Source: an uncultured Actinomycetes bacterium (GTDB lineage Bacteria; Actinomycetota; Thermoleophilia; Gaiellales; Gaiellaceae). From it: a stretch of DNA of 64,000 bases. The stretch covers positions 78,290 through 142,289 of the forward strand of contig CAVSAK010000009.1 of NCBI GenBank assembly GCA_963725965.1, written 5' to 3'. The translations under genes were made by a program, and so were the position numbers. The number at the start of each line of letters is the position of its first letter. Positions within the stretch are counted from its first letter, which is position 1. The notes below the pieces were generated by a model, which was given only the letters and a program-made list of their open reading frames with translations, did no database searches and had not been told where the DNA came from. Shown here piece by piece: positions 1-64,000 of this stretch.

Positions 1-137
1 TACGGTCGGCGCTCGATGTCGACGGCCTCGCGCGTGCCGAGCGGCTCGGCCTCGCGGTCGATGGGGGCGAGACGCTGGCGCTCACGCGGCGCGGACGCTT
101 CCTCGGCGGCGGGGTGACGGCCGAGATCATCGCCTGA
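1..137 (+). CDS. 3' end of a HemW/HemN-like radical SAM protein (partial, runs off the window start)
   Basis: The frame ending at TGA 135-137 reads ...LTRRGRFLGGGVTAEIIA, like a HemN_C tail. Its position upstream of hrcA fits the common hemW-hrcA-dnaJ order. Only about 44 codons are visible. Confidence 0.4.
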   Translation, partial: RSALDVDGLARAERLGLAVDGGETLALTRRGRFLGGGVTAEIIA

Positions 138-180
138 GCCTGCCGTCCGGCACGAAACCAGCGGCTAAAATCTCCTGCAA

Positions 181-1218
181 ATGCTGGAAACAGTGCAGCT
201 GAGCGAACGGCAGCAGGCGGTCCTGCGTCGAGTCGTCGAGGAGTTCGTCGGTACCGGACAGCCGGTGGGATCGAAGACGCTCGTCGAGCGTTCCGACCTA
301 CGCGTCTCGCCGTCGACCGTCCGCGCAGCGCTCGCGGAGCTCGAGAATCTCGGGCTGCTCACGCATCCGCACACGTCGGCGGGGCGCGTGCCGACCGAGC
401 GCGGTTACCGCTACTACGCCGACGAGTTGCTCGGCCGACTCGAGCCGCAGCCGGCCGCGTTCCCGCTCGACCTCACGTCGACGAGCACCGAGATCGAGTC
501 GGCTCTGCAAGCGACGACCGAAATGCTCTCACAGGTCACGCGGCTGCTCGCCCTCGTCTCGGCGCCGCCGCTCGAGGCGACCCACGTACGACACGTGGAG
601 GTGCTGCTCCTGCAGCCGCAACTGGTGATGGTCGTCGTCATCACGTCCGCCGGCGGCGTGTCGAAGCGGCTCTTCCACTTCGACGAACCGGTCGACGCCG
701 GAATCGCGCAGTGGGCGAACGACTACCTGAACGAGGCTGTTGCCGGCCTCCAACTCGGTACCGGGCTGCTCCGTCGACGCTTCGAGGAGGTCGGGCTCAG
801 CCCCAACGAGCGTGCATTTCTTGCCGCTCTCTGGCCGGCGTTCACGGAACTCGTCTCGGCCGAGCAGCGACTGTATGTGGGCGGCGCAGCCGATCTCCTC
901 GGCGAAGTCCGCGCGGAGGAGCTCGACGCGTACCGGAGCCTGTTCGAGCTCGTCGAGCGCCGGGCCGACCTGCTCGACGTGCTTGGAGAACCGAGCGCCT
1001 CGCGCCGTCCGTTCGTCCGCCTCGGACACGAGCTCGAGCACCCCGCCCTGGCCGAGATCGCGCTCGTCGGAGCGTGCTACGGGCTCGTGCACCGCGCGCT
1101 CGGTGCGGTCAGCCTCGTCGGCCCTGTCCGGATGGACTACGAGAAGGCGCTCGGCGCCGTGCGCTCGGCCGCGCTCGAGCTGTCGCGCTTCGTCGAGTCG
1201 ATCTACGACGAGGCCTGA
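181..1218 (+). CDS. hrcA: Heat-inducible transcription repressor HrcA
   Basis: 345-aa ORF. The N-terminal wHTH LSERQQAVLRRVVEEFVGTGQPVGSKTL...VSPSTVRAALAELENLGLLTHPHTSAGRVPTERGYRYY is a classic HrcA signature. dnaJ follows. Confidence 0.95.
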   Translation: MLETVQLSERQQAVLRRVVEEFVGTGQPVGSKTLVERSDLRVSPSTVRAALAELENLGLLTHPHTSAGRVPTERGYRYYADELLGRLEPQPAAFPLDLTSTSTEIESALQATTEMLSQVTRLLALVSAPPLEATHVRHVEVLLLQPQLVMVVVITSAGGVSKRLFHFDEPVDAGIAQWANDYLNEAVAGLQLGTGLLRRRFEEVGLSPNERAFLAALWPAFTELVSAEQRLYVGGAADLLGEVRAEELDAYRSLFELVERRADLLDVLGEPSASRRPFVRLGHELEHPALAEIALVGACYGLVHRALGAVSLVGPVRMDYEKALGAVRSAALELSRFVESIYDEA

Positions 1219-1266
1219 GCCGCCACGCGACCTCGGCGGCAGACGCCGACGCTACATTCCGAACAG

Positions 1267-2391
1267 GTGGCGACCACAGACCGGGATTACTACGAGCTGC
1301 TCGGAGTCGGGCGCGAGGCGAGCGAAGGCCAGATCAAGCGCGCCTTCCGGCAGCTCGCGCGCGAGCTTCATCCCGACGTGTCCGACGCGCCGGATGCGCA
1401 CGAGCGCTTCCGTGAGGTCGTCGAGGCGTATGAGGTTCTGTCGAAGACCGAGACGCGCGATCTCTACGACCGCTACGGTCACGCGGGTCTGCGGAGCGGC
1501 GGCTTCCAGGCGGGGCACGTCGACTTCGGCAACCTCGCCGACCTCTTCTCGGCGTTCTTCGGAGACGACGTCATGTTCGGCGGCCGCGCCGGGAGCCGGC
1601 GCGCACGCGGAGCCGACCTCGCCGCGACGGTCGAGATCGACCTCGTCGAGGCCGCGCACGGTGTCACGCGCGAGGTGCCGTACGAGGTCGCGGTGACGTG
1701 CGCGCACTGCGAAGGGAACGGAGCGGAACCGGGCAGCGAGATCAGCGTGTGCACGACGTGCGGCGGCGCCGGGCGGCTGCAGCAGGTGAGTCGGAGCGTC
1801 TTCGGCGAGTTCGTCCGCACGCAGACGTGCCCGACGTGCTCGGGCTCCGGGCGACAGATCGAGCAGCCGTGCTCGGAATGCCACGGCGCAGGGCGCGTCG
1901 TCGAGGAGCGGACGCTCTCGGTCGAGATCCCGCCGGGCATCCACCACGGTCAGCAGATCCGCCACAGCGGAGAGGGACACGCCGGGGTTGTCGGCGGGCG
2001 GGCGGGCGACGTCTACGTAGAGGTGCGGATTCGGCCCGACGAGCGGTTCGTGCGGGAAGGAGACGACATCTACACGACCGTCGCGCTGACCTTCACGCAG
2101 GCCGCGCTCGGCGCGACCGTGGCGGTCCCCACGCTCGAAGGAGAAGAGGAGCTCGAGCTGTCGGCGGGGACGCAGCCGGGTGAGATCGTCGTCCTGCGCG
2201 GGCGCGGCATGCCCGTGCTGCAGGGCCGCGGCCGCGGCGACCAGCGCATCCTCGTCAACGTCCTCGTGCCGAGACACCTGAGCGACGAGCAACGCCGGCT
2301 TCTGCAGGAGTTCGAGGAGCACGCCGACGAGGGCACCTACGGCAAGGCCGACGGTGGGCTCTTCGGCAAGCTCAAGAGCGCCTTCCGCTGA
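1267..2391 (+). CDS. dnaJ: Chaperone DnaJ (hrcA-linked copy)
   Basis: J domain DYYELLGV...HPD, four CxxCxGxG zinc-finger repeats (CAHCEGNG, CTTCGGAG, CPTCSGSG, CSECHGAG), and a C-terminal substrate-binding domain. Confidence 0.95.
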   Translation: MATTDRDYYELLGVGREASEGQIKRAFRQLARELHPDVSDAPDAHERFREVVEAYEVLSKTETRDLYDRYGHAGLRSGGFQAGHVDFGNLADLFSAFFGDDVMFGGRAGSRRARGADLAATVEIDLVEAAHGVTREVPYEVAVTCAHCEGNGAEPGSEISVCTTCGGAGRLQQVSRSVFGEFVRTQTCPTCSGSGRQIEQPCSECHGAGRVVEERTLSVEIPPGIHHGQQIRHSGEGHAGVVGGRAGDVYVEVRIRPDERFVREGDDIYTTVALTFTQAALGATVAVPTLEGEEELELSAGTQPGEIVVLRGRGMPVLQGRGRGDQRILVNVLVPRHLSDEQRRLLQEFEEHADEGTYGKADGGLFGKLKSAFR

Positions 2392-3089
2392 AGCGGTACG
2401 TCGTCGTCGGCGGCGAGCCGGAGCTCGCACTCCTGCTTCACATCTTCCCGGAGGGCGTCGAGGAGCTCGACGGCGCCTACGGCGTCTACGCCGACGAGCC
2501 GCCGCTCGGCTTCGACGTCGTGACCGTCGACGACGTGGCGGACGGCTGGGAAGACGGTTGGCGCGCGTTCCACCACGGCGTTCGGGTCGGGACAGTGTGG
2601 GTGGGGCCGCCGTGGGAGGAGGCTCAGGCTCCGGCCGATTCGATCGCGCTGGTCATCGATCCGGGCCGCGCCTTCGGCACCGGCGCGCATGCCACGACGC
2701 GGCTCTGCCTCGAGCTCCTGCAGAAGGTCGAGCCGGCGAGCTTGCTCGACGTCGGCTGCGGCTCGGGCGTCCTGTCCGTCGCCGCGGCGAAGCTCGGCTT
2801 CGAGCCGGTGCATGCCGTCGACATCGACGAGGTGGCGCTCGAGACGACTCGCGCGAATGCAGCGGCGAACGGCGTCGTCGTCGACGTCGGGTCCGAGCTC
2901 GCGCCAGCGAGCCTGGCCGTGATGAATATCGCGCTCGACGTCGTCGAAGGGATGCTCCCGGAGCTCCCCGTCGCGCGGGCCATCACCTCGGGCTACCTGG
3001 AGCGTGACGAGCCGCGCGTCCACGGGTGGCACCGGGTCCGGCGAAACCTTCGCGACGGCTGGGCGGCCGACCTGCTCGTTCGCGACTAG
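2388..3089 (+). CDS. prmA: Ribosomal protein L11 methyltransferase PrmA (start non-canonical or uncertain)
   Basis: Motifs GRAFGTGAHATTRLCLELL and LLDVGCGSGVLSVAAAKLG. The PrmA-like N-terminal domain (KRYVVVGGEPELALLLHIFPEGVEEL...WEDGWRAFHH) lies upstream of the first canonical start at 2520. The only candidate start is CTG 2388 inside a CTGA overlap with the dnaJ stop. Confidence 0.8.
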   Translation: MKRYVVVGGEPELALLLHIFPEGVEELDGAYGVYADEPPLGFDVVTVDDVADGWEDGWRAFHHGVRVGTVWVGPPWEEAQAPADSIALVIDPGRAFGTGAHATTRLCLELLQKVEPASLLDVGCGSGVLSVAAAKLGFEPVHAVDIDEVALETTRANAAANGVVVDVGSELAPASLAVMNIALDVVEGMLPELPVARAITSGYLERDEPRVHGWHRVRRNLRDGWAADLLVRD

Positions 3090-3158
3090 TCCTCGGAAAG
3101 CGCGTCGGGCGGGCCGAGCAGGAGCTCTCGCCTCCCGTAGCTGATTACCATCGCGGCG

Positions 3159-4355
3159 ATGGCGAGCTTCTCGGTCCGCTTCCTCGGCTGCAAGGTCTCG
3201 CACGTCGACGCGCACGCGGTGCGCGAGCGGCTGCTCGCGGACGGACACGAGGAGCGTGACTGTGCCGACGTGGTCGTCGTGAACACGTGCTGCGTCACGC
3301 ACGAAGCGGTTGCGAAGTCGCGCAAGGAGGCGGCTCGCGCGGCGCGTAGACACCGGCGGGTCTACGTCACCGGGTGCGGCGCGAACCTCGCCGGGGATGC
3401 CTTTTCCGGTTTGCCCGACAACGTCGTGGTCGTCGCGCGCCGGAGCGAGGAGACGCCGGAGTTCGTCGCCGGCGACGTCGGGGCGATCGGCTGCGTCCAG
3501 GCGGACGCCCGCCTCGACCGGGTCCGCGCGTTCGTCAAGGTGCAGGACGGCTGCTCGTTCTCGTGCCGCTTCTGCGTGATCCCACTCGTCCGCGGCGCAT
3601 CGCGCAGCCGTCCGGCCGAGGCCGTGCTCACCGAGATCCGTCGCCGGATCGCCCAGGGGCACCGCGAGGTCGTCCTCACCGGCATCAACCTCGGCTGCTA
3701 CCGCGACCGCGCCGCCGGCTACCGCCTGTCCCACCTCGTCCGCGAAGCGGGCGCGGCACCTGGGCTCGAGCGGCTGCGCCTCTCCTCGATCGAGATCAAC
3801 CACGTCGACGACGAGCTCGTCCGCGCGTTGCGCGAGACGCCGACTGCGAGCCGCCACCTACACGTGCCGCTCCAGTCGGGCGACGACGCCGTCCTGCGCG
3901 CGATGGGTCGCCGCTATTCCGTCGGCACGTACCTCCGCCGGCTCGAGCCGCTGTGCGCCGACTTCAACCTCACGAGCGACGTCATCGTCGGCTTTCCGAC
4001 CGAGGACGGGCGGGCTTTCGAGAACACGCTCCGCGTGGTGGGCGAGGCCGGGCTGACGAAGGTGCACGTCTTCCCTTACTCGCCGCGCCCGGGAACCGGC
4101 ACCGCTGCCGACGACCCGGTGTCGCCGGCGACGAAGAAGGAGCGGAGCGCACGGCTGCGCGCGGCGTCTCACGCGGCCTGCCTCGTCCACTGGCGCTCGA
4201 AGGTCGGTCGCGACGACGTGGTGCTCGTCGACCGCCCGGGTCGCGGCTACGGCGACGACTACTCCCCGTGGCTCGTCCCGGATTCGGCCCCGCTCGGCGA
4301 ACTCGTCGGCGTTCGGGGCGCCGCCGTCTCGGAAGAAGGGATCGTGGCGGCGTGA
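3159..4355 (+). CDS. mtaB: Radical SAM methylthiotransferase, MtaB-like (MiaB/RimO family)
   Basis: N-terminal MTTase domain (FLGCKVSHVD...VVVNTCCVTHEA), radical SAM CSFSCRFC box, and position after prmA as in the yqeV/mtaB synteny. Confidence 0.8.
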   Translation: MASFSVRFLGCKVSHVDAHAVRERLLADGHEERDCADVVVVNTCCVTHEAVAKSRKEAARAARRHRRVYVTGCGANLAGDAFSGLPDNVVVVARRSEETPEFVAGDVGAIGCVQADARLDRVRAFVKVQDGCSFSCRFCVIPLVRGASRSRPAEAVLTEIRRRIAQGHREVVLTGINLGCYRDRAAGYRLSHLVREAGAAPGLERLRLSSIEINHVDDELVRALRETPTASRHLHVPLQSGDDAVLRAMGRRYSVGTYLRRLEPLCADFNLTSDVIVGFPTEDGRAFENTLRVVGEAGLTKVHVFPYSPRPGTGTAADDPVSPATKKERSARLRAASHAACLVHWRSKVGRDDVVLVDRPGRGYGDDYSPWLVPDSAPLGELVGVRGAAVSEEGIVAA

Positions 4356-4663
4356 ACGACTGCCTCTTCTGCAAGCTCTACCACGAGGGCGACCTTGTCG
4401 CAGCGACGGACGGTTTCGTCGCGATCCGCGACATCAACCCGCAGGCGCCGGTGCATCTGCTCGTGATCCCCGAGCGCCATGTCAACTCGTTCCGCGAGAT
4501 CGGCGAGTTCACGGCCGACGAGGACAAGCGGATGCTCGAGTTCGTGGCCGAGGTCGCTGCACGCGGGGGGTTGACGGATTACCGTGTCGAGGTCAACGTG
4601 GGCCCAAGCGCGGGCCAGACGATTTTCCATCTGCACTGGCACATCAAAGGCGGCTGGGCTTGA
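4352..4663 (+). CDS. HIT (histidine triad) family protein
   Basis: GTG 4352 lies in a GTGA overlap with the mtaB stop. The sequence reads CLFCKL...NPQAPVHLLVIPERH...IFHLHWHIKGG (HxHxHxx motif). Confidence 0.85.
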   Translation: MNDCLFCKLYHEGDLVAATDGFVAIRDINPQAPVHLLVIPERHVNSFREIGEFTADEDKRMLEFVAEVAARGGLTDYRVEVNVGPSAGQTIFHLHWHIKGGWA

Positions 4664-4730
4664 GCCGTAGGCTCGACGGAGTCGAACAAGGAGTGGAGGC
4701 GGCGGCTTTGCCGGCGCCGGAGCGGAAATG
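4661..4730 (+). repeat. 70-nt intergenic element, copy A (TGA of the HIT gene to ATG of the yqeY-like gene)
   Basis: Near-identical to 50780-50849 (+) and to the reverse complement of 25573-25642. Contains a GC hairpin at 4698-4718 and GGAG five nt before the ATG. Confidence 0.85.
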
Positions 4731-5171
4731 AGCCTGATCGAGGACATCGACGACGAACTGAAGGATGCGATGCGGGCGCGCGACGCGGAGCGTCGCGACA
4801 CGCTGCGACTGATCCTCAACGCGCTCAAGAACTCGGAGAAGGAGCTGCAGCGTCCCCTCAGCGAGGACGAGGAGCTGCAGGTGCTGCAACGCGAGCGGAA
4901 GCAGCGGGTCGAGGCGGCCGAGGCCTTCCGCACCGGCGGGCGCGAAGAGCAGGCTGCGGCCGAGGAGCGCGAGCTCGACGTGCTCGAGGAGTTCATGCCC
5001 GAGCCGCTCTCCGAGGACGAGGTGGAGGAGATCGTCGATGATGTCATCGCCGAGGTGGGGGCGACGAGCATGGCTGACCTCGGCCGGGTGATGGCCGACG
5101 TGATGCCGCAGATCGCCGGCCGCGCGGACGGCTCACAGGTCAGCCAGATCGTCCGCGAAAAGCTCGCCTAG
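4728..5171 (+). CDS. GatB/YqeY domain protein
   Basis: 147 aa. MSLIEDIDDELKDAMRARDAERRDTLRLILNALKNSEKE is a typical YqeY N-terminus. Confidence 0.85.
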   Translation: MSLIEDIDDELKDAMRARDAERRDTLRLILNALKNSEKELQRPLSEDEELQVLQRERKQRVEAAEAFRTGGREEQAAAEERELDVLEEFMPEPLSEDEVEEIVDDVIAEVGATSMADLGRVMADVMPQIAGRADGSQVSQIVREKLA

Positions 5172-5216
5172 TTCGCGAGGCTCCGCTTGGCTCGCGTCTG
5201 AGCCGGAGGCACGAAG

Positions 5217-5244
5217 CACCGCCGAGACCGCGCTCTCGGCGGTG
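5217..5244. terminator. Candidate bidirectional terminator hairpin between convergent genes
   Basis: Perfect 11-bp stem CACCGCCGAGA / TCTCGGCGGTG with the 6-nt loop CCGCGC, flanked by an outer inverted repeat GCACGAAGC (5209-5217) / GCTTCGTGC (5269-5277). No clear U tract. Confidence 0.45.
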
Positions 5245-5278
5245 CGGAGTTCCGTCTCCAGCGCGTCAGCTTCGTGCG

Positions 5279-6406
5279 CTAGGGAACGCGCCGGGCGCCG
5301 TCGTAGCCGCCGAAGCTCGACATACTGTCGATGCGGACGACGGAACCCGTGTGCGGCGCATCGACGAACCGGCCGCCGCCGAGGTAGATCCCGACGTGGC
5401 CGAGGCCGTTGAAGAAAACGAGGTCGCCGGGTGCCGGTGACGAGATCGGCTGCGTGGCGTTCCACTGGGCCACGGTGTAGTGCGGGAGCGAGATCCCGAG
5501 CTGTGCGTAGACGTACATCACGAGGCCGGAGCAGTCGAAGCCGCTCGGGCTCGCGCCACCGTAGACGTACGGGACGCCGAGGTACCTCAGCGCGATCGAG
5601 GCAGCCGCCGAATGGCCGGCGCCGCCATTCCCGACGGGAACACTGACCGGCGGGGGCACGATCGTCGGCGCGGACGAGGGCGCCGACTGCGCCTGTTGAG
5701 CCTGGGCTCGCTCTGCCGCCTTCCGCACGGCCTCCTCCTGGCGCAACCGCTCCAGCGCTGCGGCCCTCGCTGCCCGCTCGCGCGCCGCCTCCTGCGCCTG
5801 CAGCTGCGAAATCGTCGTGTGGATCGACGCGAGCAGCCGCTTCTGCTGCCCGAGCTCCGACAGGACCGTGCGGTGCTCGGCCTCGATCTCGCTTACCGCA
5901 GCCTCGCGCTTTTGCTCGAGTTGCTTCAGCTGCCGCTCCCGTGACTGCACCGAGTGCTCGAAGCTGAGCGCCTGCTGTCCGAGCGCGGCGTCCTGGTTCG
6001 AGAGCACCTGCGCGGACTCGGCGCGGTCGATGAGCTGCGAGATGCTGTGTGCGCCGGCGAGCACGTCGACCGTGCTCGGAGCGCCGTTCACGTAGAGCGA
6101 GTACAGGCGCGCCTCGAGCCGCTTCTGCGCGGCGTGGAGGTTGCCCCGCGCCACGTGGAGTCGGTACTCGTTTTGCTGCAGGCTGTGCTTGACGAGCGTC
6201 AGGCGCTGCTTCGCGCTCCACTCTCGGTCCTGGACGGCCTGGAGCTTGTCCCCGATCTGGTTGACCTGCGCAAGGACCGAACGCTCGTGGGTCTGCTGCG
6301 CGCGGATCTCAGGCGTCGAGTGCGCGCCCGCGACAGTGGCCGCCAGCGCTGCTGCGAGAGCGGCGAAGGCGAGCGTGCAGAGGAGTACGAGACCGTGACG
6401 TCGCAT
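5279..6406 (-). CDS. Secreted NlpC/P60 peptidoglycan endopeptidase with an N-terminal coiled-coil region (RipA-like architecture)
   Basis: Signal peptide MRRHGLVLLCTLAFAALAAALA, then a long Q/E/A-rich coiled coil. The C-terminal region reads YVYGGASPSGFDCSGLVMYVYAQLGISLPH...GDLVFFNGLGHVGIYLGGGRFVDAPHTG. Confidence 0.9.
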   Translation of the reverse strand: MRRHGLVLLCTLAFAALAAALAATVAGAHSTPEIRAQQTHERSVLAQVNQIGDKLQAVQDREWSAKQRLTLVKHSLQQNEYRLHVARGNLHAAQKRLEARLYSLYVNGAPSTVDVLAGAHSISQLIDRAESAQVLSNQDAALGQQALSFEHSVQSRERQLKQLEQKREAAVSEIEAEHRTVLSELGQQKRLLASIHTTISQLQAQEAARERAARAAALERLRQEEAVRKAAERAQAQQAQSAPSSAPTIVPPPVSVPVGNGGAGHSAAASIALRYLGVPYVYGGASPSGFDCSGLVMYVYAQLGISLPHYTVAQWNATQPISSPAPGDLVFFNGLGHVGIYLGGGRFVDAPHTGSVVRIDSMSSFGGYDGARRVP

Positions 6407-6552
6407 AGGAAACGGCGTTGCAAAGGGGACCCGAGCCCGGGACGCTAGCGCATAGAGCTGACGGAGTCATGTTCGTGCTCGCCGCAACGAACCCTTGTTC
6501 CCTTCTTCCCGGGCGCCCGGGAGCTGCCGCAGAGCGCCCTACACTGCCGTTT

Positions 6553-7512
6553 GTGCAAACGGTTCTCGACGTCTCGAACGAGGTCGCGGCGGAGCTCGCG
6601 GGCATCGGCGACCCGGTTCTCGAGGCGCTCCGGGACCGGCTCGGCTGCACCGTCAACCTCCGCGGCAACCGCCTCACGCTGGCCGGAGACGGCCCGAAGG
6701 TCGCGGAGGCGCAAGCAGTGGTCGAGGAGCTCGTCGAGCTCGTCGAGGGCGGCCAGGAGGTCGGCGCAGGCACCGTCGACGCCATCCTCGGCGCCATCGA
6801 CCAGGCCGAGGACGTGCGCGAGATTTTCTCCGACGTCGTCTGGTCGCACCGCGGCAAGCGGATCACGCCGAAGACCGTCACGCAGAAGCGCTACGTCGAC
6901 GCCATCCGCGAGTGCACCGTCACCTTTGGCATCGGCCCGGCGGGGACGGGCAAGACATATCTCGCGATCGCGCTCGCCGTGGCGGCTTTGTCGGAGAGGC
7001 AGGTCGGCCGCATCATCCTCACCCGCCCCGCGGTCGAGGCCGGCGAGCGGCTGGGCTTCCTGCCCGGCGACGTGCTCGCAAAGGTCGACCCGTACATGCG
7101 GCCGCTGTTCGACGCGCTCTACGACACGATGGACCCGGAGAGGCTCAACGCGTACATGGAGCGCGGCACGATCGAGGTCGCGCCGTTGGCATTCATGCGT
7201 GGCCGGACCCTCAACGACAGCTTCGTCATCCTCGACGAGGCGCAGAACACCTCTCCCGAGCAGATGCAGATGTTCCTCACCCGGCTCGGCTTCGGCTCGA
7301 AGATGGTGGTGACCGGGGACGTGACCCAGGTCGACCTGCCGCGCGAGCAGGCGTCCGGCTTGATCCAGGTGCGCGAGATCCTGGCCAGCGTCGACGGAAT
7401 CGCGTTCGTCGAGTTCAGCCATCAGGACGTCGTCCGCCACAAGCTCGTGCAGCGGATCGTGGAGGCCTACAAGCGCCACACCGAGCAGACCGGGTCGCAG
7501 CGGAGCCGGTGA
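6553..7512 (+). CDS. phoH: PhoH-like ATPase (PhoH/YbeZ)
   Basis: Walker A GIGPAGTGKTYLAIALAV, DEAQN, and a PhoH C-terminal region. The ORF track starts at 6418; GTG 6553 is preferred because it gives a PhoH-sized protein and leaves a divergent promoter gap. Confidence 0.88.
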   Translation: MQTVLDVSNEVAAELAGIGDPVLEALRDRLGCTVNLRGNRLTLAGDGPKVAEAQAVVEELVELVEGGQEVGAGTVDAILGAIDQAEDVREIFSDVVWSHRGKRITPKTVTQKRYVDAIRECTVTFGIGPAGTGKTYLAIALAVAALSERQVGRIILTRPAVEAGERLGFLPGDVLAKVDPYMRPLFDALYDTMDPERLNAYMERGTIEVAPLAFMRGRTLNDSFVILDEAQNTSPEQMQMFLTRLGFGSKMVVTGDVTQVDLPREQASGLIQVREILASVDGIAFVEFSHQDVVRHKLVQRIVEAYKRHTEQTGSQRSR

Positions 7513-7886
7513 TCGACGTCGAGCTCGTCAACCGTTCGGGCAGCGAGGTGGACGAGACGGCCGCGGTCGAGCTCGCGCGCACCGTCCTCGCGGGTGAGGG
7601 CGTCGGAGCGGGAGAGCTCGGGCTCGCATTCGTCGGGCCGGACGAGAGCCGTGCGCTGAAACGGGAGCACCTCGGCGTCGACGAGGCGACCGACGCGCTC
7701 GCCTTCCCGATCGACGGCTTGGGCGCGCTTCCGGACGGTGTGCCGCGCCAGCTCGGCGACGTCGTGCTGTGTCCGGCGGTGGTCGGCGAAGAGTGGCGCG
7801 GGCCGCTCGTGCACGCTCTCCTCCACCTCGTCGGCTACGACCACGGGTCCGAGATGGAGGCGCGCGAGGCGGTGTATTCGGCGTGA
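7509..7886 (+). CDS. ybeY: rRNA maturation endoribonuclease YbeY
   Basis: GTG 7509 lies in a GTGA overlap with the phoH stop. Metal-binding motif HALLHLVGYDH. Confidence 0.9.
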   Translation: MIDVELVNRSGSEVDETAAVELARTVLAGEGVGAGELGLAFVGPDESRALKREHLGVDEATDALAFPIDGLGALPDGVPRQLGDVVLCPAVVGEEWRGPLVHALLHLVGYDHGSEMEAREAVYSA

Positions 7887-8671
7887 GCGTCACTCAGCTC
7901 CCGCGCGACCCCGAGGACGAGCAGCGCGAGCGGGCGCCACGCCGTTCTGCGCCGCGCGCTCCGGGTCGTGCGCCGTCCCTGCTCGACAGCTTCAACTATG
8001 CCTTCGAGGGGATCATCCACGTCCTCCGCACGCAGCGGAACCTCCGCATCCACTTCCTGGCGGCGGTTCTCGTGTTCGGGGCCGCGCTGGCCGTCGGCGT
8101 CACGCGGCTCCAGCTGATCGCCCTCGTGCTCGCCATCGCCTTCGTGCTCGTCGCGGAGATGCTGAACACGGCGATCGAGGGACTGATCGACGTCTCGACG
8201 ACCTCCTTCGACCCGAACGCGAAGCTGGCGAAGGACATCGCCGCCGGCGCGGTGCTGATCGCGTCGATCACGGCCGTCGCGGTCGGCTTCCTCGTCTTCC
8301 AGGGAGCGGTCGGGCAGCGAGCGACGCACGTGCTCAACCGGGTTCGCGACGCCCCCGCGGACATCACGCTCGTCGCGCTCGTCCTCGTCGTCCTCATCGT
8401 CATCGCAACGAAGGCCTGGACAGGCCACGGCACGCCGCTTCGTGGGGGCCTGCCGTCGGGACACGCTGCGGTGGCGTTCGCGGTGTGGATCGCGGTGACG
8501 TACCTGGTCGGCGACGAGCACCGCTTCGTCGTCTCGGCGCTCACGCTGATCATGGCGCTGCTCGTCGCGCAGACTCGGGTCGAGTCGGGCATCCACTCGG
8601 CGCTCGAGGTCGCGTACGGCGGTGCGCTCGGCGCACTCGTGACTCTCGTCGTCTTCCAGCTGGTCGGCTGA
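7883..8671 (+). CDS. dgkA: Fusion protein: DgkA-type (diacylglycerol/undecaprenol) kinase plus a PAP2-type lipid phosphatase domain
   Basis: GTG 7883 lies in a GTGA overlap with the ybeY stop. The N-terminal half reads FNYAFEGIIHVLRTQRNLRIHF...AEMLNTAIEGLIDV...AKDIAAGAVL (DAGK_prokar). The C-terminal half has LPSGH and TRVESGIHSALEV, like PAP2 motifs C2 and C3. Confidence 0.8.
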   Translation: MSVTQLPRDPEDEQRERAPRRSAPRAPGRAPSLLDSFNYAFEGIIHVLRTQRNLRIHFLAAVLVFGAALAVGVTRLQLIALVLAIAFVLVAEMLNTAIEGLIDVSTTSFDPNAKLAKDIAAGAVLIASITAVAVGFLVFQGAVGQRATHVLNRVRDAPADITLVALVLVVLIVIATKAWTGHGTPLRGGLPSGHAAVAFAVWIAVTYLVGDEHRFVVSALTLIMALLVAQTRVESGIHSALEVAYGGALGALVTLVVFQLVG

Positions 8672-8679
8672 GCGTGGGC

Positions 8680-9342
8680 ATGAGCGATCTCGTCGCAGAG
8701 CAGAAGCGCTACTACGCCGAGCGGGCGCCGGAGTACGACGACTGGTGGTATCGGCGCGGCCGCTACGAGCTCGAGCCGGACGCGCTCGCGCGCTGGCGGG
8801 ACGACGCCGCCGAGGCGGAGGCGGCGGTCGAGGCGCTTGCGCCGCTCGGTGCTGTCCTCGAGCTCGCGGCCGGCACCGGGATCTGGACGCGCAAGCTCAT
8901 CCGGCTCGCGGATCGTGTCGTGGCCGTGGACGCGAACGCGGAGACGCTCGCCCTCAACACGTCGGACGCCGAGCTCGTGGAGGCCGATGTCTTCGAGCTG
9001 TGTCTGGGCGAGCGGTTCGAGCTCGTCTTCTTCTCCTTCTGGCTCTCGCACGTTCCCGAGGATCGGTTCGACGAGTTCTGGAAGCTCGTGCGGACCGCGC
9101 TCGTACCGGACGGTCGCGTGTTCCTCGTCGACAGCGGCGCGGGCGACAGCGCGCACACCGGCACCGACCAGGAGGGCTGGGAGGAGACGCGGTCGCTCGC
9201 CGACGGTCGCACGTTCCGCATCGTCAAGCGGCGGTGGTGGCCCGAGGAGCTCGTGGATCGCGTGCGCTCGTCGGGCTTCGAGCTCGATCTGCACGAAACC
9301 GCGAACGGCCACTTCCTGTACGGCGCGGGAGCTCCCAGATGA
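8680..9342 (+). CDS. Class I SAM-dependent methyltransferase
   Basis: Motif I VLELAAGTGIWT, plus ADVFEL...FELVFFSFWLSHVP. An alternative GTG start exists at 8674. Confidence 0.8.
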   Translation: MSDLVAEQKRYYAERAPEYDDWWYRRGRYELEPDALARWRDDAAEAEAAVEALAPLGAVLELAAGTGIWTRKLIRLADRVVAVDANAETLALNTSDAELVEADVFELCLGERFELVFFSFWLSHVPEDRFDEFWKLVRTALVPDGRVFLVDSGAGDSAHTGTDQEGWEETRSLADGRTFRIVKRRWWPEELVDRVRSSGFELDLHETANGHFLYGAGAPR

Positions 9343-9713
9343 CGGCCGAGGAGCTGCTCGACCGGGCCGACGCGGCGGCGAAGAATGCCTACGCGCCGTA
9401 CTCGAACTATCAGGTCGGCGCCGCCGTCCTCACTCGCGACGGCCGCGCCTTCGCGGCGGCGAACGTCGAGAACGCGGCGTATCCGCTCGGCGTCTGCGCC
9501 GAACGAGCGGCGATCGCCAAGGCTGCGAGCGAAGGGGTACGGCCCGGCGAGGTGGAGGCGATCGCGATCACGGCCTCCCCGTGCGGCGGCTGTCGCCAGT
9601 GGCTCCACGAGTGGCGGTTCGAGCGCGTCCACTTCCGCCGGACCGACGGCACGATCGCGACCTACGGCGCCGACGAGCTGCTGCCGGAGACGTGGGATCT
9701 GCCGGAAGGATGA
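9339..9713 (+). CDS. cdd: Cytidine deaminase
   Basis: ATGA overlap with the upstream stop. Zinc motifs CAERAAI and PCGGCRQ. Confidence 0.9.
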   Translation: MTAEELLDRADAAAKNAYAPYSNYQVGAAVLTRDGRAFAAANVENAAYPLGVCAERAAIAKAASEGVRPGEVEAIAITASPCGGCRQWLHEWRFERVHFRRTDGTIATYGADELLPETWDLPEG

Positions 9714-10570
9714 GGTCGGGAATCGTCGCGGTGGCCGGCCGGCCGAACGTCGGCAAGTCGACGCTCGTGAACGCGATCTGCGGCGGCAAGGTGGCGATCG
9801 TCTCCGACAAGCCGCAGACGACGCGCCGGCGCATCTTCGGCATCGCGAACGGGGACGACTATCAGCTCGTCCTCGCCGACCTCCCGGGCTTCCAGCGGCC
9901 GCTCGATGCGCTCACCGAGCGCATGCAGAAGACCGTCGACGCTGCGTTCGAGGAGGTGGAGGCTGTCCTCTTCGTCCTCTCGGCGCGGGAGCGGATCGGC
10001 GCCGGCGACCGCTTCATCGCCTCGAGGGTATTCGGGCTCGGCGTCCCGGTCGTGATCGCGCTCAACAAGGTCGACCGGCTCAAGGCGAGCCACATCGCGA
10101 CGCAGATGAACGTCGCGGCGAAGCTTGGAGCCTTCCACGCGCTCCATCCGGTGAGCGCGAAGACGGGAGACGGCGTGGCGGCGCTCCGCGACGAGCTCGT
10201 GGGGCTGCTGCCGGAGGGGCCCCTCTACTTCCCGCAGGAGCAGCGCACCGATCTCTCGGTCGAGCTGCAGCTGGCCGAGCTCGTCCGCGAGAAGGCCCTC
10301 TGGCTGACGCGAGACGAGGTGCCGCACTCGATCTCCGTCGAGGTGGAGGAGATCGAGGACAAGGTCGTACGTGCGTCGATCCTCGTCGAGACCGACTCTC
10401 AGAAGCAGATCGTGGTCGGCAAGGGCGGCGCGCTCGTGAAGGACATCGGGACCCGCGCTCGGCCGGAGATCGAGGCCCTGCTCGGGCATCCGGTCTTCCT
10501 CGAGCTCATGGTCAAGGTGCGGCCGAGGTGGCGCCGCGACGCCGCCACGCTCGAACGGCTCGGCTTGTAG
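9710..10570 (+). CDS. era: GTPase Era
   Basis: ATGA overlap with the cdd stop. G1 GRPNVGKSTL, DKPQTTR, DLPG, NKVD, and a C-terminal KH domain. Confidence 0.95.
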   Translation: MRSGIVAVAGRPNVGKSTLVNAICGGKVAIVSDKPQTTRRRIFGIANGDDYQLVLADLPGFQRPLDALTERMQKTVDAAFEEVEAVLFVLSARERIGAGDRFIASRVFGLGVPVVIALNKVDRLKASHIATQMNVAAKLGAFHALHPVSAKTGDGVAALRDELVGLLPEGPLYFPQEQRTDLSVELQLAELVREKALWLTRDEVPHSISVEVEEIEDKVVRASILVETDSQKQIVVGKGGALVKDIGTRARPEIEALLGHPVFLELMVKVRPRWRRDAATLERLGL

Positions 10571-10580
10571 GAACTCCCAG

Positions 10581-11669
10581 CTACGAGCAGGTGGCGCCGC
10601 CGTGAGCGGCGAGCCACTCCTTCAGCGCCCGGATTCGCGTCGCCGCCTGCAGCAGCCGCGACTGGAGGTGCGTCGAGTCGGCTTCGTCGGCGAGGAGGGT
10701 CGCGTAGCCCCGCTCGCTGGCGCTCTCCGCGCCGAAGATGAGTAGGTCGGAGCCGGCGAGCATCGCCCGCGTCGCCGTATGCGGGATCCGGTCGGCGGCC
10801 GGCGCCGTGAGCGAGTCGGTCACCGTGACGCCCGTGAAGCCGAGCTGTTTCCGCAGCAGCCCGTTGATGATCGTGCTCGAGAACGCGGCCGGCCTCTTCG
10901 ATCCGTCGAGCTTCGGGTAGACCGCCGTCGAGAGCATGACGAGCTTCACCCCGGCGCGGACCGCGCTCTGGAACGGAAGCAGCCCCTGGTGGAGCTTCGA
11001 GGCGGCGGCGCGGATCACGATCCGGCCGTTGTCCGTGTTGCCGCTCGCGAGGCCGAGGCCGGGGAAGTGCTTCGCCGTCCCCGCGATCCCGTTCGCCTGC
11101 AGGCCGCCGACGAAGGCGCTACCCAACTGCGCGTTCCAGGTGCGCGAGTGCGAGAAGGCGCGCGAGCCGAGGAAGTTGTGCGCCGAGTCCGGCGTGTCGA
11201 CGACGGGCGCGAAGTCGACATCGATCCCGACGGAACGAAGCGCCTCCGCCGCGGCGGAGGCCTGGGAGTGTGCCACGGCTGCGCTCGTCATCTCGTCCGG
11301 AGCCTCCGTAGGGGGTGCCCAGGCGAGGCGCCTGACGATCCCGCCCTCCTGGTCGACGGCGATGAGGAGCGGCTCGCCGCGCATGCATGCCGCGTGCTGC
11401 AGCTCGTCAGTGACTGTCTCGGCGGTACGTCGTGTGAGCCAGCCGTTGCCGAGGAGGACGACGCCGCCCATCTTCCCGTTGCGGATCCGCGTGAGGAACC
11501 TCTGGCTGGGCGGGCCGACGAGCGTCCCCATCACGGTCTCGGCGGTGTCGGAGAAGCCCGTGGTTGCGTGTGTCGTCGCCGCCGGCCTCGACGTCGATCC
11601 CGACCTGGCTGTCGTCGGAACGACCGAAACGGCCGCCACGGCGACGAGAATCGCGAGTGCCCTGATCAT
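10581..11669 (-). CDS. Secreted glycoside hydrolase family 3 (NagZ-like beta-N-acetylhexosaminidase)
   Basis: Motifs LIAVDQEGGIVRRL and KHFPGLG, plus an N-terminal signal-like MIRALAILVAVAAVSVV. The track start at 11768 adds a non-hydrophobic extension, so the internal ATG 11669 is preferred. Confidence 0.82.
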   Translation of the reverse strand: MIRALAILVAVAAVSVVPTTARSGSTSRPAATTHATTGFSDTAETVMGTLVGPPSQRFLTRIRNGKMGGVVLLGNGWLTRRTAETVTDELQHAACMRGEPLLIAVDQEGGIVRRLAWAPPTEAPDEMTSAAVAHSQASAAAEALRSVGIDVDFAPVVDTPDSAHNFLGSRAFSHSRTWNAQLGSAFVGGLQANGIAGTAKHFPGLGLASGNTDNGRIVIRAAASKLHQGLLPFQSAVRAGVKLVMLSTAVYPKLDGSKRPAAFSSTIINGLLRKQLGFTGVTVTDSLTAPAADRIPHTATRAMLAGSDLLIFGAESASERGYATLLADEADSTHLQSRLLQAATRIRALKEWLAAHGGATCS

Positions 11670-11749
11670 CCCGCGCAGGGTAGCCCTCGTCTCGGCGCAG
11701 TCCTCGTGCGGTGAATTGTCGGGCTGCGGCCCAGGACTAGACTCAGTGC

Positions 11750-12688
11750 ATGGCTCAGGCGCCCGCATTGCCGGCAGGGTTCGAGCTCCCGCTCGAAGCG
11801 CGGCTGCCCAGGATCGGGGCCGTCGACGCGGTGGCGCTCGAGGAGCGCGCGGCGTCGCTCGCGAAACGCTCGATCAAGCGTGAGGCGAAGGTCTGGGCGC
11901 TTCAGCTGGCGATCCGGACGATCGACCTGACGACGCTCGAGGGGGCGGACACGCCGGGAAAGGCGGCGGCGATCGCCTCGAAGGCGCTGCGGCCGGACCC
12001 GTCCGATCCTTCCGTGCCACCGGTCGCTGCCGTGTGCGTCTATCCGAACCTCGTGCCGGCCGTGCGTGAGCGGCTTGGGGACAGCGACATCAAGATCGCG
12101 GCGGTCGCTACCGGGTTCCCGTCGGGCCAGTACCCGACGGCGATCAAGGTCGCCGACGTACGCGCGACGGTCGAGCTGGGGGCCGACGAGATCGACATGG
12201 TGATCGATCGCGGCGCTTTCCTCTCGGGTCGCTACGCAAAGGTCTACGACGAGATCGTCCAGGTGAAGGAGGCCTGCGGAGACAAGCACCTGAAGGTGAT
12301 CCTCGAGACCGGCGAGCTCGGCACCTACGACAACGTGCGGCGGGCGACGCTGCTCGCTATCGCGGCCGGGGCGGACTTCGTCAAGACGTCGACGGGGAAG
12401 ATCTCGCCGGCCGCGACGCTGCCGGTCGCGCTCTGCATGCTCGAGGCGATCCGCGACGTGTACGGGGAGACCGGCAGGCGCATCGGCTTCAAGGCGGCGG
12501 GCGGGATCCGGCAGTCGAAGCAGGCGGTGCAGCATCTCGTGCTCGTGCACGAGACCCTCGGGCCGGAGTGGCTGACCCCCGAGCTGTACCGGCTCGGTGC
12601 GTCCTCGCTGCTCAACGACATCCTGATGCAGCTCCGCAAGGAGCGCACCGGCACCTACCAGAGCGGCGACTACTTCACGAAGGACTAA
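11750..12688 (+). CDS. deoC: Deoxyribose-phosphate aldolase (long actinobacterial type)
   Basis: IDLTTLEG, VCVYPNLV, GFPSGQ, DEIDMVI, LKVILETGEL, and GADFVKTSTGK (Schiff-base Lys). Confidence 0.9.
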   Translation: MAQAPALPAGFELPLEARLPRIGAVDAVALEERAASLAKRSIKREAKVWALQLAIRTIDLTTLEGADTPGKAAAIASKALRPDPSDPSVPPVAAVCVYPNLVPAVRERLGDSDIKIAAVATGFPSGQYPTAIKVADVRATVELGADEIDMVIDRGAFLSGRYAKVYDEIVQVKEACGDKHLKVILETGELGTYDNVRRATLLAIAAGADFVKTSTGKISPAATLPVALCMLEAIRDVYGETGRRIGFKAAGGIRQSKQAVQHLVLVHETLGPEWLTPELYRLGASSLLNDILMQLRKERTGTYQSGDYFTKD

Positions 12689-12777
12689 GAGACAGGATTC
12701 CGTGACGAAGTTGGCACACTCGCGCGAACACTCGGCGCCTAGTCTTGCCCCCTCCCATCAGGGTGGGGGGTGGGTTC

Positions 12778-14253
12778 GTGGGTGAGCTGGACAACCCCCC
12801 GGCCGGGGTCGACGTACCCGGCGACTGGACCTACGCGAGCGCGCCCGAGTCGCGCGACATCGTCCACGTCCGCGAGCGCTACGGGTACTTCGTCGGCGGT
12901 GAATGGCTAGAGCCCGCCGAGACGTACGAGACCATCGCTCCCCGCGACGAGGAGCCGCTCGCAGCCGTCGGCCAGGGCACGGCCGAGGACGTCGGTCGCG
13001 CGGTCGCCGCCGCCCGCACCGCGTACGCGGACGGCTGGTCTTCCCTCCGCGGCTCGGAACGAGCGAAGTACCTCTTCCGCATCGCTCGCCTCCTCCAGGA
13101 GCGCTCACGTGAGTTCGCCGTTCTCGAGTCGCTGAACGGCGGCAAGCCGATCAAGGAGTCGCGCGACGTCGACCTCCCGCTCGCCGCGGCCCATTTCTTC
13201 TACTACGCCGGCTGGGCGGACAAGCTCGAGTACGCCTTCCCGAACCGGCGCCCGCACCCGGTCGGCGTCGCGGGCCAGATCATCCCGTGGAACTTCCCGC
13301 TCCTCATGCTGGCGTGGAAGGTCGCGCCGGCGCTCGCCTGCGGCAACACCGTCGTGCTCAAGCCGGCCGAGACGACCCCGCTGACCGCGCTCCTCTTCTG
13401 CGACGTCCTCCGCCAGGCCGAGCTCCCTCCGGGCGTCGTCAACATCGTCACGGGCGACGGCCGCACCGGCGCCGCGCTCGTCGAGAGCGAGGACGTCGAC
13501 AAGATCGCGTTCACCGGCTCGACCGAGGTGGGCAAGGAGATCCAGCGACGGCTGGCCGGCACCGGCAAGAAGCTCACGCTCGAGCTCGGCGGCAAGGCCG
13601 CGAACATCGTCTTCGACGATGCGGCGCTCGACCAGGCCGTGGAGGGGATCGTCACCGGGATCTACTTCAACCAGGGACACGTCTGCTGCGCCGGGTCGCG
13701 CCTTTTCGTCCAGGAGTCGATCTACGAGCCGCTCGTCGCCAAGCTCGAGCGGCGCCTCGCGACCCTGCGGGTGGGCGATCCGCTCGACAAGAACACCGAC
13801 GTCGGCGCGATCAACTCCGCCGCCCAGCTCGAGAAGATCCAGGAGCTCGTCGCCTCCGGAGTCGAGGAGGGCGCCCGGATCTACCAGCCGCCGTGCGTGC
13901 TTCCCGAGAAGGGTTACTGGTTCGCGCCGACCGTGTTCACTGACGTCGCGCAGAGCTACCGGATCGCGCAGGAGGAGATCTTCGGTCCGGTCCTCTCGGT
14001 CCTCACCTTCCGCACGCCGGAGGAGGCGCTGGAGAAGGCGAACAACACGCCGTACGGGCTGAGCGCGGGCGTCTGGACGGAGAAGGGCTCGCGCATCCTC
14101 TGGATGGCGCAGCGCCTGCGCGCCGGCGTGGTCTGGGCGAACACGTTCAACCGCTTCGACCCGACCTCGCCGTTCGGCGGCTACAAGGAGTCTGGCTTCG
14201 GTCGCGAGGGCGGGCTGCACGGACTCGAGCCGTATCTGGAGTTCGACGAATGA
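12778..14253 (+). CDS. NAD(P)-dependent aldehyde dehydrogenase (full length)
   Basis: WNFPLLM, FTGSTEVGK, LELGGKA (catalytic Glu) and NQGHVCCAGSR (catalytic Cys). The start is uncertain: TTG 12745, GTG 12763 and GTG 12778 are all in frame. Confidence 0.9.
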   Translation: MGELDNPPAGVDVPGDWTYASAPESRDIVHVRERYGYFVGGEWLEPAETYETIAPRDEEPLAAVGQGTAEDVGRAVAAARTAYADGWSSLRGSERAKYLFRIARLLQERSREFAVLESLNGGKPIKESRDVDLPLAAAHFFYYAGWADKLEYAFPNRRPHPVGVAGQIIPWNFPLLMLAWKVAPALACGNTVVLKPAETTPLTALLFCDVLRQAELPPGVVNIVTGDGRTGAALVESEDVDKIAFTGSTEVGKEIQRRLAGTGKKLTLELGGKAANIVFDDAALDQAVEGIVTGIYFNQGHVCCAGSRLFVQESIYEPLVAKLERRLATLRVGDPLDKNTDVGAINSAAQLEKIQELVASGVEEGARIYQPPCVLPEKGYWFAPTVFTDVAQSYRIAQEEIFGPVLSVLTFRTPEEALEKANNTPYGLSAGVWTEKGSRILWMAQRLRAGVVWANTFNRFDPTSPFGGYKESGFGREGGLHGLEPYLEFDE

Positions 14254-15047
14254 GCCGCCTGCCGGTCAAGAAGACCTACAAGCTCTTCATCGGTGGCGCC
14301 TTCCCGCGCAGCGAGTCGGGACGCACGTACGACGCGGAGGGGCAGAACGTCGCGCGCGCCTCGCGCAAGGACGTCCGCGACTCGGTTCGTGCTGCGCGCG
14401 AGGCGCAGTCGGGCTGGGCGAAGGCAACCGCGTACAACCGCGGCCAGGTGCTCTATCGCCTCGCGGAGATGGTCGAGGCGCGCGTCGCCGAGTTCGCCGA
14501 GCTGTGTAACGGGCGCGACGAGGTCGAGCAGACGATCGACCGCATCGTCTGGTACGCAGGCTGGGCCGACAAGCTGCCGCAGGTGCTGGGCGGCTCGAAT
14601 CCCGTCGCCGGCCCGTACTTCAACTTCACGGTGCCCGAACCGACCGGCGTCGTCGCCGTGCTCGCGCCTGACGAGCCGCCGCTGCTGGGACTCGTGACGC
14701 GCCTTCTTCCCCCGCTCGTCGGGGGAAACGCCGTCGTCGCCGTGGCGTCGGAGAACCGGCCGCTGGCCGCGATCGAGCTGGCCGAGGGCCTCGCCACGAG
14801 CGACGTCCCGGACGGCGTCGTGAACCTCTTGACCGGACACCACGCCGAGCTCGGGCCGGTGCTCGCCTCGCACATGGACGTCAACGCGATCGACCTCTCC
14901 GGCGCCGACGGAGACGCGTCGGAGCTCGAGCGTCTCGCGGCCGACAATGTCAAGCGTGTCGTGCACGGCCGTGCCGACGTGCAGAGCCCGTGGGAGATCG
15001 CCTCTTTTCTCGAGCTGAAGACGGTCTGGCACCCGATGGGGCAGTGA
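14250..15047 (+). CDS. Aldehyde dehydrogenase-like protein lacking the catalytic domain
   Basis: ATGA overlap with the upstream ALDH stop. The N-terminal half is ALDH-like (KLFIGG...AREAQSGWAK...VVAVLAPDEPPLLG...VVNLLTG). At only 265 aa it has no ELGGK or catalytic-Cys box. The C-terminal end FLELKTVWHP resembles an ALDH C-terminus. Confidence 0.7.
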   Translation: MSRLPVKKTYKLFIGGAFPRSESGRTYDAEGQNVARASRKDVRDSVRAAREAQSGWAKATAYNRGQVLYRLAEMVEARVAEFAELCNGRDEVEQTIDRIVWYAGWADKLPQVLGGSNPVAGPYFNFTVPEPTGVVAVLAPDEPPLLGLVTRLLPPLVGGNAVVAVASENRPLAAIELAEGLATSDVPDGVVNLLTGHHAELGPVLASHMDVNAIDLSGADGDASELERLAADNVKRVVHGRADVQSPWEIASFLELKTVWHPMGQ

Positions 15048-15048
15048 G

Positions 15049-15654
15049 GTGGGAGAATCGGTGCTCGTGAACTCGAGCCGCCGCTTCAGCCACGCGATCG
15101 CCGAGGGCGACGGCATCTCCGTGGTCGCTGCCGTCGAGGACGCCGACGCCGCGCGAGCCGCCGAGACGCAGCGGGCCGAAGCGCTCGTCGTCACGGGCGA
15201 CCCGGCGCGCTTGCGAGAGGCGACTCGCCTGCCGATCCTGTGGCGCGCGGATGCGGAGGTCGATCGAGCCGCCGAGGTCGCGGACGCCGTGACCCTCACG
15301 CTTCCGGACGAAGACGAGGATCACGACCATGTTCACCGGCGCCACGACGACGCGCTGGCCGTCGGCCTCGATTGCGCGGTGGAGGTACACAACGAGGAGG
15401 AGCTCGAGCGAGCGCTCGAGGCTCTCGATCCGGAAATCTTCCTCCTCGCGCCGCCGCCAGGGCCTCCGCACGAGCGACTCGAGGCCGTCCTCGACCTGCT
15501 CGCGGAAGTACCGGCGGGCAAGCTCGCGATCGCGGATCTCGTCGTCACGACCGAGGACGAGGTGCACGAACTGGAGCGCGCCGGCGTGGACGCGGTGATC
15601 GTCCATGCCGCGGACGTGTCGCCGCTCGCGGGCGAGGCTCCGCCCGAGGTCTAG
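15049..15654 (+). CDS. Degenerate indole-3-glycerol-phosphate-synthase-like TIM-barrel protein (function unknown)
   Basis: FSHAIAEGDGISVVAAVE, VEVHNEEELERAL and ELERAGVDAVIV parallel IGPS strands. The Lys-rich IAEIKxxSPSKG box is not conserved. Confidence 0.5.
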   Translation: MGESVLVNSSRRFSHAIAEGDGISVVAAVEDADAARAAETQRAEALVVTGDPARLREATRLPILWRADAEVDRAAEVADAVTLTLPDEDEDHDHVHRRHDDALAVGLDCAVEVHNEEELERALEALDPEIFLLAPPPGPPHERLEAVLDLLAEVPAGKLAIADLVVTTEDEVHELERAGVDAVIVHAADVSPLAGEAPPEV

Positions 15655-16682
15655 CCGAAGAACGCGTGCGCCACGTCGTACCACTCGCGTGGCACGACCT
15701 TCAGCTGCGCGGTCGCCTCCGCCAGGGGGACGGCGACCACGTCGTCCCCCTGCAGGGCCGCCATCTGGCCGAACTCGCCCGCCAGCGCGAGGTCCGCGGC
15801 CTTCAGCCCGAACCGCGTCGCGAGCACCCGGTCCCGCGGGGTCGGAGTGCCGCCGCGTTGTACGTGACCGAGCACGGTGACGCGCGTCTCGAAGCCGGTG
15901 CGCTCCTCGATCTCCCGCCCGAGCGCCTCGCCGACGCCGCGCTTCGCGAGGATCACATGCCCGAACTGATCCTGCTCGCCGCCGTCCGCGAGCCCGGGCA
16001 GCTCGCAGCCTTCGCTGACGACCACGATGGAGAAGTTCTTGCCGCGCGCGTGCCGCTTCCGGATCGATTCCGCGACTACCTCGAAGTCGACCGGGACCTC
16101 CGGCACGAGGATCACGTCGGCCCCGCCGGCAATGCCGCTCATCACGGCGATCCAACCGGTTTGACGGCCCATCACCTCGACGACCATGACGCGGTTGTGC
16201 GACTCGGCGGTCGTATGAAGCCGGTCGATCGCCTCGGTCGCGATGAAGACGGCGGTGTCGAAGCCGAACGTGTAGTCGGTGCCGGAGAGGTCGTTGTCGA
16301 TCGTCTTCGGGACGCCGATGACCGGGAGCTCATGCTCGGCGTGCAGGCGCGCCGCGACGCCGAGCGTGTCCTCGCCGCCGATCGCTACGAGCGCATCGAG
16401 ACCGCGGTCGGTGAAGTTCTGCAGTACGCGCTCGACACCGCCCTCGAGCTTGAACGGGTTCGTGCGGCTCGTGCCGATGATCGTGCCGCCGCGCGGGAGG
16501 ATCCCGGAGACCTGCGCAGGCCCGAGGTCCTCGAAGATCGGATCCACGAGGCCGCGCCAGCCCTCGCGCACCGCGACGACGTCCCAGCCGGCCGCGTCGG
16601 CCCGGCGTACGACGGCGCGGATCACCGCGTTCAGCCCGGGGCAGTCGCCGCCGCCGGTGAGGATTCCGACGCTCATCGCCAT
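15651..16682 (-). CDS. pfkA: 6-phosphofructokinase (actinobacterial ATP/PPi type)
   Basis: GILTGGGDCPGLNAVIR, IGGEDTL, PKTIDNDL, MGRQTGW and HVQRGG. Confidence 0.95.
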   Translation of the reverse strand: MAMSVGILTGGGDCPGLNAVIRAVVRRADAAGWDVVAVREGWRGLVDPIFEDLGPAQVSGILPRGGTIIGTSRTNPFKLEGGVERVLQNFTDRGLDALVAIGGEDTLGVAARLHAEHELPVIGVPKTIDNDLSGTDYTFGFDTAVFIATEAIDRLHTTAESHNRVMVVEVMGRQTGWIAVMSGIAGGADVILVPEVPVDFEVVAESIRKRHARGKNFSIVVVSEGCELPGLADGGEQDQFGHVILAKRGVGEALGREIEERTGFETRVTVLGHVQRGGTPTPRDRVLATRFGLKAADLALAGEFGQMAALQGDDVVAVPLAEATAQLKVVPREWYDVAHAFFG

Positions 16683-16822
16683 TCGGCCCGAGCCTAGATG
16701 CTCCGCCCGGACCGACGTAGAGTGTCCTGGCGTTCTACTGGGGCGGGGTGGGGCTGTTCCTGGTCGGGACCGGAGTCGTCACGTACGCCGTCCTTCGCCG
16801 CCGCAGCAGCTAGAGGGAACGA

Positions 16823-16908
16823 TGCCGAAGGTGGGGGTCGAACCCACACGGCCCGTTAAGGCCACCGGATTTTGAGTCCGGCGCGTCTGCCAGTTCCGCC
16901 ACTTCGGC
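16823..16908 (-). tRNA. tRNA-Leu (anticodon CAA), no encoded CCA
   Basis: Reverse complement: GCCGAAGTGGCGGAACTGGCAGACGCGCCGGACTCAAAATCCGGTGGCCTTAACGGGCCGTGTGGGTTCGACCCCCACCTTCGGCA. It has a 7-bp acceptor stem, anticodon stem CCGGA/TCCGG with loop CTCAAAA, a long variable arm, and T-loop GGTTCGA. Confidence 0.9.
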
Positions 16909-16961
16909 GTGCGACGTCATGGTACGCGGGAATCCGGCGAGCAACTTCGCTGCATTGTGGT

Positions 16962-17003
16962 GCAACAAAAATTGTTGCGCAACAGAAGGCGTTGCGCTAA
17001 GCT
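16962..17003 (+). promoter_or_regulatory. Candidate operator/promoter of the RES-Xre module
   Basis: AT-rich patch with overlapping palindromes GCAACAAAAATTGTTGC (16962-16978) and TGTTGCGCAACA (16973-16984). Promoter-like boxes are TTGCGC (16975-16980), a 17-nt spacer, then TAAGCT (16998-17003). The ATG at 17011 is only 7 nt after the -10-like box. Confidence 0.45.
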
Positions 17004-17010
17004 GCGAGGC

Positions 17011-17343
17011 ATGGCTGTCGCCATCGCAACGAAGGTGGACGCCCTGCGCGCCGACTTCGGCTCGGCCGCGCGGCTCGCCGACATGCTCGGCGTCAGCCGC
17101 GCCCAGGTGACGCGCTGGCTCCGCGGCTCCGGGATCGACCCCTTGAACGCCGAGAAGGTCGACCTGCTCGAGCTCGTGTGGGCAAACCTCCTCCGTCTCT
17201 ACGAGCCCGAGGCGGCTCTGGCGTGGCTGTTCGGCCTCAATCCGTATCTGGGCGACCGGAGGCCGATCGACCTCGTCCGCGCCGGCCGTACCGAGGAGTT
17301 GATGCGCGCCATCCGGGCCGAGCGCTCGGACACCTTCGCGTGA
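17011..17343 (+). CDS. Xre/MbcA/ParS-type antitoxin (HTH plus DUF2384-like toxin-binding domain)
   Basis: HTH-like LADMLGVSRAQVTRWLRG. The C-terminal AALAWLFGLNPYLGDRRPIDLVRAGRTEELMRAIRAE is typical of DUF2384 antitoxins. The track start at 16909 abuts the tRNA 5' end at 16908, so the internal ATG 17011 is preferred. Confidence 0.8.
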   Translation: MAVAIATKVDALRADFGSAARLADMLGVSRAQVTRWLRGSGIDPLNAEKVDLLELVWANLLRLYEPEAALAWLFGLNPYLGDRRPIDLVRAGRTEELMRAIRAERSDTFA

Positions 17344-17894
17344 TCCTGTACCGCTGCTTCGCCTGGAACTCGCGCGTCCGCCCCGATCGCCCCGACGGCG
17401 CCCTCTGGTTCCCGCGTCCATACCAGGGCGACGGACGCCACGACAACGCCGACCTCTACGGCTGCCTTTATCTGTCCGAGCGACCGCTCTCGTGCGTCGT
17501 GGAGCAACTCGCGCGGTTCCGGGGGCAGCGGCTGCTGCCGGCGCTGCTCGTGCGGCGGGCCCTCCCGCTTGCGCTCGCCGAGCTCGAGCTGCCCGGCAAG
17601 ACGCAGCTTGTCGACCTCGACGACCCGGTGGTGCTCCAGCGCGAGCAGCTTCGGCCGTCCGTCGTCGCGACGCGGGCGCGCGAGGTGACACAGCTGCAGG
17701 CACGCGCGCTCTACGAGCGGCATTCCGACGCTGCAGGAGTGCGCTGGTGGTCGACGTTCGAGGCGCAGTGGCTGAACGTGACGCTGTTCGATCGGGCGGA
17801 ATCCGCGCTGCGGCTCGTCTCGGTGAGGGCGCTCGACGTCGCCGACGACGAGATCGCCGCGGCGGCGGACTTCCTCGGCCTACGCGTCCCCTGA
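17340..17894 (+). CDS. RES-domain toxin (NAD+-targeting family)
   Basis: GTGA overlap with the antitoxin stop. LYRCF...GRHDN...LYGCLYLSERPLSCVVE...VRWWSTFEAQWLNVTLF gives an R...E...S pattern consistent with the RES domain. Confidence 0.78.
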   Translation: MILYRCFAWNSRVRPDRPDGALWFPRPYQGDGRHDNADLYGCLYLSERPLSCVVEQLARFRGQRLLPALLVRRALPLALAELELPGKTQLVDLDDPVVLQREQLRPSVVATRAREVTQLQARALYERHSDAAGVRWWSTFEAQWLNVTLFDRAESALRLVSVRALDVADDEIAAAADFLGLRVP

Positions 17895-19412
17895 CCCCAC
17901 CCGGATCGGGAAGTAGGGCGGGGCCAGGAGAAAGCCGACCCGCGCGTCGGGGCCGCGATGGCCGCGGGCCATCTGGAGCGCGGCGCCAATCCCGCCGATC
18001 GGGACGAAGCCGAGCTGCCGCACCGCGGCGGCGTCCCGCGCGCCCGCGACGTAGACCGCACCGAGCCGGTCGAGCGCAGGCCGACAGGCCTCCCAGTCGC
18101 GGAACGGCAGCAACGGGTGGACGGTGCGGCCGGCGCGGTACTCCTCTGCGGCGCGCGCGTCCGCAGCAACGGCCTCCTCCGCGGCGGCGAGGAGGTCGGG
18201 GTCGCGGGCGATCGGGTCGGAGCGGAAGAAGACGCGGTACGGCTGCTGCGTCGGAGCGGCGAAGGTGCGCCGGAAGCGGTGGACGAGGATGACGATGCCG
18301 CCGTCGCGAACGGGGAAGGCATCTCGCCACAGCCCGAGTGCGTGCGCGAGGCCGAGGTGGGCCGCGAGCAGCGGGTTCGGCTTCTCGCGCGGTAGGAACG
18401 GCGTCGTCCCCGGGATCCCGATCACGAGGGCGTCGAGCGGCTCGTCGAGCGTCGCTCGGCGCAGCTCGATCGCGCGGAGCAGGGCTTCGGCGTGTGCGAC
18501 CGACGGCGGGCCGGCGAGCACTGCCGCCGTCGTCCTGGTTCCGCGCAGCGTGCGGAGGACACGGCGCCGGACGGATTCCGGCGCGGCCGAGAACGCGAAT
18601 CGGAGCGGTGAGCCGGCGATTCGCTCGGCCGCCTCCGGCTCGTAGGGATAGCCGCGCAGCGCGCCCGTGAACTGCGGGTGGTTGAGGACGAGCGAGACGC
18701 CGAAGATTGGGACGCGGCCGCTCACCGCCCGCTCGACGAGCGTCGCGAGCCGCCAGCCTTCCGAGCCCCCGGTTTCGAGCAACGAATCGGCGGTCGCACG
18801 CCTCTGCGTCTCGGCGTCGGCGGCGGCGAGCAGCACCGCGGGGCCGCCGTGCAGGACGCTCTCCGCGGCGCTCACCACGACGACGAGGTCCGTCTCGACG
18901 AGCTCACGGGCGACGCGGACCCGAGGCGCGTCTGCGGGAAGCCCGGTGAGGGCGGGGTCGGCGGCGTCGTGCACCGCCACGTGGCCATGGAAGCGGCGTC
19001 GGAGCTCCGGGGTGACGAGTGCCGCAATCTCCGGAACGCTCGAGCGGCGGGCGAGGCCTCCTGCGACGAGCAGGGTCTGGTTGCCGGTCGGGATCCCGAG
19101 CTCCTCGAGCGCCTCGACCACCGCCGCGATCGCCAGCGCTCGCTGGTTGCCCTGTACGCTCGCGACCGGCACCGCGGGCGGCTCCAGCACGATCGTCGCC
19201 CGCGCTGCGCCCGCCGCGACCGTCTCCAGCGGCGGCCCGTCGAGCGGGAAGCGCACCGCCTCGCGGGTTGCGGCGTGGACGTCCGTCGCCCGGCCCGGGG
19301 CCGGCGGCCGCAACACGCGAGCGTCGGCGGGTGCCGACGCGACGACGATGCGGCTGCCGGACAGGAGCGGGACGCGCGGCATCGGCGGATTCAAGCATTG
19401 GTCGGAATACAC
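17880..19412 (-). CDS. LarA N-terminal-like (DUF2088) domain protein, function unknown
   Basis: 510-aa ORF with normal composition. The segment ATIVLEPPAVPVASV...ALEELGIP..NQTLLVAGGLARR follows the DUF2088/LarA pattern (xIVxxDxTRP...LVAxGxHR), but the signature residues are replaced. Alternative ATG start at 19382. Confidence 0.5.
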   Translation of the reverse strand: MYSDQCLNPPMPRVPLLSGSRIVVASAPADARVLRPPAPGRATDVHAATREAVRFPLDGPPLETVAAGAARATIVLEPPAVPVASVQGNQRALAIAAVVEALEELGIPTGNQTLLVAGGLARRSSVPEIAALVTPELRRRFHGHVAVHDAADPALTGLPADAPRVRVARELVETDLVVVVSAAESVLHGGPAVLLAAADAETQRRATADSLLETGGSEGWRLATLVERAVSGRVPIFGVSLVLNHPQFTGALRGYPYEPEAAERIAGSPLRFAFSAAPESVRRRVLRTLRGTRTTAAVLAGPPSVAHAEALLRAIELRRATLDEPLDALVIGIPGTTPFLPREKPNPLLAAHLGLAHALGLWRDAFPVRDGGIVILVHRFRRTFAAPTQQPYRVFFRSDPIARDPDLLAAAEEAVAADARAAEEYRAGRTVHPLLPFRDWEACRPALDRLGAVYVAGARDAAAVRQLGFVPIGGIGAALQMARGHRGPDARVGFLLAPPYFPIRVGSGDA

Positions 19413-19420
19413 TCGGACGG

Positions 19421-21982
19421 ATGTCGCCGAAGACCCTTACCGGAGCCGAGCTCGACCTGAACGACGCGCCCGCGCGCGACGCCGAACTCTTCCTCGTCGA
19501 CGGCAACAACCTCGCCTACCGCGCCTTCTTCGCCCTGCCGGAGGAGCTTGCCACGAGCGAGGGCTTCCCCACCAACGCGCTGCTCGGCTTCACGAACATG
19601 CTCTTCAAGCTCCTCTCGGACTACCGGCCGAAGGGCGTCGCGGTCGCCTGGGACACGCGGCCGGTGCACCGTCACGCGCAGGCCGAGGCGGTCGAGGTCG
19701 TCTACAAGGAGGGCCGGCGGCCGATGCCGGATCTGCTGGCCGAGCAGTTCCCGTACCTACGGCCGATCGTCGCGGCCTTCGGCTACCGGAACCTCGAGTT
19801 CGAGGGCTGGGAGGCCGACGACGTGATCGCCACGCTCGCGACGCGGGCCGACGAGGAGGGGATCAAGACGTGCGTCGTCTCGACCGACCGCGACGCGTTC
19901 CAGCTCGTCTCCGAGAACGTCTGCCTGATGATGACGCCGCGGGGCGTGAGCGACGTCAACGTCTACACGCCCGAACGCGTCGAGGCGCGCTACGGGATCC
20001 GGCCCGACCAGATCCCCGACTTCATCGGCCTCAAGGGTGACTCGTCCGACAACATTCCGGGCGTCCCCGGCATCGGGGACAAGACCGCCGGTCAGCTGGT
20101 CGCGCAGTACGGGTCGCTCGAGGGAGTGCTCGAGCACGTCGAGGAGCTGTCGCCGGCGCGCCGGAGGAACCTGACGGAGTTCGCCGAGCAGGCGCGGGCG
20201 GCGAAGGTGCTGGCGACGATGCGCCGGGATCTCGACATCGACGCCGACCCGGCCGAGCTCGTGCTCGCACCGCCCGATCGCGCGCAGCTGCGGGAGACGT
20301 TCCGCCAGTTCGAATTCCGGGCGCTGCTCGGGCGGGTCGACGAGCTCGACGAGGCGGTGCCGGCACGCGAGCGGATCTCGGCGGGGACGGCGGTCGTGTG
20401 GCGCGAGGGCGCGCCGCCACGAACCGAGGATCTCGTGGGTGTCGCCGGCGACACGGACCGTCTCGCGTTCGCTCTTGCCGACGAGGTGATCGTCGCGCCG
20501 CGCGCGGAGCGGCCCGAGGGGACGTTCGTCGCGCACGACGCCAAGTCGCTGCGGGTCGAGGCCGCCGACGACACGATGATCCTCGCCTACCTCATCGATC
20601 CGGCACGGAGCGAGTACCTGCTCGACGACCTCGCGGCCGAGTACGCGGTCGAAGCGGTCGCCGAGCCGGAGGCCGAGGAGGAGACGGCCCGCCTCGTCCG
20701 CCACGCCGCGGTCACGCTGCGCCTGCGCGAGCCGCTGCTCGAGCGCGTCCGCGAGCGCGGCGCCGAGCCGCTCTACCGCGACGTCGAGATGCCGCTCGTA
20801 GGCGTCCTTCGCCGGATGGAGGAGGCCGGAGTCCGGATCGACACGTACCGGATGGGCGAGATCACCGCGCGCCTTGCCGACCGCGTCGAGGAGCTCGAGT
20901 CGCAGGCGTACGAGCTCGCGGACGAGGAGTTCGTGCTCGGCTCGCCGCAGCAGCTCGGTCGGATCCTGTTCGAGAAGCTTGAGCTGACGCCGGGCCGCAA
21001 GGGCAAGACCGGCTACTCGACCGACACGAAGGTGCTCCGCTCGATCCGCGCCGAGCACGAGATCGTGGCCGTGATCGAGGAGTGGCGCGAACTATCGAAG
21101 CTCCTCAACACGTATCTCGTGCCGCTGCCGTCGCTCATCGGCGACGACGGGCGCCTGCACACCACCTTCAACCAGACCGTCGCGGCGACCGGCCGCCTCT
21201 CGACGACGAGCCCGAACCTCCAGTCGATCCCGATCCGCACGGAGCTCGGGCGCGAGATCCGCTCAGCGTTCGTCGCCGAGCAGGGCGCGCGGCTCATCTC
21301 GGCCGACTACTCGCAGATCGAGCTGCGCATCCTCGCGCACGTCTCCGGCGAGCCGAAGCTGCGCGAGGCGTTCGAGCGCGGGGAGGACATCCACACCGCG
21401 ACAGCCGCCGAGGTGCTCGGCGTCGAACCGGCCAAGCTGACGCCCGCGGAGCGGTCGATCGCGAAGATGATCAACTTCGGGATCGTCTACGGGATCTCGG
21501 CGTTCGGTCTCTCGGAGAATCTCGAGATTCCGCGCGAGCAGGCGCAGGAGTACATCGATGCGTACCTCGCGCGGTTCCCGCTCGTGCAGGACTTCATCTC
21601 GCGCACGATCGAGCAGGCGGAGCGCGACGGCTACGTGACGAGTCTGCTCGGGCGGCGTCGCCCGGTGCCGGAGCTGCGCGTGCGGAACCGCGCAACGCGG
21701 GGCTTCGGGGAGCGCGTGGCCGTCAACTTCGTGATGCAGGGCTCTAACGCCGACATCATCAAGGTGGCGATGGTCGCGATCGAGCGTCGGCTGCGCGCGG
21801 AGGGGAGGAGTGCGCGGCTCGTCCTCCAGGTGCACGACGAGCTGCTCCTCGAGGCGCCGGACGCGGAGACCTCGGTGGTGAAGGAGCTCGTCCGGGAAGA
21901 GATGTGCAACGCCTATCCGCTCGACCCGCCGCTCGCGGTCGACGTGGGCGCGGGCGACTCGTGGGCGGACGCAAAGAGCTAG
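19421..21982 (+). CDS. polA: DNA polymerase I
   Basis: 5'-nuclease domain (LFLVDGNNLAYRAFFAL, GLKGDSSDNIPGVPGIGDKTA) and polymerase motifs (DYSQIELRILAH, RSIAKMINFGIVYG, QVHDELLLE). Confidence 0.97.
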   Translation: MSPKTLTGAELDLNDAPARDAELFLVDGNNLAYRAFFALPEELATSEGFPTNALLGFTNMLFKLLSDYRPKGVAVAWDTRPVHRHAQAEAVEVVYKEGRRPMPDLLAEQFPYLRPIVAAFGYRNLEFEGWEADDVIATLATRADEEGIKTCVVSTDRDAFQLVSENVCLMMTPRGVSDVNVYTPERVEARYGIRPDQIPDFIGLKGDSSDNIPGVPGIGDKTAGQLVAQYGSLEGVLEHVEELSPARRRNLTEFAEQARAAKVLATMRRDLDIDADPAELVLAPPDRAQLRETFRQFEFRALLGRVDELDEAVPARERISAGTAVVWREGAPPRTEDLVGVAGDTDRLAFALADEVIVAPRAERPEGTFVAHDAKSLRVEAADDTMILAYLIDPARSEYLLDDLAAEYAVEAVAEPEAEEETARLVRHAAVTLRLREPLLERVRERGAEPLYRDVEMPLVGVLRRMEEAGVRIDTYRMGEITARLADRVEELESQAYELADEEFVLGSPQQLGRILFEKLELTPGRKGKTGYSTDTKVLRSIRAEHEIVAVIEEWRELSKLLNTYLVPLPSLIGDDGRLHTTFNQTVAATGRLSTTSPNLQSIPIRTELGREIRSAFVAEQGARLISADYSQIELRILAHVSGEPKLREAFERGEDIHTATAAEVLGVEPAKLTPAERSIAKMINFGIVYGISAFGLSENLEIPREQAQEYIDAYLARFPLVQDFISRTIEQAERDGYVTSLLGRRRPVPELRVRNRATRGFGERVAVNFVMQGSNADIIKVAMVAIERRLRAEGRSARLVLQVHDELLLEAPDAETSVVKELVREEMCNAYPLDPPLAVDVGAGDSWADAKS

Positions 21983-22080
21983 TCGGCGAGACCTCAGGCG
22001 TAAGAACACTCGCTCAGGCCACTCTCCCGTCACCTGACCGGCGAACTGCGCCAGCGCGGGTGCCGGGCGATCAGGAGACC

Positions 22081-22470
22081 TCATGTTGCTGAGCGCGTGA
22101 AGCCGCCGAGATGGAGCGGCTTGAGCGTCAGCGACACGCCCGCACCGGCCTGGCGAGCCAGCACGTCGAGGACGGCGTCGCCGGGCGCACCGAACACCTG
22201 GATGCTCGTCGTCTCGGCGACCGTCTCCGCATACGCCGCGGCAGCGCGCTCGGCAACGACCTCCAGGTGAGACTCCATCGAGTCGGCGTCGGGGTGGATC
22301 TGGACGACCGCGACCTCCGTGCCGTCGTCGTTGGCGTACTCGTTGAACGCGATCACGCGCGGCTCGTTCTCTTCGACGAAGTCGACGAGGCCAGGCACCC
22401 GCTTTCTCTCGTCGGCGAGCTTTCCCGGCTTGAGTCGATTTGTGGCGATGAAGATGAATGGGCCTGACAA
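22081..22470 (-). CDS. Hypothetical protein (possible ferredoxin-fold/ABM-like)
   Basis: 129-aa ORF with ordinary composition, 10 nt downstream of the S51 peptidase gene on the same strand. No firm motif. Confidence 0.45.
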   Translation of the reverse strand: MSGPFIFIATNRLKPGKLADERKRVPGLVDFVEENEPRVIAFNEYANDDGTEVAVVQIHPDADSMESHLEVVAERAAAAYAETVAETTSIQVFGAPGDAVLDVLARQAGAGVSLTLKPLHLGGFTRSAT

Positions 22471-22480
22471 AACGCCTCCT

Positions 22481-23155
22481 TTACGCGTTGAGCAGCATCC
22501 AGCGTCCCTCGGAGACGACTTCGACGCTGCCGTCGACCACCTTGATCGCGGTCTCGTCGTCGATCACGTAGGCCGGCACGGATAGTCCGGCGGCCCATGC
22601 TTCGATCTCTTCCTGACTTGCAGGCGGAAGGCCGTCCTCGCGATCGAGGTGTGGGAACACCGAAAAATCGACGAGCCCCAACGCCTCGTCGCTGCCGGTG
22701 ACCGGCTCGAAGCCGTCGTATGCGACGCCGCCGAAGTCGGGGGTCGCGACCATCGCTCCGCCGCTCGTCCCGACGTAGACCATCTCGGGCCGCAGTGAGG
22801 GCAGGAGGTCCGCGAGCCCGGACTGCCGCATCCAGTAGCAGAGATACAACGGACTCCCGCCCCAGACGAGCAGGGCATCTGTCTCCTGGACGGCAGGCTT
22901 CCAGTACTCCTCCTTGATGCTGGGCAGTGCTGTCAGCTCCAGCACTCCCAGCGACTTCCAACCCAGGCCGCACATCGGGCCGAAGTTGGTCGCGGTTATG
23001 AACTGGTAGACGTGCGACGGCCCGCCGGGGAACGGCTGCACCCCGGTGGGAATGCACAGCGCGTCGGACTCGGCGATCGGCTTGCCCAGCAACTCGACCA
23101 GCGCGTCCTCGATGCTCGTGTTGGTGATGCCGCTCGAAGTGAGAAGAAGCTTCAC
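22481..23155 (-). CDS. Peptidase S51 / type 1 glutamine amidotransferase-like protein (PepE-like)
   Basis: MKLLLTSSG..., ALLVWGGSPLYL, and VGTSGGAMV (nucleophile Ser context GTSxGA). Confidence 0.78.
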   Translation of the reverse strand: MKLLLTSSGITNTSIEDALVELLGKPIAESDALCIPTGVQPFPGGPSHVYQFITATNFGPMCGLGWKSLGVLELTALPSIKEEYWKPAVQETDALLVWGGSPLYLCYWMRQSGLADLLPSLRPEMVYVGTSGGAMVATPDFGGVAYDGFEPVTGSDEALGLVDFSVFPHLDREDGLPPASQEEIEAWAAGLSVPAYVIDDETAIKVVDGSVEVVSEGRWMLLNA

Positions 23156-23208
23156 GTGTCCTCCTGGAGTCGTCTACTGCGACAGAGACTCAGCAGACCA
23201 CCGAAAAC

Positions 23209-23892
23209 TCATCGGCGCTGGAGATCGTGTTCTAGCCCGCGCTCGAGCTTGCGGAGCTCGCGGCGCAGCGGCATCTTCGAAGCCTTGTCGGTACGCAGAG
23301 TGTCCAGGGCGCAGGCGAGGAAGCATGCCGCCCCGAGTGAGGTGTTCCAGTTCGCGGCGGCCAGGTCGACCATCGAGCCGGTGGAGGGAACGACGTAGCC
23401 GGCGACGGCCGAGATCCCGAAGAAGATGCAACCGAGCAGGTTGACGCCCGGCTGCCACCAACCCTCGCCGCCTCGGTGCGGCAGCCAGCCGCGCCAGCCG
23501 CCGCGCGGCGAGGCGATGTACGCGATCGCACCCGAGACGAGGAAGCAGATCGAGCCGCGCCAGTCCGGCCGCCAGACGAGCCTGTTGTACTCGGGACTCG
23601 TCAGGGCGACATGCATCGCGTGGTAGGTGGTGACGTTGAAGAAAAGCGTGCCGGCCGATTGGACGATCGCGGACCACCAGGCCGCACGACCGCCACTACC
23701 GCGGGCTCGCCATTCGCCCCAGGCGAGCCCGCTCTGAAGCGCTCCACCACCCGTGAAGAGGATCGAGCCGACGAAGAAGGTGATCGCATCGGCAGAGTCG
23801 CCGACGAGCTGGACGTAGCCGGGAAACGGGCCGACGAGGAAACAGGTCGAGCCGAGCGCGAAGAGCAGTGCCATCCAGCGACTGCGAGTCAT
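23209..23892 (-). CDS. Polytopic membrane protein (YrhK-like)
   Basis: Six or so hydrophobic segments with two similar halves (GSTCFLVGPFPGY... / GSICFLVSGAIAY...). Confidence 0.55.
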   Translation of the reverse strand: MTRSRWMALLFALGSTCFLVGPFPGYVQLVGDSADAITFFVGSILFTGGGALQSGLAWGEWRARGSGGRAAWWSAIVQSAGTLFFNVTTYHAMHVALTSPEYNRLVWRPDWRGSICFLVSGAIAYIASPRGGWRGWLPHRGGEGWWQPGVNLLGCIFFGISAVAGYVVPSTGSMVDLAAANWNTSLGAACFLACALDTLRTDKASKMPLRRELRKLERGLEHDLQRR

Positions 23893-23935
23893 CGGGCGGA
23901 TCCTCCCGCACCCGCGGCGTCCTGGAGAACGTTCC

Positions 23936-23984
23936 TTGACTTTCCTGATAGGAAAGTCTATCGTCTACTTTCCAAGTAGGAAAG
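23936..23984 (+). promoter_or_regulatory. Promoter with twin palindromic operators
   Basis: TTGACT (23936-23941), a 17-nt spacer, then TATCGT (23959-23964). The inverted repeats are CTTTCCTGATAGGAAAG (23940-23956) and CTTTCCAAGTAGGAAAG (23968-23984), with centres 28 bp apart. Confidence 0.55.
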
Positions 23985-23999
23985 CGAAGGGGGATCGAG

Positions 24000-24482
24000 A
24001 TGAACTATCCAACCGAGGCCGAGGCGCGTCTGGCGCTCGAGTCGGTTCGCAGCGGGCGGCAGCAGGTGATCGACGAGATCGGGATGCCCTGGTGGTACTG
24101 GTGGGGCCTCGCCGCTTGCTGGGTCGTCCTCGGGTTGCTGGCCAACTTCCACGCGCCGTGGTGGGTAATCAGCGTGGCGACGGTCCTCGTCGGCGCGGGG
24201 CACGCGACCGTGTCGCATCGAGTGCTGGCCGGTCGCCAGCGAACCCGCGGCGTGAGGGTCAGCGGCGACGTCGCAGGAGAGCGCGGAATGGCGCTCGTGA
24301 TCGGCTTTCTCCTCGCCCTCGTAGGCGTGACGATCGCCGTAGCCGTCGGCTTGTCGGCCGACGGCGCCGGTCACCCGTCCATCTGGGCGAGCGGCTTCGC
24401 GGCGGTTCTGGTCGTACTCGGCGGCCCGCGCGTGACGAACGCGGTCCGCCACGACGCCATTCGTCGCGCCGTCGTCGAATGA
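24000..24482 (+). CDS. Small membrane protein (4 predicted TM segments)
   Basis: 160-aa ORF with GGGGGA upstream of the ATG. Hydrophobic stretches include WWYWWGLAACWVVLGLL and ALVIGFLLALVGVTIAVAVGL. Translationally coupled to the regulator gene that follows. Confidence 0.6.
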   Translation: MNYPTEAEARLALESVRSGRQQVIDEIGMPWWYWWGLAACWVVLGLLANFHAPWWVISVATVLVGAGHATVSHRVLAGRQRTRGVRVSGDVAGERGMALVIGFLLALVGVTIAVAVGLSADGAGHPSIWASGFAAVLVVLGGPRVTNAVRHDAIRRAVVE

Positions 24483-24790
24483 GCAACGGCGCCAGGTTCG
24501 ACGAGCTGATCCACCCGGCGACGAGGCTGTCTGTCGTGGCGCTCCTCGCCGCGGCCGAGTGGGCCGACTTCGCGTTCATCCGCGATCGGCTCGGACTCTC
24601 GGACTCGGCGCTGTCCAAGCAGCTCGCGACGCTCGAGGAGGCCGGTTACGTCGCGATCGAAAGGCCGGTGAGCGAGCGGCGACGCCGCGTCCGGGCGCGA
24701 CTCACGCCCCTGGGGCGGGAGCGGTTCGCCGCCCACGTGGCCGCGTTGCAGGGCATCATCGCCGTCGGCGACGCAGCGCCCTACGAGTAA
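24479..24790 (+). CDS. Winged-helix transcriptional regulator (ArsR/MarR-like small wHTH)
   Basis: ATGA overlap. The sequence reads LIHPATRLSVVALLAAAEWADFAFIRDRLGLSDSALSKQLATLEEAGYVAIER. Confidence 0.75.
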   Translation: MSNGARFDELIHPATRLSVVALLAAAEWADFAFIRDRLGLSDSALSKQLATLEEAGYVAIERPVSERRRRVRARLTPLGRERFAAHVAALQGIIAVGDAAPYE

Positions 24791-25575
24791 CCGAGCTCGG
24801 CGAGCAGCGGGCCCGCCTCCGCCTCGACGTCGGCGATCTGCTCCGGCGTCAGCTCCCGGTGCCAGCGTCCGATCGAGGAGTCGCGGAAACGGTCGAGCGC
24901 TCGATGCGTCGAGGTCACGTTCGAGCCGAGAAACTCCACGAGCCGGTCCGCCACGCTCGCGAGCCCCTCGTAGCGAATCTCGAGCAGGCGATCGCCGGCG
25001 TCCGCGGCTCGCACCGCCTCGACGTAGCGCCGCCACGCCCACGCGCACCGGCGGGCGTTGCTCACCTCCGAGAACTCGTCGCGGCGCTCGGGCTCGACCC
25101 AGAAGCGAGGCTCGGACCCGTACGGGAGTCGCGCGTCGTCCTGCCCGGCGTGATCCGCGTTCAGCCAGCCGCGTTCGAGGAGTGAGCAGACGACGTCGCG
25201 GCCGTCCCGCAGCACGTGCACCGCGAGCGCCTCGGGATACGCCTCGAGGGCCGCGTCGAGGACGTGCGCCGTCTCGGGAGTCTGCTCCACGCCGCGGAGT
25301 CCCCAGGCCAGACCGAGACGCCGGATGCGCTCGAGGATCCTCCGGAGGTCTTCCGCTGAGGGGTCAAGCGGCAGCGCCGCCTTCCACGGCGTGACCTCAC
25401 CGAAGTCGACGAAGCCCGGCAGGCCGCCGATCGCGCGGCCGACGAACGTCGTCCCCGAGCGCGGGCAGCCGACGACGAAGACGAGGCGCTCCTCGCGTCC
25501 GAGCCTCGGCCGCTGCACCAGTGCGCGCTCCGCCACCCGAGCGCCTGCGGTGGCGTAGTCGAGCAACGCGCTCAC
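24781..25575 (-). CDS. Sulfotransferase family protein
   Basis: 5'-PSB-like P-loop FVVGCPRSGTTFVGR, and later VLRDGRDVVCS. GTG 25575 is chosen as the start because it occupies the start-codon position of the 70-nt element; the track start TTG 25596 lies inside the repeat. Confidence 0.75.
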   Translation of the reverse strand: MSALLDYATAGARVAERALVQRPRLGREERLVFVVGCPRSGTTFVGRAIGGLPGFVDFGEVTPWKAALPLDPSAEDLRRILERIRRLGLAWGLRGVEQTPETAHVLDAALEAYPEALAVHVLRDGRDVVCSLLERGWLNADHAGQDDARLPYGSEPRFWVEPERRDEFSEVSNARRCAWAWRRYVEAVRAADAGDRLLEIRYEGLASVADRLVEFLGSNVTSTHRALDRFRDSSIGRWHRELTPEQIADVEAEAGPLLAELGYS

Positions 25576-25642
25576 TTCCCGCTCCGGCGCCGGCAAGGCC
25601 GCCGCCTCCGCTTCTGGGTGAGCTCCGTCGAGCCTACGCTCA
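25573..25642 (-). repeat. 70-nt intergenic element, copy C (TGA of the hypothetical gene to GTG of the sulfotransferase gene)
   Basis: Reverse complement: TGAGCGTAGGCTCGACGGAGCTCACCCAGAAGCGGAGGCGGCGGCCTTGCCGGCGCCGGAGCGGGAAGTG. It aligns along its full length with copies A and B. Confidence 0.85.
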
Positions 25643-26068
25643 CGACATCTCCGGCAGCGAGTCCGGCACGAGCCCGAGCCCCTGCCTGAGCGTCTCGATC
25701 AGATGCTGTGCGTCGGCGAGCAGTGATGCGAGCACCTCGATCTCGTCGCGCGGCACCTCGAGCGTCACTCGCACGGGCGAGCGGGCCGTGGAGGAGAGCG
25801 CGATCGTCTCGATCTCGTCGGTCGCGAGCGCGGTCACGTCGAGATATTCGTCCCTCGCGAGGCGCTGCCCGGGCACGAAGCGCTCCGCCGCCGCCCCGAG
25901 GCGCTCCGCCAGGACTCCGGCGTAGTGGCCGGGCACGCGGATCGTCGCCTCGCCGCTGAGCAGTCCGATGGTCGCCGACCAGCTCCCGTAGGCGGCTCCG
26001 TCGCCGTCGTGGCGCACGACGTGCACCGCGAGGGTGGCCGTGACGCCGATCGGATAGCGCTCCTCCAT
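25640..26068 (-). CDS. Hypothetical protein
   Basis: 142-aa ORF with ordinary composition and no motif recognised. Its TGA stop is the first triplet of repeat copy C. Confidence 0.5.
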   Translation of the reverse strand: MEERYPIGVTATLAVHVVRHDGDGAAYGSWSATIGLLSGEATIRVPGHYAGVLAERLGAAAERFVPGQRLARDEYLDVTALATDEIETIALSSTARSPVRVTLEVPRDEIEVLASLLADAQHLIETLRQGLGLVPDSLPEMS

Positions 26069-26121
26069 CCGGGCCAGCCTAGCCCCGAGGCCCGGATGAC
26101 CCAGCTATATTGACCCGCCGC

Positions 26122-27603
26122 ATGGCGAACGAGACCATCAACGATCCGCGGCTCGAGGAAGGTGTCTGGACGACCGATCCCGAGAGCGGCGAGCTCGTCC
26201 CCGACTACGAGTCCACCTTCCCCACGATCGAGGAGGGGCAGGTCGTGAACGGCACCGTCGTCCGCGTCGACAAGGACGAGGTTCTGGTCGACATCGGCTA
26301 CAAGTCGGAGGGCGTCATCCCGGTCTCGGAGCTTTCGATCCGCCGCTCGATCAACCCTGTGGACGAGGTGTCGATCGGAGACGACATCGCGGCGCTCGTC
26401 CTGACGAAGGAGGACGCCGAGGGCCGGCTGATCCTCTCCAAGAAGCGGGCGCGCTTCGAGATCGCGTGGAAGGCGATCGAGACTGCGCACGAGAAGGGCG
26501 AGCCCGTCACGGGCCGCGTGATCGAGGTCGTCAAGGGCGGCCTCATCCTCGACCTCGGCGTGCGGGGTTTCCTGCCCGCGTCGCTCGTCGACATCCGCCG
26601 GGTGCAGGACCTCGATGAGTTCCTCGGCCAGGAGCTCGAGTCCAAGGTCATCGAGCTCAACCGCTCGCGCAACAACGTCGTCCTCTCGCGCCGCGCCGTG
26701 CTCGAAGAAGAGCGCAAGGAGCAGCGGCAGAAGATCCTCGACCGCCTCAACCCCGGCGACGTCGTGGAAGGGACGATCTCGAACATCGTCGACTTCGGCG
26801 CCTTCGTCGACCTCGACGGGATGGACGGCCTCATCCACATCTCGGAGCTTTCGTGGAGCCACGTCAACCACCCGTCGGAGGTCCTGGAGATCGGCCAGAC
26901 GGTCAAGGTGCAGGTTCTGGACATCGACCGCGAGCGCCAGCGGATCTCGCTCGGCCTCAAGCAGACGCAGACCGATCCGTGGCAGCAGGTGCTCGAGAGC
27001 TACCAGGAGGGCGACGTCGTGCAGGGCACGGTGACGAAGGTCGTCACCTTCGGCGCCTTCGTCGAGATCCTGCCCGGCGTCGAGGGGCTCGTCCACATCT
27101 CCGAGCTCGCGCAGCACCACGTCGAGAACCCACGCGAGATCGTCTCGCAGGGCGACAAGGTGAACGTCCGCATCCTCGAGGTCGACGCCGACCGGCGGCG
27201 CCTCTCGCTCTCGCTCAAGCGGGTCGAGGAGGGGATGCCGGTGCAACCGATGCCCGGCGAGGAAGCTGCCCCGCCCGCGCTCGGGCTGTCCGACGAGGTC
27301 TTCGCCGACGAGGTTCCCGCCGCCGAGGCGCTCGAGGCGCCGGCGGAGGAAGAGCCTGCCGCCGAGGGCGAGCCCGAGGTCGTAGCCGAGGTCGTCGAGG
27401 AGGAGCCTGCCGCGGAGGTCGAGGCCGAGGTCGTCGAGGCGGAGGAGCCTGCGGCCGCGGAACTCGAGCCGGTTGCCGAAGAGGAACCCGTCGTCGAGGT
27501 CGAGGCCGAGGCGGAGCCTGTCGCAGAGGCGGAGCCTGCCGTCGAGGCAGAGCCGGAAGCCGAGGCCGACGCCGACGCCTCCGACGAGGCCCCGGCCGAA
27601 TAG
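26122..27603 (+). CDS. rpsA: 30S ribosomal protein S1 with a long acidic C-terminal tail
   Basis: Four clear S1 repeats (GQVVNGTVVRV..., VTGRVIEVVKGG..., VVEGTISNIVDFGAFVDL..., VVQGTVTKVVTFGAFVEI...) followed by an E/A/P/V-rich tail. An in-frame TTG at 26110 is an alternative start. Confidence 0.95.
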   Translation: MANETINDPRLEEGVWTTDPESGELVPDYESTFPTIEEGQVVNGTVVRVDKDEVLVDIGYKSEGVIPVSELSIRRSINPVDEVSIGDDIAALVLTKEDAEGRLILSKKRARFEIAWKAIETAHEKGEPVTGRVIEVVKGGLILDLGVRGFLPASLVDIRRVQDLDEFLGQELESKVIELNRSRNNVVLSRRAVLEEERKEQRQKILDRLNPGDVVEGTISNIVDFGAFVDLDGMDGLIHISELSWSHVNHPSEVLEIGQTVKVQVLDIDRERQRISLGLKQTQTDPWQQVLESYQEGDVVQGTVTKVVTFGAFVEILPGVEGLVHISELAQHHVENPREIVSQGDKVNVRILEVDADRRRLSLSLKRVEEGMPVQPMPGEEAAPPALGLSDEVFADEVPAAEALEAPAEEEPAAEGEPEVVAEVVEEEPAAEVEAEVVEAEEPAAAELEPVAEEEPVVEVEAEAEPVAEAEPAVEAEPEAEADADASDEAPAE

Positions 27604-27605
27604 GG

Positions 27606-28175
27606 ATGAAGCGACCGCTCGCGGTCGCGCTCACGGGCGGCATCGCGGCCGGCAAGAGCGAGGCTCTCGGCGCGTTCGCGCGGCACGGCGCCGCCGTGAT
27701 CTCGAGCGACGACGTCGTCCACCGCCTCTACCGCGAGGACGAGGCGCTGCAAGCGGCTCTTCGCGATCGGTGGGGCGAACGCGCCTTCCGCGACGGCGAG
27801 GTCGACCGGGAGGAGATCGGCCGGATCGTCTTCGCCGACCGCGCCGAGCTCGCCTGGCTCGAGTCCGAGCTGCATCCGCGCGTCCGGGCGGTCACCGACG
27901 CGTGGCTCGCCAAACAGTCGGCCGATGTCACAGTCGCCGAGATCCCGCTCCTCTTCGAGACCGGCGGCGAGAGGCGGTTCGATCGCGTCGTCGTCGTCAC
28001 CGCACCGCCCGAAGTGAGGGAAGCGCGGCGCGGCGCCCTCGCCGGGAGGGAGGATCGGCTGGTACCCGAAGAGGAGAAAGTGCGGCGAGCGGACTTCTCC
28101 TACGTGAACGACGGCTCGCTGGAGGAGCTCGACGCCTGGGTCGCAGGCGTGCTGGAGGAGCTACGACACTCCTGA
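27606..28175 (+). CDS. coaE: Dephospho-CoA kinase
   Basis: P-loop LTGGIAAGKS. Follows rpsA as in actinobacterial synteny. Confidence 0.9.
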   Translation: MKRPLAVALTGGIAAGKSEALGAFARHGAAVISSDDVVHRLYREDEALQAALRDRWGERAFRDGEVDREEIGRIVFADRAELAWLESELHPRVRAVTDAWLAKQSADVTVAEIPLLFETGGERRFDRVVVVTAPPEVREARRGALAGREDRLVPEEEKVRRADFSYVNDGSLEELDAWVAGVLEELRHS

Positions 28176-28720
28176 GGCGATGGATCGTCGTCGGAGCCGT
28201 CGCTCTCCTGGCGGTGGGCGCGTTCGCATACCTCCAGCGGACCGAGCCGCCGTGGTACGAGCGCCTCTGGTACCCGCTCCACTATTCGACAATCGTCCGC
28301 GTCCACGCCGACGAGAACCAGATCGATCCAGCGCTCCTCGCGGCCGTGATCGAGACCGAGAGCAAGTTCGACCCGACCGCGGAGTCCGACGCCGGCGCCG
28401 TGGGCCTGATGCAGCTGACGCCGACCACGGCGAAGGGCATCGCACAGGCGACCGGCGGCAGCCGTTTCCGCGTCTCCGACCTGACCGACCCCGACATCAA
28501 CGTCCGCTACGGCGCGTGGTACCTCCGCCACCTACTCGACCGTTACGACCAGGACGAACGGCTCGCGCTTGCCGCCTACAACGCCGGCGAGGACAACGTC
28601 GACCGCTGGGAGCGGGAGCACGTCGGGATCCAGTTCGACGAGACGCGCGACTACGTCGACAAGGTCGAGCGCCTGAAGAAGATCTACCGCCACGCATACG
28701 CGTCCCAACTCGGGTACTGA
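28172..28720 (+). CDS. Membrane-anchored lytic transglycosylase (SLT domain), start non-canonical or uncertain
   Basis: AVIETESKFDP, GLMQLTP and AAYNAG. The TM anchor RRWIVVGAVALLAVGAFAYL lies upstream of the first canonical in-frame start (GTG 28214). CTG 28172 lies in a CTGA overlap with the coaE stop. Confidence 0.8.
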   Translation: MRRWIVVGAVALLAVGAFAYLQRTEPPWYERLWYPLHYSTIVRVHADENQIDPALLAAVIETESKFDPTAESDAGAVGLMQLTPTTAKGIAQATGGSRFRVSDLTDPDINVRYGAWYLRHLLDRYDQDERLALAAYNAGEDNVDRWEREHVGIQFDETRDYVDKVERLKKIYRHAYASQLGY

Positions 28721-28727
28721 TTCCGAG

Positions 28728-29837
28728 ATGAGGATTCGCGCGGCGGTGCTCGAGGAGTTCGATCGACCGCTCGAGGTCCAGGAGGTCGACCTCGCCGAGC
28801 CGAAGGCGGGCGAGGTGCTCGTGCGTCTCGTCGCCTGCGGTGTCTGCCACACGGATCTGTACACCGCGTCGGGCGCCGACCCGTCCGGCTACTCGCCGAC
28901 GGTGCTGGGCCACGAGGGCGCCGGCGTCGTCGAGCGCGTCGGCGACGGCGTAGCTTCGCTCGCGCCGGGCGACCACGTCGTGACGCTCTTCTCGCCGCAG
29001 TGCCGCGAGTGCATCCACTGCCTCGACCCGCGCACGAACCTCTGCCTGGCAATTCGTGAGCAGCAGAACCAAGGCTTCCTCCCGGACGGAACGACGCGCC
29101 TCTCCCGCGACGGCGAGCCGATCCGGCACTTCATGGGGACTTCGACGTTCGCCGAGTACACCGTCATGCCCGAGATCGCGCTCGCGAAGATCTCGCCGGA
29201 GGCTCCGCTCGACCGGGCGTGCGTCTTCGCCTGCGGTCTCTCGACGGGACTCGGCGCCGCGCTCAACACCGCGAAAGTCGAGCCCGGCTCGACGTGTGTC
29301 GTCTTCGGCGCGGGCCTCGTCGGGCTCGGCGCCGTCGCCGGGTGCAGGCTAGGCGGTGCTTGGCGGATCATCTGCGTCGATCCGGCGCAGCAGCGGCTCG
29401 AGCTCGCGCGTGGCCAAGGCGCCAACGACACCATCACCGGCGGGCCCGAGGTTGTCGAGCAGATCCTCGAAATGACCGGAGGGTTCGGCGCGGACTACAC
29501 CTTCGAGGCGACGGGCCGCGTCGACGTGATGCGCCAGGCGGTGGAATCCGCCCGCATGGGCTGGGGTCTGGCGACGGTCTGCGGCGTGGCCGGGAGAGGC
29601 GAGACGCTCGACGTCGTGCCGCGCTTCCTGATCACGGGCCGCCGCGTCGCGGGCTCGTCGTTCGGCGGGGTCAAAGGGCGCGACCAGGTGCCGCAGTTCG
29701 TCGACCGCTATCTCGCCGGCGACATCGACCTCGATCCGCTCATCTCCCACTCGATCTCGCTCGACGACGTCAACCGCGGCTTCGAGCTCATGCACGCGCA
29801 GGACGGCATTCGCAGCGTGATCGCCTTCGACGGCTGA
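28728..29837 (+). CDS. Zinc-dependent alcohol dehydrogenase, class III-like
   Basis: [17 protein letters not shown], the structural-zinc Cys cluster [15 protein letters not shown], and GAGLVGLG. Confidence 0.88.
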
Positions 29838-29851
29838 CTACCCTGTCCGTA

Positions 29852-31861
29852 GTGGCCGAGCTACGGACAACTTCCGCGTACAGCCCCACCGGCGATCAGC
29901 CGCAGGCGATCGAGAAGCTCGGCGAGGGGATCCTCGCGGGCGAGAAGTTCCAGACGCTGGTGGGCGCGACCGGCACCGGCAAGACGGCGACGATGGCCTG
30001 GACGATCGAGAAGACCGGCCGGCCGGCGCTCGTGATCGCCCACAACAAGACGCTCGCGGCGCAGCTCTGCAACGAGTTCCGGGAGTTCTTCCCGCACAAC
30101 GCCGTCGAGTACTTCGTCTCCTACTACGACTACTACCAGCCAGAGGCGTACGTCCCGCAGGCCGATCTCTACATCGAGAAGGACTCGTCCCGCAACGACG
30201 ACATCGCGCGGCTGCGGCTCGCCGCGACGTCCTCGCTGTTCACGCGGCGCGACGTGGTCGTGGTCGCGTCCGTCTCCTGTATCTACGGATTGGGCTCGCC
30301 GGAGGAGTGGCGCGAGCGGATGATCTACGTCGAGGTCGGCGCCGAGCACGACCGCGACCTCATGCTGCGCAAGCTCATCGACTCGCAGTACGTCCGCAAC
30401 GACACCGTGCTCGGCCGCGGCCGCTTCCGCGTCAAGGGCGACGTCGTCGAGGTGCAGCCGGCGAATCAGGAGACCGCGTACCGCATCTCGTTCTTCGGCG
30501 ATGAGGTGGAGGGGATGACGCACTTCGATCCGCTCACGGGCGAGGTGCTCGCCAAGCTCGACAACCTTTCGATCTGGCCGGCGACGGAGTACGTCACCTC
30601 GCAGCCGACCGTCGAGCGTGCCGTCGACGAGATCCGCGACGAGATGGAGGCGCAGGTCGCGTCGTTCGAGGAGGAGGGAAAGCTGCTCGAGGCGCACCGG
30701 ATCAGGCAGCGCACCGAGTACGACCTCGAGATGCTGAAGGAGCTCGGCTTCTGCAACGGGATCGAGAACTACTCGCGCATCCTCGAAGGCCGCGCCGCCG
30801 GGACGCACCCATTCACGTTGCTCGACTACTTCGCGGACGACTTTGTGGTCTTCGTGGATGAATCCCATCAGACAGTCCCGCAGCTAGGCGGCATGCACGA
30901 GGGCGACCGCTCGCGCAAGCAGACGCTCGTCGACTTCGGGTTCCGGCTGCCGTCGGCGCTCGACAACCGGCCGCTGCGCTTCGACGAGTTCCTGCGCAAG
31001 GTCCCGCAGCTCGTCTTCGTCTCCGCGACGCCCGGGCCTTTCGAGCTCCGCAACTCGACGGTGATCGCCGAACAGCTGATCCGGCCGACCGGCATCGTCG
31101 ACCCCGACGTCGAGCTGCGCGCGACGAAGAACCAGATCGACGACCTGCTCGGCGAGATCCGCGCGCGCGAGGCGGCGGGCGAGCGCGTCCTCGTCACGAC
31201 GCTGACGAAGAAGATGGCCGAGGATCTGACCGACTACCTGCTCGAGTCGGGCGTCAAGGCGCGCTACCTCCACTCCGAGATCGACACGCTCGAGCGGATC
31301 CAGATCATTCGCGAGCTGCGGCTCGGCGAGTTCGACGTCCTGGTGGGCGTCAACCTCCTCCGGGAGGGTCTCGACCTGCCGGAGGTGTCGCTCGTCGCGA
31401 TCCTCGACGCCGACAAGGAAGGCTTCCTGCGCGGGCGCACGAGCCTCATCCAGACAATCGGGCGCGCGGCGCGGAACGTCAACGGCAAGGTGCTGATGTA
31501 CGCCGACAAGCAGACGGAGGCGATCAAGGAGGCGCTCGACGAGACGGACCGCCGCCGCGCCGTCCAGCTGGCGTACAACGAGGAGCACGGGATCGTGCCG
31601 GAGACGATTGCGAAGGGCGTCTCCGACATCGCCGAGCTGCTCCAGCTCGAGTCGCCGACCGTGCCTTCCTCGCGGCGTCGGCGCGGCGCGACGAAGGTCG
31701 AGGGGATGTCGCGCGAGGAGCTCGAGAAGCTCGTCATCACGCTCGAGGAGGAGATGTACCTCGCCGCCGAGGAGCTGCGGTTCGAGTACGCGGCGAAGCT
31801 CCGCGACGAGGTCAAGGACCTGCGGCGCGACCTGCAGGCGATCGAGCAGACCGCCGCGTAG
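29852..31861 (+). CDS. uvrB: Excinuclease ABC subunit B
   Basis: [35 protein letters not shown], helicase C motifs, and a C-terminal UVR domain. Confidence 0.97.
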
Positions 31862-31867
31862 ACGCGG

Positions 31868-34318
31868 CTACTTGCCGACCTTCAGCGCGACCTTCGAGCC
31901 CTTCGTCAGGTGCTTGCCGGGCTTGGGGCTCTGGGAGATCACGTGACCCTTGTTCTTCTTCTTCGACTTGACCTTCGTGATCTTGCCGACACCGCAGTGA
32001 TGGCCCTTGATCGCCCGCTTGGCCGCGGCGAGCGTCTTGGCCTTCACCTTCGGCACGATGCACTTCGTAACGAGCGGCGGCGGGGGCGAGAAGAAGAAGC
32101 TGGCGGTGACCGTGGTGTCGGTGTTCAGCGTGATGACGCAGGTGCCGGTACCGGAGCAGCCGCCGCCCGACCAGCCCAAGAAGCCGGTGCCGGTTGCAGT
32201 CGCTGTGAGCGTGACCTGCGTCCCGGCGCTGAACGCGTGGGAGCAGGTCGACCCGCAATCGATCCCGGCCGGACTGCTCGTGACGCTGCCCCTCGGGCCA
32301 AGTAGTGAGACCGACAAAGTTCGAGTCAGCCCGGGCGTACCGAAGATCGCGTTGACGGTTGTGTCGGCGCTCAGCGTCACCTTGCACGTGCCGGTGCCGG
32401 ATGCCGGTCCGCACCCGCCGCCCGACCATCCCTCGAAGACCGAGCCGGCGGCGGCAGTCGCACTCAGCGTCAGCTGGGTCCCGGAGTCGAACAAGCTCGA
32501 ACAGGTAGAGCCACAGTCGATTCCGGCCGGACTACTCGTCACCGTGCCGGTTCCCGGCCCACCCGTCGTCACCGTCAGTGTGTGCTTCGGAGGCTGCGTC
32601 GGCTGATCCCAGATCGCCTGGTCGCCGTCGTCGATCGGCGTGCTCCCTGTCCCGTTCAAGGCGACGATCTCCGCGCAATACCCGGCGCCGGCTGTAAGTC
32701 CAGTGACGTTGACCGAGACGTCGTGGAACGTGCCGTCGACTTCGGCGGACGGTAGCTGGGTGGGGGTGGTGCTGACGGCGGGTGAGCCCGAGGCGCCGTT
32801 GCTGGTACACCACTCCGAGCTGTCGAAGTCGTACTCGACCACGTAGCTCGTGCTCTGGCCGGCAGCGTTGACGTCGCCGTCGATCGTGGCTGTTGTGAGC
32901 CCGGTGGGGTTGGCGTCGAACGTGTCCACAAACGGTGCGCCCTGGGTCCAGGGGACCTGGCCTCCCTGGGCGTCCCCGTTGGCGTCGGTCGCGACCAGTT
33001 GGGCGCAGTAGGCGATGCCTTCGGTCAGCCCGGTCAGGTCGACGGAGACGAAGTCGTCGTCGGGGATCGGGTCGGTGCCCGCGATCGTCTGCGGCGAGCC
33101 GGACGTGCCGCCGCTCGTGCACCAGTCGGAGGTCGCGAGGTCGTACTCCGCGGCATATGTCGTGGCCTCGCCGTGAGGATCGATCAGGCCCTCCACGGTC
33201 GCCGTGGTCGCTCCGGTCGAGTAGGTGTCGAATGTCAGAACGTCGGGCGTTTCCCCCTGTGTCCACGACAGTTGGGCGCCGTCGACTTCACCGTTGACGT
33301 TGGTCGCGATGAGCCGGGCGCAATAGTCGGAGGCTGCAGTAAGCCCAGTCAGGTCGACGGAGACGCCGTGGAAAACCTCGTCCGTAAATCCGAGATCTGT
33401 CGCGTCGGTCGCTTTCCCCGGCGAGCCGGAAGTGCCGCCGCTCGTGCACCACTCGGAGCTGGACAGGTCGTATTGCACGGCGTAGCTCGTCGTCTCGCCG
33501 TTCGGATTGACGACGCCGGTGACCGTCGCCGTCGAGCCTCCCGTCGGCGAGGCGGCCCCGGTCGTCGCCCCCGGCTTGTCCACGGTGAACCTCACGAAGG
33601 TGGTCCCGAACGCTTCCCCGCCGGCGCTGAAGGCTGCTGCTCGCGCGCAGTACCCGGCTCCGGTCTGCAGTTCGAACAGCTTGACCGAGACGTCGTGGAC
33701 GGTGTTGTCGGTGAAGCCGAGATCAGCGTTGTCTGAGATGTGCGGCGTCGGTCCCGATTCGCCGTCGCTTGTGCACCAGGTTGAGCTGGCGAGGCCGTAC
33801 GCAACGTCGTAGACCGTGTCGTTCCCCTCTGGATTGATCGCGACGTCTACCGTCGCCGACGCCGCCGAGGTTGCGAACCCGTCGAGCGTGTCGACCTCGG
33901 GCGGGTCCTGCTGCCACGTCACCTGCGGCCCGTCGCCTTCTCCGTCGCCGTTGGTCGCAATGAATCGCCCGCAGTACGTGGTGAACCGGGTCAGTCCGGT
34001 CAGGTTCACCCCGACCTCGATGGCAGAGTTGGACCCGAGTGGGGTGGGGCTCGTCGCGTTGTCCGGCGAACCCGACGTGCCACCGCTCGTGCACCACGTG
34101 GAGCTCTGGACGTCCCACTCGACCGCGTAGCTCGTCGTCGCGTCCAATTGGGGGTCGATGTCACCGGCGAATGTTGCCGTCGTGAACCCGGTTGCTTGGA
34201 CAGAAGTCTTCGTGACGACAGGTGCCGCAGCCGAGGCTGCGGCCGGCAGGCAAAGCGTCACGGCGATCCCGAGAAGGCCGACCAGGAAGAGTGGGGCGCG
34301 GCGCGGACGCATGGTCAT
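31868..34318 (-). CDS. Large secreted repeat protein: signal peptide, 5 Cys-bearing FN3-like repeats, 2 InlB-B-repeat-like modules, C-terminal PASTA-like domain
   Basis: Signal peptide MTMRPRRAPLFLVGLLGIAVTLCLPAAASAAA. Five ~105-aa repeats share Y.V.YD..SS.WCTS.G.SG...VSV.LTGLT...YCA...A.N. Two modules contain VTSSPAGIDCGSTCS...GWSGGGC..TGTC. The tail is CIVPKVKAKTLAAAKRAIKGHHCGVGKITKV...GHVISQSPKPGKHLTKGSKVALKVGK. Start alternatives are 34312 and 34369. Confidence 0.8.
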   Translation of the reverse strand: MTMRPRRAPLFLVGLLGIAVTLCLPAAASAAAPVVTKTSVQATGFTTATFAGDIDPQLDATTSYAVEWDVQSSTWCTSGGTSGSPDNATSPTPLGSNSAIEVGVNLTGLTRFTTYCGRFIATNGDGEGDGPQVTWQQDPPEVDTLDGFATSAASATVDVAINPEGNDTVYDVAYGLASSTWCTSDGESGPTPHISDNADLGFTDNTVHDVSVKLFELQTGAGYCARAAAFSAGGEAFGTTFVRFTVDKPGATTGAASPTGGSTATVTGVVNPNGETTSYAVQYDLSSSEWCTSGGTSGSPGKATDATDLGFTDEVFHGVSVDLTGLTAASDYCARLIATNVNGEVDGAQLSWTQGETPDVLTFDTYSTGATTATVEGLIDPHGEATTYAAEYDLATSDWCTSGGTSGSPQTIAGTDPIPDDDFVSVDLTGLTEGIAYCAQLVATDANGDAQGGQVPWTQGAPFVDTFDANPTGLTTATIDGDVNAAGQSTSYVVEYDFDSSEWCTSNGASGSPAVSTTPTQLPSAEVDGTFHDVSVNVTGLTAGAGYCAEIVALNGTGSTPIDDGDQAIWDQPTQPPKHTLTVTTGGPGTGTVTSSPAGIDCGSTCSSLFDSGTQLTLSATAAAGSVFEGWSGGGCGPASGTGTCKVTLSADTTVNAIFGTPGLTRTLSVSLLGPRGSVTSSPAGIDCGSTCSHAFSAGTQVTLTATATGTGFLGWSGGGCSGTGTCVITLNTDTTVTASFFFSPPPPLVTKCIVPKVKAKTLAAAKRAIKGHHCGVGKITKVKSKKKNKGHVISQSPKPGKHLTKGSKVALKVGK

Positions 34319-34401
34319 GAGTGACTCGCGGAGCGGGCGAAAGCTAGCACCGAAAAGATCGCGCTTCAATCAACTGGCCCGGCAGGAACGGGCCGGATCC
34401 A

Positions 34402-34496
34402 CTTACCCACCTTCGGCGCAACCTTGGCGCCTTCCGCACGCGCTGGCGGGGGTTCCGGCTCTACGAGATCACGTGGCCCTTGTTCTTCGGCGAAGT
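34402..34496 (-). pseudogene. Decayed copy of the last ~32 codons (PASTA tail) of the adjacent large gene
   Basis: 34402-34496 aligns with 31871-31966. The 3' 32 nt, GGCTCTACGAGATCACGTGGCCCTTGTTCTTC versus GGCTCTGGGAGATCACGTGACCCTTGTTCTTC, differ at 3 positions. The relic reads ...KNKGHVIS(stop) and, in a shifted frame, ...GAKVAPKVGK versus GSKVALKVGK in the intact gene. Confidence 0.6.
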
Positions 34497-34555
34497 GCAG
34501 TTACGAAACAAGACCCGCCGTCGGCTCATCCGGCGCACCGCGCTACGCTCCGCGC

Positions 34556-35113
34556 ATGCTCGGAGCCGTGATCGGCGCGCTCTTCATCGCGTTCATCACC
34601 GGGGCGCTCGCGCGCTTCGCGCTGCCGGGCCCCGATCCGATGCCGCCGTGGCTCACGCTGACGATCGGCCTCGTCGGATTCGTGGCCGGAACCGGGATCG
34701 TCCTCGCGATCGGCGGGCGGAAGGCCGCCTCCTGGTCGGGGCTGGCGAGCTTCTGCGTTGCGGTCGGGCTGGTGGTGATCTACCGGCGCTTCGTCCAGAA
34801 ACGGCCGCTGTGGGGCAGGGGCGCCTACCGCTTCCCGGACCGCGGTTTCGGCGTCGAGCAGTACCGCGAGCGGCTGAAGCGGGCCGGCATCGACCCCGAC
34901 CAGATCGGGACGCAGCCATTCGGCCTGCAGGCTCGGCCGCCGCTGCAGCCGCCCCTGGCCGGAGCTGGCCACCACCCCGGCTCGGGGGACGCTCCTACCG
35001 ACAACCCGGCGCACTATCTCGGCCTGCTGGAGGAGCTGCACGATACGGGCGTCCTCGACGACGACGAGTACACGGCGGCGCGCACGCGGCTCCTCGAGAG
35101 CCTGCGGGCCTGA
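34556..35113 (+). CDS. GlsB/YeaQ/YmgE-like membrane protein with a C-terminal SHOCT domain
   Basis: N-terminus MLGAVIGALFIAFITGALARFALPG...TIGLVGFVAGTGIV. C-terminus YLGLLEELHDTGVLDDDEYTAARTRLL (SHOCT-like). Confidence 0.68.
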   Translation: MLGAVIGALFIAFITGALARFALPGPDPMPPWLTLTIGLVGFVAGTGIVLAIGGRKAASWSGLASFCVAVGLVVIYRRFVQKRPLWGRGAYRFPDRGFGVEQYRERLKRAGIDPDQIGTQPFGLQARPPLQPPLAGAGHHPGSGDAPTDNPAHYLGLLEELHDTGVLDDDEYTAARTRLLESLRA

Positions 35114-35117
35114 ACGG

Positions 35118-35909
35118 CTAACGCGCGAAGCGGCGCTCGGCGGCGAGTGTCCAGTCGCCGCTCGACCAGTGGAACGTCCGGACGACGATCGCGTCGTCGT
35201 CCGCCTCGTGCAGGTGCAGCCCGCGGGCCTCGCCGAGCCGCCGCGGCCGCGGTTGCCCGAGCCCGGGCGCGATTGCGACCACGGAGGTGCGTGTCCCGCC
35301 GCCGAGCACCTCGAACTCGTGGCGCTCGCTCACGGCCGCCTGATGGATGTGTCCCGCGAGGATGAGGTCCGCGCCGGCACCGACGAGCGCGTGCAGCACG
35401 CGCTTGCGCCGCGAGACCGGGCGCTTGCGCGCCGCGCGCCAGGGCGCTCCGATCAGATGGTGGTGGAGCACGGCTACGCGGAGAGCTCCGGCGTCGGCCT
35501 CGGCGAGCCGTCCGGCCGCACGCTCCAGTTGGGCGCGGCTCAGCGCGCCGCCCTGGTGGCGAAAGGGCCGCGCCGAGTTGAGACCGACGACGTGCAGCCC
35601 GGGAAGCGACGCTGTCGGCTCGGTCGTCTTCCAGACTCGCTCGAACTCCGCCCAGGGACGTACGAACCGCGCCGGGGTGTAGGGCAAGTCGTGATTGCCG
35701 GGCACGGCGAGCACGGGTGGCCCGAGCGAGCGCAACAGCTCCGCCGCCCGCTCGAGCTGCGCGCGGCGGCCACGGTGCGCAAGATCGCCGGAGGCGATGA
35801 CGAGCTGAGGCTCCAGCCGCTCAGCGAGCCGCGCAAGAGCGCGCTCGACCTCAGGCTCCTCATGTGTACCCGTGTGCAGGTCGGATACATGGAGGAGCCG
35901 CGCGTTCAC
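35118..35909 (-). CDS. Metallophosphoesterase (calcineurin-like)
   Basis: HVSDLHTG, ASGDLAHRG, VPGNHD, LHHH and AGHIHQ. Confidence 0.85.
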   Translation of the reverse strand: MNARLLHVSDLHTGTHEEPEVERALARLAERLEPQLVIASGDLAHRGRRAQLERAAELLRSLGPPVLAVPGNHDLPYTPARFVRPWAEFERVWKTTEPTASLPGLHVVGLNSARPFRHQGGALSRAQLERAAGRLAEADAGALRVAVLHHHLIGAPWRAARKRPVSRRKRVLHALVGAGADLILAGHIHQAAVSERHEFEVLGGGTRTSVVAIAPGLGQPRPRRLGEARGLHLHEADDDAIVVRTFHWSSGDWTLAAERRFAR

Positions 35910-35937
35910 AACCGAACGAGGCTATAGATTGGAAGCT

Positions 35938-36177
35938 GTGACAGAAGACTCCTCCGAGATTTTCGACGACCTCTACCTCGGAGTACGAGCCGGGGGCGCG
36001 CTGCGCAAGCAGCGTCGGGGCGAGGAACTGACCGACGAAGAGCGGGAAGCGCTCACGCGCTGGCAGCGTCTGTCGACCGCGCGCAAGGCGGCGGCCATCG
36101 GCGCCTTCGCGTTCGGCACGTTCGGGCTCGGGTTCACGCTCGGCGGCCTCGTCTTCGGACGCTGGCGTCGGGCCTGA
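35938..36177 (+). CDS. Small membrane-anchored hypothetical protein
   Basis: The short ORF ends in the hydrophobic segment AAIGAFAFGTFGLGFTLGGLVFG. The start is uncertain (GTG 35938 or TTG 35929). Confidence 0.35.
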   Translation: MTEDSSEIFDDLYLGVRAGGALRKQRRGEELTDEEREALTRWQRLSTARKAAAIGAFAFGTFGLGFTLGGLVFGRWRRA

Positions 36178-36183
36178 GACGAG

Positions 36184-37275
36184 TCAGCGCTTCGCTTCTC
36201 CGGTCCCGGCGAAGAGCACTGTCGGTGCGTCCTCCTCGGCCGGGTCGCGGCCGCGCACCACGACGTCGACAAGCGTGGCGGCGACCGCAGCCATCGGCGT
36301 AGCGATGAGCACGTAGATCGGTCCGAGCAGGTAGCCCACGGAAACGACCGAGATCAGCACGACGAGCGGCGACAGTCCGACTGCGTGGCCCATGACGCGT
36401 GGCGCGATGGCGTAGTCCTGCAGCTGCCGCAAGATGAGCACCGCGACACCGGCGCCGACGGCCACCGTCCAACCTACGGTCAGCCCTGCACCGATCGCGA
36501 CCGCTCCTGCGACCAGCGGCCCGACGATCGGTATGAGTTCGACGATCCCGGCACCGACCCCGATCAGCAGCCAGTACGGCTCTCCATCGAGCCAAAAGGC
36601 GAGAGAGAGCAGGAAGGCCACGATCGTGACGAGCAGGAACTGCCCGCGGACGAAGGCGCCCAGCTTCATGTCGATCAGGACCCAGGTGTCGCGGGTCACG
36701 CGCCGGTGCTTGCGCGGCACGAGCGACTGGATGAGCCCGATCGTCGCGTCGCGCTCGAAGATCCAGTAGGCGCCCACGGCAAACATGAACAGGATCCCGA
36801 CCAGGATCTCGAGCGCCTTCGCCCCGAGTGAGATGGCGGGGTGGAGGAGGCTGGCGCCCGACGGCAGCTGCCGCAGCCGCTTGTCGAGCGCGCTGAGGAT
36901 CTCGTGCCGTATCCCGTGCGAGTGTTCGGCCGCGTGGTGGAGCTGGGAGGTCGACGTCGGGACCGTGCCGATCGCGTTGTCGATCTGGGTGATCGCGACC
37001 GGCACGACGAGATAGAGGAAGAGCGCGATCGCCGCGAGAAAGCCGACGTAGTGGAGGACGACGCCAACAGGCCGGGGGACGTGAGCCCGCCGATGCAGCC
37101 ACTCGATGCTCGGCCGCATCGCCGACGCGACCACGAAGCCGAGAAAGAGCAGCGCAATCACCACGCGGATCTTCCAGAGCGCGAGTGCTGCGATCAGGAT
37201 CGCGAGGACGACGATGGTCGTCGTCGCCGCCCGGCGTGCTGTTCCACCTATTTCCACAGGGATTCGTTGTTGCAA
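36184..37275 (-). CDS. AI-2E family transporter (PerM/UPF0118)
   Basis: Eight or so TM segments and the family-typical GAGIVELIPIVGPLVAGAVAIGAG. Confidence 0.82.
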   Translation of the reverse strand: MQQRIPVEIGGTARRAATTTIVVLAILIAALALWKIRVVIALLFLGFVVASAMRPSIEWLHRRAHVPRPVGVVLHYVGFLAAIALFLYLVVPVAITQIDNAIGTVPTSTSQLHHAAEHSHGIRHEILSALDKRLRQLPSGASLLHPAISLGAKALEILVGILFMFAVGAYWIFERDATIGLIQSLVPRKHRRVTRDTWVLIDMKLGAFVRGQFLLVTIVAFLLSLAFWLDGEPYWLLIGVGAGIVELIPIVGPLVAGAVAIGAGLTVGWTVAVGAGVAVLILRQLQDYAIAPRVMGHAVGLSPLVVLISVVSVGYLLGPIYVLIATPMAAVAATLVDVVVRGRDPAEEDAPTVLFAGTGEAKR

Positions 37276-37291
37276 CTAGAACGAAGCGGCC

Positions 37292-37693
37292 GTGGATACG
37301 CCCGTTTTTGAAGCGCACCGGCACGGGATCGCGCTCGCCCGTCCATTGCTGCGCGCGTTCGTCCTCGCCCTCGCAGGGGCAGCGTGCTTCCTCGCGCCGT
37401 GGAAGTTCGTGGGAGTCGCGGGCGCCCTCCTGCTCGGCCTAGCCGCTGTGATTGCCGTCGCCGCGGTGGGCCGCTGGGAGCGGACGCACCTCTTCGTCAC
37501 CGACAACGCGCTCGTCGTCGAGCACGGATTCCTGCGCCGGAGCAGCGCGTCGGTCTCGCTCAACGGGACGGTGTTCGAGGTCGAGCGGCCGCTGCTGGGC
37601 CGCATCCTCGGCTACGGAACCGTCGTCGTGGGGGGGCTCGAGATCGACTGCGTGCCGCGGCGGCTCACCCGCCTGCTCCAGCAGCGACGATAA
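37292..37693 (+). CDS. Membrane-flanked bacterial PH domain protein (bPH_2/DUF304-like)
   Basis: Two N-terminal TM segments, then THLFVTDNALVVEHGFLRRSSASVSL...ILGYGTVVV. Confidence 0.6.
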   Translation: MDTPVFEAHRHGIALARPLLRAFVLALAGAACFLAPWKFVGVAGALLLGLAAVIAVAAVGRWERTHLFVTDNALVVEHGFLRRSSASVSLNGTVFEVERPLLGRILGYGTVVVGGLEIDCVPRRLTRLLQQRR

Positions 37694-37733
37694 CCCTTCC
37701 GAACACACGTTCGGCCGATAGAATGCCCCTCGT

Positions 37734-40580
37734 ATGGCTGCCGACGAACTTGTGGTCCACGGCGCCCGCGAGCACAACCTGAAGGACATCACCGTCCGCC
37801 TGCCGCGGAACCGCCTCATCTGCATCACCGGCCTCTCCGGGTCCGGCAAGTCCTCGCTTGCCTTCGACACGATCTACGCGGAGGGGCAGCGCCGCTACGT
37901 CGAGTCGCTGTCCGCGTACGCCCGCCAGTTCCTGCAGATGATGGAGAAGCCGGACGTCGACCACATCGACGGCCTCAGCCCGGCGATCTCGATCGACCAG
38001 AAGACGACCTCTCGGAACCCGCGCTCCACGGTCGGCACCGTGACCGAGATCTACGACTACCTCCGCCTGCTCTACGCGCGGGTCGGGCGGCCGCACTGCC
38101 CGATCTGCGGCAAGCCGATCGCAGGGCAGTCGCTCGACGCGATCGTCGACCAGGTGCTCAAGCTCGAGGAGGGGACGCGCTTCACGGTCAACGCGCCCAT
38201 CGTCCGCGACCGCAAGGGCGAGTACAAGGCGGAGTTCGAGGACCTGACCCGGGAGGGCTTCACGCGTGTCAAGGTCGACGGCGAGCAGTACGTCCTCGAG
38301 GAGGGCGTGCCCGAGCTCGACAAGAAGTTCAAGCACACGATCGAGGTCGTCGTCGACCGGCTCGTGATGCGTCCCGACCTGCGGCTCCGCCTCACGCAGT
38401 CGATCGAGACGGCGGCCGGGCTCGCGGAGGGACTCGTGGCGGTCGACCTCGTCGCCAGCGGCGAGCAACTCCTCTTCTCCGAGAACTTCGCCTGCCCGGA
38501 TCACGGCGTCTCGCTGCCCGAGCTCCAGCCGCGGATCTTTTCCTTCAACGCGCCGCACGGCGCGTGCCCGCGCTGCACCGGTCTCGGTTCGCAGCAGGAG
38601 ATCGACCCGGACCTGCTCGTCCCAGACCCGTCCCTCTCGATCGACGACGGCGCGCTCGTGCCGTGGTCGGTAGGCGGGTCGTCGGGCTTCTACGAGGCCG
38701 TGATCCAGGCGATCGCCGACCGCTACGAGATCGACACGTCGAAGCCGTGGGCCGAGCTGACCGAGGCCGAGCAGGACCGCTTCCTCAACGGCACCGACGG
38801 GGAGAAGCTCTATGTCCAGTACCGCAACCGCATGGGGCGCCGGCGCCAGTACATGCTCGCGTTCGACGGGATCGTCGCCAGCCTCCAGCGCCGGTACAGG
38901 GAGACGGACTCGTCCACTGCGCGCGAACGGATCGAGGAGTACATGTCGCTGCGGCCGTGCCCGGTGTGCAAGGGCGCGCGCCTCAAGCCCGAGGTGCTGG
39001 CGGTGACGGTGGGCGAGTGTTCGATCCACGACTTCACGCAGATGTCGGTCTCGCGCGCACTCGGCTTCCTCGACGAGCTCGGCCTGACACCGACCGAGGA
39101 GCTGATCGGGCATCGGATCGTGAAGGAGATCCGCGAGCGGCTGACGTTCCTCGACGACGTCGGCGTCGGCTACCTGACTCTCGACCGCGCAGCGGCGACG
39201 CTGTCGGGCGGCGAGGCGCAGCGGCTCCGGCTCGCGACGCAGATCGGCTCGCAGCTCGTCGGCGTCCTCTACATCCTCGACGAGCCGTCGATCGGCCTCC
39301 ACCAGCGCGACAACGCGCGGCTGATCGACACGCTCGGGCGGCTGCGCGACATCGGCAACACCGTGGTCGTCGTGGAGCACGACGAGGAGATGATGCGTCG
39401 CTCCGACTGGCTCGTCGACATGGGGCCGGGTGCGGGCCTCCACGGAGGCGAGGTCGTCGCGGAGGGGCCGGCGGCGAAGGTCGAGCGCGTCGGGAAATCG
39501 GTTACGGGGCAGTTCCTCGCGGGCAAGCGGTCGATCGCGGTGCCCGAGCGGCGTGACGAGGACCGAGGTTCGTTCCTCGTCCGCGGCGCCGCGCAGCACA
39601 ACCTCAAGGACATCGACGTCGAGTTCCCCGTCGGCAAGTTCATCACCGTGACGGGCGTCTCGGGCTCCGGCAAGTCGACGCTCGTGAACGAGATCGTCTT
39701 CAAGGCACTCGCGAACCGGCTCAACCGCGCGCGGGTCAAGCCGGGCGCACATGCGAGCGTGGAGGGGATCGACGTCTTCGACAAGGTGATCGAGATCGAC
39801 CAGAAGCCGATCGGGCGCACACCGCGCTCGAACCCGGCGACCTACACCGACCTGTTCACGCACATCAGGGAGCTCTATTCGCTCACGCCGGAGGCGAAGG
39901 TGCGGGGCTACAAGCCGGGCCGCTTCTCGTTCAACGTCCGCGGCGGCCGCTGTGAGACCTGCAAGGGCGACGGGCAGATCAAGATCGAGATGCACTTCCT
40001 GCCCGACGTCTACGTGCCCTGCGAGACGTGCAAGGGCGCGCGCTACAACCGCGAGACCCTCGAGGTGCGGTTCAAGGGCAAGTCGATCGCGGACGTGCTC
40101 GACATGTCGGTCGAGGAGGCGCTCCGTTTCTTCGCGAAGATTCCGAAGATCCGGCGCCGCCTGCAGACGCTCCACGACGTCGGGCTCGACTACATCAAGC
40201 TCGGGCAGCCTGCGACGACGCTCTCCGGGGGCGAGGCGCAGCGCGTCAAGCTCGCGGCCGAGCTGAGCAAGGTCGCCACGGGGAAGACGCTCTACATCCT
40301 CGACGAGCCGACCACGGGACTCCACTTCGCGGACATCGAGAAGCTGCTCGAGACGCTGCAGCGCCTCGTCGACGGCGGCAACACCATGATCGTGATCGAG
40401 CACAACCTCGACGTGATCAAGCAGGCCGACTGGGTGATCGACCTCGGTCCGGAGGGCGGGGACGCGGGCGGCGAGCTCATCGCCGTCGGCACGCCCGAGG
40501 ACGTCGCGCGGGTCGAAGGGAGCTTCACCGGCACCTTCCTCCAGCACGTCCTGCCGGAGCGTGCGGTCGCGGCCGCCTAG
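37734..40580 (+). CDS. uvrA: Excinuclease ABC subunit A
   Basis: GAREHNLK, two ABC modules ([25 protein letters not shown], two LSGGE signatures), and zinc-finger Cys pairs. Confidence 0.97.
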
Positions 40581-40643
40581 GCACGAGGACACGTCCGAAA
40601 CGGACACTTGTCGGGCGCGCGGTTCGGCGTCAGACTCCACCGC

Positions 40644-40874
40644 ATGGAGGCAGGCGCCCGAGTGGAAGCGGGCTACACCGGTGCAGCCGTTGCCGGAGCC
40701 GTGCTGGCGACGCTGTTCTTTCCCTTCTTCGCGCTGATAGCGGCGCTCCTGCTGCAGGGCGGCCAGCCGGATCCGCGCAAGAGAGCGCAGCTCCGCACGT
40801 GGGCCTGGGTCTCGGGAGGCTGGCTCCTCTTCGCAGCCGTCCTCTGGACGGTCTTGGCCTCGGTCACGCTCTGA
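40644..40874 (+). CDS. Small two-TM membrane protein (hypothetical)
   Basis: The ORF has two hydrophobic segments, AVAGAVLATLFFPFFALIAALLL and WVSGGWLLFAAVLWTVLA. An alternative TTG start exists at 40608. Confidence 0.35.
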   Translation: MEAGARVEAGYTGAAVAGAVLATLFFPFFALIAALLLQGGQPDPRKRAQLRTWAWVSGGWLLFAAVLWTVLASVTL

Positions 40875-40899
40875 CCGTTACGGGCTAACCTCATCGTCG

Positions 40900-41550
40900 A
40901 TGGCGGCGACCGCGGACACCCCGCGTACCTCGGCGCTCGACCGGAGCTGGTGGCTGCGTGCGCCGGCCGTGCTCGTCGCGCCCCGCGCCGTCTTCGTCTC
41001 GCTGCGGGACGACTCCGAGGAGGCCGTCGAGGCGCGGCAGGAGCCGATCACCGCGATCGCCGGGCTCGCGGGAATCGCAGGGGTGCTCGCAACGCCCGTC
41101 GCGCGCCATCTCCTGAACGACGCCTCGTTTTCGGTCTCGCTCATCCCCGTCTGGGCCTTCTTCGGCGGCGTCGTCTACGCGGTCGCCGTCTACTGGCTCG
41201 GCGGTGGGCTCCTCTTCGGCGCGGCCCGCCGCTTCGGCAGCCTAGGTAGCTACCGTCGCGCGCGGCACCTGCTGACTCTCTCCGCCGTCCCTGTCGCACT
41301 CACCCTCTTCACGGTGTGGCCGATCCGGATCGCGATCTACGGCGAGAACCTCTTCCGCACGGGCGGCAGCGACTGGGGGCCGGGCGACCGGACCTTCGGC
41401 GCGCTGCTCTACTTCGCGTTCGCCTGGAGCGCCGTTCTGCTCGTCCTGGGCGTCCGCAGCGTCCACGGTTGGAGCTGGGGGCGCTCGTTGGCCACGGTCG
41501 GGCTGGCCGCGTCTGTGCCGGTGCTGGTCGTCCTCGCGACGATCCTCTAG
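40900..41550 (+). CDS. Yip1-like polytopic membrane protein
   Basis: A soluble N-terminus followed by about 5 TM segments. The layout resembles the Yip1 domain; no catalytic motifs. Confidence 0.55.
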   Translation: MAATADTPRTSALDRSWWLRAPAVLVAPRAVFVSLRDDSEEAVEARQEPITAIAGLAGIAGVLATPVARHLLNDASFSVSLIPVWAFFGGVVYAVAVYWLGGGLLFGAARRFGSLGSYRRARHLLTLSAVPVALTLFTVWPIRIAIYGENLFRTGGSDWGPGDRTFGALLYFAFAWSAVLLVLGVRSVHGWSWGRSLATVGLAASVPVLVVLATIL

Positions 41551-42452
41551 TCCTCGCCGGTCCGGGTCGGAGCGCCCTCGAATTCCGCCTGCTCCTCTTC
41601 GGGCATCGCGTACGTGTGGCGCTCCTCCGGGAAGGCACCGGTCCGCACCTCCTCGGCGAACCGGGACAGCGCCTCCACGATCGCCTCGCCCAGCTCGGCG
41701 TACCGCTTGACGAAGCGCGGCGCCCGGCCCTCGTAGAAGCCGAGCATGTCGTGCCAGACGAGCACCTGCCCGTCCGTCGCCGCGCCCGCGCCGATGCCGA
41801 TCGTCGGCACCGTGAGCGCCCCCGTCGCGGCGCGCCCGACGGCAGGAGGAACGGCCTCGAGCACGATCGCGAAGCAGCCGGCCGCCTCGAGCGCGAGTGC
41901 ATCCTCAACCAGCTGCCGGGCGCGCTCGGCCGTCCTCCCCTGCGCCTTGAAGCCGCCGAGCACCGTCGCGGTCTGCGGCGTCAGCCCCACGTGCCCCATG
42001 ACGGGAATCCCGGCTCCCACGATCGCCCGCGCCCGCGCGACCGAGGTCCCGCCGCGCTCGAGCTTGACCGCGTCCGCGCCGCCCTCCTTCACGAGGCGCA
42101 CCGCGTTGTGCACCGCCTGCTCGTCCGACTCCTCGTACGAGCCGAAGGGCATGTCCGCGATCACGAGGGGCCGTTTCGCTCCGCGCGTCACCCACTGGGT
42201 CATGAACACGATCTCGTCGAGGGACACCGGGACGGTCGATTCCCGGCCGTGGACGACCATTCCCGACGAGTCCCCCACCAGGATCAGGTCGACGCCGGCG
42301 GCATCGGCGAGACGCCCGCTTGGCGCGTCGTACGCGGTGACCATCACGATCTTGTCGCCGCGCCGCTTCATCTCGGCGAGCTCCGGAAGAGGCAGCTTGC
42401 CGGCCGTCCAGGAGGCATAGCGCGTGGGCTTCGGCTTCGGGTCGTCGCTCAT
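41547..42452 (-). CDS. panB: 3-methyl-2-oxobutanoate hydroxymethyltransferase
   Basis: KIVMVTAYDAPSGRLADAAGVDLILVGDSSGMVVHG, ADMPFGSY, and GADAVKLEGG-like KLERGG. Confidence 0.95.
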   Translation of the reverse strand: MSDDPKPKPTRYASWTAGKLPLPELAEMKRRGDKIVMVTAYDAPSGRLADAAGVDLILVGDSSGMVVHGRESTVPVSLDEIVFMTQWVTRGAKRPLVIADMPFGSYEESDEQAVHNAVRLVKEGGADAVKLERGGTSVARARAIVGAGIPVMGHVGLTPQTATVLGGFKAQGRTAERARQLVEDALALEAAGCFAIVLEAVPPAVGRAATGALTVPTIGIGAGAATDGQVLVWHDMLGFYEGRAPRFVKRYAELGEAIVEALSRFAEEVRTGAFPEERHTYAMPEEEQAEFEGAPTRTGED

Positions 42453-43213
42453 GTGAGCTCTCCTTCCAGGAGGACGTTGTCGATCAGGCGGGTGGAGCCG
42501 ACGCGGATCGCGGCGGCGAGAACCTTTGCGTCGCCCAGGTCGAGCACCTCGACGTACTCGGGCTCGAGGCCGTTGAGCGAGGCGCGCGCCGCGGCGGCGG
42601 GATCCGTACTCGCGACGGCTTCGCGCAGTGCACGCGGCAGCGCGAGTGCGCGCTCGCGCTCGTCGGGGGAGAGGTGGACGTTGCGGGACGAGTGCGCGAG
42701 CCCGTCGGGGTCGCGCACGGTCGGGACAACGCGAATCTCCACGGCCACATTCAGGTCCCGGACGAGGCGCCGGGCGACCGCAACCTGCTGTGCGTCCTTC
42801 TGGCCGAAGTACGCGCGCTCGGGCCGGACGAGGTTGAACAGCTTCAGGCAGACGGTCGCGACGCCCCGGAAGTGCCCCGGCCGGGCGACGCCTTCGGCTC
42901 CCGTGTCGTCCGGCTCCACCCAGGTGGCGAAACCGGCCGGGTAGAGCTCGTCGGGCTCCGGCGCGAAGACGACGTCGACGCCTTCCGCGGCTGCGATCTC
43001 GAGATCGCGTTCCTCGTGGCGTGGATAGGCCTCGAGGTCGGTCGGCTCGTCGAACTGGGCCGGGTTGACGAAGAGGGACGCGACGACGCGCTCGTTCTCG
43101 GCCCGCGCCGCGCGGAAGAGCGCGCGGTGGCCGTCGTGCAGCGCTCCCAGCGTCGGCACGAGCCCGGTTCCCGGCGCGGTCTCGAGCGCGGCAATCGTGC
43201 GGAAGATCTTCAT
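42449..43213 (-). CDS. panC: Pantoate-beta-alanine ligase
   Basis: PTLGALHDGHRALF, FVNPAQF, GHFRGVATV, FGQKDAQQ and SSRN. ATGA overlaps on both sides. Confidence 0.93.
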   Translation of the reverse strand: MKIFRTIAALETAPGTGLVPTLGALHDGHRALFRAARAENERVVASLFVNPAQFDEPTDLEAYPRHEERDLEIAAAEGVDVVFAPEPDELYPAGFATWVEPDDTGAEGVARPGHFRGVATVCLKLFNLVRPERAYFGQKDAQQVAVARRLVRDLNVAVEIRVVPTVRDPDGLAHSSRNVHLSPDERERALALPRALREAVASTDPAAAARASLNGLEPEYVEVLDLGDAKVLAAAIRVGSTRLIDNVLLEGELT

Positions 43214-43866
43214 GCGAGCAGCGCCGTCGCTTCGGCCAGCGTCTCGTAGAGGTGCTCGAGCTCGGGGTGGGTCGCCCGGATCGCCCGTTTGTGCGCCTCG
43301 ACGGTCGCCCAGTCGCCGCGCGCGATCGGGCCGGTCAGCTCGAACCCGTGCTCGATCGTCCCCTTCATCAGTTGCACGAGCCCCTCGGCGGGGACGCCCA
43401 GCTGCACGGCAGCCCGCTGCAACGTCACGAGATAGTTCGAGGCGAAAACCGCGCCGGCGTGGTAGAGCGTCCGGTCTTCGTCGGCCAACTCGAAGGGCCG
43501 CAGCCCGAGTGTCTCCGCGAGCTCCCGCGCGACCGCGAGCGCCTCGTCGGTTTCGCCGGTGACCGCTGCCCAGGCGCCGTCGAGCTGAGCCGGATCGCCG
43601 CTCCGGTCGAACGACTGCAACGGATGGAGCGAGAACCGATGCTCGTGCGGATCGAGCGCGGCGAGCGGCGTCGCGCCCGAGACATGTCCCACCCAGGCAC
43701 GTCCCGGTGCCAGGCACCGGGACACGTCGCCAATGGCCGTGTCCGGAACGCAGAGCAGGACGACGTCGGGGTCCGCTCCGCCCACGGCGATGCCGCGCTC
43801 GCGGAGGCGGGCGGTGACGGCCGAACCGACTCGGCCCGAACCGATGACGTGGACTCTCTCGATCAC
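43210..43866 (-). CDS. Rossmann-fold oxidoreductase with a DUF2520-like C-terminus (candidate ketopantoate reductase)
   Basis: N-terminal VHVIGSGRVGSAV. C-terminal YHAGAVFASNYLVTL...TGPIARGD. Sits first in the panC-panB operon. Confidence 0.7.
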   Translation of the reverse strand: MIERVHVIGSGRVGSAVTARLRERGIAVGGADPDVVLLCVPDTAIGDVSRCLAPGRAWVGHVSGATPLAALDPHEHRFSLHPLQSFDRSGDPAQLDGAWAAVTGETDEALAVARELAETLGLRPFELADEDRTLYHAGAVFASNYLVTLQRAAVQLGVPAEGLVQLMKGTIEHGFELTGPIARGDWATVEAHKRAIRATHPELEHLYETLAEATALLA

Positions 43867-43915
43867 GATCTAGCTCCAGTTCCGAACCGGATACCGGGCA
43901 GAGCGGATTGTACTC

Positions 43916-46876
43916 GTGCGCCGGTCGCGGCATGCTCCGTTCGTGGCTACAGCATCGAGGCCAAGCCTGACCCTGCTCGGAGGCTTCGCGGCCGAGGTGG
44001 CCGGCGAGCCGGTTCCTGACTCCGCCTGGCGGCTTCGTAAGGCGAGGGAACTCGTGAAGCTGCTCGCGCTCGCCGACGGGCTCCGCCTGCATCGAGAGCA
44101 GGCGATGGATGCGCTCTGGCCGGACCGCGACCCGGCATCGGCGGCGAACAACCTCAACCAGGCCGTCCACGCGGCGCGGCGCGCACTCGGGCCGGACGCG
44201 ATCACCCTGCTCGACGGGCTGCTCCGGCTCGAGGCCGAAGTGGACGTCGAGCTCTTCGAGCGTGCCGCGGCGGATGCACGACGCGAGGCAACCGCGGCGG
44301 CGTGCGTTCGCGCGCTCTCCCTCTACGGCGGCGAGTTGCTGCCCGAGAATCGCTACGACGACTGGGCGTCACCCGATCGCGAGCGGTTGGCCGACCTCCA
44401 CGCGGAGCTCGAGCAGCTCCTGTCCGAGCTCGGTGGCGCACCCCAGGTGATGCGCACATTGCCGGTCGAGACCTCGACCTTCGTCGGCCGGGGCCACGAG
44501 CTCGGGGAGCTGGCCGCCTCGCTGGCGCACACGCGGCTGCTGACGCTCACCGGCGTCGGCGGCGTGGGCAAGACACGGCTTGCAGTCGAGCTCGGCCGAC
44601 GTCGGGAAGGCGGGTACGCCGACGGCGCGGTGCTCGTGGAGCTCGACTCGCTCGACGACCCTGGCCTCGTCCCCGGCGCCGTCGCCGAGGCGCTCGATCT
44701 ACAGGCCTTGCGGGCCGAAGCGGTGATCGACGCCCTCCGTGCCGAGCTCGAGCCGCTCGAGCTGCTGCTCGTGCTCGACAACTGCGAGCACCTGGTCGGG
44801 GCCGCGGCGGCGCTCGTCGACTCCCTGCTCCGCGCCGCGCCGAGGCTGACAGTCCTTGCCACGAGCCGCGAGCCGCTGCGCGTTCCCGCGGAGGTCGTCT
44901 TCCGCGTCCCCTCGCTCGGTATCCCCGACCCGGACCGCGCACAGGAGCCCGAGGCGCTGCTCGGCTACGAGGCCGTGAGGCTGTTCGTCGAGCGTGCGGG
45001 AGCGGTCGCGCCCAGCTTCGCGCTCGACTCCGAGACGGCGCCGGCGGTCGCCCGGATCTGCCATCGCCTCGACGGCCTCCCCCTCGCCCTCGAGCTCGCG
45101 GCTGCGCGAGTGGACGCGCTGACGCCGGACGCCCTCGCCGACCGCCTCGACGACCGCTTTCGTCTGCTGCGCGCGGGGAGCCGGACGGCCCCGACCCGGC
45201 AGCAGACGCTCGAGGCGACGCTCGACTGGAGCCACGACCTGCTCTCCGCCGAGGAACGCACGTTGCTCCGCCGCCTCACGATCTTTTCGGGCGGGTTCTC
45301 GCTCGAGGCCGCCGAGGAGGTCTGTGCCGGCGACGGCATCGAGACCGTGGAGATCGCGCTCCTGCTCGCCGACCTGGTCGAGAAGTCGCTCGTGTCGAGC
45401 GAGGATCGCGACGGGCCCCGGCGCTACCGGCTCCTCGAGACGATCCGGAGCTACGCCGCAAGTCGGCTCGACGCGTCCGGCGAGCGCTCTGCGCTCGCAG
45501 CACGGCAGGCGTCCTGGCTCGTGCGGTTCGTGAGTGGCCTCGACCAGCGGCTGACCGGCCTCGAGGCCGAGCAGGGCAACCTCCGGGTCGCGCTCGAGAC
45601 GCTGATCGCGACGGACCCGGAGGAAGCGCTCCGGCTGAGCGCCCGCGTGTGGCCCTTCTGGCTCCGTCGCATCGAGCTGCCGGAGGCTCGTCACTGGCTG
45701 GGCGAGTCGCTCGAGCGTGCGCCGGCCGTGTCTGCGGAGCGCATCGAGGCGCTCCTGGGCTACGCCGCGATCGAGTTCCGCGCGGGGGATCGGGGCTTCG
45801 GCCTCGCCGGGATCGAGGAGGCCTTGTCGCTCGCCCGGAAACTCGGCGAACCAGCACTCGAGTGGCGCACCGTGCACTTCCGCGCGGCGGTGGACATCGC
45901 GGCCGACGACGGCGTGCGGGCCGCGGGCTACTACGAGCCCGCGCTCGCCCTCGCCCGCGAGCACGGTCTCGCGGCTGCGGAGGCAGTCAGCGCGTACTCG
46001 CTCGGTGCGGCAGCGTGGGTGGCCGGCGACGTCGCCGAGGCGGAACGGCGCTGCGTTGAGAGCTTCGCGCTCTTCGGCGCGCTCGCGGACTCTGAGGAGC
46101 CGGTGCCGGCTCTCGTCAACGTCGCCGAGATGGTCGAGCCGGATCCCGCCGCGCCCGGACTACGGCTCGCCTTCGAGGACACGCTCCAACCGTTCGGCGG
46201 GATCTCCTGTGCCGTTGCGGCCGGATACGTCCTGATCAACTGGGCGAACGTCGTCCGCTCGGCGGGCGACGATCGGCAGGCACGCTCGCTGCTCGCAGAC
46301 GGGCTCGCGCATTTCGAGCGGGTCGGAAGCGATCAGGGGCGTGCGGATGCCTGGGCGCGGCTCGCCAACGTCGAGCTCGGGGAGGGGCGCCTTGACCTCG
46401 CGGCAGAGCTCTTCGAGCAGGCCCGGCGCCTGCGGGAAGAGCTGGGTGACCGCCGCGGCGGCGCGCTCGCGCTCGTCGGGCTCGGGCAGGTGGCGACCCG
46501 ACGCGGCGAGGACACGCGGGCCGCCGACCTGTTCGACGCCGCTCTCGTCACCTTCCGCCGCGCCGGCGACCGCTGGGGGCTCGCCTCGACCCTATGGCGG
46601 ATCGCCGATCTCGAGCGCGCTCGCGACCGTCCGGCGGCCGCGGAGGAGCGACTCGAGGAGGCTCTCGCCGTCGTCGGGGTGACGCGCAGGGTGCGCTGGC
46701 AGGCCGTCACCTGCGCCAACCTCGCCGAGCTCGCGCTCGCACGCGGCGACGAGGCGCGGGCTCGAGAGCTGCTCGAACGTGCACTCGCCGGCTTCGAGAC
46801 ACGTGGCGACACACGCTGGGCGGAGCACGTTCGCGAGCGTCTGAACGCCGCAAATGCGGCGCAAATCGGGCGCTAA
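43916..46876 (+). CDS. SARP/AfsR-like STAND regulator (wHTH plus BTAD, P-loop NTPase, TPR-like C-terminal region)
   Basis: LTLLGGFAAEVAGEPV...KARELVKLLAL...REQAMDALWPD (SARP DNA-binding), BTAD-like YGGELLPENRYDDWA, Walker A LTGVGGVGKTRLA, LVLDNCEH, and a long helical repeat region. Confidence 0.8.
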   Translation: MRRSRHAPFVATASRPSLTLLGGFAAEVAGEPVPDSAWRLRKARELVKLLALADGLRLHREQAMDALWPDRDPASAANNLNQAVHAARRALGPDAITLLDGLLRLEAEVDVELFERAAADARREATAAACVRALSLYGGELLPENRYDDWASPDRERLADLHAELEQLLSELGGAPQVMRTLPVETSTFVGRGHELGELAASLAHTRLLTLTGVGGVGKTRLAVELGRRREGGYADGAVLVELDSLDDPGLVPGAVAEALDLQALRAEAVIDALRAELEPLELLLVLDNCEHLVGAAAALVDSLLRAAPRLTVLATSREPLRVPAEVVFRVPSLGIPDPDRAQEPEALLGYEAVRLFVERAGAVAPSFALDSETAPAVARICHRLDGLPLALELAAARVDALTPDALADRLDDRFRLLRAGSRTAPTRQQTLEATLDWSHDLLSAEERTLLRRLTIFSGGFSLEAAEEVCAGDGIETVEIALLLADLVEKSLVSSEDRDGPRRYRLLETIRSYAASRLDASGERSALAARQASWLVRFVSGLDQRLTGLEAEQGNLRVALETLIATDPEEALRLSARVWPFWLRRIELPEARHWLGESLERAPAVSAERIEALLGYAAIEFRAGDRGFGLAGIEEALSLARKLGEPALEWRTVHFRAAVDIAADDGVRAAGYYEPALALAREHGLAAAEAVSAYSLGAAAWVAGDVAEAERRCVESFALFGALADSEEPVPALVNVAEMVEPDPAAPGLRLAFEDTLQPFGGISCAVAAGYVLINWANVVRSAGDDRQARSLLADGLAHFERVGSDQGRADAWARLANVELGEGRLDLAAELFEQARRLREELGDRRGGALALVGLGQVATRRGEDTRAADLFDAALVTFRRAGDRWGLASTLWRIADLERARDRPAAAEERLEEALAVVGVTRRVRWQAVTCANLAELALARGDEARARELLERALAGFETRGDTRWAEHVRERLNAANAAQIGR

Positions 46877-46925
46877 GTCCCTCTCGGTAGAACGGCGCGG
46901 ACATCTCCACGAGAAGGAGGAACAC

Positions 46926-48329
46926 ATGACGGAGACCCTCACGCCGGTTCTCGGCGAGGCAACGGTTCAGGAGCTGCGCGACGCCCTGCGCGGCGACTTG
47001 TTCCTGCCCGGCGACGACGGCTACGACGAGGCGAAGCGGATCTGGAACGGCGCACACGACGACCGCATGCCGGCCGCCGTGGCGCGTTGTACCGGCGTCG
47101 CCGACGTGATCGCAGCGCTCGGCTTCGCCCGCAGCCACGACCTCCCCGTGGCCGTTCGCGGCGGCGGCCACAGCGTGGCCGGGCTCTCGACCAGCGACGG
47201 AGGCATGGTGATCGACCTCTCGCAGCTCCGGACCGTCCGCGTCGACGCCGAGGCCGGGCGGGCGTTCGTAGGCGGCGGCGCGACCTGGGGCGACGTCGAC
47301 CACGAGGCCCAGCAGTTCGGCCTTGCGACGACCGGAGGGCTCGTCTCGACCACCGGTGTCGCAGGCTTCACGCTCGGCGGTGGCATCGGCTGGCTGATGC
47401 GCCGGTACGGACTCGCCTGCGACAACCTCGTCGGCGCAGACGTCGTCACGGCCGACGGACGGCTCGTGCACGCGAGAGCGGACGAGAATGCGGACCTCTT
47501 CTGGGGCCTGCGGGGAGGCGGCGGGAACTTCGGGATCGTCACCTCGTTCGAGCTCGCACTGCACCCGGTCGGCCCTGAGATCTACGCCGGGCCGATCTTC
47601 CTGCCGGGCGATGCCGCCGGCGATCTGTTGCGCTTCTACCGCGACTGGGCGCCCTCGGCACCGGACGGGATCACGACCGCGATCAGCCTCGCGACGGCGC
47701 CGCCGCTGCCGGTGATCCCGGAGGAGTGGCACGGGAAGAAGGTGGCGATCTTGATCGCCGCCTGCGCAGGACGGGTCGAGGACGGCGAGGCGCTCGTCCG
47801 CGATCTCAGGATGGTTGCGGAGCCGGTCGCCGACCTTTGCGGGCCGATGCCGTACACGTTCATCCAGTCCCTCCTCGACCCTCTTTGGCCGAAGGGGATC
47901 AATGCGTACTTCAAGGGGGCGCATCTGGCTCGGCTCTCGGACGAGACGATCGAGTCGTTCACCGAGCTGCACCAGGCGGCCCCGGGTCCGGGGTGCGAGA
48001 TCCACCTCCACCAGATGGGCGGTGCGGTTGCGCGCGTCGGTGCCGACGAGACCGCTTATCCCGAGCGGTCGATGCCGTACGTGCTGAACGTGGTGACCGG
48101 AACGCCCGAGGCCGCCGAGTTGGGGGCCAATACCGAGTGGGCGCGGGCGGTCGTCGCTTCGGCTCAGGCCGACGTCACGGGCCGGCTGTACGTGAACTTC
48201 CTCAGCGAGGCAGGCGACGCGGAGTCCGCCTACGGCGAAGACACGTACCGGAAGCTCGTCGCCCTGAAGGAGCGCTACGACCCGACGAACGTGTTCCACC
48301 TGAACCAGAACATCGCCCCGTCGGTCTGA
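46926..48329 (+). CDS. FAD-linked oxidase with a BBE-like C-terminus
   Basis: Strong SD GAAGGAGG upstream of ATG 46926. FAD_binding_4 region VAVRGGGHSVAGLS, and BBE-like end LKERYDPTNVFHLNQNI. Confidence 0.85.
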   Translation: MTETLTPVLGEATVQELRDALRGDLFLPGDDGYDEAKRIWNGAHDDRMPAAVARCTGVADVIAALGFARSHDLPVAVRGGGHSVAGLSTSDGGMVIDLSQLRTVRVDAEAGRAFVGGGATWGDVDHEAQQFGLATTGGLVSTTGVAGFTLGGGIGWLMRRYGLACDNLVGADVVTADGRLVHARADENADLFWGLRGGGGNFGIVTSFELALHPVGPEIYAGPIFLPGDAAGDLLRFYRDWAPSAPDGITTAISLATAPPLPVIPEEWHGKKVAILIAACAGRVEDGEALVRDLRMVAEPVADLCGPMPYTFIQSLLDPLWPKGINAYFKGAHLARLSDETIESFTELHQAAPGPGCEIHLHQMGGAVARVGADETAYPERSMPYVLNVVTGTPEAAELGANTEWARAVVASAQADVTGRLYVNFLSEAGDAESAYGEDTYRKLVALKERYDPTNVFHLNQNIAPSV

Positions 48330-48342
48330 CGCGGGGGAACGG

Positions 48343-48372
48343 CCGGGGTGCGAGATCGCACCCCGGTTGTTT
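48343..48372 (+). terminator. Intrinsic terminator candidate after the FAD oxidase gene
   Basis: 10-bp stem CCGGGGTGCG / CGCACCCCGG with loop AGAT, followed by TTGTTT. Confidence 0.6.
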
Positions 48373-48400
48373 CCGCTTGGCAACCGGCACACCTGCGAGG

Positions 48401-50062
48401 ATGGGCGGTGCCCGGATGAGCTCGGCCGTCGCAAGCCTTTCCGATCTCCGCCGCATCTCGCCTCGTCGCGAGTTGCTGCTCGGCGCCGCGCTGACGGCCG
48501 GGTTCGCCCTGCTCGTGCACCTGGTCGGGCCTGCGCCGGGCGACGCGCCGGTCCATCTCTACCGCACGTTTCTCGTCCGCGACGGCGCGCTCGTCTGGGA
48601 CAACTTCTGGTACGCGGGGACGTATCCGCTCGCCTCGTACAGCCTCCTCTACTACCTCCCGGCCGCTCTCGTGGGGAACCTGCCGCTCGTCTTCGCGGCC
48701 GCCGTTGCCTCGACCGTCCTCTTCGCCTCGATCGTCCTGCGGGAGTGGGGACGGGCCGCTCTCTGGCCTGCACGCGTGTTCGGCGTGCTCGCCGCCGCGC
48801 CGATGTTCACCGGCCTCTATGCGTACTCGCTCGGCTTCACGGCGATGCTGGCGACGCTCAAGCTGCTGCAGTTGCGGCGGTTGTGGCTCGCGGCTGTCGT
48901 CGCCGCGCTCACCGTCGGCTTCAGCCCACTCGCCTTCGCCTTCCTCTGTCTCGTCGTCGGGGCGTACGCCATCTCACGCCGGCAGATCGCCCAGCGCCAT
49001 GTCTGGTTCGGAGTCGGCCTCGGCGTCGCGGCGGGGATCGAGGCGCTCGCGCTCGTCCTCTTCCCGGGCGGCACCGGCGCCTACCCCTTCCACTGGATCG
49101 ACTTCGTCTCTGTTCTCTGCGTCACGGCGCTCGGCCTCCTCGTCGCAAGGAACGCTCGAGGCGCCGGACCGCTCGTCGCGTTCTATGCGCTCTGGGGGCT
49201 CGGCAGCGTGGTCGTCTACATCGTCCCCTCGCCGCTCGGGGACAACTGGACCCGGCTCAGCGCCTTCGTGTTTCCGATCATGCTCCTCACCGCGAGCCTC
49301 GCCGACTTCCGTCCGCGGCGCCTCGTCGTGCTCGCGCTCGCGGTTGCCTTCGCCTACAACGTGGTGCCGTACGCGCTGCTCGTGCCGTCGCGAATCGACA
49401 ACAACACGCAAAGCGCGAGCTTCTGGCGGCCGGCGATCCGCTTCCTCCGCGAGCACGAGCAGCCGGGATTCCGTGTCGAGGTCGTGCCGACGGCGGAGCA
49501 CTGGGAGGCGTACTTCGTTCCGAAGGCGGGCTTCCCGCTTGCGCGCGGGTGGTACCGGCAGCTCGACGTGGCTGACAACCCGGCTCTCTACGTCCACGAT
49601 CTCGACGCCCCGGCGTACCGCCACTGGCTGCGCTCGAACGCGATTCGCTATGTCCTCCTGAGCACGACCGCCCCGCTCGACTGGGACGGCGGGCCGCAGG
49701 AGGAGCGTGTCCTGCGGTCGCCAGGCTCCGGCCTCGAGGCCGTCTTCCGAAGCCGGAACTGGGCGATCTACGAGCTTCCGCACGCGACGCCGCTCTTGAC
49801 CGGTCCCGCCGATCCGGTCGTGACCTCCTTCGGCCACACGGCGATCCGCGGGCAGGTCTTCGCGCCCGGGCGTTATCTCTTGCGTGCCCACTACAGCCCG
49901 TACCTGCGCCTTTCGGGTCGAGGTTGCGTTTCGCCCGGGCCCGACAAGATGACGTTCCTCGACCTCACGCGGCCCGAGCGATTCGCGCTCAGCGTGCCGG
50001 GGACGCCCGACGGCCTCGTCCGCGAGCTCTTCGGGGACGAGGAGGCGACTTGCGGGTCGTAG
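48401..50062 (+). CDS. Polytopic membrane protein with a C-terminal extracytoplasmic domain (GT-C-like glycosyltransferase candidate)
   Basis: About 10 TM segments, then a soluble domain of about 170 aa. The overall GT-C-like layout is the only evidence; no diagnostic motif was recognised. Confidence 0.5.
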   Translation: MGGARMSSAVASLSDLRRISPRRELLLGAALTAGFALLVHLVGPAPGDAPVHLYRTFLVRDGALVWDNFWYAGTYPLASYSLLYYLPAALVGNLPLVFAAAVASTVLFASIVLREWGRAALWPARVFGVLAAAPMFTGLYAYSLGFTAMLATLKLLQLRRLWLAAVVAALTVGFSPLAFAFLCLVVGAYAISRRQIAQRHVWFGVGLGVAAGIEALALVLFPGGTGAYPFHWIDFVSVLCVTALGLLVARNARGAGPLVAFYALWGLGSVVVYIVPSPLGDNWTRLSAFVFPIMLLTASLADFRPRRLVVLALAVAFAYNVVPYALLVPSRIDNNTQSASFWRPAIRFLREHEQPGFRVEVVPTAEHWEAYFVPKAGFPLARGWYRQLDVADNPALYVHDLDAPAYRHWLRSNAIRYVLLSTTAPLDWDGGPQEERVLRSPGSGLEAVFRSRNWAIYELPHATPLLTGPADPVVTSFGHTAIRGQVFAPGRYLLRAHYSPYLRLSGRGCVSPGPDKMTFLDLTRPERFALSVPGTPDGLVRELFGDEEATCGS

Positions 50063-50080
50063 CCCGCTAGCATCCGAGAC

Positions 50081-50290
50081 GTGCCGATCTACGAGTACGT
50101 CTGCATGGAGTGCGAGTCGCATTTCGAGGAGCTCGTCCGGGGCGAGCAGCAGGTCGCTTGTCCCGACTGCGCCGCGACGAACGTGTTGCGCCAGTTCTCC
50201 TCCTTCGCGGTGCACGGCGTCACGAAGCCGGTCGCGACCGGCGGCGGTGGCGGCGGCTGCTGCGGCGGATCCTGCGGGTGCGGGCACTGA
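50081..50290 (+). CDS. FmdB-family zinc-ribbon protein with a Gly/Cys-rich tail
   Basis: MPIYEYVCMECESHFE...VACPDCAA (CxxC...CxxC). The tail is GGGGGGCCGGSCGCGH. Confidence 0.8.
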   Translation: MPIYEYVCMECESHFEELVRGEQQVACPDCAATNVLRQFSSFAVHGVTKPVATGGGGGGCCGGSCGCGH

Positions 50291-50297
50291 GGCCTTC

Positions 50298-50768
50298 GTG
50301 CCCCGGGGGGACGAAGACGGCGAGCTGCTGACCAGCGCCGCCTACGAGAGCATCGAAACGGAGCTCGCAGAGCTCGAGGGCCCGAAGCGGAAGGAAGTGG
50401 TGCAGGCGATCGCGACGGCGCGTGCGCACGGCGACCTCTCGGAGAACTTCGAGTACCACGCGGCGAAGAACGAGCAGGGACTGCTCGAGGCGCGGATCCG
50501 GGTACTGCGTCACCGGCTCCAGCACGCGACGATCCTCGACGAGGAGGCTGCCGCGGCGAGCGGCGTCGTCACCGTCGGCTCGCGCGTGGAGCTCGAGCGC
50601 GACGACGGCGAGAAGCTCGAGATCGAGATCACGGGCGTCGGCGGCGTGTCTCCCGACTCGCCCGTGGGACGGGCACTACTGGGGAAGGTCCCGGGCGACG
50701 AGATCGAGGTCGAGGCGCCGCGCGGCCGGTGGCGGGCGCGCATCGTGTCCGTCGGGCGTGCCTCGTAG
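50298..50768 (+). CDS. greA: Transcription elongation factor GreA
   Basis: HGDLSENFEYHAAKNEQ and a C-terminal SPDSPVGRALLGKVPGDEIEV. Confidence 0.9.
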   Translation: MPRGDEDGELLTSAAYESIETELAELEGPKRKEVVQAIATARAHGDLSENFEYHAAKNEQGLLEARIRVLRHRLQHATILDEEAAAASGVVTVGSRVELERDDGEKLEIEITGVGGVSPDSPVGRALLGKVPGDEIEVEAPRGRWRARIVSVGRAS

Positions 50769-50779
50769 ACTTGGAGGCG

Positions 50780-50849
50780 TGAGCGTAGGCTTGACGGAGC
50801 TCAGCAAGGAGTGGAGGCGTCGGCTTTGCCGGCGCCGGAGCGGGAAATG
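50780..50849 (+). repeat. 70-nt intergenic element, copy B (ends at the ATG of the udg gene)
   Basis: TGAGCGTAGGCTTGACGGAGCTCAGCAAGGAGTGGAGGCGTCGGCTTTGCCGGCGCCGGAGCGGGAAATG. Here the initial TGA lies 11 nt after the greA TAG stop. Confidence 0.85.
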
Positions 50850-51512
50850 AGTGCGGTGCCGGTCGCTGTGGAGACGCTCGAGGAGTACGGGGCGGCGACC
50901 GCGAGCTGCACGCGATGCCGTCTCGCGCAAGGACGGACGCAGGTCGTCTTCGGAGCCGGGAACCCGCGCGCCGACCTGATGTTCGTCGGCGAGGCGCCCG
51001 GCTTCCACGAGGACAAGCAGGGCGTCCCGTTCGTCGGTCAGGCGGGGAAGCTGCTGGAGGGGCTGCTCGCAGGTGTCGATCTCCGCCGTGAGGACGTCTA
51101 CATCGCGAACGTGCTGAAGTGCCGGCCGCCGGGGAATCGCGACCCGCAGCCAGACGAGATCGAGGCGTGCGAGCCGCACCTCTTCCGCCAGATCGAGCTG
51201 ATCGAGCCGAAGGTGATCGCGACGCTCGGCAACTTTGCGACCAAGCTCCTCTCGGGCCGCCCACTCGGCATCACCCGCGTGCACGGCCAGGAGCAGGAGC
51301 TGACGATCGCCGGCCGGAGCGTCCTCCTCTATCCGCTTTACCACCCGGCCGCCGCGCTCTATACGCCGGCGATGCTCAAGGTGCTCGAAGCCGACTTCGC
51401 CCGCCTGCCCGGGCTGCTCGGTGCCGCCGAGCCCGCGCCGCTCGCAGCTCTTCCAGAGCCTGAGCCGGAGCCTGCGGTCGAGGCTCCCGCGGAACAGCTC
51501 GGACTCTTCTAG
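50847..51512 (+). CDS. udg: Uracil-DNA glycosylase, family 4
   Basis: [38 protein letters not shown] and YHPAAAL. ATG 50847 is preferred over GTG 50811, which lies inside the repeat. Confidence 0.88.
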
Positions 51513-51808
51513 AGCGGTTCGTCCAGACCCTGTACCGCGACCATGTTGAGGTTCGCGGCCCCCTCGCGCAGCCGCTTCGCATCCTGATACTCGGGCGAGG
51601 CGTACCAGCGCTTCGCGGCCTCGAGGTCGGGGAACTCGAGGACGACGAGCCGCGAGGGATCCCAGTCGCCCTCGAGCACCGCGAGCTCGCCTCCGCGCAC
51701 GACGAAGCGGCCGCCCCCCGAGTGGACGGCGTCCGGCGACGCCGCCTTGTACCGGTCGTACTGCTCGGGGTCGTGGACGTCCGTCTCGACGATCACGTAG
51801 GCGGGCAT
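51509..51808 (-). CDS. DUF1330 domain protein
   Basis: 99 aa. MPAYVIVETDVHDPEQYDRYK...VVLEFPDLEAAKRWYASPEYQDAKRLR. Confidence 0.75.
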   Translation of the reverse strand: MPAYVIVETDVHDPEQYDRYKAASPDAVHSGGGRFVVRGGELAVLEGDWDPSRLVVLEFPDLEAAKRWYASPEYQDAKRLREGAANLNMVAVQGLDEPL

Positions 51809-51823
51809 GCTTGGATCGTACGC

Positions 51824-52234
51824 GTGGAGCAGCAGAGCAACTCGCCCGAGGAGACCGAGGCGCTCGCCGCGAAACTCGCGCGACGTCTGGCGACAGGCGA
51901 CGTCGTCACGGTCGCGGGTGAGCTCGGCTCCGGCAAGACGACATTCGTCCGCGGCGCGTGCGACGCCCTCGGTGTGCGCGAGCGGGTCACGAGCCCGACG
52001 TACACGATCGGCCACCGCTACCACGGCGACGGCGTCGAGATCTCGCACCTCGACCTCTACCGGTTCGAGGGTATCTCGCCGGCCGAGTGGGGGGACCTCG
52101 AGCCGTACTTTGAGGACGCCATCGCCTTCGTCGAATGGCCCGAGGCCGGGGACGGGGTGATCCCGCCGCCTCGTTTCACGGTGCGTTTGCGGCATGCTGG
52201 CGCTGGGAGAGCGGTGGAGATCGAGGAGTGCTGA
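51824..52234 (+). CDS. tsaE: tRNA t6A37 biosynthesis ATPase TsaE
   Basis: GELGSGKTTFVRG, SPTYT, and HLDLYR. Confidence 0.85.
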   Translation: MEQQSNSPEETEALAAKLARRLATGDVVTVAGELGSGKTTFVRGACDALGVRERVTSPTYTIGHRYHGDGVEISHLDLYRFEGISPAEWGDLEPYFEDAIAFVEWPEAGDGVIPPPRFTVRLRHAGAGRAVEIEEC

Positions 52235-52824
52235 CACTGGCTTTCGATACCGCGACGGCGGTCGCGACGAGTGCGCTCGTGGACGGGGACGAGGTGCTCG
52301 GTGAGCGTGTCTCGCGGGCGCAGACGCTGCTCGAGGACGTCGACGCCCTCCTGCGCCAGGCGGGCGCGCATCCGTCCGACCTCGACCGGCTCGCGGTCGG
52401 CCTCGGCCCGGGCAGCTTCACCGGCGTTCGCATCGGCCTCGCGGTCGCGCGCGGCCTCGCGCTCTCGCTCGAGCTTCCCGGCTCCGGCGTGTCGACCCTG
52501 GCGGCCCTCGCCGCCGGCGCTCCCGGCGCACGGCCCGTGATCGACGCGAAACGCCGCGAGGTCTTCACCATCGTCGGCGACGAGCCGCGTGTGCTCGCTC
52601 CGCAGGAACTGCCCCTGGACGAGGGAACGGTCTGCGTCGGCGATGGTGCGAAGCGATACCGGGCGCTGCTCGAGGGGCGCGGTGCCGACGTGCCGCCCGA
52701 CGACGACGAGCGCCACCTCCCACGCGCCCGCTTCCTCGTCGGCCTTGCCGGCGAGCCCGGATCCGTAGACGAACTCGAGCCGCTCTACCTCCGCGTTCCG
52801 GACGCCGACAGGAATCTCGGATGA
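52228..52824 (+). CDS. tsaB: tRNA t6A37 biosynthesis protein TsaB
   Basis: LAFDTAT, GPGSFTGVRIGLAVARGLA. Overlaps the tsaE stop. Confidence 0.85.
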   Translation: MLTLAFDTATAVATSALVDGDEVLGERVSRAQTLLEDVDALLRQAGAHPSDLDRLAVGLGPGSFTGVRIGLAVARGLALSLELPGSGVSTLAALAAGAPGARPVIDAKRREVFTIVGDEPRVLAPQELPLDEGTVCVGDGAKRYRALLEGRGADVPPDDDERHLPRARFLVGLAGEPGSVDELEPLYLRVPDADRNLG

Positions 52825-53285
52825 CGACGATCGAGCTGCGCCGGCTCACGCTCGGCGACCTTCTCGCGATCGAGGAGATCGAGCGCCGCTCCTACCCGAC
52901 GCCGTGGTCGCGCTCGATGTTCGCCGGCGAGCTTGCGAAGCCGAGCTCGATCTGCCTCGGCGCGTTCGAAGCCGAGGGCGAGGACGGCGCGCTCGTCGGC
53001 TACCTCATCGTCTCGCGCTACGTCGACGCATGGCACGTGATGAACGTCGCCGTCGACCCGGATCACCGCGGCCGCGGCGTCGGGACGATGCTCCTCGAGC
53101 GGCTCTTCGACCTCACGGCCCACGACGCCCGCCGCGGCTACACGCTCGAGGTTCGGGTCTCGAACCGGAAGGCGATCGGCCTCTACGAGCGGCTCGGCTT
53201 CCGCTCGCGCGGCCTGCGGCGCGGCTATTACACGGACAACCGCGAGGACGCGCTGATCATGTGGAAGGATCCGGTCGCCCGCTGA
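52821..53285 (+). CDS. rimI: Ribosomal-protein-alanine N-acetyltransferase RimI (GNAT)
   Basis: ATGA overlap. HRGRGVGTMLL and LEVRVSNRKAIGLYERLGF. Confidence 0.85.
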   Translation: MTTIELRRLTLGDLLAIEEIERRSYPTPWSRSMFAGELAKPSSICLGAFEAEGEDGALVGYLIVSRYVDAWHVMNVAVDPDHRGRGVGTMLLERLFDLTAHDARRGYTLEVRVSNRKAIGLYERLGFRSRGLRRGYYTDNREDALIMWKDPVAR

Positions 53286-54244
53286 TCCTGGGAATCGAGA
53301 CGAGCTGCGACGAGACCGCGGCTGCGCTCGTCACCGACGAGGGCGAGATCCGCTCGAGCGTCGTCTCCTCGCAGGCGGAGCTGCATGCACGCTACGGCGG
53401 CGTCGTGCCCGAGGTCGCGTCGCGACGCCATCTCGAGCTCCTGACGCCGGTGATCCGCGAGGCACTGGCGGAGGCCGACGCGAGCCTCGCCGACGTAGGT
53501 CGCATCGCGGTGACTCAGGGGCCCGGGCTGATCGGAGCGCTCCTCGTCGGCCTCGCTGCCGCCAAGGCGGTCGCGTGGTCGCGCCGGCTGCCGCTCGTTC
53601 CCGTCGACCACCTCGACGGACACGTCGCCTCGCTCTACCTCCAACCGGATCCGCTCGAGCCGCCCTTCCTCTGCCTCCTGGCGAGCGGCGGACACACGAT
53701 GCTCCTCGACGTCCGCTCGTACACCGAGCGAAAGCTGCTCGGTTCCACGCTCGACGACGCAGCGGGAGAGGCGTTCGACAAGGGCGCCAGGCTGCTCGGG
53801 CTCGGCTATCCCGGCGGCCGCGAGATCGACCTGCTCGCAGGCGAAGGCGACCCCGACGCCTACGACTTCCCGGTTGCGCGAGTGCAGGGCCTCGACTTCT
53901 CGTTCTCGGGACTGAAGACGGCGCTCCTCTACGCGGTCCGCGACCTGACCGAGGACGAGCTCGCGGCCCGGCGGGCGGATCTCGCCGCGTCCTATCAGCA
54001 CGCGATCGTGCGGGCGCTGGTCGAGCGCGTGCGGGAGGCCGCGGAGCAGACGGGGCGGGAGCGGATCGCGATCGTCGGCGGCGTGGCCGCGAACTCCGCG
54101 CTACGCGCGGCGCTCCCGGACGTGACCGCGGCACCGCTCGCCCTCTGCACCGACAACGCGGCGATGATCGCCTCGGCGGCGCGTTGGACCGATCCCGTGC
54201 CCTACCCGCGGTACCTGGCGCTCGACGCGTACGCATCGCGCTAA
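53261..54244 (+). CDS. tsaD: tRNA N6-adenosine threonylcarbamoyltransferase TsaD
   Basis: ILGIETSCDETAAA, HGGVVPE-like RYGGVVPEVASRRH, TQGPGLIGALLVG, and GGVAANS. GTG 53261 overlaps the rimI 3' end by 25 nt. Confidence 0.92.
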   Translation: MEGSGRPLILGIETSCDETAAALVTDEGEIRSSVVSSQAELHARYGGVVPEVASRRHLELLTPVIREALAEADASLADVGRIAVTQGPGLIGALLVGLAAAKAVAWSRRLPLVPVDHLDGHVASLYLQPDPLEPPFLCLLASGGHTMLLDVRSYTERKLLGSTLDDAAGEAFDKGARLLGLGYPGGREIDLLAGEGDPDAYDFPVARVQGLDFSFSGLKTALLYAVRDLTEDELAARRADLAASYQHAIVRALVERVREAAEQTGRERIAIVGGVAANSALRAALPDVTAAPLALCTDNAAMIASAARWTDPVPYPRYLALDAYASR

Positions 54245-54299
54245 GCTCGCCGCGGCGTCAGTTTTTTTGCCCTCTTTGCAGCGACAAAAGGAGCAGACC

Positions 54300-55568
54300 T
54301 TGGCAGTCGCAACGACGTCTCACCTGCGCGAGAACCCGTTCGAGCTGGCGCGCCAGCAGCTGCGGCGCGTGGGAACCACCTTCGAGATCGACTCGAACCT
54401 GATCGCCGTGCTGGGCGAGTGCAAGAAGGCGATCGAGGTCTCGATCCCCGTGAGCATGGACGACGGGTCGACATCCGTGTTCAAGGGCTACCGCGTGACC
54501 CACAACATCGCGCGGGGGCCGTCGAAGGGGGGCATCCGCTACCACCCCGACGTTACGGTGGACGAGGTCAAGGCGCTCGCGATGTGGATGACGTGGAAGT
54601 GCGCGCTGATGGGGATCCCGTTCGGCGGCGCGAAGGGCGGCGTGGTCTGCGACCCGAAGAAGCTGTCGCGCGGCGAGCTCGAGCGGATGACCCGCCGCTT
54701 CACGAGCGAGATCATCAACGAGATCGGGCCGGAGAAGGACATCCCGGCGCCCGACGTCGGCACCGACGGCTCCACGATGGCCTGGATCTTCGACACCTAC
54801 TCGATGAACAAGGGCCACTCGGTGCTCGGCGTGGTGACGGGCAAGCCGCTTGCGATCGGAGGCTCCCTCGGCCGGGTCGAGGCGACCTCCCGCGGCGCGC
54901 TCTTCTGCATCCGCGACGCCGTCGCCAAGCTCGACAAGCGCATCGCAGGGATGAAGGTCGCCGTCGAGGGCTTCGGCAACGTCGGCAGCTACCTCGCGCA
55001 CTTCCTCCACCAGGAGGGCGCGCTCGTCGTCGCGATCTCCGACTCGACGACCGCGCTCTACAACCCGAAGGGCATCGACGTCCCGGCCGCCATCGCCTAC
55101 AAGGCCGAGAACCGCACGCTCGTGGGCCTCAAGGATGCCGAGACGATCACCGACGAGGAGCTCCTGCTGCTCGAGTGCGACGTCCTCGCGCCGTGCGCGC
55201 TCGAGCAGGTGATCACCGAGCAGAACGCCGACCAGGTCAAGGCGCCGATCATCTGCGAGGGCGCGAACGGGCCGGTCACCCCGGCGGCCGACGCGATCCT
55301 CGAGGACAAGGGCGTCCTCATCCTCCCCGACGTGCTCGCGAACGCGGGCGGCGTCGTCGTCTCCTACTTCGAGTGGGTGCAGGGCCTCCAGGAGTACTTC
55401 TGGAAGGAGGTCGAGGTGAACGCGAAGCTCAACGACATCATGAGCCGCGCCTTCGACCAGACGTGGGAGACGGCGCAGAGCCGGAAGCTGCCGATGCGGG
55501 TCGCCGCTTACGGCCTCGCCGTGCAGCGCGTCGCCGAAGCAACGGTCACGAGAGGCATCTACCCGTAA
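54300..55568 (+). CDS. gdhA: Glutamate dehydrogenase
   Basis: GPSKGGIRYHP and GIPFGGAKGG. TTG 54300 lies 6 nt after AAAGGAG; the track start TTG 54267 lies in a T-run with no SD. Confidence 0.92.
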   Translation: MAVATTSHLRENPFELARQQLRRVGTTFEIDSNLIAVLGECKKAIEVSIPVSMDDGSTSVFKGYRVTHNIARGPSKGGIRYHPDVTVDEVKALAMWMTWKCALMGIPFGGAKGGVVCDPKKLSRGELERMTRRFTSEIINEIGPEKDIPAPDVGTDGSTMAWIFDTYSMNKGHSVLGVVTGKPLAIGGSLGRVEATSRGALFCIRDAVAKLDKRIAGMKVAVEGFGNVGSYLAHFLHQEGALVVAISDSTTALYNPKGIDVPAAIAYKAENRTLVGLKDAETITDEELLLLECDVLAPCALEQVITEQNADQVKAPIICEGANGPVTPAADAILEDKGVLILPDVLANAGGVVVSYFEWVQGLQEYFWKEVEVNAKLNDIMSRAFDQTWETAQSRKLPMRVAAYGLAVQRVAEATVTRGIYP

Positions 55569-55810
55569 CGGAGGTCGTCCTCTACACCGCGGCGGGCTGC
55601 CATCTCTGCGAGGCGGCCCGGCGCGTCGTCGGTGCCGCACGCGACGAGCTCGGCTTCATCCTGCGGGAGGTCGCGATCGACGGCGATTCCGAGCTCGAGG
55701 CTGCCTACCGCGAGTGGATCCCCGTCGTCGAGATCGACGGCAAGCGGCGCTTCGTCTACTACGTCCATCCCGACGCGCTTAGCAAGGCGGTTGCACAAGC
55801 GGACGCATAA
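55565..55810 (+). CDS. Glutaredoxin-like protein (CxxC), start codon unresolved
   Basis: VVLYTAAGCHLCEAA...WIPVVEIDG...FVYY is a small glutaredoxin/DUF836-like fold. There is no ATG, GTG or TTG in frame near the N-terminus. The frame opens at GTA 55565, which overlaps the gdhA TAA stop. Confidence 0.65.
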   Translation, partial: VTEVVLYTAAGCHLCEAARRVVGAARDELGFILREVAIDGDSELEAAYREWIPVVEIDGKRRFVYYVHPDALSKAVAQADA

Positions 55811-55867
55811 GGGGCTTGCTACAACAGAGAACGCTGTCACGAAGTCGAGCTGGACGAAGGGGGTTGT

Positions 55868-56488
55868 GTGGCCGATCGCCTGAACGTCGGCGTCGCCGCC
55901 CGCCTGTCCCGGTACCTCCAGGTGCTGACGCAGGCGCGCAAGATGGGGAAGACGCGGATCTCCTCGCAGGAGATCGCCGAGTACACGAACATCAACGCGA
56001 CCCAGATCCGCCGCGACCTGTCGAACTTCGGCAAATTCGGCAAGCGCGGGGTCGGCTATTCGATCGAGCTCCTGCTCGACGCGATTCGGAAGATCCTGCG
56101 CACGCAAGGGCAGCACAACGTCGCGCTCGTGGGCGCCGGCCGGCTCGGGCAGGCGATCGCCTCGTCCTCGATTTTCGCGGAGCACGGGATCAACATCGCC
56201 GCTGTCGTGGACACCGACCCAGGGAAGGTCGGGCAGCCGATCGGTCATGTCTCGGTCGAGCCGTACGGCAGGCTCGGCGAGCTCGTGCGCGAGCACAACG
56301 TCGTGGTCGGCGTGCTCGCTGTTCCGGCAGATGCGGCCCAGCCGGCGGCGAACGATCTCGTCTCGGCCGGCGTGCAGATCATCTTCAACTACTCCGAGGC
56401 GCTGCTCGAGACTCCCGCCGACGTGACGGTGCATACGTCGAATCCCGCCGTCGAGCTCCTCTACGCACTGTATTTTCACCTGACCTGA
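55868..56488 (+). CDS. rex: Redox-sensing repressor Rex
   Basis: RLSRYLQVL, ISSQEIAEYTNINATQIRRDLSNFGKFGKRGVGY, and Rossmann VALVGAGRLG. Confidence 0.92.
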   Translation: MADRLNVGVAARLSRYLQVLTQARKMGKTRISSQEIAEYTNINATQIRRDLSNFGKFGKRGVGYSIELLLDAIRKILRTQGQHNVALVGAGRLGQAIASSSIFAEHGINIAAVVDTDPGKVGQPIGHVSVEPYGRLGELVREHNVVVGVLAVPADAAQPAANDLVSAGVQIIFNYSEALLETPADVTVHTSNPAVELLYALYFHLT

Positions 56489-57720
56489 GAATTCTCCTCT
56501 GGCACGGGTACCTGCTCGGCGGCACCGGGTCGAACGTCTATACCCGGGCGCTCGCGCGCGAGTGGAGCCTCGCCGGGCATGACGTCACGGTCGTCTGCCA
56601 AGAGCGGCATCCGGAGGAATACGACCTCGGCGACGCGAGCGTCGTCGTGCCAGAGCTACCCGGCGGCCTGCTTCCCACCTTCGTCCTCGACCGCTACGAG
56701 GGGCTCGAGGCGCGGCTGCTCGTCGACTTCTCCCCGGACGAGCGCGCGGCGTACGTCGCGGCGAACGCCGCCGCGCTGCGCGAGCTTGCGCCCGCGGATC
56801 TCGTCTTCGCGAACCACGTCCTGCTCGGCGCGCCGGTCGGTGCGGCAAGTGGGATGCGCTTCCGCGTCAAGGCGCACGGCTCGGAGCTCGAGTACGCGAT
56901 GCGGGGACGGCCCGACCTTGCGCGCTGGGGCGCGGAGACGCTTGCCCGAGCGGAGGTCGTCTACGCCGGCTCCGAGCACATCCGTATCGTCCTCGACGAG
57001 ATCGTCGGCCACCTCGACCACGTCGCGATCGTCCCCCCGGGAGTCGACGTCGAGGCATTCCGGCCGGAGCCTCGTGAGGAGGCGCTTGCGGCGCTGCTCG
57101 AGGAAGCTCGCGCCGACCCGCCGAATCCTGGGAATCGCGAGGAGCGGCTCCCGGACGAAGGCAATGCCGTGCGGTTCGCCCGCTTCTTCGCCGACGAGCG
57201 GCCGACCGTCGTCTACTTCGGGAAGCTGATCGAAAACAAGGGCGTCCAGGTTCTGCTCGAGGCGCTGGCGGGACTCGACGCTCGAGCCGTGGTCGTCGGG
57301 TTCGGCGACTTCCGGGAGGAGCTCGAGGCCCGCGCACCGCTGGGAACGCTCTTCTGCGGGCCGCTCGAGCACCGCCACCTCCGGCACCTGCTGCCGCTCA
57401 GCGACGTCGCCGTCGTCCCGTCGATCTTCCCCGAGGCGTTCGGCATGGTCGCGGCGGAGGCGGCGGCGGCCGGCGTGCTGCCGGTGGTGTCGGCGCATTC
57501 GGGTCTCGCGGAGGTGGCCGCGGGCATCGGCGAGGAGGTCGGGCCCGAGACGGCAGCGTTGCTGTCCTTTCCCGCCGGGGATGCCGACGCGCTCCGGGAT
57601 CGGTTGGCGGCGATCCTCGAGCTTCCGGGCGAGCGTCGGCGCGAGCTCGGCCTCGCCGCGCGGCGCGCCGTCGAGCGCCGTTGGAGCTGGCGCGTGGTCG
57701 CCGGACAATTGCTCGCGTGA
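56485..57720 (+). CDS. Glycosyltransferase family 4 (GT-B), start non-canonical or uncertain
   Basis: N-terminus RILLWHGYLLGGTGSNVYTRALAREW. C-terminal EAFGMVAAEAAAAG (E-x7-E-like). No ATG, GTG or TTG is available in frame. CTG 56485 lies in a CTGA overlap with the rex stop. Confidence 0.82.
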   Translation: MRILLWHGYLLGGTGSNVYTRALAREWSLAGHDVTVVCQERHPEEYDLGDASVVVPELPGGLLPTFVLDRYEGLEARLLVDFSPDERAAYVAANAAALRELAPADLVFANHVLLGAPVGAASGMRFRVKAHGSELEYAMRGRPDLARWGAETLARAEVVYAGSEHIRIVLDEIVGHLDHVAIVPPGVDVEAFRPEPREEALAALLEEARADPPNPGNREERLPDEGNAVRFARFFADERPTVVYFGKLIENKGVQVLLEALAGLDARAVVVGFGDFREELEARAPLGTLFCGPLEHRHLRHLLPLSDVAVVPSIFPEAFGMVAAEAAAAGVLPVVSAHSGLAEVAAGIGEEVGPETAALLSFPAGDADALRDRLAAILELPGERRRELGLAARRAVERRWSWRVVAGQLLA

Positions 57721-58808
57721 GCGCGAACGGCGCCCCGGCACGCGAGCCCGAGATCTTCGGGATCGACCGGCGGAAGGCGCTGCTCACAGGCGTCGGCGCG
57801 CTCGTCCTCGCGGTTGTCGCCGTGGTCGGGATCGGCCAGGTCACGAGCTTCAAGCAGGTGGTGGACGCGCTCGAGCGTGCCGACTCGGTGTGGTTCCCGG
57901 TCTGCCTCGGCGGCGAGCTCGTCGCGTATGTCGGGTACGTCGCGGCCTACCGCGACGTCGCACGGGTCGACCGGGGGCCTTTGCTCGGCATTTGGACGAC
58001 CGTCCGTATCGTCGTGATCGGCTTCGGCGCAGTCATCGTCGGCTCCAGCGCCGGCACGATCGGCATCGACTACTGGGCGCTGAACCGGGCCGGCGAGCGA
58101 CCGCACATGGCGGTGCGTCGCGTCCTCGGCGTGTACACGCTCCAGTGGCTCGTGCTCGCGATCATGGCGTTCGTCGCCGCGGCAATCTCGGTGGCCGGCC
58201 CGTGGGACGTCCCGCCGGCGATGGAAGCGGCGTGGCTCGTGCTCGTGCCGGTCTGCATCGCGGCCGCAGTCTGGGTGAGCTCGCCGCGGCGGGGTGAGCG
58301 GCTCTCGTCGCTGCCGCACGACACGGTCCGCCTCGGACGCAGTCCGCGGACCTGGCCGGACTGGCTCTGGCACGCCGCCCGTGCGGCCTTCTCGGACGCG
58401 GTGGGCGGGGTGATGCTCGTCCGCCACGTCCTCCACCGGCCGCTCTCGTATCCGGCCGCGCTCCTCGGCTTCCCGGTCTACTGGGCCGGGGACGTGCTCA
58501 CGTTCTACGCCGCCCTGCGGGCGTTCGGCGTGCATCCGCCGCTCGCGCCGCTCGTGCTCGCCTACGCGACGGGCTTCATCATCACCGCGCTGCCGCTTCC
58601 CGCGGGAGGCTCGGGTGGCGTGGAGGCCGGTCTGACCTTCTCTCTCCACGCCGTCGGGATCCCGATCGCACCTGCGCTTCTCGCCACGCTCGTCTACCGC
58701 GTCTTCACGCTCTGGCTCCCGGTGATTCCGACGCTCGCGCTCCTGCCGCAGGTCCCGGTCCTCGACCGCGAGCTGCCGTTGGTTCCGCGCGCGCAGAACC
58801 CTAGTTAG
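57717..58808 (+). CDS. Lysylphosphatidylglycerol-synthase-TM-like / flippase-like membrane protein (UPF0104)
   Basis: GTGA overlap with the GT4 stop. About 8 TM segments, and LPLPAGGSGGVEAGL typical of the family. Confidence 0.7.
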   Translation: MSANGAPAREPEIFGIDRRKALLTGVGALVLAVVAVVGIGQVTSFKQVVDALERADSVWFPVCLGGELVAYVGYVAAYRDVARVDRGPLLGIWTTVRIVVIGFGAVIVGSSAGTIGIDYWALNRAGERPHMAVRRVLGVYTLQWLVLAIMAFVAAAISVAGPWDVPPAMEAAWLVLVPVCIAAAVWVSSPRRGERLSSLPHDTVRLGRSPRTWPDWLWHAARAAFSDAVGGVMLVRHVLHRPLSYPAALLGFPVYWAGDVLTFYAALRAFGVHPPLAPLVLAYATGFIITALPLPAGGSGGVEAGLTFSLHAVGIPIAPALLATLVYRVFTLWLPVIPTLALLPQVPVLDRELPLVPRAQNPS

Positions 58809-58817
58809 GCTTTCCAC

Positions 58818-59978
58818 GTGGGCGAGGAGCAGCGGCTCGGCTACCAAGAGATGCTCGCGCTCTCCCGCGAGTCGTTCGACGCTGTCCCCGATTTCACCGT
58901 CGCGGTCGAGGAGGAGTTCGCGCTCCTCGACCCGGAGACGCTCGACCTCGTCAACCGCTTCGAGGAGCTCCAGGAAGCGGCACTGGGGACCGAGCTCGAG
59001 CCGCACCTCGTCGGCGAACTGATCGCCTCCGAGATCGAGGTCCGCACCGGGCGCTGCGACTCGTTCGCCGACGCCGCGGCGCTGCTGGGCGAGCGGCGGC
59101 AGCAGCTACGCGAGCTCGCCGAGCCGCGCGGGGTGGCGCTCGGCGCAACGGGCACGCATCCGTGGAGCCCGTGGCAGAACCAGCGGATCATCGACACGCC
59201 GCACTACCGCCGCAATGACGAGGTCCTCCGCTACGTCGTCTGGCGCAACAACTCGTTCGGCCAGCACGTCCACGTCGGCATCCACGGCGCCGACCGCGCG
59301 ATCCGCGTCTGTTCGGTGCTGCGCAACTTTCTGCCGGAGCTGCTGGCGCTCTCCGCGAGCTCGCCGTTCGTGGAGGGCGTCTTCTCGGGGCTCCACTCGG
59401 CGCGCACGCAGATCTTCACGCGCATGTTTCCTCGCTGCGGCATCCCGGACGCGCTGCCGAGTTGGGACGAATGGGAGAAGTACGTCCGCTTCCTCTACGA
59501 GACGCGCTCGATCACGGAGCACACGCAGATCTGGTGGAGCGTGCGCCCGCACCTCACGTTTCCGACCGTCGAGATCCGGATCTGCGACGCGCAGCCCGAC
59601 CTCGGCGAGTCGCGCTCGCTCGCGGCGCTCGGCTACGCGCTCACCGCACGGGTTGCGCGTGCGCTCGACGAGGGCGAGCCGCTGCCGAATTTGCCGAACC
59701 GCCTGGTCGAGGAGAACCTCTGGCGGGCGATCCGGTACGGCCTCTCAGGCGAGCTGCTCGACTTCGCGCGAGGGGAGCCGATTCCCGCGCGCGCCCGCAT
59801 CGAACAGCTCCTCGAGTGGGTGCGGCCGGTCGCGGAAGAGCTCGGAGCCGCCGAGTGGCTGGCGATCCCCGAGCGGAACGCCGCCGAGCGCCAGATCGCG
59901 CGCCACGACGAGGGCGCGAGCATGCAGGAGATCTTCGCCGAGCAGGTGCGCTGGCACCTCAGGACGCCCACTTCGTGA
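58818..59978 (+). CDS. Carboxylate-amine ligase, GCS2/YbdK family
   Basis: FTVAVEEEFALLD, GELIASEIEVRTG, GTHPW and HVHVGI. Confidence 0.85.
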   Translation: MGEEQRLGYQEMLALSRESFDAVPDFTVAVEEEFALLDPETLDLVNRFEELQEAALGTELEPHLVGELIASEIEVRTGRCDSFADAAALLGERRQQLRELAEPRGVALGATGTHPWSPWQNQRIIDTPHYRRNDEVLRYVVWRNNSFGQHVHVGIHGADRAIRVCSVLRNFLPELLALSASSPFVEGVFSGLHSARTQIFTRMFPRCGIPDALPSWDEWEKYVRFLYETRSITEHTQIWWSVRPHLTFPTVEIRICDAQPDLGESRSLAALGYALTARVARALDEGEPLPNLPNRLVEENLWRAIRYGLSGELLDFARGEPIPARARIEQLLEWVRPVAEELGAAEWLAIPERNAAERQIARHDEGASMQEIFAEQVRWHLRTPTS

Positions 59979-60068
59979 CACGGTCAATCCGGCCTGTGTG
60001 GTAAAAACCAGCCGCGCCGGGGTCGTCTCGGCGCTGACTTTGTGACGCCCGGAGGGAGCTTCTAACCG

Positions 60069-62156
60069 ATGAGTTGGTTCATGGATCATGCTGTGCTGTT
60101 CGCGCTGCTGTGCGCGGGCGCAGCCGTCCTCTACGGCCTCGGCCTCACCGTCTGGCTGCTGCGGCAGCCGGCCGGCAACGAGCGGATGCAGGAGATCGCG
60201 CGCGCCGTGCAGGAGGGCGCCGCCGCGTACCTGCGCCGCCAGTACCAGACGATCGCCGTGGTCGCGATCGTGCCGTTCCTGCTGCTCGGCTTCTACCACT
60301 CGCTCGGCTGGGCGACGGCGATCGGCTTCCTCATCGGCGCCGTTCTGTCTGCCGCCGCCGGCTTCATCGGGATGAACGTCGCCGTGCGCTCGAATGTGCG
60401 GACGGCGGAGGCGGCGCGGCACGGGCTGCCGCAGGCGCTCAACGTCGCCTTCCGCGCCGGCTCGGTGACGGGCCTCATGGTCGTCGGACTCGCGCTCTTC
60501 GGAGTTGCAGGCTACTACTGGATCCTCACCGCCGGGATCGGCGACACCCCGAATCAGGCGATTCATCACCTCGTCGGCCTTGCCTTCGGTGGCTCGCTCA
60601 TCTCCGTCTTCGCCCGGCTCGGCGGCGGCATCTACACGAAGGCCGCGGATGTCGGCGCCGACCTGGTGGGCAAGATCGAGGCCGGAATTCCGGAGGACGA
60701 TCCGCGCAACCCGGCCGTGATCGCGGACAACGTCGGCGACAACGTCGGCGACTGCGCCGGTATGGCGGCCGACCTGTTCGAGACGTACGCCGTGACCGCC
60801 GTCGCCGTGATGCTGCTCGGCGTCACGGCCCCAACTGCCTTCGCCGGGAAGAGCCTCTGGCTCTACCCCCTCGCGATCGGCGGTGTCTCGATCATCGCCT
60901 CGATCATCGGAGTCCAGTTTGCGCGGGTGCGTCCCGGCGGCAACATCATGAATGCGCTCTACCGCGCGGTCCTCGTCGCCTCGGTCATCTCGGCGCTCAT
61001 CTTCATCCCTGTCACGAAGGCCTTCGTCGGGCACCCGGCCACCAACTTCGTCGGCGTAACCATTGCCCCTCACATCTACTCCTTCGGCGAGCTCTACGGC
61101 TCGGCGCTGATCGGGCTCGCGATCACCGCGCTGCTCGTCGGAATAACGGAGTTCTACACGGGCACGCGCTGGAATCCTGTCAAGTCGATCGCGCGCGCGT
61201 CGCAGACCGGCCACGCGACGAACATCATCGAAGGCCTCGCCATCGGGATGCAGGCGACGGCGCTGCCCGTCATCGTGATCGCGATCGGGATTCTGGTCGC
61301 CAATCACTTCGCGGGCCTGTTCGGCATCGGCGTCGCCGTGATGGCGCAGCTCTCGATGACCGGCCTCATCGTTGCGCTCGACGCCTATGGCCCCGTCACC
61401 GACAACGCCGGCGGCATCGCCGAGATGGCCGACCTTCCGCCTGAGGTGCGCGCGATCACCGACCCACTCGACGCGGTCGGCAACACGACCAAGGCGGTGA
61501 CGAAGGGCTACGCGATCGGCTCCGCCGCGCTCGCGGCCCTCGTCCTCTTCGGCTCGTACTCCGACGGGCTGCGGGAGCAAGGCCTGCCGACGATCTTCCA
61601 GCTCAACGATGCCTGGGTCATCGCCGGGCTGTTGATCGGTGGCCTGATGCCGTTCCTGTTCGCCTCGCTCGCGATGCAGGCCGTGGGGCGAGTCGGCGGC
61701 GAGGTCGTGGAGGAGGTGCGGCGCCAGTTCCGCGAGCACCCGGGAATCATGGAGGGCACGGAGCGGCCGGAGTACGGCCCTGCGATCGACATCGTGACCG
61801 GCTCCGCGATCCGCTCGATGATCGCGCCCGCGCTCGTACCGATCGTCTTCCCGATCGTCGTAGGCCTCATCAGCGCGAAGATGCTCGGCGGGCTCCTGAT
61901 CGGGACGATCGTGACGGGACTGTTCCTCGCGATCGCGATGACGGCAGGCGGCGGCGCGTGGGACAACGCGAAGAAGCTGATCGAGGACGGCCTCTACGGC
62001 GGCAAGGGCTCCGAAGCCCACGCCGCTGCCGTCACGGGCGACACGGTCGGCGATCCGTACAAGGACACGGCGGGCCCGGCGATCAACCCGATGATCAAGA
62101 TCACGAACATCGTCGCGATCCTGATCATCCCGCTGATCATCTCCGTCCACGGCTAG
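60069..62156 (+). CDS. hppA: Membrane-integral ion-translocating pyrophosphatase
   Basis: [50 protein letters not shown] and [14 protein letters not shown]. Confidence 0.95.
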
Positions 62157-62174
62157 CGGAGTACCGTTTCCCGG

Positions 62175-63290
62175 GTGAGAACGCTCACCCGGATCGCGGC
62201 CTCCGCCGGCGCGCTCGCGCTCGTCACCGGCGCCATCGAGCTGCTGAAGGGCCACGTGCCCGTACTCAGCCTGTCCGTGCTCTACCTGCTCGCGATCATC
62301 CCCGTCGCGGTCGCATGGGGAATCGTCTATGCCGTCGGCACGGCGGTCGGGAGCATGCTCGCGTTCAACTTCTTCTTCCTCCCGCCGCTCTACACGCTGA
62401 CGATCAACGACTCGCGCAACTGGTTCGCGCTGCTGGTCTTCCTCGTCACCGCCGTCGTCGTCAGCGAGCTCGCGACCCGTTCCAGGGGGCGCGCCGAGGA
62501 GGCCGAAGCCGCGCTCCAGGTGCTGCGGGAGCTGACCGAGGAACGCGAGCGGCTGGCCGCGGAAGCGCTCGACGCCGAGGCGTTGCGGCGCAGCGACGCG
62601 ATGAAGACGGCGGTGCTTCGAGCCGTCAGCCACGACCTGCGCTCGCCGCTGATGGCGATCCTCACCTCCGCGGGAGCGCTCGCCCACGGTGAGCTCTCGT
62701 TGGCGGCGGCGGATCGTCACGAACTCGTCGAGACCATCCTCGTCGAGGCGGAGCGACTCGACCGAATCGTGCGGAACCTACTCGACCTCTCACGGCTGCA
62801 GGCCGGAGCGGCCGCGCCGGAGCCGCGCGACTGGCCCGTCGACGACCTGGTCCTCCAGGCACTCGACGGAGTCGAGGCAGGAAGCCGGGTGGAGGTCGTG
62901 CTGCCCGAGGACGACTCGCCACTCGTCCGCGCCGACTTCCACCAGGCAGAGCGCGTCGTCGCGAATCTCGTCGAGAATGCGCTTCGCTACTCCCCTCCCG
63001 ACGAACCGGTGCGCGTACAGGTGCGGGAGACGGGATCGGAGGTGCTGGTGCGTGTCGTCGACCACGGCCCGGGGATTCCGTCCGGAGAGGCCGACCGTAT
63101 CTTCGAGCCGTTTCAGCGTGGTTCGCTCCGCATTCCGGCACGCGGCGCCGGCCTCGGGCTCGCGATCGCGCGCGGCTTCGCGGAGGCGAACGGCGGCCGC
63201 GTGTGGGTCGAGTCCCACCAGGGACAGGGCGCTACGTTCGTACTTTCGCTCCCGGTCGCGCGCGGCGCCCGCGTGCAAGTTTCGGCGTGA
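62175..63290 (+). CDS. Sensor histidine kinase, KdpD C-terminal type (DUF4118-HisKA-HATPase) without the KdpD N-terminal sensor
   Basis: DUF4118-like TM block (LLAIIPVAVAWG...FNFFFLPP), H-box AVSHDLRSPL, N-box NLVENALRYS, and G-boxes DHGPGI and GAGLGLAI. Confidence 0.85.
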   Translation: MRTLTRIAASAGALALVTGAIELLKGHVPVLSLSVLYLLAIIPVAVAWGIVYAVGTAVGSMLAFNFFFLPPLYTLTINDSRNWFALLVFLVTAVVVSELATRSRGRAEEAEAALQVLRELTEERERLAAEALDAEALRRSDAMKTAVLRAVSHDLRSPLMAILTSAGALAHGELSLAAADRHELVETILVEAERLDRIVRNLLDLSRLQAGAAAPEPRDWPVDDLVLQALDGVEAGSRVEVVLPEDDSPLVRADFHQAERVVANLVENALRYSPPDEPVRVQVRETGSEVLVRVVDHGPGIPSGEADRIFEPFQRGSLRIPARGAGLGLAIARGFAEANGGRVWVESHQGQGATFVLSLPVARGARVQVSA

Positions 63291-63971
63291 GCGGTGCCCG
63301 CGTCCTCGTCGTGGACGACGAACCGCAGATCCTGCGGGCCTTGCGGACGAGCCTGCGCGGCGCGGGCTACGAGGTCGACACGGCCGAGACTGCCGAGGCG
63401 GCGCTCGCGGCGGCCGCACTGCGACCGCCCGAAGCCGTCGTCCTCGATCTCGTCCTCCCCGACGGAACCGGAACGGACGTAGCGCGCGAGCTCCGCAGCT
63501 GGTCGAGCGCGCCGATCATCGTCCTCTCCGCGGTCGGCGACGAGCACGAGAAGGTCGCCGCTCTGGACGCCGGCGCCGACGACTACGTGACGAAGCCCGT
63601 CGGGATCGACGAGCTCCTCGCACGCCTGCGCGCCGTCCTCCGCCGGACCACTCCGAACGGCGATCCGGTGATCGAGCTCGGCGAGCTCGTCGTCGATCTG
63701 GCGAACCGCGACGGTGCGGATGGAGGGGAAATCGGTGCACCTGACGCCGCACCAGTTCGACCTGCTGCGCGTGCTTGCTCTCAACGCCGGCAAGCTGCTC
63801 ACGCAGCGCCAGCTCTTGCAGGAGGTCTGGGGTCCCGGCTACGTCGGCGCGGCCAATCTCCTGCAGGTGAACGTCTCCCAGCTCCGCCGCAAGATCGAGC
63901 CGGACCGCGCGAAGCCGCGCTACCTCCTGACCGAGACCGGCGCCGGCTACCGGCTTGTGGCGCCCGCCTAG
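63287..63971 (+). pseudogene. KdpE/OmpR-type response regulator interrupted by a 1-nt frameshift near 63710
   Basis: The receiver domain (VLVVDDEPQILR...DLVLPDGTG...DAGADDYVTKP) reads in the frame of GTG 63287 up to ...VVDLANR. The wHTH output (TVRMEGKSVHLTPHQFDLLRVL...WGPGY...TETGAGYRLV, stop at 63969-63971) is in the +1 frame, which is open from 63672. Confidence 0.75.
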
Positions 63972-64000
63972 CTTCTTCAGGGAATCGTCAGGCCGCGGCC

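Follow-up and report, generated by a model that had tools for sequence, protein, structure and literature searches.

Coupled translation and near-cognate start codons

Four-nucleotide overlaps between a stop and a start codon (ATGA, GTGA) couple the translation of neighboring genes by termination-reinitiation (Huber et al., 2019, PMC6728339; PMC12548453), an arrangement known in mycobacteria as "RTGA coupling" (PMC4633059). Neither of the two coupling papers (PMC6728339, PMC12548453) mentions restarts at CTG, CUG or CTGA. In E. coli reporters, CUG initiates at ~0.1–3% of the level of AUG (10.1101/063800), and mycobacterial reporters did not select the codon as a leadered or leaderless start (PMC4633059). 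Reinitiation at non-canonical codons has been described for eukaryotic (Shaker-Kv channel) expression (PMC4648390), a case that is not applicable to prmA. The junction described here, between dnaJ and prmA of an uncultured soil actinobacterium, is like the NTGA-coupled pairs in that two bases of the TGA stop also belong to the start codon, the two genes are co-directional operon neighbors, and, as is often the case, no separate Shine-Dalgarno sequence serves the downstream gene. It differs in that the prmA restart codon is the non-canonical CTG. Furthermore, selection appears to hold the weak prmA codon one synonymous dnaJ change away from a canonical start.

Near-cognate start codons occur in plasmid RepA (CTG) and in infC and pcnB of E. 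coli (AUU), and CTG is a listed start in NCBI translation table 11. Conserved near-cognate starts have been reported in the Deinococcus-Thermus group for rpsL (CTG), dnaA (ATC) and infC (ATA), and N-terminal proteomics proved those of rpsL and dnaA in Deinococcus (Baudet et al., 2010, PMC2830850). Like the starts of these genes, plasmid RepA and the E. coli examples, that of prmA is a non-canonical codon where orthologs have a canonical one, is conserved within a clade, and is missed by gene finders. Those near-cognate starts have been proven by proteomics, and their descriptions do not present them as restarts overlapping a stop codon, whereas the prmA start is predicted from sequence, lies inside a stop/start overlap, and belongs to a class found ~17 times in a 2.7-Mb genome. 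In the literature that we searched, there is no description of a recurrent, conserved CTGA class, of its use by housekeeping genes in an actinobacterial family, or of purifying selection on a weak first base.

The closest structural counterpart of the encoded protein that we considered is PrmA of Thermus thermophilus (2nxe, 2nxn, 1ufk), which likewise combines a small N-terminal domain with a class I SAM methyltransferase. The N-terminal domain of the Thermus enzyme contacts L11 in the complex (PDB 2nxn). The two proteins share ~30% identity, and the actinobacterial protein differs further in being 20 residues shorter and in its CTG start codon.

The dnaJ-prmA junction

The window, by which we mean the whole stretch of 64,000 nucleotides that was analyzed, has a G+C content of 70% and belongs to a MAG of 2.69 Mb in 15 contigs. 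The host is a member of the family Gaiellaceae. The ORF list and Pfam matches place hrcA, dnaJ, prmA and one further co-directional ORF at positions 181–4355. The dnaJ gene (1267..2391, plus strand) codes for 374 amino acids from a GTG start, has the Pfam domains DnaJ, DnaJ_CXXCXGXG and DnaJ_C, and ends in ...GCC TTC CGC TGA, with the stop codon at 2389–2391. Its co-directional neighbor prmA lies in a frame offset by one base and overlaps it by 4 nt (CTGA, 2388..2391, plus strand), the CTG at 2388–2390 sharing TG with the dnaJ stop. Read from this CTG, prmA (2388..3089, plus strand) would code for a full-length protein of 233 amino acids, which a Pfam match (PF06325), an AlphaFold model and Foldseek predict to be a ribosomal protein L11 methyltransferase.

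The prmA frame is open from 2184 to 3089, the preceding in-frame stop being at 2181–2183, and it contains no ATG, GTG or TTG between 2184 and 2519. The first canonical start is GTG 2520. A preliminary description of the window had stated that prmA lacks a canonical start before this GTG and that CTG 2388 sits inside a CTGA, and both the sequence and the ORF list bear this out. All of the ATGA and GTGA junctions that it listed for comparison are present in the window as well, with correct coordinates. Furthermore, according to a codon-usage gene caller trained on the host genome, the coding signal of prmA has its 5' edge exactly at 2388.

Of 74 species-level loci of the Gaiellaceae, 62 have CTG, inside a CTGA, at the codon aligned to PrmA residue 1. 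In three more species of the family the CTGA is in frame and two extra codons (an in-frame insertion of 6 nt) come after it. Another eight have a canonical prmA start at or beside the site, namely TAGTG (L137, L142, L174, L177), GTGA (L168, L192) or a TTG five codons upstream of the residue-1 site (L140, L145). L160 and L191 have an ATC that is preceded by AGGAG and lies 8 nt after a TAG stop. Outside the family, four loci of sister families (L021, L022, L024, L027) have GTGA at the homologous codon and read GTG AAC CGC TAC. The alignment of orthologs suggested in the preliminary description returned GTG at the homologous codon in the sister families and, in a few species of the same family, GTG or TTG just upstream.

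One further locus, L185, has an in-frame TAG two codons before the prmA CTG, so translation cannot enter prmA from further upstream in this species. About one quarter of the species carry a GTG at prmA codon 5, a synonymous GTC/GTG variant that is absent from the window and that could be the start in the species carrying it. The coding region begins at codon 1–2, and CTG 2388 is homologous to the canonical starts of relatives and is conserved. The ortholog codons and their conservation point to the prmA CTG as a near-cognate start retained across species.

Constraint on the first base of the start codon

The C of CTGA is also the third base of CGC, the last codon of dnaJ. A G, A or T at this position would still specify Arg in DnaJ, and the prmA start would become GTG, ATG or TTG. 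To measure constraint at this site, we used a FastTree phylogeny of the dnaJ genes of 70 species and counted parsimony changes at four-fold sites whose first two bases are conserved. The C of CTGA showed 0 changes (C in 65 of 65 species with CGN), the lowest of the 132 four-fold sites of dnaJ, which had a median of 13 changes and a range of 0–32. At the neighboring four-fold sites of the DnaJ tail, C and G each account for about half.

Genome-wide, C is the base most often found before TGA (46%), and the CGN codons that end genes before TGA have C in 51%, A in 28% and G in 16% of cases; no genome-wide preference for C before TGA strong enough to explain the constraint was found. We also considered a hairpin that can form in the window, CCGC-UGAA-GCGG, with a 4-bp stem and the UGA in its loop, as the cause of the constraint and rejected it, as its 3' arm is unpaired in relatives, where the sequence reads AGG CGC, AAC CGC or AGA CGG and is not complementary. 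From the lack of any change at the C, of a sufficient genome-wide preference and of a preserved hairpin, we conclude that the weak prmA start is maintained and not merely tolerated. We infer that low, dnaJ-dependent synthesis of PrmA is the simplest reason for the constraint.

Probable restart at the dnaJ stop codon

The sequence evidence makes it highly probable that PrmA is translated from the CTG at 2388 that overlaps the dnaJ stop, most likely through termination-reinitiation. The weakness of CUG in E. coli and mycobacterial reporters, its absence from the two coupling papers and the GTG at codon 5 in some species count against this reading. No Shine-Dalgarno sequence was found at the prmA CTG: the 17 nt upstream pair with the 3' end of the 16S rRNA at –2.1 kcal/mol, which is background level. 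Mean anti-Shine-Dalgarno pairing is –3.5 kcal/mol at random internal positions, –6.6 kcal/mol at ATGA junctions and –5.6 kcal/mol at GTGA junctions. A weak codon that lacks a Shine-Dalgarno sequence would probably not attract free 30S subunits. Together with the geometry of ATGA and GTGA coupling, this suggests that the ribosome terminating at the dnaJ UGA restarts on the CUG.

After releasing DnaJ at the UGA, the ribosome would stay on the mRNA, and the initiator tRNA would re-pair with the CUG one base upstream, with a mismatch at the first position as in GUG and UUG. The restarted ribosome would then translate prmA. Because the codon is weak and no Shine-Dalgarno sequence is present, PrmA synthesis would depend almost wholly on dnaJ translation, at a low fixed ratio, and selection would keep the weak CTG codon. 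In this scheme we infer the reinitiation route, the insertion of fMet and the purpose of low coupled expression. Two possible peculiarities of the host were rejected. A special initiator tRNA is not indicated, since ARAGORN returned an ordinary set with three CAT tRNAs and one class II tRNA-Leu(CAG); altered control by IF3 through an unusual infC start is not indicated either, since TTG, an ordinary start, is available as a candidate in the infC frame.

The ribosome could also restart after termination without recognition of a start codon by the initiator tRNA, in which case the CTG would be read as Leu or the identity of the codon would not matter. We consider this unlikely, although some junctions in the host genome (G000) and its relatives are what it would predict. 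For example, a glutaredoxin-like gene at 55565 has GTA on a TAA or TAG stop in 11 species and ATA or GTG in two others, adk has ATA on a TAA stop in G015, and 11–12 NTAG/NTAA junctions of G000 have no canonical start. However, a restart indifferent to the codon should let the C of CTGA drift like other four-fold sites, yet this base is invariant. Furthermore, ATGA and GTGA together outnumber CTGA starts by ~20:1 even though TGA is most often preceded by C, which means that the identity of the codon is clearly selected. The ordinary tRNA set also argues against this type of restart.

The N-terminal domain of PrmA

Selection, indels, homology and structure all indicate that the region between the CTG and the first canonical start (2388..2519, plus strand) is translated. 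Its 44 codons, located 5' of any canonical start, read as the preliminary description had proposed and translate as LKRYVVVGGEPELALLLHIFPEGVEELDGAYGVYADEPPLGFDV. In a comparison of 71 Gaiellaceae species with the window, codons 2–44 had a pS of 0.31 and a pN of 0.049 (pN/pS 0.157), and codons 2–10 alone had a pN/pS of 0.19. The 20 codons upstream of the CTG, taken as a control, gave ratios of 0.95 and 0.87 in the two frames, values that carry no weight, as the DnaJ tail is variable and the comparison was ungapped. The insertions that immediately follow the CTGA preserve the frame, with 6 nt in L003, L125, L129 and L166 and 9 nt in L016.

PrmA residues 39 onwards align with residues 44 onwards of T. 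thermophilus PrmA, and residues 1–38 therefore correspond to the Thermus N-terminal domain. An AlphaFold model built with 30 orthologs (mean pLDDT 88) has a strand at residues 2–7, a helix at 10–19 and strands at 25–27 and 30–35. In the model a linker connects this N-terminal domain to the methyltransferase domain, and Foldseek matched the model over its whole length, N-terminal domain included, to T. thermophilus 2nxe/2nxn (E = 2e-16, TM 0.73, 259 columns aligned to 2nxe_A). The resemblance to the N-terminal domain of PrmA noted in the preliminary description is thus reproduced by the model, in a region under purifying selection. The Pfam profile PF06325 matches the protein with E = 5e-39 and 134.9 bits (cut-off 22).

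PrmA might instead start at GTG 2520 (2520..2522, plus strand), the 44 upstream codons being an untranslated remnant of the N-terminal domain. No canonical start precedes this GTG in the frame, public gene calls use it as the start, databases contain the corresponding 189-aa form, and the Pfam match begins only at residue 49. The remnant reading is nevertheless very improbable, as purifying selection acts on the upstream codons (pN/pS 0.16), the model folds this region into the PrmA domain that contacts L11 in Thermus 2nxn, and the indels right after the CTGA preserve the frame. Moreover, of 72 species, 50 have GTC at the codon homologous to GTG 2520, 10 have ATC, seven GTG and five CTC. Ortholog starts do not fall at the position equivalent to 2520; starts there would, according to the preliminary description, have refuted the CTG start. 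No conserved canonical start was found at codons 2–60 of prmA either, the highest frequency being 54% of species. A product from GTG 2520 would be without the N-terminal domain, and this GTG, rare among orthologs, does not appear to be the real start.

A programmed –1 ribosomal frameshift late in dnaJ would do away with the start codon altogether by making a DnaJ-PrmA fusion. The prmA frame is indeed the –1 frame of dnaJ and has no stop in the 68 codons before the junction, but the sequence ...GCC TTC CGC TGA has no slippery heptamer (X XXY YYZ). In addition, relatives have ordinary starts (GTGA, TAGTG, or an 8-nt spacer with AGGAG before ATC), L185 has a stop in this frame two codons before the CTG, and the three CTGA junctions of the window share no shift-prone motif. 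These features make a frameshift scarcely credible. The remaining explanation, raised in the preliminary description, is a sequencing or assembly error that turned ATG or GTG into CTG; some related MAGs (G008, G023) do carry frameshifts in prmA, but the same CTGA in 62 of 74 species, assembled independently in several studies, refutes it.

Two further CTGA junctions in the window

The CTGA junctions that the preliminary description reported at 28172 and 56485 are both present and behave like the one at 2388. The first follows a gene (27606..28175, plus strand; identified from the ORF and sequence) with a TGA stop at 28173–28175, which had been called coaE, a candidate identity. A Pfam scan returned nothing for a fragment whose first residue lies 10 codons 5' of the ATG. 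The downstream gene (28172..28720, plus strand) codes for a lytic transglycosylase with an SLT domain (Pfam SLT) and would start at CTG 28172 inside the CTGA. Its first canonical start, GTG 28214, lies downstream of the codons for the membrane anchor, RRWIVVGAVALLAVGAF, and a start there would cut the anchor. The junction reads CTG AGG CGA TGG... and is CTGA in most members of the genus; L074 has GTGA, L077 and L080 have TTGA, and other families have ATG. Pairing with the anti-Shine-Dalgarno sequence reaches –9.3 kcal/mol here, a good site.

The second junction joins rex, the gene of a redox-sensing repressor (55868..56488, plus strand, start estimated; Pfam Put_DNA-bind_N and CoA_binding), to a GT4 glycosyltransferase gene (56485..57720, plus strand; Pfam Glyco_transf_4 from residue 15). 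The TGA stop of rex occupies 56486–56488, and CTG 56485 lies within the CTGA. The first canonical start in the GT4 frame, GTG 56647, is 54 codons downstream of this CTG. The sequence CTG AGA ATT CTC CTC TGG aligns codon for codon with GTG/ATG CGG ATC CTG CTC TGG in ~20 relatives, and the orthologs begin with VRILLWHGY or MRILLWHGY at the aligned start. Six other members of the genus have the CTGA form. Anti-Shine-Dalgarno pairing at this junction is +0.8 kcal/mol, i.e., none.

Gene finders of the Prodigal type accept only ATG, GTG and TTG as starts. This explains why the public entries for PrmA, the transglycosylase and GT4 are shortened. Exact look-up in public collections (NCBI, ENA, Logan, IMG) retrieved a 189-aa PrmA, a 168-aa transglycosylase and a 357-aa GT4 from the same contig, and it did not retrieve the full-length PrmA (233 aa), transglycosylase or GT4. 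The parts missing from the public entries are the N-terminal domain of PrmA, the membrane anchor of the transglycosylase and the first Rossmann strand of GT4. Some 17 genes per genome would be similarly affected in the Gaiellaceae, an abundant soil family, leading to wrong predictions of domains and localization. Stop/start overlaps also seem to allow the use of a codon with ~1% efficiency in E. coli reporters. This offers a testable model in which the restart codon sets the stoichiometry of the operon and, at the dnaJ-prmA junction, a weak codon is actively preserved.

Putative CTGA starts across the host genome and its relatives

We surveyed G000 for junctions with a stop in the CTGA phase and a downstream coding boundary within 8 codons, following the suggestion in the preliminary description of a search for CTGA junctions where a conserved domain extends upstream of the first canonical start. 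The genome has 375–385 canonical junctions (154–155 ATGA, 197–205 GTGA and 24–25 TTGA). CTGA junctions in phase are common by chance, and most of the 115 that we found have an ATG or GTG adjoining. Seventeen, including the three inside the window, lack a canonical start over the interval from codon –20 to codon +10, and these are not expected by chance. Mean anti-Shine-Dalgarno pairing of the 17 CTGA starts is –4.0 kcal/mol, near background.

Several of the genes have a Pfam profile that starts within a few residues of the CTG, namely adk, hemE, the Bac_transf sugar transferase, rluD, the SpoU methylase and recF. The profile begins later in uppS (residue 26) and tsaD (residue 22). In rpsM and the glutaredoxin-like gene, the profiles likewise begin within a few residues of the ATC and the GTA, respectively. 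The adk gene has CTGA on the stop of the upstream gene, presumably secY, in 10 species of the genus including G000, ATG or GTG in eight, and canonical starts in other families. The rpsM start is ATC in G000, G022 and G003 and GTG, ATG or TTG elsewhere. CTG is not the only unusual start, as ATC, ATA and possibly GTA are found in the same genome too.

These observations allow a broader proposal, which we put forward tentatively and regard as possible but not probable. Gaiellaceae, and probably many GC-rich soil lineages, may have a relaxed restart at an overlapping or adjacent codon (CUG, AUA, AUC, perhaps GUA), with the weak codon acting as a selected, fixed attenuator of the downstream gene. 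The genes concerned would form a distinct and systematically unannotated class of ~1% of genes, adk and rpsM included.

CTGA starts are not confined to the host genus. Relative to canonical NTGA junctions, they number 17/385 (4.4%) in G000 and 3/51 (5.9%) in a sample from G012, a member of the same genus. The frequency is lower in sister families, with 3/128 (2.3%) in G032 and 1/150 (0.7%) in G030, small numbers that come from 800-kb samples. Genus specificity was therefore rejected, the sister families still having three and one such starts, respectively; CTGA starts are enriched in the genus but not exclusive to it.

Candidate Near-Cognate Starts at Conserved Genes

The gene for adenylate kinase (adk) begins with a CTG lying across the TGA stop codon of the preceding gene, which is presumably secY (L091:1501-1504; base 89061 of contig C3 in the source genome). 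The same CTG-on-TGA arrangement occurs in 10 species of the genus, the source species among them, and the adk start in the other species is ATG or GTG. In the related genome G015, the codon is ATA and overlaps a TAA stop. The same locus contains rpsM, the gene for ribosomal protein S13, with an ATC (L091:3262-3264; contig C3, base 90822) that aligns to the canonical starts of relatives (GTG, ATG or TTG). This ATC lies 3 nt past the stop of the upstream gene in the source genome and is also found in two related genomes (G022 and G003). The gene upstream of rpsM is probably rpmJ; its product has the C-terminus ...KQRQG.

The reading frame of an 81-codon glutaredoxin-like gene in the window (55565-55810) lacks ATG, GTG, TTG and CTG throughout. 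At the 5′ end of this gene, a GTA and the stop codon of the preceding gene (named gdhA in the preliminary description) overlap as GTAA. The placement of GTA on a TAA or TAG stop is conserved in 11 species, and the homologous codon is ATA in locus L216 and GTG in locus L214. A −1 slip at TAC CCG TAA is a possible alternative to a start at GTA. The ACG at codon 2 was ruled out as the start because this codon varies.

A CTG elsewhere in the source genome, beyond the window (contig C4, base 476009), appears to be the start of recF. It is located 6 nt past a TAG, which may be the stop codon of the upstream gene. The recF frame has a TAG three codons 5′ of the CTG, and the match to the SMC_N profile runs from residue 4.

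Additional Features of the dnaJ-prmA Region

The stop codon of dnaJ sits in the loop of a potential 4-bp hairpin (CCGC-TGAA-GCGG, 2384-2399). Judged from sequence comparison, the hairpin is probably fortuitous, since most relatives lack complementarity in its 3′ arm. Frameshifts break prmA in two related MAGs, G008 (locus L020) and G023 (G023:C7:9244-9998). Both MAGs have low completeness despite few contigs, and the frameshifts are probably long-read indel errors. Surveys of 'missing starts' that use such assemblies should be read with caution.

Other Junctions in the Window

The tsaD gene also forms a CTGA junction with the stop codon of the gene upstream (53261-53285). Either the CTG at 53282 or an in-frame GTG located 7 codons 5′ of it (53261) may be the start. 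At a CTAG junction (51509; base 129798 of contig C9), the coding signal of a 241-codon gene begins at the junction itself, and the first canonical start is 71 codons 3′ of it.

Follow-up and report, generated by a model that had tools for sequence, protein, structure and literature searches.

The MIRUs are widely used as typing markers. According to the summarised accounts of Supply et al. 1997, they are intercistronic and carry tetranucleotide direct repeats at their flanks (PMC3184786; PMC12548453). These accounts also describe MIRU ORFs that overlap both neighbouring genes, and insertion at start codons with a -4 spacing (PMC3184786; PMC12548453). The idea that such a bridging ORF spares operon expression rests on few MIRU loci. 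Classical MITEs (Correia/NEMIS, ERIC) are non-autonomous and dispersed, are co-transcribed with their neighbours, carry short flanking duplications and may affect expression. Ogata et al. are said to have described in 2000 that the Rickettsia palindromic elements (RPEs) are mobile repeats that survive in frame inside protein-coding genes. RPE inserts are about 100-150 bp long and add a peptide segment in a tolerated region. At the ends of IS200/IS605 elements, flanking DNA pairs with a guide, as known from the IS608 mechanism. The REPs are mostly extragenic, located at the 3′ ends of genes and often arranged as inverted pairs, and to our knowledge they have not been reported to carry bridging ORFs. 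REP/BIME elements and GTAG-REPs (SMAG) are short GC-rich intergenic palindromes with a GTAG motif, mosaic or clustered, and are presumed to be non-autonomous mobile elements (PMC3184786).

Here we describe a short repeat from numerous uncultured Gaiellales of soil. On comparative sequence grounds, it is probably a mobile intercistronic repeat of the MIRU type, one that would leave the coupled translation of its neighbours intact.

The three copies in the window

The analysed window is a stretch of 64,000 nucleotides from an uncultured member of the Gaiellaceae. The initial annotation had claimed a 70-nt repeat at positions 4661-4730 (+, copy A), 50780-50849 (+, copy B) and 25573-25642 (-, copy C), and these coordinates as well as the end-to-end alignment have been verified. 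The 31-nt core of the element, searched with up to three mismatches, has three matches in the window and none in 100 dinucleotide shuffles. With a covariance model built from 127 members of the element family, the three copies score 77.8-84.3 bits. The shuffles and the model scores rule out a chance origin of the repeat. The runner-up match in the window, at 29336-29398, scores 20 bits; it was inspected by eye as a possible fourth, decayed copy and was found to be no copy. Thus, the window contains exactly three copies.

The neighbouring genes are those named in the initial annotation, namely HIT and YqeY for copy A, GreA and a family-4-type UDG for copy B, and an unknown gene and a sulfotransferase for copy C. 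It was also right that all three copies are oriented with transcription, as are nearly all members of the family. The 70-nt coordinates hold, but the unit is better bounded one base wider on each side (4660-4731, 50779-50850 and 25572-25643). Bounded in this way, every copy corresponds to a 24-codon frame that runs from RTG or TTG to TGA.

The whole unit of copy A (4660-4731, +) contains the 24-codon bridge frame TTG...TGA, encoding LSRRLDGVEQGVEAAALPAPERK followed by the stop. The TTG overlaps the HIT stop codon TGA at 4661-4663, and the TGA at 4729-4731 overlaps the YqeY start codon ATG at 4728-4730. The left target copy, (T)TGAGCC at 4660-4666, is host-derived and is also the left arm of stem 1, while the right target copy, ATGAGCC at 4728-4734, includes the YqeY start codon. 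The 61-nt insert at 4667-4727 is missing from 71 of the 75 related HIT/YqeY junctions; element-free junctions read ..GGCTGGGC-RTGAGCCTG.., with the target in a single copy. The insert starts with the family-invariant 14-nt loop GTAGGCTCGACGGA (4667-4680), followed by the right arm of stem 1, GTCGAAC (4681-4687). This arm is degenerate, with three of the six modelled pairs formed; the related locus L158 reads GGCGAAC at this position. Hairpin 2, GGCGGCGGC-TTT-GCCGGCGCC (4698-4718), comprises nine positions with one G.G mismatch. The SD-like GGAG that follows it (4719-4722) lies 5 nt upstream of the YqeY ATG. This hairpin and a GGAG located 5-6 nt before the start codon had been correctly recognised from the beginning.

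The unit of copy B (50779-50850, +) carries a 24-codon bridge frame GTG...TGA, and its TGA at 50848-50850 overlaps the UDG start codon ATG at 50847-50849. The initial annotation had every copy begin with TGA, but in copy B this TGA is not the stop of the upstream gene, since GreA ends at the TAG at 50766-50768 (+), 10 nt upstream of the copy. Stem-loop 1 of copy B (50780-50803, +) consists of TGAGC, the loop GTAGGCTTGACGGA and GCTCA; hairpin 2, GGCGTCGGC-TTT-GCCGGCGCC (50816-50836, +), is followed by GGAG at 50837-50840. Copy C (25572-25643, minus strand) has the 24-codon bridge frame GTG...TGA, encoding VSVGSTELTQKRRRRPCRRRSGK followed by the stop. Its GTG overlaps the stop codon TGA (25642-25640) of the upstream 142-aa ORF, and its TGA overlaps the GTG start codon of the sulfotransferase gene (25575-25573). 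Stem-loop 1 of copy C, with TGAGC, the loop GTAGGCTCGACGGA and GCTCA, is located at 25619-25642 (-), and hairpin 2, GGCGGCGGC-CTT-GCCGGCGCC, at 25586-25606 (-), followed by GGAG at 25585-25582. The poorer fits within the window are the 10-nt gap that separates copy B from the upstream stop and the degenerate stem 1 of copy A.

Conserved structure and distribution of the family

Further copies in related genomes were found at no fewer than 103 loci in about 72 assemblies. A 22-nt pattern matched at least 119 genome-contig stretches, and among the matches listed the whole element is present in 103. The MAGs that contain these 103 loci all bear the label Gaiellaceae, Gaiella, Gaiellales, Thermoleophilia or, at a broader level, Actinomycetota/Actinomycetes; 16 matches among those listed, from Streptomyces and others, contain the short pattern alone and not the whole element. 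The DNA identity between the window and several element-bearing MAG loci is 75-85%. No match to the element was obtained in viral contigs, plasmids and phages. When the whole window was compared with Rfam at the gathering level, a tRNA was the sole match, and the best matches in the element region had E > 1; the element, which had not been recognised as a described motif, indeed corresponds to no Rfam family. A literature search on the core sequence and on repeats in Gaiellales returned nothing. The element is apparently a member of an undescribed family of short non-autonomous mobile repeats of the Gaiellales/Thermoleophilia.

The core of the element is 61-65 nt long, the tandem period is 68-70 nt, and at least 111 sites (about 130 units) are present in the 103 or more loci. 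The element occurs as single copies, as tandem arrays and as mosaics. Arrays of two to five units are found in L016, L037, L060, L094, L100 and L115, and the mosaics result from separate duplication of modules 1 and 2. Terminal inverted repeats were considered and rejected: the 5′ 22 nt compared with the reverse complement of the 3′ 22 nt score 5.0, which equals the shuffled control (mean 4.8).

The element consists, in order, of a 5-6-bp covarying stem with a 14-nt loop, a purine-rich spacer, a GC hairpin and GGAG, the last located 3-6 nt before the next start codon in the family. Stem 1 closes the invariant 14-nt loop, and hairpin 2 is a near-invariant 9-bp GC hairpin. The small hairpin GAGCC-GTA-GGCTC put forward in the initial annotation is not the conserved structure. 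The covarying stem is instead formed by the 5-6 nt before GTAGG and the 5-6 nt after GACGGA, and the small hairpin was dropped as the conserved fold in favour of this long-range stem on the grounds of covariation and RNAalifold, which recovers stem 1 unprompted. All six pairs of stem 1 vary on both sides in the alignment of the family. The covariation of this stem is 0.265. Shuffled alignments give 0.097, with 0 of 500 attaining the score of the real alignment, and sliding the partner columns gives 0.02-0.06. At one stem pair, C-G, T-A and G-C are all found across orthologous copies inside ORFs. The GTAG is invariant and sits within the loop of stem 1; a short GCTC-GACG-GAGC hairpin after GTAG is possible in some subtypes only, and its positions are invariant.

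Hairpin 2 is paired in 96.8% of cells. A U.G pair is present in 93 of the 127 sequences; it would be C.A on the opposite strand, and the fold is therefore strand-specific. The fold energies of single copies on the sense strand give z-scores of -0.3 to -1.3, which are unexceptional at 70% G+C, so that fold energy alone is uninformative. Conservation is higher in the core than in the coding DNA next to it, both between orthologous copies and across about 72 species. Copy A and the copy in L158 differ at one of 61 positions, compared with 9.3% of the yqeY DNA (p = 0.019).

Insertion sites and the bridge reading frame

Context statistics were compiled over 111 true sites, after removal of eleven spurious matches to module 1 only (two mismatches). 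The genes in the loci were called with a home-made codon-usage score and no annotation was used. The downstream gene is co-oriented with the element at 95 sites versus 5, and the upstream gene at 85 versus 8; both flanking genes are co-oriented at 77 sites versus 3 (p = 1.4e-19). The upstream stop codon lies within the left arm or is the TAG of GTAGG at 55 of 85 sites, and an in-frame start codon is located 1-12 nt after GGAGCG at 67 of 95 sites. About 15 sites have no co-directional upstream gene.

An ORF that extends from an RTG overlapping the upstream stop to a TGA overlapping the downstream start is present in 35 of 44 junction copies. The exact end of the ORF on the downstream start is also a property of arrays of 137, 206, 275 and 377 nt. 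The distance from the left RTG to the downstream start equals 3n+2 at 38 of the 44 sites (p = 5e-13) and is usually 68 nt, which corresponds to 23 codons. Each of the window copies A, B and C likewise has a 23-codon ORF that ends in a TGA overlapping the downstream start. In copies A and C, the ORF start and the upstream stop overlap; in copy B, the ORF starts 10 nt after the GreA stop.

The initial annotation had read an indel in copy A as proof against any role of a reading frame. This cannot be maintained, since all three copies keep the 23-codon ORF across the element. The 12-codon mini-ORF assigned to copy A does end in a TGA overlapping the ATG, but it is just the tail of the 23-codon ORF. 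The observation that all copies are 70 nt long despite the pair of indels in copy A (one C gained, one G lost) proved to be the key clue. Across the family, the lengths of the left arm and of the tail compensate each other: the frame is kept in 30 of 33 cases versus 15.7 +/- 2.7 in shuffled combinations (0 of 20000). The frame is also kept by 9 of the 12 length variants. The element is open in two sense frames, and the frame switches inside some copies. Since the element uses two frames and its indels offset one another, it is the length of the frame that is conserved and not the peptide. To some extent, the 68-nt spacing might go back to a few founder subfamilies and not to selection at the individual sites. 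The length variants and the compensation test speak against such inheritance, but the copies are not independent events.

At the level of the sequences compared, the element has been shown to come and go at 4-nt RTGA overlaps between the stop and start codons of co-directional genes. Among the HIT/YqeY junctions, L158 shares the insertion of copy A, L189 has an independent insertion of another subtype, and L159 has a decayed copy. Two further junctions, L198 and L184, contain apparent deletion footprints, TGAGC-ACC-ATGAGC and GTAGGGC. L094 was rejected as a clean empty site for copy A, as HIT and YqeY form one continuous frame there. Pairs of filled and empty orthologous junctions are L055/L043, L021/L001, L013/window 7509 and L008/window 63287. 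The window site of the L013 pair is an unoccupied GTGA overlap at 7509-7512 (+), and the filled junction in L013 has ATGA on both sides. That of the L008 pair is an unoccupied GTGA overlap at 63287-63290 (+) between kinase-like and response-regulator-like ORFs. A third unoccupied GTGA overlap, at 4352-4355 (+), is located at the HIT start; L182 and L138 have the element immediately within the 5′ end of HIT, and in L182 it reads in frame with HIT. The presence and absence patterns may also arise from recombination or gene conversion instead of transposition.

Inserted elements are bordered on each side by a copy of (R)TGA(GC(C)), the left one being the upstream stop plus the stem arm and the right one the downstream start. 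RTGA(GC) flanks the element on both sides at 41 of 101 sites, and at 15 of these 41 the first base of the flanking repeat differs (ATGA versus GTGA). The right junction is enriched for ATGAGC. A strict target duplication was rejected, as left arms without TGA show no flank duplication above the shuffled control. For the TGA class, the duplication test is uninformative because of the common TGAGC motif.

The stop/start junction is the main niche of the element, and a minority of copies are located inside ORFs. The identities of the host proteins of these copies were judged by eye from the translations, with no family search. An ORF resembling a PHP-domain DnaE contains an in-frame copy in L040, L058, L073, L087 and L102 and is empty in L019; the empty allele already has the left arm at four of five positions. 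Other in-frame copies are found in ORFs resembling an S9-type peptidase, an ABC-F ATPase and a double-cupin protein, and at the 5′ end of HIT.

Origin of the element and comparison with known repeats

In the MIRU-like reading, a ribosome that ends the upstream gene would re-initiate on the bridge ORF, pass both hairpins, terminate on the downstream start codon and re-initiate there. Insertion would then leave translational coupling and operon expression intact. Copies landing inside genes would survive only if they are in frame, and tandem arrays may result from repeated insertion into the regenerated target or from unequal recombination. Two of the roles considered in the initial annotation, the REP/MITE-like repeat and translational coupling, thus reappear as the two halves of this explanation; the promoter role, discussed below, is unsupported. 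The strong conservation of the whole core is not explained by the bridge ORF. Most likely, the invariant 14-nt loop, the covarying stem and the GC hairpin form a recognition surface for an agent that moves or maintains the element; this agent might be a transposase or nuclease that works on a single DNA strand, or else a factor that binds RNA.

Speculatively, and with little expectation on our part, the right arm of stem 1 (GGCTCA, GCTCA, GCCGCC...) could act as a guide that pairs with host sequence, which then becomes the left arm. In copy A and L189, the left arm of stem 1 is host DNA that predates the insertion. In the main subtypes, the target would comprise the stop codon together with the bases that open the next gene, TGAGC(C), and the covariation of stem 1 would record the choice of targets. 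Pairing between flank and guide would be similar to that at IS200/IS605 ends, here with an exchangeable 5-6-nt guide. If true, this would be a natural sequence-guided insertion system aimed at stop/start junctions.

Some of the same features would be expected of a host cis-regulatory RNA module, a structured intercistronic leader that would have spread by copying to many operons. A protein would bind this leader or an RNase would cleave it, which would set the stability or relative translation of the downstream cistron, and the bridge ORF would be incidental. The covarying stem with its changing base pairs in orthologous in-ORF copies, the strand-specific fold and the invariant loop, the nearly universal sense orientation and a core more conserved than its coding flanks in orthologous copies and across about 72 species are all in line with such a module. 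We nevertheless regard it as unlikely, since copies adjoin unrelated genes, occur inside ORFs and form arrays of variable number and mosaics, and most orthologous junctions of close relatives have no element or, in some cases, apparent footprints of its loss. Neither the 3n+2 rule nor the compensating indels are explained by an RNA module, the element has no Rfam match, and the fold energies of single copies are ordinary for the G+C content. Another alternative concerns the mode of movement and is therefore compatible with the bridge-ORF explanation. The element might be of the REP/BIME type, mobilised by a RAYT (Y1 HUH), or a hairpin-ended derivative of an IS200/IS605-type element, and recognition would be of its folded single-stranded DNA; its orientation and frame would then be a mere residue of selection. 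As in GTAG-REPs (PMC3184786), the conserved core has GTAG at its 5′ edge; palindromes lie near both ends, terminal inverted repeats are lacking, modules 1 and 2 duplicate separately into a BIME-like mosaic, and the U.G pair makes the fold strand-specific. The host-derived left arm in copy A and L189 also recalls the flank-to-guide pairing of IS200/IS605. However, GTAG is within the loop of the covarying stem and not 5′ of a stem, the arrays are direct with no inverted REPIN-type pairs seen, and the orientation to genes follows transcription on both strands of the window (77 sites versus 3 in the family). A tblastn search of the window and the loci (0.94 Mb) with IS200 and IS608 TnpA sequences, a weak test, detected no Y1 transposase (best E = 0.3). 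A REP-type origin appears quite unlikely.

Two further alternatives were considered. The initial annotation had pointed to TAGGCT as a possible -10 box, and the element would then be a portable promoter/leader cassette with an actinobacterial -10 (TANNNT) and a transcription start near GACGGAG. TAGGCT is invariant across the family, and at the roughly 15 sites that lack a co-directional upstream gene a role as 5′ leader is possible. Such a box is unsupported and fits poorly with copies in ORFs, in arrays and, in most cases, between tightly coupled co-directional genes in operons. A consensus scan for paired boxes, which does not capture -10-only promoters, found no -35/-10 pair of the sigma-70 type in copies A and B, nor was an intrinsic terminator found there. 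As a promoter would explain neither the covarying stem nor the frame rule, this reading is very improbable. A protein-coding repeat, which would encode a conserved peptide or extend the downstream proteins at their N-termini, is suggested by the open sense frame of every copy and by the copies translated within proteins, if those ORFs are real. Yet two frames are used with switches inside copies, the resulting peptides are unrelated (e.g. MSRRLDGG..ALPAPER in one), the variation tracks base pairing and not codon positions, and neither array period (68 or 70 nt) is divisible by 3. As a general explanation, a coding repeat is refuted by the frame data, and we give it next to no credence.

The MIRU-like reading has several implications. 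The Gaiellales family offers more than 100 natural insertions in about 72 species, with a frame-length rule, compensating indels and in-frame survival in genes, and it shows gain, loss and footprints at one junction. This comparative evidence suggests that small mobile DNA passes the filter of selection if translation can proceed through the insert. The relay cassette of stop, 23-codon ORF, SD and start is a candidate for bicistronic design in high-G+C hosts. The element can also cause mis-annotation in Gaiellales MAGs, in the form of false N-terminal extensions and Gly/Ala-rich inserts.

Each of the known repeat classes shares part of these features. Like REP/BIME, the Gaiellales element is short, GC-rich and palindromic, with a GTAG motif and mosaic arrangements; unlike REPs, it is co-oriented with genes, forms direct arrays and has GTAG inside a loop. 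In-frame insertions in genes, with orthologues lacking the insert, are shared with the RPEs, although they represent a minority of the Gaiellales copies, and the RPEs are longer, belong to an unrelated lineage and do not resemble the element in sequence. The element differs from MITEs in having no terminal inverted repeats and in its target, which is a stop/start overlap and not TA or the like. As far as the MIRUs are described in the summarised accounts, they are of similar size (40-100 bp) and share with the Gaiellales element the intercistronic position in operons, the sense orientation between co-directional genes, short flanking direct repeats with filled and empty sites, internal GC-rich inverted repeats, tandem arrays and the phylum Actinomycetota. 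A further parallel is a small ORF that overlaps the stop codon of one neighbour at its beginning and the start codon of the other at its end. The hosts are different, Mycobacterium for the MIRUs and Thermoleophilia/Gaiellales MAGs for the element described here. We do not place the element in the MIRU family proper and liken it to MIRUs by the described features. What distinguishes it from MIRUs is the two-hairpin core with an invariant 14-nt loop and a covarying stem that uses a host target copy as one arm, the separable modules that form mosaics, the recurrent in-frame insertions in protein-coding genes, and a frame rule backed by statistics across dozens of sites.

Copies in the window and in related genomes

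The observation of the repeat is real, and the three 70-nt stretches described in the initial annotation are present in the window and align from end to end. Copy A (4661-4730, plus strand) is located between HIT and YqeY, copy B (50780-50849, plus strand) between GreA and a UDG-superfamily gene, and copy C (25573-25642, minus strand) between a 142-aa ORF, which has no Pfam match, and a sulfotransferase gene. Copies A and B on the plus strand and copy C on the minus strand each agree with their own genes, so that the orientation tracks transcription, as had been proposed. A 31-nt core occurs three times in the window (G+C about 70%) at no more than 3 mismatches and was not found in 100 dinucleotide shuffles. 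With a covariance model built from 127 family members, the three copies score 77.8-84.3 bits; the next best match in the 64 kb, at 20 bits, was rejected as a copy.

The Rfam search proposed in the initial annotation revealed no family for the element. The sole Rfam or ARAGORN match in the window is a tRNA-Leu(CAA) at 16823-16908 on the minus strand. Internal repeats are also seen within ORFs of the window. The minus-strand ORF 31868-34369 (833 aa), which probably encodes a repeat-domain surface protein, contains four to five tandem repeats of about 315-327 nt with 60-77% identity (32769-34142). The ORF 26110-27603 contains a 255-nt duplication (26719-27065) and, at its 3′ end (27330-27577), short degenerate repeats rich in GAG, GCC and CCT codons at 12-81 nt spacing.

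Further copies beyond the window were found with a 22-nt pattern taken from the 3′ half of the element, which was searched against one-genome-per-species contigs. At least 119 contig stretches match the pattern, and nhmmer detected the whole element in 103 of those among the matches listed, giving at least 103 related contig loci. All 103 of these listed loci, from about 72 assemblies, belong to MAGs labelled Gaiellaceae, Gaiella, Gaiellales or Thermoleophilia or, with a wider label, Actinomycetota or Actinomycetes. The 16 listed matches in Streptomyces, Mesorhizobium and others contain the short GC-rich pattern alone and were rejected. The conserved genes of the window share 75-85% DNA identity with several of the element-bearing loci, and the window therefore belongs to the same group. 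At least 111 sites with about 130 units are left once spurious matches are discarded. Not counting the copy by which each locus was fetched, sites occur at about 8 per Mb, and at a similar density in a 292-kb sample of related metagenome contigs; the window, with three copies in 64 kb, is denser. Nothing similar was found in the viral contigs, plasmids and phages searched, nor was a printed occurrence of the core sequence found in the literature searched.

Anatomy and folding of the element

The element begins with a left arm, variable and 4-7 nt long, that frequently reads (A/G)TGAGC or (A/G)TGAGCC. This arm is followed by the almost invariant 14-mer GTAGGCTCGACGGA and by a right arm complementing the left one (GGCTCA, GCTCA, GCCGCC, GCCGGC, GGCGAC, GCACG and others). 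The two arms form stem 1 around the 14-nt loop. A purine-rich spacer, CAAAGAGCGGA or CAAGGAGCGGA, leads to hairpin 2, GGTGCCGGC-TTT-GCCGGCGCC, and on its 3′ side GGAGCGGG and 0-8 nt precede the start codon.

Stem 1 covaries. Among 127 distinct units of the matches listed, aligned without reference to structure, all six pairs (6/6) have changed on both sides, with pair counts including GC 63/CG 53, GC 95/AU 20, CG 43/AU 31/GC 22 and GC 53/UA 21/CG 17. Stem 1 scores 0.265 for covariation; shuffled alignments give 0.097, with 0 of 500 attaining the observed value, and sliding the partner columns lowers the score to 0.02-0.06. A separate count of the pairs agrees with this result, and RNAalifold independently gives the same stem. 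In the same 127 units 96.8% of the hairpin 2 cells are paired and there is hardly any variation, so that covariation neither supports nor opposes this hairpin. It carries a U.G pair in 93 of the 127 sequences, which is a C.A mismatch on the opposite strand; the fold is thus a property of the sense strand.

Modules 1 and 2 of the element duplicate separately (architectures 1122, 122 and 212), and whole units form direct arrays with a period of 68-70 nt and up to 5 units among the matches listed. A 92-nt tandem duplication in one related locus (L110, 7654-7814) has as its unit the element together with some 30 nt of flanking host DNA. The duplication runs antisense to the adjoining genes, the same site is empty in locus L025, and unequal recombination seems a better explanation for it than insertion.

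Position between genes and the frame of the bridge ORF

The coding strand and frame of each flank were assigned with a home-made codon-usage score trained on the long ORFs of the loci. Among the matches listed, element and downstream gene point the same way at 95 sites versus 5; for the upstream gene the numbers are 85 versus 8, and for both flanks together 77 versus 3 (p = 1.4e-19); the copies are not independent events, and such p-values therefore overstate the evidence. The upstream stop is the left-arm TGA at 42 of the listed sites and the TAG of GTAGG at 12, and an in-frame start lies 1-12 nt past GGAGCG, mostly at +3, +4 or +6, at 67 of 95. The family is placed in sense orientation exactly at stop/start junctions.

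The listed matches include 44 sites with a left-arm TGA and a start soon after the element. In 35 of them the bridge ORF, which opens on the RTG overlapping this TGA, ends at a second TGA that overlaps the start of the downstream gene, leaving RTGA at each end. Of the 33 listed single units, 22 have 68 nt between the RTG and the downstream start, and the others have 71 nt (4), 74 nt (4), 69 nt (2) or 76 nt (1). In arrays of 137, 206, 275 and 377 nt the ORF likewise ends at a TGA overlapping that start. Spacing of 3n+2 is found in 38 of the 44 listed sites (p = 5e-13, the copies not being independent). Two distinct frames of the element serve as the bridge, one encoding MSRRLDGG..ALPAPER, and some copies switch frame internally. 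A left segment of 6 or 7 nt is paired with a tail of 4 or 3 nt, and the frame is maintained in 30 of 33 sites versus 15.7 +/- 2.7 when segments are shuffled among sites (0/20000). Conservation concerns the frame length and not the peptide. Copies A, B and C all fit this rule, each counting 24 codons with the stop, and the rule explains why copy A, with one additional C and one G fewer, still has the common length, as noted in the initial annotation.

Gain, loss and relation to known elements

Orthologous junctions have gained and lost the element. The empty site cggCGTGAcgc in L043 corresponds to CGTGA[GCGTAGG...GGGACAC]CGTGA in L055. In the window, the GTGA stop/start overlaps at 7509-7512, 63287-63290 and 4352-4355 are unoccupied target sites; the orthologous junctions are filled in L013, in L008 and in L182/L138, respectively. 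A metagenome scan with the window YqeY returned 80 orthologous loci (80-96% amino-acid identity), of which 75 have a readable HIT|YqeY junction. No insert is present in 71 of the 75, nearly all of them showing just the overlap, as in ..GGCTGGGC-GTGAGCCTG.., and the window reads ..GGCTGGGC-TTGAGCC[61 nt]ATGAGCC-TGATCGAG. The comparison indicates that the copy A insertion comprises 61 nt and a second (N)TGAGCC copy, and that stem 1 here takes its left arm from host DNA. L158 has the same insertion, differing at 1 of 61 positions versus 9.3% in yqeY DNA (p = 0.019); it has lost the left stop, and HIT runs through the element to the TGA overlapping the YqeY start. L189 carries another subtype at this junction and is an independent insertion. 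A decayed copy, missed by nhmmer, lies between GTGA and ATGA in L159 (~1735-1832). L198 (~250-277), the locus most closely related to L189 (92.7% identity in yqeY), reads CTGAGC-ACC-ATGAGC, and L184 (~1290-1308) reads GGC-GTAGGGC-ATGAGCC, the HIT stop being the TAG of GTAGG; judged from sequence, both are apparent deletion footprints. In L094 (7300-7900, minus strand) the HIT and YqeY homologues share one unbroken frame with no stop (..HLHWHVLGRGERWHESPGLADGGERAVRLVERIEGEVKEAM..), which could be a fusion or contain an internal start. The orthologous junctions L031 4236-4305 and L097 4297-4365 have flanks about 87% identical and different stems (ATGAGC/GCTCAT versus GAGCGGC/GCCGCTC), reflecting either separate insertion events at a single hot spot or indels that compensate each other.

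The element also survives in frame within genes. A 63-nt copy is present in a PHP-domain DnaE-like ORF of five species, in one of them shortened by an in-frame deletion; the ORF of one species has no insert. One stem pair of these orthologous copies is C-G, T-A or G-C, and the differences look like compensatory changes in place. Further in-frame copies lie in ORFs whose translations resemble an S9-type peptidase (two units), an ABC-F ATPase, a double-cupin protein and the 5′ end of HIT.

The repeat on the two flanks falls short of a strict duplication, since ATGA and GTGA mismatch between the flanks in 15 of 41 sites among the matches listed, and copies without a left-arm TGA show no flank duplication. 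ATGA is favoured on both sides, versus 39% at element-free overlaps, and GC comes directly after the right-hand RTGA at 59% of sites versus 24.5%. The host-derived left arm of copy A and L189, together with the family-wide covariation with the right arm, raises the possibility of targeting through base pairing.

We infer that the repeat is mobile and non-autonomous. Selection would retain those copies that leave translation uninterrupted: at the RTGA junction a ribosome ending the upstream gene would restart on the bridge ORF, pass through both hairpins and reach the downstream start, where GGAG 5-7 nt before it may aid the ribosome. The comparative evidence for a bridge ORF keeping translational coupling is unusually clear. 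Movement or maintenance probably depends on the conserved loop and on hairpin 2, because the bridge ORF alone needs neither and orthologous copies are near-identical. No Y1 transposase was detected in 0.94 Mb, although this search was a weak one.

A classical MITE is ruled out, as the element ends are not mutual inverted repeats. Rickettsia palindromic elements insert in frame within genes, and the element resembles them in this respect. With REP/BIME it has palindromes and mosaics in common (PMC3184786) and also contains a GTAG, which here lies within the loop of stem 1, but REP/BIME show no gene orientation and occur in inverted pairs. Among described elements, the MIRUs of mycobacteria come closest. 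They are 40-100 bp, intercistronic and co-transcribed with the operon, have tetranucleotide direct repeats at both flanks and known filled and empty sites, and contain ORFs overlapping both neighbours; they are thought to enter start codons with -4 spacing, by which coupling is kept (PMC3184786; PMC12548453). The element has every feature of this kind that was examined; its host belongs to a different class, and the comparison was one of features. We therefore class it as a new family of the MIRU kind rather than as a MIRU.

Follow-up and report, generated by a model that had tools for sequence, protein, structure and literature searches.

The window analysed here is a stretch of 64,000 nucleotides from the genome of an uncultured member of the Gaiellaceae (G000; 2.69 Mb, 15 contigs, 69% GC). 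On its minus strand a gene encoding 142 amino acids is followed by a sulfotransferase gene, and a short repeat (copy C) lies at the junction of the two; two further copies, A and B, are found on the plus strand (Table 1). As the preliminary description of this DNA had stated, the 70 nt of copy C quoted there are the exact reverse complement of window positions 25573-25642, with the stop of the 142-aa ORF (TGA 25640-25642) at one end and, at the other, GTG 25573-25575, which sits 6 nt past a GGAG. Copies A and B are 86-88% identical to copy C over 63-82 nt (repeat finder: 82 nt at 88% and 63 nt at 86%), and conserved cores of 23 nt and 27 nt have 3 and 2 matches in the window, respectively, vs 0 in 100 dinucleotide-preserving shuffles. 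In the three-way alignment the centre of copy C reads CAGAAGCGG, as claimed, where the family consensus is CAAGGAGCGG.

Table 1. Coordinates of the three copies, the parts of copy C, its neighbouring genes (positions in the window) and two transposase-like genes elsewhere in G000.
Feature	Position	Strand	Remarks
Copy A	4660-4734	+	between HIT-like gene and yqeY; TGAGCC on each side
Sulfotransferase gene	24781..25575	-	264 aa from GTG 25575; PF13469 1.5e-11, PF00685 4.4e-7
3' junction copy GTGAGC	25570..25575	-	native sulfotransferase start GTG 25573-25575 and mini-ORF stop TGA 25572-25574
Mini-ORF (VSVGSTELTQKRRRRPCRRRSGK*)	25572..25643	-	23 codons plus stop; 4-nt overlap with upstream stop and with downstream start
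Shine-Dalgarno GGAG and spacer CGGGAA	25576..25585	-	GGAG at 25582-25585, 6-nt spacer; conserved across the family
Stem 2, GGCGGCGGC-CTT-GCCGGCGCC	25586..25606	-	GC hairpin; one G.G mismatch in the subfamily of copy C
Purine-rich linker CCAGAAGCGGA	25607..25617	-	family consensus CAAGGAGCGGA
Stem 1, 3' arm GCTCAC	25618..25623	-	complementary to the 5' arm
Family-invariant loop GTAGGCTCGACGGA	25624..25637	-	GTAG, then small GCTC-GACG-GAGC palindrome; nearly invariant in 146 copies
5' junction copy GTGAGC	25638..25643	-	TGA stop (25640-25642) of 142-aa gene and overlapping GTG that opens the mini-ORF
Stem 1, 5' arm (same GTGAGC)	25638..25643	-	hexamer single in empty sites
142-aa gene	25640..26068	-	no Pfam match; divergent neighbour of rpsA
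Copy B	50779-50852	+	between greA and udg; flanks GTGAGC and ATGAGT
RAYT-like gene 1	G000 C4:495,913-496,509 (L250 1249-1848)	-	outside the window
RAYT-like gene 2	G000 C12:159,679-160,212 (L251 1237-1824)	-	outside the window

The two neighbours of copy C had been taken for an acquired block, and this part of the preliminary description did not survive comparison: the gene pair was matched in 59 of 60 congeners and the 142-aa gene adjoins rpsA in 19/19 relatives inspected, so that both genes are core to the genus. The rpsA side is conserved in all 19 relatives, and only the part of the polA-rpsA interval at 23900-24780, 3' of the sulfotransferase gene and without a counterpart in the 1.5-kb flanks of these relatives, looks variable. 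Two other repeats in the window belong to coding sequence. Short imperfect GAG/GCC-rich repeats with periods of 12-18 nt in the 3' part of rpsA (27330-27577) encode an acidic low-complexity tail, and the 4-5 tandem DNA repeats of ~315-327 nt (63-77% identity) at 32769-34142 are the repeated domains of a large gene.

A search of G000 with nhmmer and a covariance model (R1) yielded 13 copies. Twenty of 24 sampled congeners carry 1 to 36 copies and the remaining four carry none, giving a range of 0 to 36 per genome, and the element measures 66-72 nt. Across 150 genomes of the order, one family had matches in 15 of its 45 sampled genomes (five genera) and the 105 genomes of four other families had none; within the sampled order the element family is restricted to the Gaiellaceae, where it is patchy and variable in copy number. 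Some copies are arrayed in tandem: G004 holds a perfect dimer with a 68-nt unit, in which ATGAGCG is common to both ends and the joint, and other arrays have 3-6 units. An Rfam scan of the region (E up to 10) gave no match to the element, and a literature search for a described repeat of Gaiella gave nothing relevant among the results listed.

Empty, filled and remnant junctions

Site C was compared among the 60 congeners using a 1-kb query across the junction, which matched in 59, many as two abutting pieces. Fourteen relatives (G076, G066, G065, G064, G060, G004, G020, G023, G018, G054, G058, G012, G009 and G049) have the gene pair at the orthologous junction and lack the element. Their empty site contains …CTGTGAGCGCG… with the junction …CT GTGAGCG CGCTGCTCGACTAC…, in which the upstream stop and the sulfotransferase start overlap as GTGA. 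In G000, G059 and G062 the site is filled, with 68 nt between GTGAGC and (A/G)TGAGC. Remnants are present in G002 (20 nt, GTGAGCCGCCGGAGCGGAAAGTGAGCG) and G073 (14 nt, ATGAGCGGCGGGAAATGA); both lengths are 2 mod 3, each internal deletion has a length divisible by three, and a short xTGA…xTGA frame remains. These junctions show copy C to be inserted DNA bordered by a short direct repeat. In one empty genome, G076, the junction orthologous to window 25570-25650 (L035) reads GAGATGACTGTGAGCG, one base longer than in G000, and the upstream frame therefore seems not to stop at GTGA; this may reflect a gene fusion, a compensated frameshift or an assembly error.

The empty sites also settle the start of the sulfotransferase gene, for which GTG 25575 had been predicted. 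Element-free genomes begin the gene at the same GTG. The longest sulfotransferase ORF starts at TTG 25596, a codon that belongs to the insert and that relatives lack. Because the junction without the element overlaps as GTGA, GTG 25575 is the native start and TTG 25596 was made by the insert, and the overlap leaves no room for an N-terminal extension from TTG 25596, which rules that start out.

Turnover is not confined to site C. Synthetic empty junctions of the 13 G000 copies were searched in five relatives (G076, G066, G065, G059 and G062), and all 13 align uninterrupted in G076, G066 and G065, so the earlier suggestion of a dispersed, possibly mobile, element is borne out. Among the 13 sites, G059 is filled at site C only. 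G062 is filled there too and probably has a second filled site, orthologous to C4:146022 (G062 C69:1192-1727), in which ~150 nt separate the two flanks; this length is compatible with two tandem units vs one in G000, which would be array-length variation between species. More distant genomes share other G000 insertions, G009 and G022 that at C3:354861, and G020 and G041 that at C12:45059. In a tree of the genes flanking site C, G000 groups with G076, G066 and G065, all of them empty (support 99/98 and 100/93); the other filled genomes, G059 and G062, and the two with remnants, G002 and G073, are placed elsewhere. Two histories would explain this: repeated insertion at the same junctions, or frequent and precise loss of the element between its direct repeats. 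Under both, gain and loss are ongoing.

The three window copies share similar gene-junction contexts as well as sequence, as would be expected if they were immobile leftovers of a segmental duplication, or of gene conversion, extending into the flanks. This is, however, extremely improbable: the likeness of copies A, B and C ends at the element boundaries, which argues against duplication of a segment, the alternative that the preliminary description had set against its own reading; the flanks are unrelated genes; and orthologous junctions in relatives lack exactly the 68 nt, an arrangement by which the empty sites refute that origin.

Landing sites were examined for the 125 copies whose flanks were long enough. 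Element and downstream gene share their orientation in 103 of 114 called cases, and both neighbours are co-oriented in 72 of the 125. Where the upstream gene is co-oriented (n=89), its stop lies no more than 12 nt before the core in 66 cases and is the element's own TGA of xTGAGC in 47 of these; its frame reads through the element in 16. Empty sites were also found for copies A and B and three other G000 copies, and the native state there is a start codon, usually in an xTGA overlap. G000 has ~445 native xTGA overlaps, of which 30% continue with GC, and type-1 insertions (see below) with a 3' xTGA continue with GC in 23 of 42 cases; on these counts, the sequences suggest a mild preference for TGAGC targets.

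Direct repeats at the junctions vary in length from 0 to 7 nt (13 nt in one array). Copy B reads G-TGAG-C…A-TGAG-T vs the native GTGAGT, so that the outer bases are native and the inner ones come from the element, and the same pattern is seen in G059 and G062 at site C. These junctions fit a duplication or a crossover inside the TGA(G) core; other copies do not. Terminal inverted repeats are absent, and the element ends are not complementary.

Hairpins and reading frames

The anatomy of the family was derived from 146 non-identical copies and a model-based alignment of 108 copies. From 5' to 3' the parts are a 5' arm (xTGAGC in the main type), the 14-nt loop, a 3' arm (GCTCA), the purine-rich linker, a GC hairpin (GGCGCCGGC-loop-GCCGGCGCC), GGAGCGGGAA(A), and the downstream start codon. 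The 6-bp GTGAGC/GCTCAC stem described earlier for copy C is present and covaries in the family: 97% of cells in the five core pairs of stem 1 are paired, double changes number 32-41 in each of three pairs, a sixth pair alternates between GC and AU, and at least 17 different arm pairs retain 5-bp complementarity. In stem 2, 93.7% of cells are paired, five pairs have double changes, and there are 56 G.U vs 4 A.C cells, many of these cells stemming from few ancestral changes; the excess of G.U over A.C indicates that the sense strand folds. The two hairpins covary. An RNAalifold consensus of 13 copies contained the invariant inner hairpin only and was replaced by the covarying outer stem, and a switch, with the middle arm changing partners between the 5' arm and the start codon, was rejected as a general feature (65% of cells paired with the start codon). 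The sense-strand hairpins would either serve a translational relay in the mRNA or be recognised by a mobilising enzyme.

Covariation of this kind, together with the invariant 14-nt loop, the folding of the sense strand and a position nearly always sense and directly 5' of a start codon with a Shine-Dalgarno sequence, could also mark a cis-regulatory structured leader RNA (a riboswitch or protein-binding element) that is conserved or recruited and not selfishly spread. We regard this as very unlikely. The genes downstream of G000 copies (sulfotransferase, ABC-2 permease, pyrophosphatase, APS kinase, TPP enzyme, TGT, YqeY, UDG and cupin) are unrelated, which also led us to discard the idea of a regulon; the element is present or absent at orthologous sites, with all 13 G000 sites empty in three relatives; arrays reach 5-6 units and some insertions lie in frame inside ORFs; and neither the poorly paired switch nor the Rfam scan lends support to a leader. 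The unrelated genes, the polymorphism and the arrays thus rule out a specific riboswitch or regulon operator.

Two types differ in how they are translated. Type 1 (68 nt, 5' xTGAGC) contains a frame that runs from the duplicated start codon to an xTGA overlapping the next start. This xTG(A) to xTGA overlap is found in 55 of 73 type-1 copies, 50 of them with a frame of exactly 69 nt, and the other 18 have no perfect overlap; shared frames are not independent evidence, because copies derive from common ancestors. In subfamilies with an extra G in CCGGGAGC the tail is one base shorter and the overlap is kept. In copy A one end carries a +1 and the other a -1 change, and these likewise keep the overlap and alter the peptide. 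The overlap being kept while the peptide changes, the constraint falls on length and frame, not on the peptide.

Type 2 (66 nt; arms GCGGC/GCCGC or CCGGC/GCCGG) has no 5' TGA and is translated in frame with the host gene. At C4:647,211 the native site is CACAC|ATGAGCGG. The gene preceding that for APS kinase (cysH-like, by position alone) no longer stops at its native ATGA; its frame continues through the 66-nt copy, gaining 22 residues, as far as the ATGA at which the APS-kinase gene starts. A gene upstream of a coaD-like gene in G017 likewise runs through a type-2 element. At C3:354861 a 66-nt copy lies in frame within a 1231-codon stop-to-stop open frame and adds ~22 residues (TGVGSTEPAGTAGGGSVGAGAGVS). 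Beyond the two genomes that share it, this insertion is absent in five other relatives, and G012 has a different insert at the same spot, which marks a variable linker of the protein.

We consider it highly likely that copy C is a 68-nt, non-autonomous, mobile element specific to the Gaiellaceae, which entered the GTGA overlap and duplicated GTGAGC; a translational relay probably makes the insertion tolerable. Insertion into the 4-nt overlap of the 142-aa and sulfotransferase genes would duplicate the junction, and the upstream copy of it would retain the stop codon of the neighbour together with the original ribosome-binding site and start codon. Ribosomes initiating there would translate the 23-codon frame across the element, terminate at the TGA overlapping the restored start codon, 6 nt past the element's own GGAG, and hand translation to the downstream gene by termination-reinitiation. 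Judged from frame and motif positions, the element's frame and ribosome-binding site probably keep the downstream gene translated.

Candidate mobilising enzymes

The searches linked no transposase or recombinase to the family. G000 encodes two RAYT-like Y1 transposases (NF047646, E 1.9e-17 and 8.7e-14, both below the curated cut-off; Table 1), and these are the only Y1 proteins found in this genome. An IS200/IS605-derived (PATE-like) element would be expected to have a Y1 TnpA or a TnpB as partner and to insert 3' of a fixed short target with no duplication. IS110 and TnpB domains gave no match in G000; the IS91 domain gave none either, a result made uninformative by the control genomes, which were also without a match. 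Both RAYT-like genes have hairpin repeats of their own at their flanks, different from each other and from the element. One of these repeats is GTCTCGGTA(A/T)CTGATACCGAGAC, with ~15 copies genome-wide that are often paired, and the other is CCGGAACCAGGTTCCGG; the two genes and their repeats look like two separate REP/RAYT systems.

The GTAG-plus-palindrome core of the family resembles E. coli REP sequences. The element might accordingly be of REP type, with a RAYT as its mobiliser or else a Y1 enzyme of the IS200/IS605 type that acts on single-stranded hairpins, a proposal that concerns the mobilising mechanism only and is compatible with insertion of a mobile element into gene junctions. Its invariant GTAG followed by a small palindrome, its two subterminal hairpins without terminal inverted repeats, and the two RAYT-like proteins of G000 are what one would look for in such a system. 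Even so, this mechanism appears unlikely, as the RAYT-like genes have their own distinct REPs at their flanks instead of the element, no inverted BIME-like pairs occur and copies follow gene orientation, and copy number does not track the presence of RAYTs: G012 has 30 copies and no RAYT hit, and copy-free genomes and other families have RAYTs. A RAYT was on these grounds rejected as the mobiliser.

Target choice by base pairing was also considered, in which the internal arm is complementary to the entry site and the element is moved in trans by an enzyme that reads a programmable guide. The type-1 internal arm GCTCA is complementary to the TGAGC at stop/start overlaps, and changed arms occur at changed sites (GCACG at the CGTGC start at C12:45059, and CAGTGC in L166). 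Among non-type-1 copies the 5' arm recurs past the tail in 6 of 65 vs 2.2 expected, a weak signal, and at two type-2 sites the arm was clearly brought by the element. Guided targeting seems improbable to us; if the base-pair reading were true, the guide sequences of IS200/IS605 elements and the bridge RNAs of IS110 would be its models.

Relation to known repeats

Some copies recall the Rickettsia palindromic elements (RPE), which insert in frame within protein-coding genes: the copy at C3:354861 lies in frame within a gene and leaves the frame unbroken. Most Gaiellaceae copies, in contrast, lie at gene junctions, and the two have no sequence relationship. Features in common with REP/BIME sequences are GTAG at the base of a small palindrome, short extragenic placement, many copies and the presence of RAYT-like genes in the genome. 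The family differs in that copies are not in inverted pairs and do not flank the RAYT-like genes, in a copy number independent of RAYT, and in having a Shine-Dalgarno sequence, a start codon and an ORF, all absent from REPs. Like classical MITEs the element is small, non-autonomous, insertion-polymorphic and bordered by a short repeat, but it has no terminal inverted repeats, its duplication length is not fixed, and no related full-length IS was found.

The closest parallel is with the mycobacterial interspersed repetitive units (MIRU), whose design (Supply et al., 1997) is summarised in PMC3184786 and PMC12548453. In the first summary MIRUs are repeats of 40-100 bp located in operons; their sites occur empty or filled and show tetranucleotide direct repeats, their internal inverted repeats are GC-rich, and their ORFs overlap the adjacent genes (PMC3184786). 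In the second they are the only mobile repeat cited as inserting at start codons with a coupled mini-ORF that keeps the gene expressed (PMC12548453). The Gaiellaceae family has the same size class and dispersal in operons, GC-rich internal inverted repeats, and positions within co-directional gene pairs (13 copies in G000). It likewise has empty and filled orthologous sites with a short direct repeat (~4 nt in MIRU; here at sites C, A, B and C12:45059), insertion at start codons with an ORF overlapping the neighbour's stop and the next start (-4 spacing), and tandem arrays with variable unit numbers (VNTR-like). The element is a real, mobile, MIRU-like junction repeat that has each of the functional features listed here for MIRU.

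Differences from MIRU lie in the host, which belongs to a different class (Thermoleophilia), in the invariant GTAG-containing 14-nt loop closed by a strongly covarying stem, and in the second, 66-nt type without a 5' TGA, translated as a C-terminal extension or internal insert. Model R1, applied to five Mycobacterium genomes that may or may not carry MIRUs and with no MIRU consensus used, gave a best E of 0.06 and at most 24 bits.

The family is a second one of start-codon mobile repeats with a coupled mini-ORF, with no detected sequence link to mycobacteria and in a deeply separate actinobacterial class, which suggests that this route to tolerable insertion has arisen more than once. Gene callers will misplace start codons at element sites, as with TTG 25596, and strains of uncultured Gaiellaceae could potentially be told apart by the tandem arrays. 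The family comprises hundreds of copies in two length classes, besides many empty sites and remnants that keep the frame, and offers material for testing selection on frame and hairpins, and for testing which enzyme moves such elements.

Follow-up and report, generated by a model that had tools for sequence, protein, structure and literature searches.

PASTA domains are known from wall-sensing kinases and from PBPs. The kinase group includes S. aureus PrkC/Stk1 (3py9, 3m9g), M. tuberculosis PknB (5e10, 5e12, 2kui) and S. pneumoniae StkP (5nod), while PBP2x, S. aureus PBP1 (7o61) and PonA2 (2mgv) represent the PBP group. Display of proteins on the envelope is served by a different set of small modules, SLH, LysM, CWB2 and GW/SH3-like, which are carried singly or in tandem, typically at one terminus, by many unrelated secreted proteins. 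Tandem dosage and a poly-Lys pattern are typical of such non-covalent wall-binding modules. In C. difficile, the anionic polymer PSII serves as the anchoring partner of the CWB2 proteins (PMC4973711). For PASTA, one study describes experimental binding of peptidoglycan by the domains of S. aureus PBP1, and notes that the Arg/Glu residues taken as predictive cannot be generalised (PMC9426605). Such binding is not universal among PASTA domains. A literature search, with most subscription journals out of its reach, found no publication in which PASTA acts as an anchor of general use at the C-terminus.

Here we describe P0001, a predicted secreted protein of an uncultured soil actinobacterium of the class Thermoleophilia, encoded within a stretch of 64,000 nucleotides (the window). 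Its C-terminal tail shares both Pfam family and fold with the kinase and PBP PASTA domains, and all of them are extracytoplasmic, the P0001 tail by prediction. Unlike these, the tail is single, forms the very end of a Sec-secreted protein without membrane span, and belongs to a subtype that is fused to many unrelated heads. With SLH, LysM, CWB2 and GW it shares the logic of reuse, but its fold (PASTA) is unrelated, its binding is putative, and its range is restricted and patchy.

The features of the gene and its product are collected in the table. The enclosing open reading frame extends over 31868..34369 (-), and the ATG at 34318, also taken as the start in the sequence-only reading, is backed by the N-termini of homologs, which begin with MTMRPRP and keep LPAAASA followed by A. 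The signal peptide is thus conserved, and from it P0001 is inferred to be a secreted protein. Two other routes of attachment were considered and rejected. A lipoprotein is not indicated because VTLC23LPAAASA has Leu at position −1 and Cys23 is exchanged for G, S or A in the orthologs; with this residue variable, there is no lipobox. As to sortase anchoring, P0001 has neither an LPXTG motif nor a hydrophobic stretch, and its end, KGSKVALKVGK, lies inside the PASTA fold. One sortase gene is present elsewhere in the genome.

Table. Features of the P0001 gene and its upstream region (positions in the window)
Feature	Position	Strand	Residues	Remarks
Whole gene	31868..34318	(-)	1-816	816 codons and TAG stop at 31868-31870
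Sec-type signal peptide	34229..34318	(-)	1-30	MTMRPRRAPLFLVGLLGIAVTLCLPAAASA, followed by AAP; from sequence, cleavage site predicted by the AXA rule
FN3-like repeat 1	33908..34222	(-)	33-137	Cys76 and Cys116
FN3-like repeat 2	33581..33904	(-)	139-246	Cys182 and Cys224; most divergent copy
FN3-like repeat 3	33251..33577	(-)	248-356	Cys291 and Cys333; modelled copy
FN3-like repeat 4	32939..33250	(-)	357-460	Cys400 and Cys438
FN3-like repeat 5	32600..32935	(-)	462-573	Cys504 and Cys548; strongest individual fn3 match in Pfam at 488-560
Flg_new_2 (divergent InlB B-repeat) module 1	32339..32587	(-)	578-660	Four Cys; 30.6 bits in the genome scan
Flg_new_2 module 2	32093..32326	(-)	665-742	Four Cys; alone 21.8 bits, just under the cut-off
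Pro-rich linker SPPPPLVT	32066..32089	(-)	744-751	From sequence; Pro-rich linker at this place in homologs too
Basic two-Cys PASTA tail	31871..32065	(-)	752-816	Cys753 and Cys775; from Pfam, profile, AF2 and Foldseek
PASTA-tail relic (final ~30 codons) from an upstream paralog now lost	34402..34496	(-)		5' region of the P0001 gene; from collinearity with L018

The mature protein begins with five repeats of about 105 residues, for which the sequence-only reading had suggested an FN3-like nature and one disulfide per module. The repeats share 33-51% pairwise identity, with the W-C and Y-C pairs invariant, and the array is far beyond chance. P0001 matched Pfam fn3 (PF00041, FN3 clan) at 40.2 bits, well over the gathering cut-off of 25. 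The AF2 model of repeat 3 (pLDDT 98) was a seven-strand FN3 beta-sandwich, and in a Foldseek comparison with the PDB the top 50 structures were all FNIII domains, among them the RsgI4 sensor and CDO/BOC Fn3 (TMq 0.5-0.72). In the same model, one of the two cysteines, Cys44, belongs to a short helix directly following strand C, and the other, Cys86, opens strand F, which lies next to it. The FN3 nature was thus borne out by profile and model alike.

An HMM built from the five repeats detected 602 copies in 119 homologous proteins. Among approximately 600-620 distinct copies, both cysteines were present in 550 and both were missing from about 58, in which His replaces the second Cys within a TYHYR motif; only one complete copy was mismatched. 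Since the two cysteines co-vary, each FN3 repeat probably carries one disulfide, an idea to which the co-variation lends strong support. The 20 Cys of mature P0001 are distributed as two in each of the five repeats, four in each of the two following modules and two in the tail, giving an even count for every domain.

TTYHYR-type FN3 arrays occur widely among the surface proteins of actinobacteria and Chloroflexi, and they match parts of Pfam fn3, Pur_ac_phosph_N and PhoD_N. The P0001 repeats share with them the FN3 fold and the strand-F motif Y-x-(A/Y)-R-(L/V)-(I/V)-A-T-N, and the repeat HMM finds both kinds within the same proteins. In the P0001 subtype, however, the loop SSxWCTSGGxSGSP stands in place of the short 'YG' after strand C, and the His of TYHYR is replaced by Cys, the two changes always occurring together apart from the single mismatch noted above. 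The Pfam scan gave only partial matches to models of the FN3 clan and no dedicated model for this Cys-pair subtype.

Between the FN3 array and the tail are two modules of about 80 residues, 65% identical to each other, and the linker. Taken together over two stretches, the modules matched Pfam Flg_new_2 (PF18998) at 33 bits against a cut-off of 23.6, which agrees with the earlier assignment of two InlB-B-like modules followed by a PPPP linker. They show the Cys-x3-Cys ... Cys-x5-Cys pattern typical of Flg_new_2, the divergent InlB B-repeat named 'InlB B-repeat-containing protein' at NCBI. In contrast to the usual Flg_new_2, the module here mostly stands directly before the PASTA tail as part of a composite C-terminal cassette. 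This arrangement was observed in four of the six tail-bearing proteins of this genome and in six of eight checked elsewhere.

The C-terminal segment was found to be a PASTA domain by sequence and by fold, as had been proposed. Residues 755-816 matched Pfam PASTA (PF03793) over model positions 3-64 of 64 at 42.7 bits (cut-off 23.2), and the PASTA match in the genome scan reached 46.8 bits. A profile of the tail matched two structures of the S. aureus PASTA kinase, 3m9g/3py9, with an E-value of 3e-15; phmmer with the whole P0001 against the PDB sequences gave no match. The AF2 model of the tail (pLDDT 91) shows a small alpha/beta fold with the elements E8-10, H19-28, E32-39, E48-53, E59-61 and E65-71, and Foldseek ranks 1-31 were all occupied by PASTA domains (TMq 0.66-0.77; rmsd 1.7-2.9 Å). 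The segment of 31871-32062 assigned earlier proved right within one codon, the full block consisting of 65 residues. Pfam and NCBIfam scans detected no kinase or transpeptidase domain in P0001, and the match to the NCBIfam model PknB_PASTA_kin was confined to the PASTA segment and reached 30 bits, far under the cut-off of 450. Attachment to a PBP or a Hanks kinase, from which the domain takes its name, is therefore not the case here.

The tail differs markedly in charge from both the rest of P0001 and the kinase PASTA domains. Starting from Lys752, just before Cys753, it includes 20 Lys and Arg but no Asp or Glu, and its pI is 10.9, whereas the body is an acidic array with 13 Lys and Arg against 77 Asp and Glu and a pI of about 4. 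Net charges of the tails range from +12 to +24, compared with −6 to +5 for the kinase PASTA domains of the same genome. The two cysteines are invariant in the tail subtype and absent from those kinase domains.

The survey of PASTA-tail paralogs proposed in the sequence-only reading showed that at least six secreted proteins encoded here close with the same tail. The six heads are an S53 sedolisin with TIG, a seven-bladed FG-GAP propeller, a PQQ propeller with Ig, a Kelch-like protein, the FN3 array of P0001 and a low-complexity repeat protein. Eight further proteins elsewhere carry the tail 3-6 residues from the end, behind heads including Peptidase_S8, PKD, NHL/SGL, DUF5122, PD40, FG-GAP_2 and MBG_2. 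N-terminal Sec signal peptides were found on all full-length tail-bearing members. The architecture of P0001 itself, thought earlier to be an unusual combination, is not a one-off: among 120 listed homologs at least 46 end with the same tail, many with the order FN3, Flg_new_2 and PASTA, and in all 46 the tail is located 0-12 residues from the C-terminus. Dozens of metagenomic Thermoleophilia/Gaiellales proteins have this architecture, and some homologs are already named 'PASTA domain-containing protein', from Gaiellaceae, in the source records. A search of the genome contigs with the whole of P0001 found no related locus.

The view of PBPs or PknB-type kinases as the normal carriers of PASTA was likewise too narrow. 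Among 1.84 billion representatives, a profile search gave 25,363 cluster representatives with PASTA-like matches, up to 32 copies in tandem, and the range of architectures went far beyond PBPs and kinases; many-copy PASTA proteins dominate the ranking, so that the figure is no census of the tail subtype. The distribution of the tail is restricted and patchy within Thermoleophilia-type actinobacteria. It was detected in 5 of 32 genomes of the family at E<=1e-13, and thus does not represent an essential general pathway. What is novel is the tail subtype, basic, with two Cys, strictly C-terminal and promiscuous, and not the domain combination.

Variable copy number and gene loss, the latter seen as relic and frameshifted copies, were also observed in the tail family, and one such relic is located in the 5' region of the P0001 gene. 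The segment 34319-34494 (-) of the window is collinear with 1535-1710 of locus L018, which consists of the 3' end of a 501-residue Flg_new_2+PASTA gene, P0062, and its intergenic spacer. In the window, the corresponding PASTA-tail relic contains an in-frame TAG and a 1-nt deletion. On the other side, the stop of the convergent uvrB gene (31859-31861) and that of the P0001 gene are separated by the 6-nt gap 31862-31867, exactly as noted before. The placement between uvrB and uvrA is true as a position, but four other genes intervene on the uvrA side, in an order identical to that of the related locus L019. The position beside uvrB is kept only in two closer metagenomic contigs. Ten GTDB relatives were fetched, the five closest with UvrB 80-83% identical and five more distant; none had a P0001 homolog within up to 4 kb on either side of uvrB, and a functional tie to uvrB/uvrA was rejected on this ground. 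Scans for promoters and terminators at the P0001 locus gave no useful signal.

From these findings we propose that P0001 is rather likely a Sec-secreted structural surface protein, of which the stalk would be held non-covalently on the envelope by the special PASTA subtype at its C-terminus. The stalk, acidic and rich in Thr, Gly, Ser and Ala, would consist of the five FN3 beads followed by the two four-Cys Flg_new_2 modules, and the single basic PASTA domain (net charge about +20) at the protein end would hold it in place. By binding to peptidoglycan and/or an anionic wall polymer, the tail may display the head at the surface. The FN3 array would most plausibly serve as a spacer or form a layer, either adhesive or coat-like. 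Wall anchoring by the tail is strengthened by its occurrence on many unrelated secreted proteins, and a basic PASTA domain ending so many of them suggests a reusable wall-retention tag. Reuse of the kind known for non-covalent wall-binding modules was indeed observed, with six proteins in the genome, at least eight other head types elsewhere, and tandem arrangements of four to five copies, some tails also with poly-Lys extensions. The tail, often together with the preceding Flg_new_2, may thus represent a promiscuous cassette that the lineage has fused to unrelated secreted heads, both enzymes and propellers. The charge (+20, pI 10.9) is indirect support for the putative wall binding, and its extreme value would also fit membrane phospholipids, DNA or mineral surfaces.

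Since charge alone leaves the target unspecified, the tail could instead dock released exoproteins onto foreign targets, such as the walls of other bacteria, extracellular DNA, anionic polysaccharides or soil clay, as a toolkit for attack or attachment. Degradative heads are present in several members (S53 sedolisin, S8 subtilase), and a patchy, copy-variable and loss-prone family fits accessory ecological functions. For FN3, FG-GAP and Ig arrays without catalytic domain, however, this reading offers no function after release, and PASTA is not known to bind anything but components of the bacterial wall. In mechanism, wall binding, this reading overlaps with the anchor proposed above, the one difference being the owner of the wall; we hold it to be improbable. 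Another reading sees in the tail not a static anchor but a module for targeting or sensing, which, like the PASTA arrays of PknB and StkP, would recognise nascent peptidoglycan or lipid II and concentrate its cargo at the septum or poles, where wall is being made, with retention as a side effect. The closest solved relatives of the tail by both sequence and fold are kinase PASTA domains, and in PknB and StkP these domains direct localisation to sites of wall synthesis. Yet proteases, propellers and Ig/FN3 arrays have no evident role in wall synthesis, and the extreme charge and the tandem and poly-Lys forms suggest bulk electrostatic retention more than sensing of a specific ligand, which makes such targeting unlikely.

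The strict C-terminal position on unrelated cargo would also be expected of an export or sorting signal for a dedicated machine, comparable to the C-terminal domain of T9SS or the sortase/exosortase tags and removed or modified after export. This seems very unlikely, because the full-length members already possess N-terminal Sec signal peptides, and the tail has neither a hydrophobic helix nor a conserved cleavage motif and is predicted as a complete, confident PASTA fold; arrays of four to five copies would also be unusual for a sorting tag. Retention on the producer's own envelope remains our preferred reading. On a wider scale, the two-Cys basic PASTA domain, mostly placed after Flg_new_2, may or may not prove to be an undescribed class of non-covalent wall anchor that defines a large part of the proteome shown at the surface (proteases, propellers and FN3/Ig arrays) in a Thermoleophilia/Gaiellales lineage, and we consider the chances to be balanced.

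Thermoleophilia/Gaiellales are abundant soil actinobacteria, of which almost none have been cultured. If the tail marks wall-retained proteins, the surface proteome of these organisms would be readable from metagenomes. The Cys-pair FN3 subtype provides a clean case of a loop insertion coupled to a His-to-Cys change, which would lead to a disulfide-locked bead. If the anchor model is true, the 65-residue tail would be a compact candidate display tag for Gram-positive hosts, and PASTA would gain a new function, from sensor and PBP accessory to a general surface-display module like SLH, LysM and CWB2.

The start of P0001, the minus-strand gene product under study, was tested against its closest homologs. 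Their N-termini (MTMRPRP...) agreed with initiation at 34318, and the signal-peptidase motif LPAAASA↓A was kept in all of them. At the curated Pfam cut-offs, P0001 scored above threshold for PASTA (residues 755-816, 42.7 bits; cut-off 23.2), fn3 (40.2 bits; cut-off 25) and Flg_new_2, the divergent InlB B-repeat (PF18998; 33 bits over two stretches; cut-off 23.6), while the NCBIfam PknB kinase model matched the PASTA part alone (30 bits; cut-off 450). The five repeats of about 105 aa showed pairwise identities of 33-51% with W-C and Y-C invariant, and the two modules of about 80 aa were 65% identical, with four conserved Cys apiece. The 20 Cys of the mature protein are split 5x2, 2x4 and 2, indicating an even number per domain. 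The uvrB stop (31859-31861) and the convergent P0001 stop (31868-31870) are separated by exactly six nucleotides. Every element observed in the sequence-only reading was confirmed: the signal peptide by the conserved cleavage motif, the InlB-B-repeat-like pair by the PF18998 match and mutual identity, the distance to uvrB by the stop codons, the five Cys-bearing FN3-like repeats by Pfam, repeat alignment and AlphaFold2 fold matches, and the PASTA tail by Pfam, profile match to solved PASTA domains and AlphaFold2/Foldseek. P0001 is a valid sequence member of three known domain families, and its modelled FN3-like and PASTA parts also share the folds of theirs.

One disulfide per FN3-like module had been proposed. 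An HMM made from the five repeats of P0001 was run on the homologs listed by homology search (120 proteins including P0001), and 602 copies were detected in 119 of these 120 among the matches listed. Cys was present at both positions in 550 distinct copies and at neither in about 58, in which the His of a common TYHYR motif took the place of the second Cys and the WCTSGG loop was absent or swapped for a short 'YG' segment. Only a single complete copy carried one Cys but not the other; the other irregular copies were cut off by protein ends. That the two Cys come and go together argues strongly, on comparative grounds, for their pairing, and supports the predicted disulfide. The AlphaFold2 model of repeat 3 (80-sequence repeat alignment; mean pLDDT 98) gave best PDB fold matches that were all FNIII domains (RsgI4 sensor, CDO/BOC Fn3, Dscam, titin and others; TMq 0.5-0.72). 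The model puts Cys44 on a short helix that directly follows strand C, and Cys86 where strand F begins. Strand F adjoins strand C in the FN3 sheet, and the modelled placement is compatible with a disulfide. Pfam holds no dedicated model for this Cys-pair subtype, and in longer homologs the matches to several FN3-clan models are confined to the strand-F region.

The C-terminal tail is a true PASTA domain of a special subtype, set apart by its Cys pair, basicity and C-terminal position. Its profile matched the PASTA domains of Staphylococcus aureus PrkC/Stk1 (3m9g, 3e-15; 3py9), Mycobacterium tuberculosis PknB and PonA2. The AlphaFold2 model of residues 745-816 (pLDDT 91) showed the strand-helix-sheet order expected for PASTA, and Foldseek ranks 1-31 were all PASTA (TMq 0.66-0.77, rmsd 1.7-2.9 A). 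Two Cys are invariant in the tail, one right before V-P of strand 1 and the other at the helix end; both are absent from this genome's four kinase PASTAs. The tail of P0001 contains 20 Lys+Arg and no acidic residue (pI 10.9), in contrast to the rest of the protein with 13 K+R versus 77 D+E (pI 4.05). Likewise, the net charge of the six tails in this genome ranges from +12 to +24, against -6 to +5 for its kinase PASTAs. Among the matches listed, with at least 46 tail-bearing homologs, the tail ended 0-12 residues before the C-terminus in 46 of 46, and in several it was followed by a poly-Lys extension.

The tail is a promiscuous cassette. Across the 15 contigs (2.69 Mb) of the assembly that contains the window, Pfam scanning gave 17 PASTA matches, including, besides kinase arrays, six in long secreted proteins ending in this tail (see table); in four of the six, a Flg_new_2 module immediately precedes PASTA. 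Tail-only search combined with Pfam identified other heads, namely Peptidase_S8, PKD, NHL/SGL, DUF5122, PD40 propellers, FG-GAP_2 and MBG_2/Big_3_5, each with the tail within 3-6 residues of the end. By PASTA-profile search of a representative library, C-terminal tandem arrays of four or five basic two-Cys PASTAs were found in the proteins P0223, P0224, P0253, P0258 and P0173. The association of PASTA with PBPs and kinases as its normal setting proved too narrow, since PASTA-like domains turned up by the same search in 25,363 cluster representatives, some of which contain as many as 32.

Features of the P0001 locus and tail-bearing proteins of the same genome
Feature	Position	Strand	Description
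P0001 ORF	31868..34369	minus	816 aa when started at ATG 34318
Relic of deleted upstream paralog's PASTA tail	34402-34496	minus	last ~95 nt survive; in-frame TAG, 1-nt deletion
Tail-bearing protein			S53 sedolisin (pro-kumamolisin) + TIG domains, 1366 aa
Tail-bearing protein			seven-bladed FG-GAP propeller
Tail-bearing protein			PQQ propeller + Ig (AIR9-type) repeats
Tail-bearing protein			Kelch-like
Tail-bearing protein			low-complexity repeats
Tail-bearing protein			P0001 FN3 array

Several further PASTA arrangements were observed. P0223, P0225, P0253 and P0173 share an unassigned N-terminal domain of about 240 aa, behind which come four or five two-Cys PASTAs in tandem, which become increasingly basic towards the C-terminus and are joined by KKPKKK linkers. 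In the metagenomic proteins P0121-P0127 (1,700-3,300 aa), 22-32 PASTA-like domains stand in tandem, indicating that PASTA 'beads-on-a-string' giants exist outside PBP/kinase contexts. In the window's own assembly (G000), the four-PASTA ectodomain and transmembrane segment of a PknB-type kinase (G000:C1:4711-6660 (-)) has a second, near-identical copy at G000:C4:211273-213606 (+), its open frame continuing into D-Ala-D-Ala ligase-like sequence; this copy could have arisen by duplication or fusion, or be an artefact of assembly.

Comparison of UvrB placed MAGs labelled uncultured Thermoleophilia nearest (80-83% identity), ahead of Gaiellales (74%) and Solirubrobacterales (70%), and named P0001 homologs occur in Gaiellaceae and Thermoleophilaceae MAGs. 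Tail-type matches are frequent at genus level (about 12 of 24 sampled genomes at about 60 bits or more, up to five copies) and patchy at class level (at least 11 of 201 genomes at E<=1e-13; family, at least 5 of 32), the class and family counts being lower bounds with 30 candidates scored per genome. The metagenomic contig L019 carries a 70%-identical ortholog beside uvrB, and its gene order matches that of the window up to uvrA. No P0001 homolog was found near uvrB, within up to 4 kb either side, in ten GTDB relatives; functional partnership with DNA repair genes was therefore rejected, these being mere neighbours. In L018, the closest relative (84% identity), a 501-aa Flg_new_2+PASTA paralog lies directly upstream of the ortholog, and window 34319-34494 (-) is collinear with L018 1535-1710, the 3' end of the 501-aa gene plus the intergenic spacer. 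The divergently oriented neighbour of the P0001 gene at 34556-35113 (+), overlapping the region of paralog loss, encodes a small membrane protein (MLGAVIGALFIAF...) with two or three predicted helices and the C-terminal motif ...DDDEYTAARTRLLESL. Two further tail genes, G000:C12:190673-192892 (-) and G000:C2:1-2088 (+), are frameshifted part-way, with signal peptide and N-terminal domain in one frame and the remainder in another; this may reflect real decay into pseudogenes or assembly indel error. The patchy distribution, the uvrB position shared with few, the relic and the frameshifts together indicate that the tail proteins form an accessory family and turn over quickly, as surface proteins usually do.

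P0001 carries neither an LPXTG motif nor a hydrophobic end, nor a conserved lipobox, and covalent (LPXTG) and lipid anchors were rejected. The tail is probably a non-covalent envelope anchor, because a folded, wall-associated domain type is found always far C-terminal, reused on unrelated cargo, sometimes multiplied, and strongly positive opposite an acidic body. It would hold its cargo on the envelope via peptidoglycan and/or anionic wall polymer, with the FN3 and Flg_new_2 part forming a putative disulfide-stabilised stalk or coat. Targeting of cargo to sites of wall synthesis is an unlikely role for such a tail, and it is equally improbable that the proteins are released and that the tail docks them onto foreign surfaces; that the tail is an export or sorting signal appears more doubtful still. 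The proposed anchor role is analogous to that of SLH, LysM, CWB2 and GW modules, CWB2 being an example of a non-covalent wall module (PMC4973711). A study on S. aureus PBP1 (PMC9426605) describes experimental PASTA binding to cell walls, and sequence predictors of binding as not transferable between PASTA domains.

The domain combination of P0001 had been considered unusual, but the exact architecture is common to dozens of uncharacterised metagenomic proteins, which makes the gene a new representative of a family not yet studied. Literature searches gave no description of the tail subtype or of such tails serving as a general C-terminal module, and these two are what is new here among the literature searched. 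The anchoring function that we infer for the tail from sequence, models and analogy is coherent and testable.
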